From a virus (lineage: Duplodnaviria > Heunggongvirae > Uroviricota > Caudoviricetes): 15,025 nt of DNA. The stretch lies in the IMG/VR virus record IMGVR_UViG_3300010885_072628; one strand, 5' to 3'. The position numbers and the translations under genes were made by a program. Each line of letters begins with the position of its first letter. Position 1 is the stretch's first letter. This document shows positions 1 to 15,025 of this stretch, one piece after another. The notes below the pieces were generated by a model. It was not told the DNA's origin. It was given only the letters and a program-made list of their open reading frames with translations, and did no database searches.

Positions 1-123
1 CCTTGTAACCCTTGAGGACCTTGTAACCCTTGAGGACCTTGTAACCCTTGAGGACCTTGTAACCCTTGAGGACCTTGTAACCCTTGAGGACCTTGTAACC
101 CTTGAGGACCTTGTAACCCTTGA
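1..123. repeat. Perfect 18-bp tandem repeat (CCTTGTAACCCTTGAGGA), 6 full copies plus 15 nt, truncated by the window edge
   Basis: Read directly; on the minus strand it encodes (GLQGPQ)n collagen triplets. Confidence 0.97.
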
Positions 124-488
124 ACTCCCACAAATTCTTTAAATTCTAATTCTGTTTCTCCCAATATAATTGGATTTTTTGTTGTTAGAACCCATAATGA
201 ACTTTTGTTTTCGTCTCCTTCTTCAATAAAGACAAAAGTCCCAGATGTAAAATTGAATTTATTATTAGCATCTATTGATCGTACCCAAGAACCAGAATCA
301 ACAGAATATATTCCATTTTCATAAGTTGAATTTTGATTTTTTACTAAAACTCTATTTCCAACGACAAGTATAACCCCATCAATTGTTTGTTCTCCTAATA
401 AATTAATATTTTCTGTTGTAGCAGCACGTGTAGACTGTTTGAAATCTAAATTATAAACTGCGGAGTTTTCAACATAAGAGTTTGACAT
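1..488 (-). CDS. Collagen-repeat virion/tail-fibre protein, partial (3' end runs off the window)
   Basis: Not in the ORF track; translated by hand from ATG at 488: [74 protein letters not shown]...[19 protein letters not shown]... The DFKxS.RAATT.NI.L.G.QTIDGV.L..G.RVLVKNQ...ENGIY motif is typical of phage tail-fibre-associated domains and is followed by Gly-X-Y repeats. Confidence 0.85.
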
Positions 489-532
489 AAAGATATATAT
501 ATAGATTAAAGCGGAAAATAGAAAGAATTAGC

Positions 533-1099
533 ATGCACACACCAGCACCAGTCTATACTTTTATAGTTAATAATATCGACTATCAGACTATCTATTCTCA
601 GCCGCTTCCTAACAGTATTGAAAATTTGATTCTTAATTTAAACAATCAAGCTGTTTATGTTCCTTATATCAACAAGCCTCTTAAAAATGGCGATATATTT
701 ACTCTTTACGGGAAAAGAGCTCAATTTGTAAAAGATAATTATATTGGAAAAAGTCCTAAAATATTAGAGCTTTTAGCTGAAACAGCGAGAATTCCCACCT
801 TGATAAAAAAAGGTGGAGACTTTGATCTTTCCACAATGCCGTGTCAAAACGCTAATTCAAATATTTACATATCGACTATATTCAATTATGCTGGTTTTGA
901 TATATCTTTCGACATAGATACATATTATTCTGATGGAAGTAGGGCTGTAGTAGAATTAGTTCAAGATGGCGTGGCAAAAATACCAGCAGAAAATTATTCT
1001 ATAAACATAAATAATGAGTGTGTATCAAATTTAACTTTAGTTGACAATATAAATTCTGATAAATTCTATTACACATTTTCCAAATTAATCGAGAGGTAA
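533..1099 (+). CDS. Hypothetical protein (188 aa)
   Basis: Long ORF divergent from the tail gene and tightly followed by the next ORF; no motif recognised. Confidence 0.75.
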   Translation: MHTPAPVYTFIVNNIDYQTIYSQPLPNSIENLILNLNNQAVYVPYINKPLKNGDIFTLYGKRAQFVKDNYIGKSPKILELLAETARIPTLIKKGGDFDLSTMPCQNANSNIYISTIFNYAGFDISFDIDTYYSDGSRAVVELVQDGVAKIPAENYSININNECVSNLTLVDNINSDKFYYTFSKLIER

Positions 1100-1104
1100 A
1101 TTAA

Positions 1105-1329
1105 ATGAGTTTTTCTGTATGGTTAGAAAATAGAATTCTTTTAGAAGGGAAAAAGAGTAAAAAGTCTATTCCTGTTACAATGCCAAAAGAAGTTTCTTCA
1201 AAAATAGAACTGAAAGAGCCAAGTCCTGAAAGAATCCCAAAAGGACGCAGAAATACAACATTCAAGTCAGGTGCTCGCAGAGAAGGAACCAGAGGAGCGA
1301 TAATCAGAAAATCTGTATCAGATAGTTGA
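1105..1329 (+). CDS. Small basic protein (74 aa), possibly a virion-internal or nucleic-acid-binding protein
   Basis: GAGGT Shine-Dalgarno upstream; N-terminus MSFSVWLENRILLE; the remainder is very Lys/Arg-rich. Confidence 0.7.
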   Translation: MSFSVWLENRILLEGKKSKKSIPVTMPKEVSSKIELKEPSPERIPKGRRNTTFKSGARREGTRGAIIRKSVSDS

Positions 1330-1341
1330 CGTTTTTTCTAA

Positions 1342-2442
1342 ATGTGGTACAATTACCGCATGATATCAACAATTTTTACAATATTTGCGTCTTTTATTGG
1401 CGTATGGGCGGTTTTTAAATATTTTCTATTAATAGAAATGCGGGTTGATTCCAACATATTTAAAACCTTATACGACCTTTGCAAAAATGATAAAAAGATA
1501 ATTATCTTTGAAGAGTTTGTACTTGATAGTAGACATCCTCTTGTTTTTGTTGCTTTTTGTTTTTTCAAAAATGCTCCATGGTTTCATATAAATCATGGAG
1601 AAAGACTAATGCAAGCAGGATATCAAGGAAAAGAGCAGGTCACCATTATAACCTGCTTTAGATGGAGATATGTTGGTTTAAAAAAATATCTCAAAGAAAA
1701 GCTAAAAGATATGCAACTCCACACCTTGGGAGTTCCAGTAGAGCTAATGTTGCCTTACGGCACAGATAAAATAGGTTCTTTAAAAGAAGAGCCGATCTAT
1801 CCTTTAATAGATGAATCTCTTTGGATGGACTTCGAAAAAGAGGTCGAAGAGGTTGTTTTAGATAAAAGAAAAAAAACAAGTGCTCTTTTATACGGCCCAC
1901 CAGGCAACGGAAAATCAAGCCTAATTAAATACTTAGCAACCAAGTATAGACTTCGTGTTATGATATTCACTTTGGACCCAGAGTGGAAAAATCATGATTT
2001 GCTTCTTTTGTTTTCTCAAATTCCAAAAAAGTGCATTGTTCTTTTTGAAGATTTTGATAATTATTTCGACAAAAGAAAATGCATAATGGGCAATGGTGCC
2101 GATAAACAAGTAAAGTTTACATTTGATATGATTTTAAACGGATTGGATGGAGTTTATAATACTCATGAAGGTGTTGTATTTGTTATGACGGTCAACAACA
2201 TATCGAAGGTAGATCCTGCCTTAAAAGACAGGCCATCTAGATTTAAATATTCTAAAAATTTTTGTAATCCAAATTTAGATGTGCGTAGAAAAATTCTTCC
2301 AAAAGAATGGGCAGAAAATACAGAAGGACTAAATCTAGATCAGATTTTTAGATTAAAAGAATATTCGGAAAAAGGCATGTTATTCGACTCAGCTATTTCT
2401 TTGCTTGACATCAAAAAAATCAAATCAAAACAAAGTCGATAA
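1342..2442 (+). CDS. Membrane-anchored BCS1-like AAA+ ATPase
   Basis: N-terminal hydrophobic helix (ISTIFTIFASFIGVWAVFKYFLLI); Walker A LLYGPPGNGKS; Walker B IVLFEDFD; ILNGLDG; sensor MTVNN; Arg-finger region DPALKDRPSRF. This combination matches the BCS1 clade. Confidence 0.85.
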   Translation: MWYNYRMISTIFTIFASFIGVWAVFKYFLLIEMRVDSNIFKTLYDLCKNDKKIIIFEEFVLDSRHPLVFVAFCFFKNAPWFHINHGERLMQAGYQGKEQVTIITCFRWRYVGLKKYLKEKLKDMQLHTLGVPVELMLPYGTDKIGSLKEEPIYPLIDESLWMDFEKEVEEVVLDKRKKTSALLYGPPGNGKSSLIKYLATKYRLRVMIFTLDPEWKNHDLLLLFSQIPKKCIVLFEDFDNYFDKRKCIMGNGADKQVKFTFDMILNGLDGVYNTHEGVVFVMTVNNISKVDPALKDRPSRFKYSKNFCNPNLDVRRKILPKEWAENTEGLNLDQIFRLKEYSEKGMLFDSAISLLDIKKIKSKQSR

Positions 2443-3337
2443 ATTGAATTTCAATTATTTCTCTAGGAAAAGGACCACCTGAAGCAAGTTCTTTATTGTT
2501 GCTATTTCGCCACTTAGACTTGATTCTTTTCAGTATATCAGGGTTGTGGGTAAAAAATAGCTCTAGAGGTTGTGTTGTCACCTCTTCATTAATTATAGAG
2601 AATCCTGCATCCTTTATTATTTTTTTGTAATAAGACATAGGATCTATTAGATTTGTAGTTTTTGTTTCTTTCAACCCCATTGAAAAAAGTTCGTCTTCTG
2701 TAAAAACTAAATGCAAATACGCCTTATTTAATTGTTTGTAAAGGTGAGTTCCGTGTCTGCTAGTCCATGGATGAATTCTTAAAACCACTTTGCCTAGTTG
2801 AGGAGATTTCACTTCTCTTATTCTTTGCAGATCCAATACAGGATCTAAAGAATGATCTAGAACGTCATTAGCAAGTATTAAATCGTACGGGCCATTTTCT
2901 TTAACTAGAGCCCAATCAGTTGTTAGTGCTAGATTATCTTGTTTTTCAAAATGCACCCAATCTTGATTTTTAATGTCATATCCTACTGCTTTTTTAACAT
3001 CATACATAGATGATGCTACATATGGAATGTGGCCTTCGCCGCATCCAAAATCAAGAAAACTTTTATCATCTAGTTCACTTTGAAAAAAGTCTTGCAGTAT
3101 CCCAGCGGCTCTAGAAAGCTTGTCATCTTCAGCATCGCCGCATATTATGTCTTGAGAAACCGCTTCTGGCCAGACGTCCGATCTAGATAACATGCGTAGC
3201 TCGGTTATTTCTGATAGTCTGTCTTTTTCTTCTATACTAAAATCTGCTACTTTATTCTCTTCGTCTAGTAAAGATTGTAAAAATCCTTTTATATGATCTA
3301 GAGCCCGCATGTATTCTTTTATATTTTTTTGATTCAT
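2420..3337 (-). CDS. Class I SAM-dependent methyltransferase
   Basis: Motif I FLDFGCGEGH, motif II VGYDI, and YDLILANDVLDH; substrate unknown. Confidence 0.88.
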   Translation of the reverse strand: MNQKNIKEYMRALDHIKGFLQSLLDEENKVADFSIEEKDRLSEITELRMLSRSDVWPEAVSQDIICGDAEDDKLSRAAGILQDFFQSELDDKSFLDFGCGEGHIPYVASSMYDVKKAVGYDIKNQDWVHFEKQDNLALTTDWALVKENGPYDLILANDVLDHSLDPVLDLQRIREVKSPQLGKVVLRIHPWTSRHGTHLYKQLNKAYLHLVFTEDELFSMGLKETKTTNLIDPMSYYKKIIKDAGFSIINEEVTTQPLELFFTHNPDILKRIKSKWRNSNNKELASGGPFPREIIEIQFIDFVLI

Positions 3338-3394
3338 TTTTCATCCTTACAAACTATATTAAATCAATAACGACCTTAATTATTATAGTTTATA

Positions 3395-4183
3395 ATGGAT
3401 GAAATTGACGAAGAAGATAAAAAAATATTTATCAACAGAGAACTAGGTAAAAGAACGTTCCAAGGTGCTAGCGTAGAAATAATTGTTCCTTTTTACGGTA
3501 GGCATTTGCTTGTTAGCGATATTTTAAAGAATATCTTTAACACAGTTTATTCCAATAAATATTTGGTAACTTTAGTCGATGATGGATCTGAGAACAAAAA
3601 TTTCTACTCTCAGATGAAAAAATCAAAAATACCCGGAATGCGTTGTTTGAGACAAGAGTCAAATAAAGGCTTTGGTTCGTCTATAAATCTAGCTTTGAAT
3701 AATCCTTGGAAGTTCTCAGACAGCAATCAAACCATTCCTTATGTTGTGATTTTACATACTGATGTTTCTTTTATTTCAAAAAATTGGCTCCTCAATTTAG
3801 GCAATTGTCTGGAGGATATGAAGTTTATTGGTGTGAAAATGGTTTCTCCATTAACTGATAATCCTGTAGAAGATTTTGATGTTCTTAAATCAAAAAGAGG
3901 AGAAGAAAAAGAAAACAAAATCTTGAATAAAGGATTTCTTCCTTTGTACTGTGCGTTGTGTCACAGAGATTTATTTGATCATGTAGGGGTTTTTAAAGAG
4001 TACCCATATGCAGGACATGAAGCGAAAGAGTTTGCAAACAGAATGAAAGAAAAAGGATTCAATCAGGCTGTTTGTGGTAATAGTTGGGTACAACACTCAG
4101 GAAGAGGAACTTTAAAGACATTTGATAAAAATGCAAAAGTTCAAAAAATATTGAAAAACATTACGGACGAAATTGATATATAA
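3395..4183 (+). CDS. Glycosyltransferase family 2 (GT-A fold)
   Basis: IIVPFYG, LVTLVDDGS, NKGFGSSIN, VVILHTDV (xxD variant of DxD), and VQH near the C-terminus. Confidence 0.88.
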   Translation: MDEIDEEDKKIFINRELGKRTFQGASVEIIVPFYGRHLLVSDILKNIFNTVYSNKYLVTLVDDGSENKNFYSQMKKSKIPGMRCLRQESNKGFGSSINLALNNPWKFSDSNQTIPYVVILHTDVSFISKNWLLNLGNCLEDMKFIGVKMVSPLTDNPVEDFDVLKSKRGEEKENKILNKGFLPLYCALCHRDLFDHVGVFKEYPYAGHEAKEFANRMKEKGFNQAVCGNSWVQHSGRGTLKTFDKNAKVQKILKNITDEIDI

Positions 4184-4229
4184 TAATATGGCAACCAGAT
4201 GGTTGCTTAACTTAATTAAGGAGGATTAT

Positions 4230-4400
4230 ATGGGATTCAATTGCTATTTAGGTAAAGTAGCCGGTGTAAAACAATTCACATCTGCTGGTTGGCTTTTTTT
4301 TTATCCACGTTGCAGCAGAATAAATCGTGCAATAGGTATGTGCTCAGGTAGCGGAGCTTATGTCGCAGCAATAACAGTCTGCAATCAGCGTTTGTTCTAA
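4230..4400 (+). CDS. Small Cys-containing hypothetical peptide (56 aa, MGFNCYLGKVAGVKQF...)
   Basis: Strong AAGGAGG Shine-Dalgarno at 4218-4224 before ATG 4230 (preferred over the track start at 4173); the stop is followed by a terminator-like hairpin. Confidence 0.5.
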   Translation: MGFNCYLGKVAGVKQFTSAGWLFFYPRCSRINRAIGMCSGSGAYVAAITVCNQRLF

Positions 4401-4413
4401 TTCGTTTTAAATT

Positions 4414-4468
4414 GAAGTCGCCAAACATTGTGATGTTTGGCGACTTCTTGACTTTTTATTTTCTTTTC
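4414..4468 (+). terminator. Intrinsic terminator-like hairpin (perfect 15-bp stem, TGTG loop) with a T-rich tail
   Basis: GAAGTCGCCAAACAT (4414-4428) / ATGTTTGGCGACTTC (4433-4447), then TTGACTTTTTATTTTCTTTTC. Confidence 0.75.
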
Positions 4469-4476
4469 GTTAAACT
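4448..4476 (+). promoter_or_regulatory. sigma70-like promoter upstream of csrA1
   Basis: TTGACT-N17-TAAACT. Confidence 0.7.
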
Positions 4477-4520
4477 GGACCTTGTTGTTTGATTCGTTCC
4501 ATCGCAAAAAGGAATTTCCG

Positions 4521-4703
4521 ATGTTGGTTTTAAGTAGAAAAATAGATGAAAATATAGTAATAGGCGACGATATCAGAGTTTATGTGTTGGACATAAGAGG
4601 AGACACAGTAAGGCTTGGAATAGAAGCTCCTTCAAAAATTCCAGTACATAGAAGCGAAGTTTACGAAGCCATAAAAGACGGCAAAAATGACGCAAGAAGA
4701 TGA
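4521..4703 (+). CDS. csrA: Carbon storage regulator CsrA/RsmA, paralogue 1 (60 aa)
   Basis: [51 protein letters not shown], with the RNA-binding Arg44 conserved. ATG 4521 follows AAGGA and is preferred over the track's TTG at 4482. Confidence 0.97.
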
Positions 4704-5352
4704 GAATTTTGCATTAGAAGAATTATATTCTATATTTTCTTTTCTAAATCAGAGTTTTTTTCAAAAAAATATAGAACACATTGATATTGGGTTTTGTTTT
4801 CAAAACAAAACCTCAGTCGATTGGAATGCAAAAAAGAAAAATTTGTTTTTTGGTTCCGAGGTCTTTTTTTTAACTTATCAAGAATTTTTGATAAGTTTTT
4901 TACACGAAATGATTCATATTGATCATTTTCAAAAAGATGTAAAAGATGTAGGAACAAACTCTTATCACAAAAGATCTTTTAAAGATCGAGTTGTTGAAAA
5001 TGGTTTGTATTCTGTTAAGCATAAATCTCAAGGTTGGTCTATCATCCTAACAGATTTACCAAGAAATGTGGTAGAAGCAAAAAACATAGACATTCCTGAT
5101 GAGAAATCAATATCAAAAAGATTAGATATTTTTGATCAAGCGTTGAAAAATTTTGATTTGCAAAAAATCTATACATCACTATTCAATATGGCGAGAAATC
5201 TTACACAAGAGAAAAAAACATATACATACAAATACAAGTGCAAATGTCCTCCTCCATTCAACAGCATTAGGTCTGGTCGCAGGCCGAATAGCCCTAGCCC
5301 GTTGCAGGCCAACTGTTTATCGTGCGGTTGTTCGTTCATTTTTGAAAAATGA
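4687..5352 (+). CDS. SprT-like zinc metalloprotease
   Basis: HEMIH (HExxH) zincin motif and a C-terminal YKYKCKC...CLSC zinc-binding element; the start overlaps the csrA1 3' end, suggesting translational coupling. Confidence 0.8.
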
Positions 5353-5370
5353 AATTTTTTTGGCTTCTGG

Positions 5371-5398
5371 TTTACAAGCCAGTTTTTTGTGCTATCCT
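5371..5398 (+). promoter_or_regulatory. sigma70-like promoter with extended -10, upstream of the ligase-parB operon
   Basis: TTTACA-N16-TATCCT, with TG at 5390-5391. Confidence 0.6.
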
Positions 5399-5400
5399 TA

Positions 5401-5465
5401 AGGAGGGATCACCTCTCAGGAGGGATCACGGCATCAAGGGATTGACGATATTTCACGGAAGATCG
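5401..5465 (+). promoter_or_regulatory. GGA-rich 5' leader with multiple candidate CsrA-binding sites
   Basis: GGA at 5402, 5406, 5419, 5423, 5439 and 5457; AGGGAT three times; direct repeat AGGAGGGATCAC twice; TCACGGAAGA (5453-5462) exactly matches the CsrA/RsmE consensus (A/U)CANGGANG(U/A) and overlaps the ribosome-binding site. Confidence 0.7.
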
Positions 5466-6098
5466 ATGAAAATAATTTACCCACCTCGTCCGAAGGGCAA
5501 AATGTTGCCCTCTGATCTTAAGCTATACGAGGACGGAGACTGGCTGGCCCAAAGAAAATTTCGTGGGTCTAGGATCGTTATCAATATAGCCAAGAACAGA
5601 GATATAACTGTTGGTAGCCGACACGGTGCCAAATTCTCTAAATTTGATTTGAGTCAGAGTGAGCGACAAGAGCTTTTGTCTTGTCTAAATTTAGAGGACA
5701 ACAAAGAATATTGGTTGGATGGCGAGTTGATGAATAAGGATGTAGATTCTACTAAGGAAATAATATTTTTCGATGTGTTGCAGGCTGGCAACTATCTCTT
5801 CTTTAAGCCAACACAAGAGCAAAGAATCGAAATCCTTAAAGAGATTTGTAATAATCCCACAAAAAAATGTGCTTCTGGAATTGCTCTGGAAATTTCTACA
5901 AAGTTCTGGATGGCAGAGACATTTGTTGATAATTTCAGAGCTAGATTTGATGAGTCTTTAGATAACGAACAACTTGAAGGTTTGGTTCTGCGTAAGAAGC
6001 GTGTTGGGTTAGATAGTTTGGGCGAAAAAGAATACGAAACAACTAATTTGATTCGTTGTAGAAAGCCTTTTTCGAAAACCAAAGGGTACGAGTTTTGA
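5466..6098 (+). CDS. ATP-dependent polynucleotide ligase-like protein, adenylation domain only (210 aa)
   Basis: Motif I QRKFRGSR (KxxGxR, Lys31), III WLDGELM, IIIa IIFFDVL, IV EGLVLRK, V-like LIRCRK; no room for an OB domain. Start re-assigned from 5349 to ATG 5466. Confidence 0.8.
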   Translation: MKIIYPPRPKGKMLPSDLKLYEDGDWLAQRKFRGSRIVINIAKNRDITVGSRHGAKFSKFDLSQSERQELLSCLNLEDNKEYWLDGELMNKDVDSTKEIIFFDVLQAGNYLFFKPTQEQRIEILKEICNNPTKKCASGIALEISTKFWMAETFVDNFRARFDESLDNEQLEGLVLRKKRVGLDSLGEKEYETTNLIRCRKPFSKTKGYEF

Positions 6099-6126
6099 GT
6101 GTCTCAACTACAGGAAGTAATTTACG

Positions 6127-7506
6127 ATGATGAATATCAATTTTATTGATGGTGTAGAACATCTTCATGGAAACTTGTATAAGATTCCATTTTCCGAGAT
6201 TATCACTACAGATAGATCGGAAGATGAATCTGAGTATGTTTTCTCTAACCCAAGAATGTTGACTAAAAAGGGTGTCGAGACTCTTTCTGATAAGAATCTT
6301 TCAAAGGATTTGAGAGAAAACATCAAAGTGAGAACTTTGTTGACTCCTTTCATCTGCCGATGGATTAAGAATTCAGAAGGAAAAATGTCGCCACAACTTG
6401 TTGGTGGTGATAGACGCTATAGAGCTTTGGATTATTTGATCAATAAAAAAGAAATGGTCGCAGATCCAAGGACTTGCGAAAGAGCAGCTATTCAAGCCGA
6501 TATAGCTTACGAATATGTTGTCGCACAAGTTTTTAATTGTGAGAATGATTTGGAAGCCTCTGTATTGAGCTGGGCAGAAAACAAGAATCGAATCGACCTT
6601 ACAGAAGGCCATGAGATTGCTGCTGTTTTGGAATTGAGAAAATTCGACGCCAACGATGATCAGATATTGGAAATTCTCCAAAAAGATTCCAAGTGGCTTC
6701 ACGAAACCGACGAGTTGATCGGTTCTTTAGATGATGAAACTTTGAACGATGTTATCGAAGACAGGATAAAGCGTGGCGCGGCTGTATTGCTCTCGAAGAT
6801 TGATGATCTTGATAAGAGATCAGAGGTTCGAATCGGTGCTTTAGAAAAGGCTGAAAAAGCCTATGAAAAAGACACTGAGAAGCTTGATAAGCAACTTGGT
6901 TCTATTCTGATAAAGAAGAGCAGAGCAGAAACCAAGAAAGCAATTGCAGAGACAATTAGCGATGAAAAGCTTTTTGAACAATCGCAAAAGGTTTTGGATA
7001 GAGTTGAGGAAAGAGAAGGTGATATCGAAATCAAGAAGAGCAAAGTAAAGCCTATTGCTTCTGCGAAAATGGTAGCAAAAGCAGCAGAAGAGGCGGGTGT
7101 TGATGAATTCTCTTCTAAAAAGGCTGGTGTTAGAACGATTAAGAAGGTTATCCAGACCATTCAATCTTTGATTGATAATGATGGCGAAACCTTTGGAGAA
7201 GATTCTTTTATTGTGGATGTTGCTGTTCTGGAGCTTGTAAAGATGGCTCTAGAGAACCATGTTTTGAATAACTCTGATGATTTCATGGATACGTTGACTG
7301 GCTGGAACGATACGTACTCAGATACTCCGTCTATCCCAGATCACACGATTGATGAAACGGATGAAGATATAGACGAAGACGAAGACGAAGATATTGATGA
7401 AGATATTTCTGAAGATGCAGATGATATAGATGCTGTTGAGGCAGAAAGTCTTAGTGATTACGAGAAGACAAATCCTGCTAGTTTTGAAGATGACGAAGAT
7501 ATTTGA
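6127..7506 (+). CDS. ParB/Srx-family protein with a helical/coiled-coil middle and an acidic C-terminal tail
   Basis: NPR, LLTPFICR, LVGGDRRYRAL (ParB GxxRxxA), ENKNRIDLT..HE (compare ENLQREDL), then an HTH-like segment; D/E-rich from about residue 409. Confidence 0.82.
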   Translation: MMNINFIDGVEHLHGNLYKIPFSEIITTDRSEDESEYVFSNPRMLTKKGVETLSDKNLSKDLRENIKVRTLLTPFICRWIKNSEGKMSPQLVGGDRRYRALDYLINKKEMVADPRTCERAAIQADIAYEYVVAQVFNCENDLEASVLSWAENKNRIDLTEGHEIAAVLELRKFDANDDQILEILQKDSKWLHETDELIGSLDDETLNDVIEDRIKRGAAVLLSKIDDLDKRSEVRIGALEKAEKAYEKDTEKLDKQLGSILIKKSRAETKKAIAETISDEKLFEQSQKVLDRVEEREGDIEIKKSKVKPIASAKMVAKAAEEAGVDEFSSKKAGVRTIKKVIQTIQSLIDNDGETFGEDSFIVDVAVLELVKMALENHVLNNSDDFMDTLTGWNDTYSDTPSIPDHTIDETDEDIDEDEDEDIDEDISEDADDIDAVEAESLSDYEKTNPASFEDDEDI

Positions 7507-7530
7507 TATTTGGTTCGTCTAATCGAATAG

Positions 7531-7572
7531 ATAGGCGGGCTGGTAAGAAATTACTAGTCCGCCTATTTTTTT
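7531..7572 (+). terminator. Intrinsic terminator ending the ligase-parB transcript
   Basis: ATAGGCGGGCTGGTAA-GAAA-TTACTAGTCCGCCTAT followed by a T tract. Confidence 0.9.
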
Positions 7573-7591
7573 GTTGGTGCATATATAGGAT

Positions 7592-7870
7592 ATGATAAAT
7601 GTATGCCCAAATTGTGGACATAACTTACAAAACAAACTTGTAAACGGATTGTCTTTTTGTAAAAACTGCAACAAGGTTTTAGATTCTAACTTGTCTAACG
7701 AGCTTTTAGCAGCTTCTTGGCAAATTAGAAAACACAACATAACAATCGAACAGCTACAGTGGCAAACCCAATTAGAAATAGATCTTGTAAGGTTTGTTCA
7801 TTATTTTGTTTTTGAGTTGGGTTATTCACATGATGATTTTTTTAATTTATTGAAAAAATTTGATCCATGA
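7592..7870 (+). CDS. Zinc-ribbon hypothetical protein (92 aa)
   Basis: CPNCG...CKNC at the N-terminus. Confidence 0.75.
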   Translation: MINVCPNCGHNLQNKLVNGLSFCKNCNKVLDSNLSNELLAASWQIRKHNITIEQLQWQTQLEIDLVRFVHYFVFELGYSHDDFFNLLKKFDP

Positions 7871-7925
7871 TTTTGTTTCTGCTATTGTACACTAAGGCTC
7901 GTTACAATAGTTTAAAGAAAATCAT

Positions 7926-8918
7926 ATGAAAAAACTAAAATTATTTGGTCTTGGAGATGTTTCTTATTCAAAAAAGATAGCCCATCATTTGGATATCCCG
8001 CTATCAGAGCATGTCGATACTCTGTTTCCTGACGGTGACCCATACATTAGATCAGATGTCAATGTAAGAGGTTGCGACGTTTATATTGTGCAGTCTTTAT
8101 ACAAAGATGAAAAAGAATCCGCATCAGAGAAGTTCACTAAATTGTTGTTTTTTATAAACTCTTTGAAAGATGCGTCTGCGAAAAGAATAAGTCTTGTTGT
8201 GCCATATTTGTTTTGTTCTAGAATGGATAGAAAAACAGAGTCTAGAGCACCAATCACAACTAAGTATGTTGCTAAGCTATTGGAGGCATCAGGAACAGAT
8301 CGTTTGTTGACTATAGATGTTCACAATTTATCTGCTCTGCAAAATTCTTTCAGAATACCTGTAGACAATCTGGAAGCAAAAAATCTTTTAATAGATTACA
8401 TTTTGGGTTGTGATAAACATGGAAATGAAAAAAGCGGATTAGGAAAAAATATTCCAGACAATATAGTTCTGATGTCTCCGGATAGTGGAGGAATGAGTAG
8501 AACAAGATTTTTTAGAAAATCTTTAGAAAATAGATTAAAAAAGCAGATCGATATTGTTTATTACGATAAAGAGCGTGTAAATGGATCTCTTGTCAAAGGC
8601 GACAAAATTGTTGGAGAGGTGAAAGACAAGAACGTCATAATCATTGATGACGTAATTTCTAGCGGCAGCACAGTGAGGGAAGCCTCAGAAGCTATAAAGA
8701 GAGATGGTGGAAATCTATATTGTGTTTGTTCTACTCACGGGGTTTTTACACAGAATGCCGACCAAAATTTAAAAGATATTGAAAATGTGATCGTGTCAGA
8801 TACCATTATTAAAAGAAATAATTGGGAAAATTTGCATCAAGTTTCTACCGCAAAGCTTTTTGCGTCTGCTATTTTGAGAACTCACAGGGGTGGATCGATA
8901 AGTGAGCTACTCCAGTGA
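7926..8918 (+). CDS. prs: Ribose-phosphate pyrophosphokinase (PRPP synthetase)
   Basis: FPDGD.YIR, VRGCDVYIVQS, SRMDRK, LLTIDVHN, MSPDSGG and the PRPP loop IIIDDVISSGST. Confidence 0.95.
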   Translation: MKKLKLFGLGDVSYSKKIAHHLDIPLSEHVDTLFPDGDPYIRSDVNVRGCDVYIVQSLYKDEKESASEKFTKLLFFINSLKDASAKRISLVVPYLFCSRMDRKTESRAPITTKYVAKLLEASGTDRLLTIDVHNLSALQNSFRIPVDNLEAKNLLIDYILGCDKHGNEKSGLGKNIPDNIVLMSPDSGGMSRTRFFRKSLENRLKKQIDIVYYDKERVNGSLVKGDKIVGEVKDKNVIIIDDVISSGSTVREASEAIKRDGGNLYCVCSTHGVFTQNADQNLKDIENVIVSDTIIKRNNWENLHQVSTAKLFASAILRTHRGGSISELLQ

Positions 8919-8934
8919 AAACGAAAAAAGGGTA

Positions 8935-8962
8935 TTGCAAAATAATTTTTTTTTGATAGAAT
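8935..8962 (+). promoter_or_regulatory. sigma70-like promoter with extended -10
   Basis: TTGCAA-N16-TAGAAT, with TG at 8954-8955. Confidence 0.65.
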
Positions 8963-9012
8963 GTTGATGTTGTTGGTTTTTAATGTTTGTTTCATTTAGA
9001 AAGGTTTATTTT

Positions 9013-9243
9013 ATGCCAAGGGTAAAGAAAGAAACTCAAGAAAAGGTTTCTGTTGTCATGGAGAAGGCGAATCTGATTTGGCAGGATGTTCATCCTAAGC
9101 TCAATCAGATTCAAAAGGAGTTCATTGAGATCGGCAGTGGAACTACCGTTCGCAATAAGAAGCTCGAAAGGCTTATCAAGTATTTCTCTAATTTTGTGAA
9201 TTCAAATTCGAACGATGCCTCCGACAACAGCAACGAAGGTTAA
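9013..9243 (+). CDS. Hypothetical protein (76 aa)
   Basis: ATG 9013 after AAGG; the track start at 8983 is less well supported. No motif recognised. Confidence 0.65.
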   Translation: MPRVKKETQEKVSVVMEKANLIWQDVHPKLNQIQKEFIEIGSGTTVRNKKLERLIKYFSNFVNSNSNDASDNSNEG

Positions 9244-9251
9244 TAAATAAA

Positions 9252-9737
9252 ATGCCAAAGGGCAAAAGAACCTGTCCTATATGTGGCAAGGAAACTGGTG
9301 TCCGCATCAAAATATGCGATTGCGGACATCAGTTTCTTAATAAGCCAAAAGTAGAAAAAGAATCAACCATAGATACATCTGTGGTTGACAAGCCTATCGT
9401 GCTGCACCAAGCAGTAGAGCAAAATCAACCTGTAAGGGTTGGTGGCTCTATAGCGAACCCAGTTATCTTTGCCCCAGAAGGCCGTTGTCCTTGCAAGCCA
9501 GAAGGATATAGAAGTGGTTGGCCCGATGGACCTGCCTCTGAAGAAGTTATAATTGAATGGGCGTATAGAGCTTTTGATTCTGGTGGAATTAAAAGATATA
9601 CGCCACATGCAATTCTATACTGGTCATATCAGTTTTGGGATATTAATGAAAAAGACTACAAAAGAGTCCGAACAATTATTCTCAAAACTTTATGCACACC
9701 AGAAGAGCTATTAGAATTCGGAATTGAGTTCTGTTGA
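9252..9737 (+). CDS. Zinc-ribbon-containing hypothetical protein (161 aa)
   Basis: MPKGKRTCPICG...CDCGHQF basic zinc knuckle; the C-terminal helical domain is unassigned. Confidence 0.78.
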   Translation: MPKGKRTCPICGKETGVRIKICDCGHQFLNKPKVEKESTIDTSVVDKPIVLHQAVEQNQPVRVGGSIANPVIFAPEGRCPCKPEGYRSGWPDGPASEEVIIEWAYRAFDSGGIKRYTPHAILYWSYQFWDINEKDYKRVRTIILKTLCTPEELLEFGIEFC

Positions 9738-9905
9738 TTTTTCTTTAGTCAGTTCGCTTCTCAATACTGTAATTTCTTTATCTGCTTCTATTCCTATTCT
9801 TACTTTATTGCGATTATCTATTCTAACTATCGTAATTTTGATATCATCCATATTTGGACCTCTCAAGATTATGGTTTCATCTTTTTTTCTGCTTAAAACT
9901 AACAT
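9711..9905 (-). CDS. csrA: CsrA/RsmA-family protein, divergent paralogue 2 (64 aa)
   Basis: MLVLSRKKDETIIL...IKITIVRID.RNKVRIGIEADKEITVLRSEL: N-terminal MLVLSRK, VRIGIEA and the Arg44-equivalent (LRSE) are retained; there is an insertion after beta2. Confidence 0.9.
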   Translation of the reverse strand: MLVLSRKKDETIILRGPNMDDIKITIVRIDNRNKVRIGIEADKEITVLRSELTKEKSTELNSEF

Positions 9906-9936
9906 CTAGTTTCCTTTCTATTTCCTTGTTTTTGTA

Positions 9937-9961
9937 GGTTTGGCGAAAATTTCACCAAACC
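9937..9961. promoter_or_regulatory. Inverted repeat upstream of csrA2 (operator or leader hairpin)
   Basis: GGTTTGGCGAAAATTTCACCAAACC: arms GGTTTGG/CCAAACC with further internal pairing. Confidence 0.5.
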
Positions 9962-10035
9962 ACCTTTAAGATAGTGCTGGTTTTGGTTAAATTTTGGCCA
10001 AATTCTCGAATTTTGAGAATTTTCGATTTTATGGC

Positions 10036-10063
10036 TTTACAATCATATTTTCTGGTCTAGACT
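10036..10063 (+). promoter_or_regulatory. sigma70-like promoter, same hexamers as the clpX promoter
   Basis: TTTACA-N16-TAGACT. Confidence 0.65.
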
Positions 10064-10142
10064 ATTAGAAGGCGAGCTTTGCGGGCAAACTGCCCATGCC
10101 CGAAAGGCCGCAATTTTTAAAAATGGGCGCGGAGAAAATGGA

Positions 10143-10628
10143 ATGTCTTTGAAAAACATTTCCAGTAAAGTAGAAAAGGAGCTTGTCAAAACAACGGAGG
10201 GTTTTGAGAATCTTTTTCAGGCGATGAGTGAGTATGTTGATTCCGCCATTAGCACTTTGGCCGATACGGTTAAAAAGTGTAATGGAATGCTTGAGAATCA
10301 GACTTCTAAGCTGTCTGGCAAACCTGTAAAAAAGGTTGCTAAGAAAAAGACTGTTAGAAAAGTTAAAGAAGGATCTGAATCCACTGATGTTGTGGATGAT
10401 CCGAACAAATTGTTTCTGAAGGAAAGTCTTATAAACATTCTTAAGGAAAGCGTAGAGCCTCTTACCGAAGAGACTATTGCTAAAAAGCTTCTTGAGAATC
10501 AAGACAAGTACAGATGGAACAAAAATGAAAGCACACTTTATCAGACTTTGCGAAGAGCTGTTAAAGAAAAGCTTATAACGGAGTCGGATGTTCGTAGCAA
10601 AGATGCTAAGACTTATCAGGTTGCCTAG
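10143..10628 (+). CDS. Putative DNA-binding protein with a C-terminal winged-helix-like domain
   Basis: GGAG Shine-Dalgarno at 10131; N-terminal coiled coil, Lys-rich linker, then a pattern (LKESLINILKES.EPLT.ETIAKKL...STLYQTLRRAVKEKLI...TYQV) reminiscent of wHTH/HARE-HTH. Confidence 0.6.
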   Translation: MSLKNISSKVEKELVKTTEGFENLFQAMSEYVDSAISTLADTVKKCNGMLENQTSKLSGKPVKKVAKKKTVRKVKEGSESTDVVDDPNKLFLKESLINILKESVEPLTEETIAKKLLENQDKYRWNKNESTLYQTLRRAVKEKLITESDVRSKDAKTYQVA

Positions 10629-10655
10629 TAATTTTTTAATTTTGAAAGGTAAAAA

Positions 10656-11027
10656 ATGGCTGATGCAAAGGTTCAGAAGATGCCTACCAAGGCTAGCGTT
10701 GCCAGAGAGTATATGAAGAGCATAGGTGCTTTGAATAAGAATCCACCCGAAGGATGGATTAATAAGGTCGAAGACCATCTAAAGGAGAATGGCTTCCCCC
10801 AGACAGCCTCCTCCAGCAGAATACAGCTTTATACAATTAGAGCTGGTGCGATGAAAAAGAATGGGAAAAAGCCTGCAAAGACTTCTTCTTCGAAGAAGAT
10901 TGCACAGGCTCCCAAAGTCTCCATCAAAGACCTTTCTGCTGCTAAGAAGTTTGCTGCTGGTAATGGTGGCGTGTTGAAGTGCATCGAGGCTTTGAAGGCT
11001 TTGTCCACTCTCATGTCTATTAAGTAG
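10656..11027 (+). CDS. Basic Lys/Ala-rich protein, putative nucleoid-associated or histone-like
   Basis: KASVAREYM...V.DHLKENG N-terminal helices, a KK-rich linker, and C-terminal VSIKDLSAAKKFAAGNGGVLKCIEALKAL. Lys codons are mostly AAG, suggesting high expression. Confidence 0.7.
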   Translation: MADAKVQKMPTKASVAREYMKSIGALNKNPPEGWINKVEDHLKENGFPQTASSSRIQLYTIRAGAMKKNGKKPAKTSSSKKIAQAPKVSIKDLSAAKKFAAGNGGVLKCIEALKALSTLMSIK

Positions 11028-11049
11028 TTCTAATTTTTGGCACATTAAG

Positions 11050-11087
11050 AGCCTTGTCGGGGGTAACTCCTCGGCAAGGCTTTTTTT
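11050..11087 (+). terminator. Intrinsic terminator
   Basis: AGCCTTGTCGGGGG-TAAC-TCCTCGGCAAGGCT followed by T7. Confidence 0.9.
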
Positions 11088-11109
11088 GTTTTTAAAACAT
11101 ATATATTGC

Positions 11110-11985
11110 ATGAAAAAGGTTGCAATAGTAATTCGTGGTCACGAAAGAAATACGACTTCTAATAAAAACTTTAGTGTTCTTATACATGAGCTATCTCAGC
11201 TATATGATGTTGATATATTCATTCATACATGGAATTTAAGTGAAGCTGAAATAAGCTGGAGACCTTTGCCAAGAGAAAGAGTAAAAATCACTGAAGAAAA
11301 AATATTGAAATATTTCGATAAAACTTCTGATAAGATTAAAAAAATATTTGTCGAAGATGATGAGGAAATAGAGTTGATTGGAAGAACTGTTGGTCGGTTA
11401 TATCAATTAGAAGAAATTAAAATTGGCGGTCCTTGGTCAGAATCTTTTTTGTCCGAAGTGGTCCGAAAACACATTGGCCCTTGGTCAGAAGGTAGAGATT
11501 TAAGTCTTCGTCCGGGAAGTCCAAGTTCTCCTAATAAAAAAGTATTTTTTCTAGAGTGTGGATGTCCTATTCTTTCTTGGAAAAAAATGTGGCATGGCAT
11601 ATACACTGCGGCGAATGAAGTATATAAGCAAGATACCAAATACGATGCGGTATTAAACACTAGATTCGACATTCTCAACACATACGCAACAGATAGAATG
11701 GAGCCAATAAATCTAGAGTTTGTTGCCAATTTAATAGACAGTTTTGATTCAAAGAACAAAATAATGTTTGCTATTGATAGAAACTCAATTTTTATAGACA
11801 ATATTTATGTAGGAACAAAGCGTAGCATGTACACTTTGTGTAAAAATTTCCATTTTTACTTAGACGAAATTGTCAAAAAGTATAACATCTCAGACTGGGA
11901 AGCTATTCAAGAAAAATTAGTATTTTTGGAGGCACAAAAATACTTTTCCGAAGACTCAAAAACAGAGAAAAATTGGTTTTTTTGA
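11110..11985 (+). CDS. Putative glycosyltransferase-like protein of a viral family (K.AI...G..R / DIFIHTW / YD.V...RFD; DUF7796-like)
   Basis: MKKVAIVIRGHER, YDVDIFIHTW, CPILSWKKMWHG, YDAVLNTRFD. Start at ATG 11110 is preferred over TTG 11086. Confidence 0.6.
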   Translation: MKKVAIVIRGHERNTTSNKNFSVLIHELSQLYDVDIFIHTWNLSEAEISWRPLPRERVKITEEKILKYFDKTSDKIKKIFVEDDEEIELIGRTVGRLYQLEEIKIGGPWSESFLSEVVRKHIGPWSEGRDLSLRPGSPSSPNKKVFFLECGCPILSWKKMWHGIYTAANEVYKQDTKYDAVLNTRFDILNTYATDRMEPINLEFVANLIDSFDSKNKIMFAIDRNSIFIDNIYVGTKRSMYTLCKNFHFYLDEIVKKYNISDWEAIQEKLVFLEAQKYFSEDSKTEKNWFF

Positions 11986-12065
11986 GTCGCTCGTTAATCC
12001 CCCCTACGGATCGATATCAAGCCATTTCGAACTTAGATTTCGCCTAAATTGAATTTCCTCAACGG

Positions 12066-12094
12066 TTTACAACCGGCCCCATCTGTGCTAGACT
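12066..12094 (+). promoter_or_regulatory. sigma70-like promoter with extended -10, upstream of clpX
   Basis: TTTACA-N17-TAGACT, with TG at 12086-12087. Confidence 0.7.
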
Positions 12095-12155
12095 CAATGC
12101 AGGGGCGGCAAGGAAGCCCCATGGGCGTACAGGGCGGAATCAACAGGAGTGCCTT
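12095..12155 (+). promoter_or_regulatory. GC-rich structured clpX leader with three GGA motifs (candidate CsrA target)
   Basis: Hairpin GGGGC-GGCAAGGAA-GCCCC (12102-12120) with GGA in the loop; GGA at 12136; ACAGGAG (12143-12149) doubles as the Shine-Dalgarno. Confidence 0.55.
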
Positions 12156-13421
12156 ATGGCTAAAAAAATGTTTCATTGTGATTTTTGTGCCAAATCTAGT
12201 AAGCAGGTTGGGCATCTAATAGAATCACCTTCGTTCGACAAAGAAGTAAACGGCAGGGTCAAAGGTACTAATTTCTTCATTTGTACTAATTGTGTTGAGC
12301 TTGCTTATAAGATGTGTAATGTCGAAGAAGACGATGACGATTACGAGGCAGAGATTGTTAATTTGGATATTCCCAATCCTAAAAAGGTTGTTGAATATAT
12401 GGACAAATATATTATTGGTCAGGATTTGGCAAAAAAGACATTGGCTGTTTCTGTTTGCAATCATTACAAGCGTTTATTTGCTCCAAAGTTTGAAAACGAA
12501 GAGCTGAACGACGTTGCTGTTGAAAAAAGCAACGTGCTTTTGGTAGGACCAACCGGATCTGGTAAAACATTGTTTGCTAGAACTTTGGCTAAGTTTCTGG
12601 ATGTTCCATTCGCTATTGGAGATGCAACGACACTAACAGAGGCTGGCTATGTTGGCGAAGATGTTGAAAATCTTGTTTTGAAACTTCTTCATAATGCTGA
12701 TTTCAATGTGGATGCAGCACAAAGAGGTATTATTTATATCGACGAGATTGATAAAATTGGTCGAACTAACCAAAATGTTTCAATCACTAGAGATGTGTCT
12801 GGTGAAGGTGTTCAACAATCGCTTCTTAAAATGATTGAAGGCACCGTTTGTAATGTTCCTCCAGCCGGTGGTCGAAAGCACCCAGAACAGTCCTTTATTC
12901 AAGTAGACACCACCAATATACTATTTATTTGTGGTGGAACATTTGTGGGGCTTGAAGAAATTATCAAAAAGCGTCTTTGTAAGAAGTCGATTGGATTTAA
13001 TAATCAGCTAGAATCTAAAGAGTGGACAGCAGAGCACGTGGTCGAAGAGGATCTTGTCGAATACGGTCTTATTCCAGAACTTATTGGTCGTTTGCCTTGT
13101 ATAACTCCCTTGAAAAAGTTTGATGTTGATTCTTTGGTCTCTGTGTTGTCTGATCCAAAAGACTCGCTTGTTAAGCAGTATAAAAAGCTGTTTATGTGCG
13201 ATGGAGTAGATTTGGTATTCGAACAAGAGGCACTGCAAGCTGTTGCTGAAAAGGCTATCCAAAAAGGAACTGGAGCACGTGGACTACGTAGCATGATGGA
13301 GGGCCTTTTGATGGATGTAATGTTTGAGATTTCAGATCATGCTGGTGAGACAGTGATAATAACAAAGAATATTGTTTTGGGAAAAGAAAACCCCACTTTT
13401 GTTAAAAATAAAGCAGCATAA
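12156..13421 (+). CDS. clpX: ATP-dependent Clp protease ATP-binding subunit ClpX
   Basis: C4 zinc-binding domain (CDFC...CTNC), Walker A GPTGSGKT, pore-1 GYVG, Walker [20 protein letters not shown] loop GGRKHP, IGF loop, sensor-II GARGLR. Confidence 0.98.
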
Positions 13422-13433
13422 CTAGTATAGTTT

Positions 13434-14015
13434 ATGCAAAAAGTATCGACGTTTTTTACAGATTCTGATTGGAAGTTGTTTGGTATTGATTGGCTAAATA
13501 GTGCTAAAAAATCCAAACTATCAGGGTTTGTATTTGCTAATTTGAACGAAGATAACAAGTCAGAGGCAGAATCTTTGTGTTCTGCCTCTGACTTGTCTTT
13601 TTTTGAAGCTTCTTCTTATTTTGATATTTGTGCTAAGTTAAGCACGATTTTAAAAAATGAAAAATGTTTGTTTTTGCCTCCGTCTGTAAATCCTAGTTTG
13701 CTTCTATCGTCTTCAGATGTAATCTGTAGATTGGTAGAAGCAAAACCTGTTGATTTTGTAAATTCTATTTACAAATTAGACGATAAAGTAACGGCAGTAA
13801 GATCTCTAGAACGTATTAAGAACGTATACGGATCTTTATTATCATCTGAACTTTTATGCGGAACAGCGGATTTTTGGCATAGTTTTTTTGGTTTTCAAAA
13901 TCTTTTATGTGATAAAGGATTTTTTGAAAACTATAATGATCAGTATTATCCAGATCTTGCACTTAATCTTTTTTTTGCAAATTCAACATCTTTTTCTTTA
14001 GAGACAATAACATGA
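13434..14015 (+). CDS. Hypothetical protein (193 aa)
   Basis: ORF packed between clpX and the GGCT-fold gene (ATGA overlap with the next gene); no confident motif. Confidence 0.7.
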   Translation: MQKVSTFFTDSDWKLFGIDWLNSAKKSKLSGFVFANLNEDNKSEAESLCSASDLSFFEASSYFDICAKLSTILKNEKCLFLPPSVNPSLLLSSSDVICRLVEAKPVDFVNSIYKLDDKVTAVRSLERIKNVYGSLLSSELLCGTADFWHSFFGFQNLLCDKGFFENYNDQYYPDLALNLFFANSTSFSLETIT

Positions 14016-14428
14016 AACATTTAATTTTTGTTTACGGGACATTAAAGCGTGGGGAGCAAAAAAGCTTCGCCCTAGACGGACAGAGATTTATAGGTATATG
14101 TGCAACAGCAGCCTCTTATAAAATATACCAATATAGTGGATATCCTGCTCTAATAAGAGATGAGATCAATGGAACAGGAATTTGGGGAGAACTATACGAA
14201 GTTACCGACTCTTGTGTTATCGAATTGGACAAACTTGTTCAATCCAATCTATTTGTCCGTAAAGAAATACTTCTTAGCGGCGATATACATCTTTCTGCTC
14301 TTCCATCCGATCAAAGCGTGACAAACAATTTGTTTGTTGAGAAAAAGGCTAATTCTTATGTCTTTTTGAATGCTGAAAAGATATTGAAAGCAAAAGATTG
14401 CGGAATAAATTGGACTAGGAATTCTTGA
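14012..14428 (+). CDS. Gamma-glutamylcyclotransferase/AIG2-like (GGACT/YtfP) fold protein
   Basis: HLIFVYGTLKRGE, GYPAL, IWGELYEVT...ELDKL. Confidence 0.9.
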   Translation: MKHLIFVYGTLKRGEQKSFALDGQRFIGICATAASYKIYQYSGYPALIRDEINGTGIWGELYEVTDSCVIELDKLVQSNLFVRKEILLSGDIHLSALPSDQSVTNNLFVEKKANSYVFLNAEKILKAKDCGINWTRNS

Positions 14429-14435
14429 GGAACAA

Positions 14436-14810
14436 ATGATATCTTACATTTTTTTATTCTTAACTTTTTTTGCTTTTATATTTTTGACATATTCTTTTTT
14501 TTCTTTTCTCAAGCTGAAGAAACATGTCAAAATCATTAAATCTAAGCTTAATTTAGATTTCACAGAAACGCTAAATTTAGCTACAGCAGAACAACTTTTA
14601 AAAGAGTTGAGAAAAAGAGTTAATATGCCTTTTATTCTTTTGATTCCTATAAAAGAAAAAGATTTTAACGGCGTTACCATAGAATCCCATGGGATGAATG
14701 CTATATCTTCATTAGCTATTTTGCATTTAGCCAAATCTATCTTTATGCACGGGTTTAAGAAAAAAGGACAACAGCTTCCTAATCTTCCTCCTTTAGAAGA
14801 TTATTTTTGA
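14436..14810 (+). CDS. Single-pass membrane hypothetical protein (124 aa)
   Basis: GAGGA Shine-Dalgarno; strongly hydrophobic N-terminus ISYIFLFLTFFAFIFLTYSFFSFL followed by a basic stretch. Confidence 0.75.
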   Translation: MISYIFLFLTFFAFIFLTYSFFSFLKLKKHVKIIKSKLNLDFTETLNLATAEQLLKELRKRVNMPFILLIPIKEKDFNGVTIESHGMNAISSLAILHLAKSIFMHGFKKKGQQLPNLPPLEDYF

Positions 14811-14855
14811 CCTAGGGTGTGATTTATTATAAGATTCTCTCAATGGAGAATTCTT

Positions 14856-15025
14856 ATGGAAGATAGAATAAAGAAGGCTATTAAATACACAGATAGAGTA
14901 TTTGATCACAAAGACTTTGATAACTCAAAAAAATCGCTAGAAATAACCAAAGATATAGTAATATCATCTGTTTCTGTAAAGTTTTCAAATAATAACAAAA
15001 GTCCTTGTTGGGAAGCTGCTTTGCT
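14856..15025 (+). CDS. Hypothetical protein, partial (runs off the window)
   Basis: GGAG at 14845-14848, ATG 14856, open to the window end: MEDRIKKAIKYTDRVFDHKDFDNSKKSLEITKDIVISSVSVKFSNNNKSPCWEAAL... Confidence 0.7.
   Translation, partial: MEDRIKKAIKYTDRVFDHKDFDNSKKSLEITKDIVISSVSVKFSNNNKSPCWEAAL

Follow-up and report, generated by a model that had tools for sequence, protein, structure and literature searches.

A GGA-rich leader of a ligase-like gene as a candidate target of phage-encoded CsrA in an uncultured huge phage

Results

A GGA-rich candidate CsrA target in a phage genome

The stretch 5399-5465, which lies between the end of a 221-aa gene (5352) and the ATG at 5466 of a ligase-like gene, reads like the 5' leader of a CsrA-controlled mRNA. 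The window, by which we mean the whole 15,025-nt stretch of phage DNA that was analysed, also carries two csrA genes. Because the phage has two copies of csrA and the leader has GGA motifs, the phage probably throttles the ligase-like gene with its own CsrA. That the stretch acts as a CsrA-repressed 5' leader of an early phage mRNA has, in our judgement, about an even chance of being correct. At the sequence level, the features that define a CsrA target were found: a regulator with intact RNA-binding residues, at least two GGA sites, of which one lies on the ribosome-binding site, and a context that fits the consensus. A preliminary description of the same DNA had proposed a CsrA target here, and the consensus context and the related leaders described below support that proposal. 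The two phage CsrA proteins and the CA(N)GGA motifs in related leaders make the case for CsrA stronger than was first stated.

The ligase-like gene starts at ATG 5466 behind a conserved promoter

The gene and the elements upstream of it are as follows.

5466..6098, + strand: minimal ATP-dependent ligase-like nucleotidyltransferase, 210 aa, start ATG 5466 (Pfam PF01068, 33.5 bits; homologues)
5371..5398, + strand: sigma-70-type promoter with an extended -10, TTTACA, 16 nt, TG-c-TATCCT (sequence; conserved in relatives)
5405..5465, + strand: putative ligase 5' UTR of ~61 nt, start ~7 nt after the -10 (promoter geometry)
5360..5388, + strand: terminator-like hairpin (5360-5382) followed by T6, overlapping the -35 element (-6.7 kcal/mol, z -0.85, not significant alone)

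The listed open reading frame begins 39 codons further upstream. The preliminary description had held these codons to be non-coding and to overlap a promoter, and it had named an alignment of homologous ligases as the check. The ligase-like protein has 353 homologues, mostly of 210-220 aa, and in an alignment of 27 sequences conservation begins exactly at MKIIYPPRPKG, so that the homologues start where the description said they would (MKIIYPP). The few longer homologue gene calls have nothing in common with one another upstream of this motif, and the peptide of 5349-5465 is not conserved. The homologue lengths and the alignment start together indicate that the 39 codons from ATG 5349 are a mis-call and that 5349-5465 is non-coding. 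It is scarcely credible that the call is right, with 5349-5465 encoding additional N-terminal residues of the ligase. The frame has no stop after ATG 5349, and this ATG overlaps the upstream stop as ATGA, but most homologues lack such a stretch, the longer calls share nothing, and a conserved promoter lies inside it. An in-frame TTG at 5442 was rejected as a start, having no usable ribosome-binding-site spacing and no support from homologues. Ribosome-binding sites are weak or unrecognisable in most genes of the window.

The 210-aa protein has no OB domain. Its ligase motif I reads KF(R/N)GSR in place of KxDG; K70, F71, G73 and R75 are invariant across the 27 homologues and residue 72 is R or N. 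The gene behind the ligase is ParB-N-like by a weak Pfam match (17 bits).

The promoter at 5371-5398 overlaps the mis-called extension as described, and most of the related loci that were retrieved have this architecture before the ligase, including those whose spacer and leader sequences are fully diverged. Promoters of this class occur in about eleven good copies in a related 381-kb phage record in IMG/VR. In this relative, promoters of the TTTACAAG...GTGCTATACT class stand about 9-13 nt upstream of two structured RNAs:

L034:1541-1893: tmRNA of the 381-kb relative, directly behind a class promoter (Rfam, 134 bits)
L039:1538-1653: SAM-I/IV riboswitch of the 381-kb relative, directly behind a class promoter (Rfam, 52 bits)

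The conservation of the promoter and its placement before the tmRNA and the riboswitch suggest that it is a real promoter and that transcription starts a few bases after the -10 element. From the promoter geometry, we infer a start near 5405. The matches found among sequencing runs are assembled contigs, and the sole RNA run with a match covers 4917-5134, inside the upstream gene. The hairpin and T6 at 5360-5388 may end the upstream transcript. The tmRNA in L034 was found by Rfam and missed by ARAGORN.

The leader contains four GGA units, two of them from a recent duplication

The six GGA that the preliminary description had counted in the leader lie within 5402-5459 and start at 5402, 5406, 5419, 5423, 5439 and 5457. 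They are arranged in four tandem, decaying units of ~17 nt each, in which a GGA core is followed by GAT (at 5407, 5424, 5440 and 5461).

5401..5417, + strand: repeat unit 1, AGGAGGGATCAC followed by CTCTC; its first GGA is upstream of the putative transcription start
5418..5435, + strand: repeat unit 2, AGGAGGGATCAC followed by GGCATC; tandem duplicate of unit 1, with a one-copy variant known
5434..5445, + strand: unit 3, weak hairpin UCAA-GGGA-UUGA with the GGA in the loop (predicted fold)
5454..5461, + strand: unit 4, CACGGAAG, a CANGGANG match on the ribosome-binding site (sequence match)

The repeats noted earlier were confirmed: AGGAGGGATCAC occurs exactly twice (5401-5412 and 5418-5429), and AGGGAT occurs three times in the whole 15-kb window, both strands included, all in the ligase leader (5404, 5421 and 5437). 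The claimed consensus match over the ribosome-binding site is also present, since CACGGAAG at 5454-5461 fits CANGGANG exactly and ends 4 nt before ATG 5466. Only three CANGGANG matches exist on both strands of the window, and two of these are in the ligase and clpX leaders, behind the window's only two promoters of the class. A single tandem duplication of 17 nt accounts for four of the six GGA, and each copy reads GGAGGGA. Since these four fall in two copies of one unit, the leader holds four separate protein-sized sites (8-12 nt) rather than six. Unit 1 contains a perfect Shine-Dalgarno sequence, TAAGGAGG. The window has only six AGGAGG, both strands included, and the duplicated unit accounts for two of them.

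The number of units differs between natural variants. A one-copy variant lacks exactly 17 nt at 5404, differs further by G5403A and T5434C, and has three GGA left. It is known from a single low-depth DNA contig of 286 nt (run X2) from another freshwater sample, spanning 5238-5539. This contig suggests that the duplication is recent and polymorphic, and the identical 12-nt cores of units 1 and 2 likewise point to a recent duplication.

The earlier estimate of fewer than one GGA by chance holds locally, where the + strand of the window has a mean of 0.85 GGA per 65 nt, but it carries less weight as a scan of the whole window, because six GGA in some 65-nt stretch arose in 19% of first-order Markov simulations. 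Dinucleotide shuffles of the window's ligase leader gave a mean of 4.5 GGA (p 0.18).

Rfam gave no match at gathering score anywhere in the window, and a permissive scan of 5340-5560 (to E = 10) returned no Csr/Rsm family and chance-level matches only. The best of these was a weak GlmZ 3' end, over the terminator-like hairpin alone. The window has no blastn match among deposited phages. Two other candidate features were rejected. The three GATC in the leader do not make a Dam/GATC cluster, as the density in the window is ordinary (53 sites) and relatives' leaders are mostly without GATC. An upstream short ORF is not supported, as there is no ATG, GTG or TTG 4-12 nt past either AGGAGG.

Several related ligase leaders keep GGA in a CsrA-like context

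Eight long leaders behind the conserved promoter were compared: window 5399-5465, L001:2930-3000, L002:1448-1500, L027:273-334, L028:1439-1500, L029:1429-1500, L030:1435-1500 and L129:1103-1164. They are not fully independent, L027 and L129 being close. The ligases of these related loci are 70-77% identical to that of the window, and the leaders, judged by eye, look too diverged to align. The leaders are 53-72 nt long and each contains 3-6 GGA. In seven of the leaders, GGA was the most enriched trinucleotide, with a total of 25 compared to 9.4 in mononucleotide and 16.9 in dinucleotide shuffles (p ≤ 0.0005).

The context of the GGA is also shared. Of the 30 leader GGAs, 17 have CA no more than 4 nt upstream; for GGAs outside the leaders in these loci the figure is 85 of 579 (15%; binomial p 1e-7). 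The commonest base after a leader GGA is U, and GGAGG is seen in only 4 of the 30. This CA(N)GGA(U) context with few GGAGG suggests that the motif is CsrA-like (CANGGANG, RUACARGGAUGU) rather than plain Shine-Dalgarno. Counted back from the start codon, the nearest GGA is at a distance of 9-16 nt, and the others are at roughly 20-35 and 43-64 nt. In the window and in L002, L027 and L029 this nearest site fits CANGGANG, and that of L002 agrees with the SELEX consensus for CsrA, RUACARGGAUGU (PMC4347634), at 11 of 12 positions.

A second type of leader was found in five relatives (L004, L005, L006, L012 and L130), in which the short ligase leaders, examined over 35-45 nt upstream of the start, have no GGA and no Shine-Dalgarno sequence. 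Despite this, L004, L006 and L012 carry csrA, 62-83% identical to that of the window; L005 and L130 have too little sequence upstream of the ligase to see csrA. These csrA-bearing relatives with GGA-free leaders indicate that the link to CsrA is lineage-specific at best, and the second leader type suggests that the initiation or regulation of ligase translation differs between lineages. In the 381-kb relative, GGA density in the ligase leader is no higher than in some other leaders.

In three distant relatives, L014 (about 1410-1460), L015 and L022, an inverted repeat of 12-17 bp brackets the -10 of the ligase promoter. The repeat differs in sequence between L014 and L015 yet stays complementary, which suggests an operator or hairpin under selection.

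Predicted folding of the leader RNA

The overall RNA structure of the ligase leader was not significant (z -1.6). One local element was predicted at its 5' end:

5407..5427, + strand: 5'-terminal stem-loop GAUC-A-CCUC, loop UCAG, GAGG-GAUC (folding)

This hairpin has a predicted energy of -10.9 kcal/mol (z -3.4), and none of 200 shuffles was as stable. It is present only in the allele with the duplication, in which units 1 and 2 are base-paired by prediction and most of unit 2 is buried. The hairpin of unit 3 is weak (-1.1 kcal/mol, z -0.9), and ensemble folding gave its GGA an unpaired probability of 0.77. In a permissive local test, 18 of 25 leader GGAs were flanked by stems of at least 3 bp compared to a background of about 49% (p 0.005). 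Ensemble folding revealed no extra exposure of the leader GGAs, with an unpaired probability of 0.52 compared to 0.50 with shuffled flanks (p 0.34).

In RNA that reads through from upstream, the predicted pairing partner of the ligase ribosome-binding site and start codon is 5354-5369 (fold of 5353-5480, -36.2 kcal/mol, z -3.2, 0 of 200 shuffles). If this fold forms, translation of the ligase might be limited to promoter-initiated transcripts.

Two phage csrA genes, one a fixed neighbour of the ligase

The csrA genes and the gene between csrA1 and the ligase are listed below.

4448..4476, + strand: promoter-like site before csrA1, TTGACT-17-TAAACT (putative, read from the sequence)
4521..4703, + strand: csrA1, 60 aa, starts MLVLSRK (Pfam PF02599, 91 bits, E 4e-26; PHROG 'CsrA-like regulator', E 2e-22)
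4687..5352, + strand: conserved 221-aa gene with a HEMIH motif and a Cys-rich, zinc-ribbon-like C-terminal tail (phrog_6361, function unknown)
9711..9905, - strand: csrA2, a second, more divergent paralogue, 64 aa (tblastn; Pfam PF02599, 62 bits, E 4e-17)

CsrA1 aligns end to end with solved CsrA/RsmA/RsmE chains (1vpz, 1y00, 2jpp) and keeps the RNA-binding residues L2, L4, R6 and the arginine of VHR. The listed csrA1 start, TTG 4482, is probably too early. The promoter-like site of csrA1 comes just after a hairpin at about 4417-4447. In CsrA2, residue 14 is followed by a short insertion, and LR stands in place of HR before the conserved arginine; the csrA2 leader has two GGA.

The start of the 221-aa gene overlaps the end of csrA1 by 17 nt. 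Its HEMIH motif is metalloprotease-like (HExxH), and phrog_6361 is its sole family match, with none in Pfam. By tblastn, most related loci have this gene between csrA and the ligase, and the order csrA, zinc-ribbon gene, ligase was found in at least 14 of them, on contigs of up to 460 kb; in L002 and L028, csrA comes directly before the ligase. This conserved gene order suggests that the window belongs to a huge, uncultured freshwater phage, with csrA as a fixed neighbour of the ligase.

A second candidate leader upstream of clpX

The other promoter of the class in the window precedes a clpX-like gene, called clpX here.

12066..12155, + strand: second promoter of the class (12066-12094) and clpX leader with 3 GGA including CAAGGAAG (sequence, folding)

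The clpX leader is 61 nt long and has ACAGGAG on its ribosome-binding site, and a hairpin with a GGGGC/GCCCC stem is predicted to present CAAGGAAG in its 9-nt loop. A CAAGGAA motif is kept in the clpX leader of a related phage (L049), and the clpX leader of the phage behind L006 (L050) has the ribosome-binding-site GGA only. Covariation in the clpX leader hairpin was considered and set aside, as only two sequences carry the hairpin and the predicted fold of L049 differs from the hand-drawn one.

Discussion

A model for repression of the ligase mRNA by CsrA

In the mechanism we propose, host RNA polymerase would start near 5405 from the extended -10 promoter at 5371-5398 and make an mRNA encoding the ligase-like enzyme and probably also the ParB-like gene behind it. 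A CsrA dimer, supplied by phage csrA1 (two genes upstream) or csrA2 and possibly by the host, would bind the ribosome-binding-site unit CACGGAAG and bridge to the GGA 18 nt upstream (5439). Mercante et al. are said to have placed the optimum spacing for dimer bridging near 18 nt in 2009. The bridged CsrA would keep the 30S subunit off the ligase mRNA, and clpX would probably be controlled in the same way. For the duplicated 5' units, a terminal hairpin that protects the end of the mRNA seems a more likely role than that of extra CsrA sites. Judging by their host-type promoters, csrA, the ligase and clpX would all be early genes. A wider reading of these observations, which we hold tentatively and think somewhat doubtful, is that the phage has a self-contained Csr circuit, in which early phage CsrA would bind CA(N)GGA sites and shut off the phage's own early leaders (the ligase/ParB-like operon and clpX) and in which the ligase leader, with its several sites, would act as a buffer for free CsrA as well.

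Alternative explanations

The leader might have no dedicated regulator and be a purine-rich, Shine-Dalgarno-like sequence grown by replication slippage, with extra GGAs that are neutral, serve only as ribosome standby sites or, by way of the 5' hairpin, stabilise the mRNA in a general manner. We regard this as unlikely, although much in the leader is consistent with it: the copy number of the 17-nt unit varies between natural variants, the identical 12-nt cores indicate a recent duplication, unit 1 is a perfect Shine-Dalgarno sequence, this leader has no significant excess of GGA over its dinucleotide shuffles, and some relatives have no leader GGA. The duplication also creates the stable 5' hairpin, and 5'-terminal hairpins stabilise bacterial mRNAs, as in the ompA leader and the Bacillus STAB-SD elements. 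What counts against slippage is that eight leaders that look, by eye, too diverged to align all keep at least three GGA, in the CA(N)GGA and not the GGAGG context (p 1e-7), since neutral drift or standby sites do not predict a kept CA(N)GGA. Several strong ribosome-binding sites here would moreover be odd, given that most genes of the window have weak ones or none.

Two further readings take the repeats to be binding sites of another kind or for another end. The three direct repeats AGGGAT(C/T)(A/G)AC, at about +1 to +40, could be DNA operators for a phage DNA-binding protein (e.g. a ParB-like one) that, once bound, would block or tune transcription from the 5371-5398 promoter. The repeats follow closely behind the promoter at spacings of 17 and 16 bp, the gene after the ligase is itself ParB-N-like by its weak match, and the long inverted repeats around the -10 in L014, L015 and L022 suggest DNA- or RNA-level promoter control in the family. 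However, the 10-nt repeat is absent from relatives' leaders, where only the GGA core with CA upstream recurs; the window has no further AGGGAT that could belong to a larger set of sites; and neighbouring sites, being 16-17 bp apart, lie on different faces of the helix. We therefore judge operators, and with them this mode of transcriptional control, to be quite improbable. The preliminary description had raised the possibility of a CsrA-titrating sponge like CsrB/RsmZ, and a leader acting mainly in this way would increase the expression of other CsrA targets as long as there is plenty of ligase mRNA. Such a role is in keeping with the presence of several GGA units on a single RNA and of a csrA gene nearby, and there is a precedent in the Salmonella fim mRNA leader, which titrates CsrA (as summarised in PMC4347634). 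This part of the description is not supported. The stretch is not a separate transcript but a 5' UTR that runs into the ligase ORF with no terminator between, it matches no Csr/Rsm family in Rfam, and it offers 3-4 sites only, compared to 18 CsrA sites in CsrB and 9 in CsrC (PMC4347634). Two of its sites are paired by prediction, and the extra copy is dispensable in the natural variant. A sponge is thus very unlikely. Repression by CsrA remains our preferred reading of the ligase leader.

Significance for phage-encoded CsrA

CsrA genes are present in many phages, and knock-down of one phage csrA resulted in smaller plaques (Campa et al. 2021, PMC8450108; Adler et al. 2025, PMC11879866). The published idea for phage CsrA is manipulation of the host (PMC8450108), its genes and its defences (PMC8450108; PMC11879866), and its role in the phage life cycle was described as previously untested (PMC11879866). 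No named phage mRNA target of a phage CsrA turned up in our literature search. The ligase leader poses the question of whether phage CsrA regulates phage genes. If our reading is true, the leader would be the first defined viral target for phage CsrA, giving it a role beyond tampering with the host, and huge phages would have a translational timing device made from a borrowed bacterial regulator. If it is not true, the leader is an ordinary slippage-expanded 5' UTR. An RNA of ~85 nt (5405-5490) adjoining the gene of its presumed regulator, together with natural one- and two-copy alleles and site-free relatives, makes a compact test case.

Comparison with known systems

The small RNAs CsrB, CsrC and RsmX/Y/Z likewise consist of tandem degenerate GGA repeats of about 17-18 nt. 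RNAs of the CsrB/RsmZ type carry five to about 22 GGA, mostly in hairpin loops, whereas the phage leader has four sites, or three in the variant. The phage array further differs from these RNAs in being part of an mRNA and not a non-coding RNA of its own, in its smaller number of sites (3-4, compared to 9-22), in having no Rfam match, and in a repeat number that varies between strains.

The ompA leader and Bacillus cryIIIA exemplify 5' stem-loop and STAB-SD stabilisers of mRNA. The phage leader resembles them in having a stable hairpin, 2 nt from its putative 5' end, and a Shine-Dalgarno-like AGGAGG without a start codon behind it. Unlike these stabilisers, the phage hairpin is confined to the duplicated allele and has no counterpart in relatives.

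T4 RegA is a phage-encoded translational repressor of early mRNAs. The proposed likeness is that of a small early phage RNA-binding protein acting on the initiation regions of early mRNAs, here those of the ligase and clpX; the CsrA fold and recognition motif are unrelated to those of RegA. Control of a mobile-element gene by CsrA is known for the ColE7 lysis gene cel, which CsrA represses (PMC2896534), but the regulator there is the host's CsrA.

The closest likeness is to the CsrA/RsmE-repressed leaders, such as E. coli glgC, cstA and pgaA and Pseudomonas hcnA with RsmE (PDB 2jpp). The phage leader differs from these in that the presumed regulator and target are both genes of an uncultured huge phage, in that placement of the GGA in hairpin loops is unsupported by ensemble folding, and in that some close relatives have no sites. 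The CsrA/RsmE-repressed leaders likewise have several GGA with one on the ribosome-binding site, and they share with the phage leader the context CANGGANG / RUACARGGAUGU and a cognate CsrA with intact RNA-binding residues. The GGA-to-GGA spacing of 16-18 nt in the phage leader would suit one dimer bridging two sites, as in these repressed leaders.

Follow-up and report, generated by a model that had tools for sequence, protein, structure and literature searches.

The preferred ligand of CsrA is a GGA presented in a hairpin loop, and in the consensus obtained by SELEX both the ACA and the GGA are 100% conserved (PMC4347634). A single CsrA dimer bridges sites that lie 10–63 nt apart (PMC7652899). 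According to the same review, which covers the work of Baker 2002 and Mercante 2009, the glgC leader of E. coli is repressed by CsrA. The flhDC leader is activated by CsrA, and a 5′-terminal site can block the entry of RNase E (Yakhnin et al., as cited in PMC4347634). CsrA also represses the ColE7 lysis gene cel (PMC2896534), and knock-down of the phage csrA gene PTXU04_00028 results in smaller plaques (PMC11879866). Literature searches returned no paper on the targets of phage-encoded CsrA and none linking CsrA with genes of huge or jumbo phages. For RsmE bound to hcnA, Schubert et al. in 2007 reportedly derived the consensus A/U-CANGGANG-U/A. Phage T4 encodes RegA, a small protein that shuts down early mRNAs of the phage itself by binding in the region of their ribosome-binding sites.

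Here we analyse the leader of a phage clpX gene that the original prediction had described as a CsrA target of textbook architecture. The window, by which we mean the whole stretch of 15,025 nucleotides analysed (IMG/VR record IMGVR_UViG_3300010885_072628), comes from an uncultured huge phage with a G+C content of about 37–40%, compared to 64% in the predicted clpX leader. The features discussed are collected in Table 1.

Table 1 Positions of the clpX leader elements and of the two csrA genes in the window.
Feature	Coordinates	Strand	Description
csrA1 promoter, sigma-70-like	4448..4476	+	TTGACT-17-TAAACT
csrA1	4521..4703	+	60 aa; ORF spans 4482–4703, probable start 4521; Pfam PF02599, E 7e-26, 90.3 bits
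csrA2	9711..9905	−	64 aa, more divergent paralogue; PF02599, E 4e-17, 62.4 bits
clpX promoter, sigma-70-type	12066..12094	+	−35 TTTACA (12066–12071), 17-nt spacer, extended −10 TGcTAGACT (TG 12086–12087, TAGACT 12089–12094)
clpX 5′ leader, predicted	12101..12155	+	55 nt; start inferred from promoter geometry, 7 nt past the −10 element
5′-terminal hairpin, predicted	12102..12120	+	GGGGC (12102–12106) / GCCCC (12116–12120), loop GGCAAGGAA
Candidate high-affinity CsrA site CAAGGAAG	12109..12116	+	exact CANGGANG match
Middle stretch GCGTACAGGGCGGAATCAA	12125..12143	+	GTACAGGG at 12127–12134, GGA at 12136–12138
Shine-Dalgarno ACAGGAG, candidate second (bridged) CsrA site	12143..12149	+	6 nt before ATG
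clpX	12156..13421	+	421 aa; AAA_2 ATPase, ClpX C4 zinc finger, ClpB_D2-small domain

Results

The window ClpX is 70–78% identical to relatives encoded in uncultured huge-phage contigs from IMG/VR and metagenomes, which are up to 444 kb long. The relatives keep a conserved N-terminus, MAKK..CDFC, matching the ATG at 12156, which confirms the clpX start codon. A megablast of the window region against a phage collection gave no match, the exact clpX leader was absent from IMG/VR, and one metagenome scan for ClpX returned nothing above 57% identity. The TTTACA/TAGACT motifs of the predicted promoter are in place upstream of the gene, a promoter scan concurs, and the promoter is probably of the early class. 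We compared this locus with 12 further clpX loci at 70–78% identity and with some at 55–62%. A promoter was located in 13 leaders, i.e. at all close loci except L174, and these leaders are 31–69 nt long; the comparison was made without P0002, the closest ClpX outside L001 and L167. All 13 are preceded by a promoter of the form TTTACA-16/17-TAnnnT, often GTGCTAnnnT, and the TTTACA-16/17-TAnnnT form is also found upstream of the more distant clpX loci.

The 5′-terminal hairpin has the lowest predicted energy, within the leader as well as alone; folded alone it has an energy of −10.7 kcal/mol and accounts for 78% of the ensemble. In an alternative register, GGC and GCC enclose a hexaloop AAGGAA. 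The GC stem with its GGA-bearing loop, the GGA at 12136 and the ACAGGAG over the Shine-Dalgarno sequence are all found where the original prediction put them. The near-consensus site GTACAGGG, also predicted, is correctly positioned and agrees with RUACARGG, but a C replaces the invariant A of the GGA core, so it is not a canonical CsrA site. The stretch in which it lies has a closing stem of 2 bp only and no proper ACA-N-GGA core. The loop GGA and the GGA of the ribosome-binding site are separated by 34 nt in the window, by 29 nt in L001 and by 31 nt in L167, inside the range spanned by a CsrA dimer. A terminator or attenuator at 12102–12120 was rejected, since the hairpin is not followed by a run of U. 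A sponge RNA of the CsrB/RsmZ type, which has more than five GGA hairpins, was also rejected: the clpX leader contains one well-formed hairpin and has no Rfam match. An Rfam search of the leader region gave no family at the gathering threshold nor at E below 0.3, and at a lax E-value only a sub-threshold GA-cis match, on the opposite strand and upstream.

Judged from the window alone, the case for the clpX leader motifs is weak. The leader contains three GGA, where 2.2 are expected from its own composition (P 0.37). When the leader's first 40 nt are shuffled, 2.2% of the shuffles contain a hairpin of at least 5 bp with a GGA in its loop, and folded as a whole the leader gains no stability over its shuffles (z −0.05). 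On both strands of the window there are 19 GGA-loop hairpins with a stem of at least 5 bp, the same as for control trinucleotides, and the clpX hairpin is the sole one of them within a 5′ leader. The CANGGANG motif has three matches in the 15-kb window, a number not above chance. One is in the clpX leader at 12109 (+), one in the leader of a ligase gene at 5454 (+), and the third is antisense inside a gene; two of the three sit in leaders behind one promoter class.

Three of nine close lineages, namely the window, L001/L168 and L167, have a hairpin with a closing C-G pair and a GGA in its loop. The core of the window hairpin is GGC-AAGGAA-GCC within GGGGC/GCCCC. The L167 hairpin, GGGCU(U)GC-AAAGGAA-GCAGCCC, is located at the predicted 5′ end, like that of the window, and the L001/L168 hairpin, CGUC-AAGGAAA-GACG, lies more than 20 nt from it; the minimum-energy or alternative folds of L001/L168 partly pair the GGA. 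The arms of the three hairpins are unrelated to each other, and what they share is the loop AAGGAA and the closing C-G. With the ribosome-binding-site ends trimmed, AAGGAA is the sole 6-mer that occurs in all three leaders. In 200,000 shuffles no shared 6-mer ever fell in the loop of all three, and 0.14% shared any 6-mer at all. The carrier lineages were chosen after inspection of the leaders; corrected for the 84 choices of three lineages out of nine, the probability of the shared loop stays small. It would be possible to regard all of these motifs as functionless beyond the promoter and the ribosome-binding site, with the likeness of the three relatives as residual homology, and the weak single-window statistics, the six of nine lineages without the site and the picking of carriers after looking would fit such a view. 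We consider it highly improbable in light of the corrected shuffle result and of the divergence between the carrier lineages, whose ClpX proteins differ at 22–24% of amino acids and whose leaders are otherwise unalignable.

A DNA operator of the form GGGGC-N9-GCCCC does not fit a motif with a conserved centre on varying arms, and this reading was rejected. The conserved loop with covarying arms points to sequence-specific recognition, without naming the reader. Any sequence-specific factor would fit this pattern, be it a phage or host RNA-binding protein other than CsrA, an RNase or an sRNA with UUCCUU, and most neighbouring genes are without known function. Such another reader is nevertheless very unlikely, as there is no candidate partner, no UUCCUU element was seen nearby and Rfam gave no match. 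A generic 5′-terminal stabiliser against 5′-end-dependent decay, the GGA loop of which has no protein partner, would constrain the stem and not the loop, the reverse of what the arms and loops of the three carriers display, and the position of the L001/L168 hairpin also goes against it. This explanation does account for the hairpins of the window and L167 beginning 1–2 nt from the predicted 5′ end, for a 5′ hairpin without GGA in the same place in L173/L176 and for the GC-rich hairpins that also follow a second TTTACA-16-TAGACT promoter at 10036; overall we regard it as unlikely.

The loop site is missing in six of the nine close lineages. It is absent from L002/L173/L176, L175, L169 and L171, and L170/L177 and L172 have an upstream GGA in unstructured form only. 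Where the contigs allow, lineages without the loop site are seen to have CsrA as well, so the site is dispensable. The carriers form no supported clade of their own in the ClpX tree, and L167 groups with lineages that lack the loop site, with moderate support (93/94); the site must therefore have been lost repeatedly or gained repeatedly. The conservation of the loop GGA, on which the original prediction had staked its reading, is thus partial, with AAGGAA kept on changed arms in three lineages. In L173 (2938–2957), and equivalently in L176, a 5′ hairpin has the loop ACGAG, and its arms differ by a compensatory change, CTACA/TGTAG versus CCACA/TGTGG. In L002 a 13-nt deletion has removed this hairpin.

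In a MAFFT alignment the AGGAG is invariant in the four closest clpX leaders and the window hairpin is paired with that of L167. The L001 hairpin together with GAATCAA is paired with window positions 12125–12143, and the middle stretch may therefore be an eroded, degenerate counterpart of the L001 hairpin GCGTCAAGGAAAGACGAATCAA. Two upstream sites may have been present in the ancestral leader. Should the loops of the window and L001 lack a common origin, an identical loop evolved on two occasions. The middle sites (12127–12134 and 12136) are not conserved as GGA in the relatives.

Both csrA genes of the window score far above the curated PF02599 cut-off of 27 bits, and both products match the PHROG family "CsrA-like regulator". 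They align with solved CsrA, RsmA and RsmE structures and keep the L4, R6 and R44 positions of strands β1 and β5, so that profile score and RNA-binding residues alike place them in the CsrA family. The alignment of CsrA1 with RsmA/CsrA structures runs from end to end, with L2, L4, R6, V42, H43 and R44 kept. The β1 motif is MLVLSRK in the phage CsrA compared to MLILTRR in RsmA (PDB 1vpz), and the context of Arg44 is VHR in CsrA1 and RsmA (PDB 1vpz) and VLR in CsrA2. Three related IMG/VR contigs (G001, G002 and G003), searched whole for csrA, each have a csrA pair, one on the plus and one on the minus strand, within about 12 kb upstream of clpX, and in L167 and L174 csrA is next to clpX. CsrA2 is nearly invariant in the relatives examined and visibly better conserved than ClpX. 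The csrA2 leader (−) contains CAAGGAA at 9922–9928, the ribosome-binding site being AAGGAA. In every homologue examined (five relatives) two GGA are found within about 30 nt before the csrA2 ATG, the leaders including window 9906–9935 (−), L164, L165, L166 and L174. The presence of two GGA before csrA2 throughout, together with the near invariance of CsrA2, suggests autoregulation by analogy with E. coli csrA.

We also searched for a wider regulon. In G001 (381 kb), leaders with a loop-displayed GGA showed no excess over control trinucleotides in an under-powered scan with crude ORF calls, and sense-leader A(N)GGA loops showed none over antisense and permuted controls, again in an under-powered scan with naive gene calls; in these scans longest-ORF starts swallowed even the clpX leader. 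A promoter-anchored list in G001 contains 12 sites, and some of the leaders are GGA-rich, with no clear rule. In the window, the ligase leader (5371–5468) has a promoter of the clpX class, TTTACA-N12-GTGCTATCCT, followed by a duplicated AGGAGGGATCAC, a GGGA, and CACGGAAG right before the ATG at 5466. The second TTTACA-16-TAGACT promoter precedes a GC-rich leader (10036–10142) with hairpins (GGGCA-AAC-TGCCC) and the sequence GGAgaaaatGGAATG; this leader heads a 161-aa ORF with a weak match to PadR-like winged-helix proteins.

Downstream of clpX, after 12 nt, lies a gene of 193 aa (orf193, 13434–14015) that is conserved in the relatives aligned and has no Pfam or PHROG match. Its identification as ClpP was rejected, as a structure search in the Atlas suggests a fold like that of GT-A glycosyltransferases, and the phage clpX has no ClpP beside it. 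Within the orf193 coding sequence, in a variable part of the protein, window positions 13555–13596 contain a perfect 18-bp palindrome followed by CTTTTTTT; judging from its sequence, this element, about 130 nt past the end of clpX, looks like a strong two-way terminator within an ORF. In most relatives a gene of about 290 aa with weak Sigma70_r2/r4 matches is found 1–2.5 kb downstream of clpX (L167 5985–6854, L170 5136–6023, L173 5718–6578 and equivalents elsewhere), and its product may be a sigma factor of the phage. A motif of the CTATTTACT type precedes this gene, and its ribosome-binding site lies within a hairpin of conserved position whose arms differ between phages. At the other end of the window, an open-ended ORF (3–488, −) with collagen triple-helix repeats possibly encodes a fibre-like protein.

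Discussion

The layout of the clpX leader is that of a classical CsrA/RsmE target module, in a setting where phage csrA genes are already known. As at glgC, a GGA in a hairpin loop (12102–12120) lies upstream of the ribosome-binding site, a second GGA overlaps the Shine-Dalgarno sequence at a distance within the bridging range, and a cognate CsrA is present in the system, with two PF02599 genes in the window and in G001–G003. The GGA of the ribosome-binding site weighs little, since any strong Shine-Dalgarno sequence provides one. Whereas glgC has four sites in the reviewed account, the clpX leader has one well-formed upstream site, a candidate from sequence; furthermore, the candidate target is clpX of a phage, which is likely regulated by one of the two CsrA paralogues that the phage itself encodes. 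The CsrA-target architecture of the original prediction stands in part: the hairpin-loop site and the ribosome-binding-site layout are real and of glgC type, and the two middle sites are not conserved as GGA sites.

The reading of the leader as a CsrA target gains from the two csrA genes of the phage, from their retention in relatives and from the recurrence of the AAGGAA loop. It is limited by a GGA density that is not above composition and by the lack of the loop site in most lineages. Taken together, we put the chances at about even that a CsrA-family protein would bind the clpX leader and change its expression, and the proposal that clpX is translationally gated by CsrA is a reasonable hypothesis. 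Regulation would likely be exerted by a CsrA of the phage itself, in place of or in addition to that of the host.

AAGGA is complementary to the 16S anti-Shine-Dalgarno sequence, and since AAGGAA is Shine-Dalgarno-like the ribosome is an alternative ligand of the loop. The loop might thus be a Shine-Dalgarno mimic that acts without CsrA, either as a standby site or enhancer or as a competitor for anti-Shine-Dalgarno pyrimidine tracts. The fold predicted for L167 pairs the true ribosome-binding site with a UUCUUUUCUUUU tract, and the window has a CCUU after its ribosome-binding site. The three lineages share no consistent anti-Shine-Dalgarno partner, however, and the phage has two strongly conserved csrA genes whose products have a known ligand of exactly this AAGGAA-type loop motif, which makes a mimic quite improbable.

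If CsrA does act on the leader, the mechanism would most likely be as follows. Transcription from the sigma-70-type, probably early, promoter would produce a clpX transcript with a start near 12101 and a leader of about 55 nt, the 5′ end of which would fold into the hairpin and present CAAGGAAG in its loop. A CsrA-family dimer would dock on this loop, the prime candidates being CsrA1 and/or CsrA2 and the host CsrA being possible, and its second RNA-binding face would capture the ACAGGAG 34 nt downstream. Access of the 30S subunit would then be blocked and the synthesis of ClpX lowered, as at E. coli glgC. Expression of csrA1 from its own promoter could result in a delayed shut-off of ClpX synthesis, similar to the action of T4 RegA.

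The opposite outcome, protection from 5′-end-dependent decay as at flhDC, is a live alternative by analogy, because the hairpin is 5′-terminal in the window and in L167. Both transcripts have a CsrA-type site right at their 5′ terminus; the flhDC leader, in the account cited, has no repressive site over the ribosome-binding site, where the clpX leader has a candidate one. If this mode were valid at clpX, CsrA would raise the level of ClpX. Given that CsrA acts on the leader at all, we would assign repression rather than activation a probability of roughly two-thirds.

The recognition element itself also resembles described ligands. The window loop CAAGGAAG fits the CANGGANG motif of the RsmE–hcnA complex (PDB 2jpp), and the closing C-G pair of the hairpin is that of the SELEX consensus for CsrA (PMC4347634). 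In hcnA the ribosome-binding site lies inside the recognised hairpin, whereas in clpX the hairpin is 34 nt upstream and the copy at the ribosome-binding site sits outside any predicted hairpin. As at cel, a CsrA-type site is found on a gene of a mobile element; at cel a plasmid gene is under the control of the host's CsrA, whereas here the element encodes its own pair of CsrA proteins. The carriage of csrA by phages is known from homologues such as PHROG 9500 and PTXU04_00028, and compared to these the clpX leader adds a candidate target.

It is possible, although we hold this only tentatively, that these huge freshwater phages share as a clade a Csr circuit of their own, in which two conserved CsrA paralogues would time early phage genes at the post-transcriptional level. 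The genes would be transcribed from TTTACA...GTGCTAnnnT promoters, with clpX, the ligase operon and csrA2 itself as candidates. Such a circuit would work like T4 RegA without being homologous to it; RegA recognises AU-rich start-codon sequences and not GGA hairpins. Phage csrA is common enough to form its own PHROG family, and the clpX leader, a few kilobases from two csrA genes, offers a concrete and compact candidate target, with an RNA of about 70 nt and two proteins of 60 aa. If the CsrA reading is true, phages would schedule their own proteostasis with an imported bacterial global regulator, a use that goes beyond host manipulation. If the phages do run their own Csr circuit, T4 RegA would have an analogue of bacterial type, and the members of the circuit would be the first identified targets of phage CsrA.
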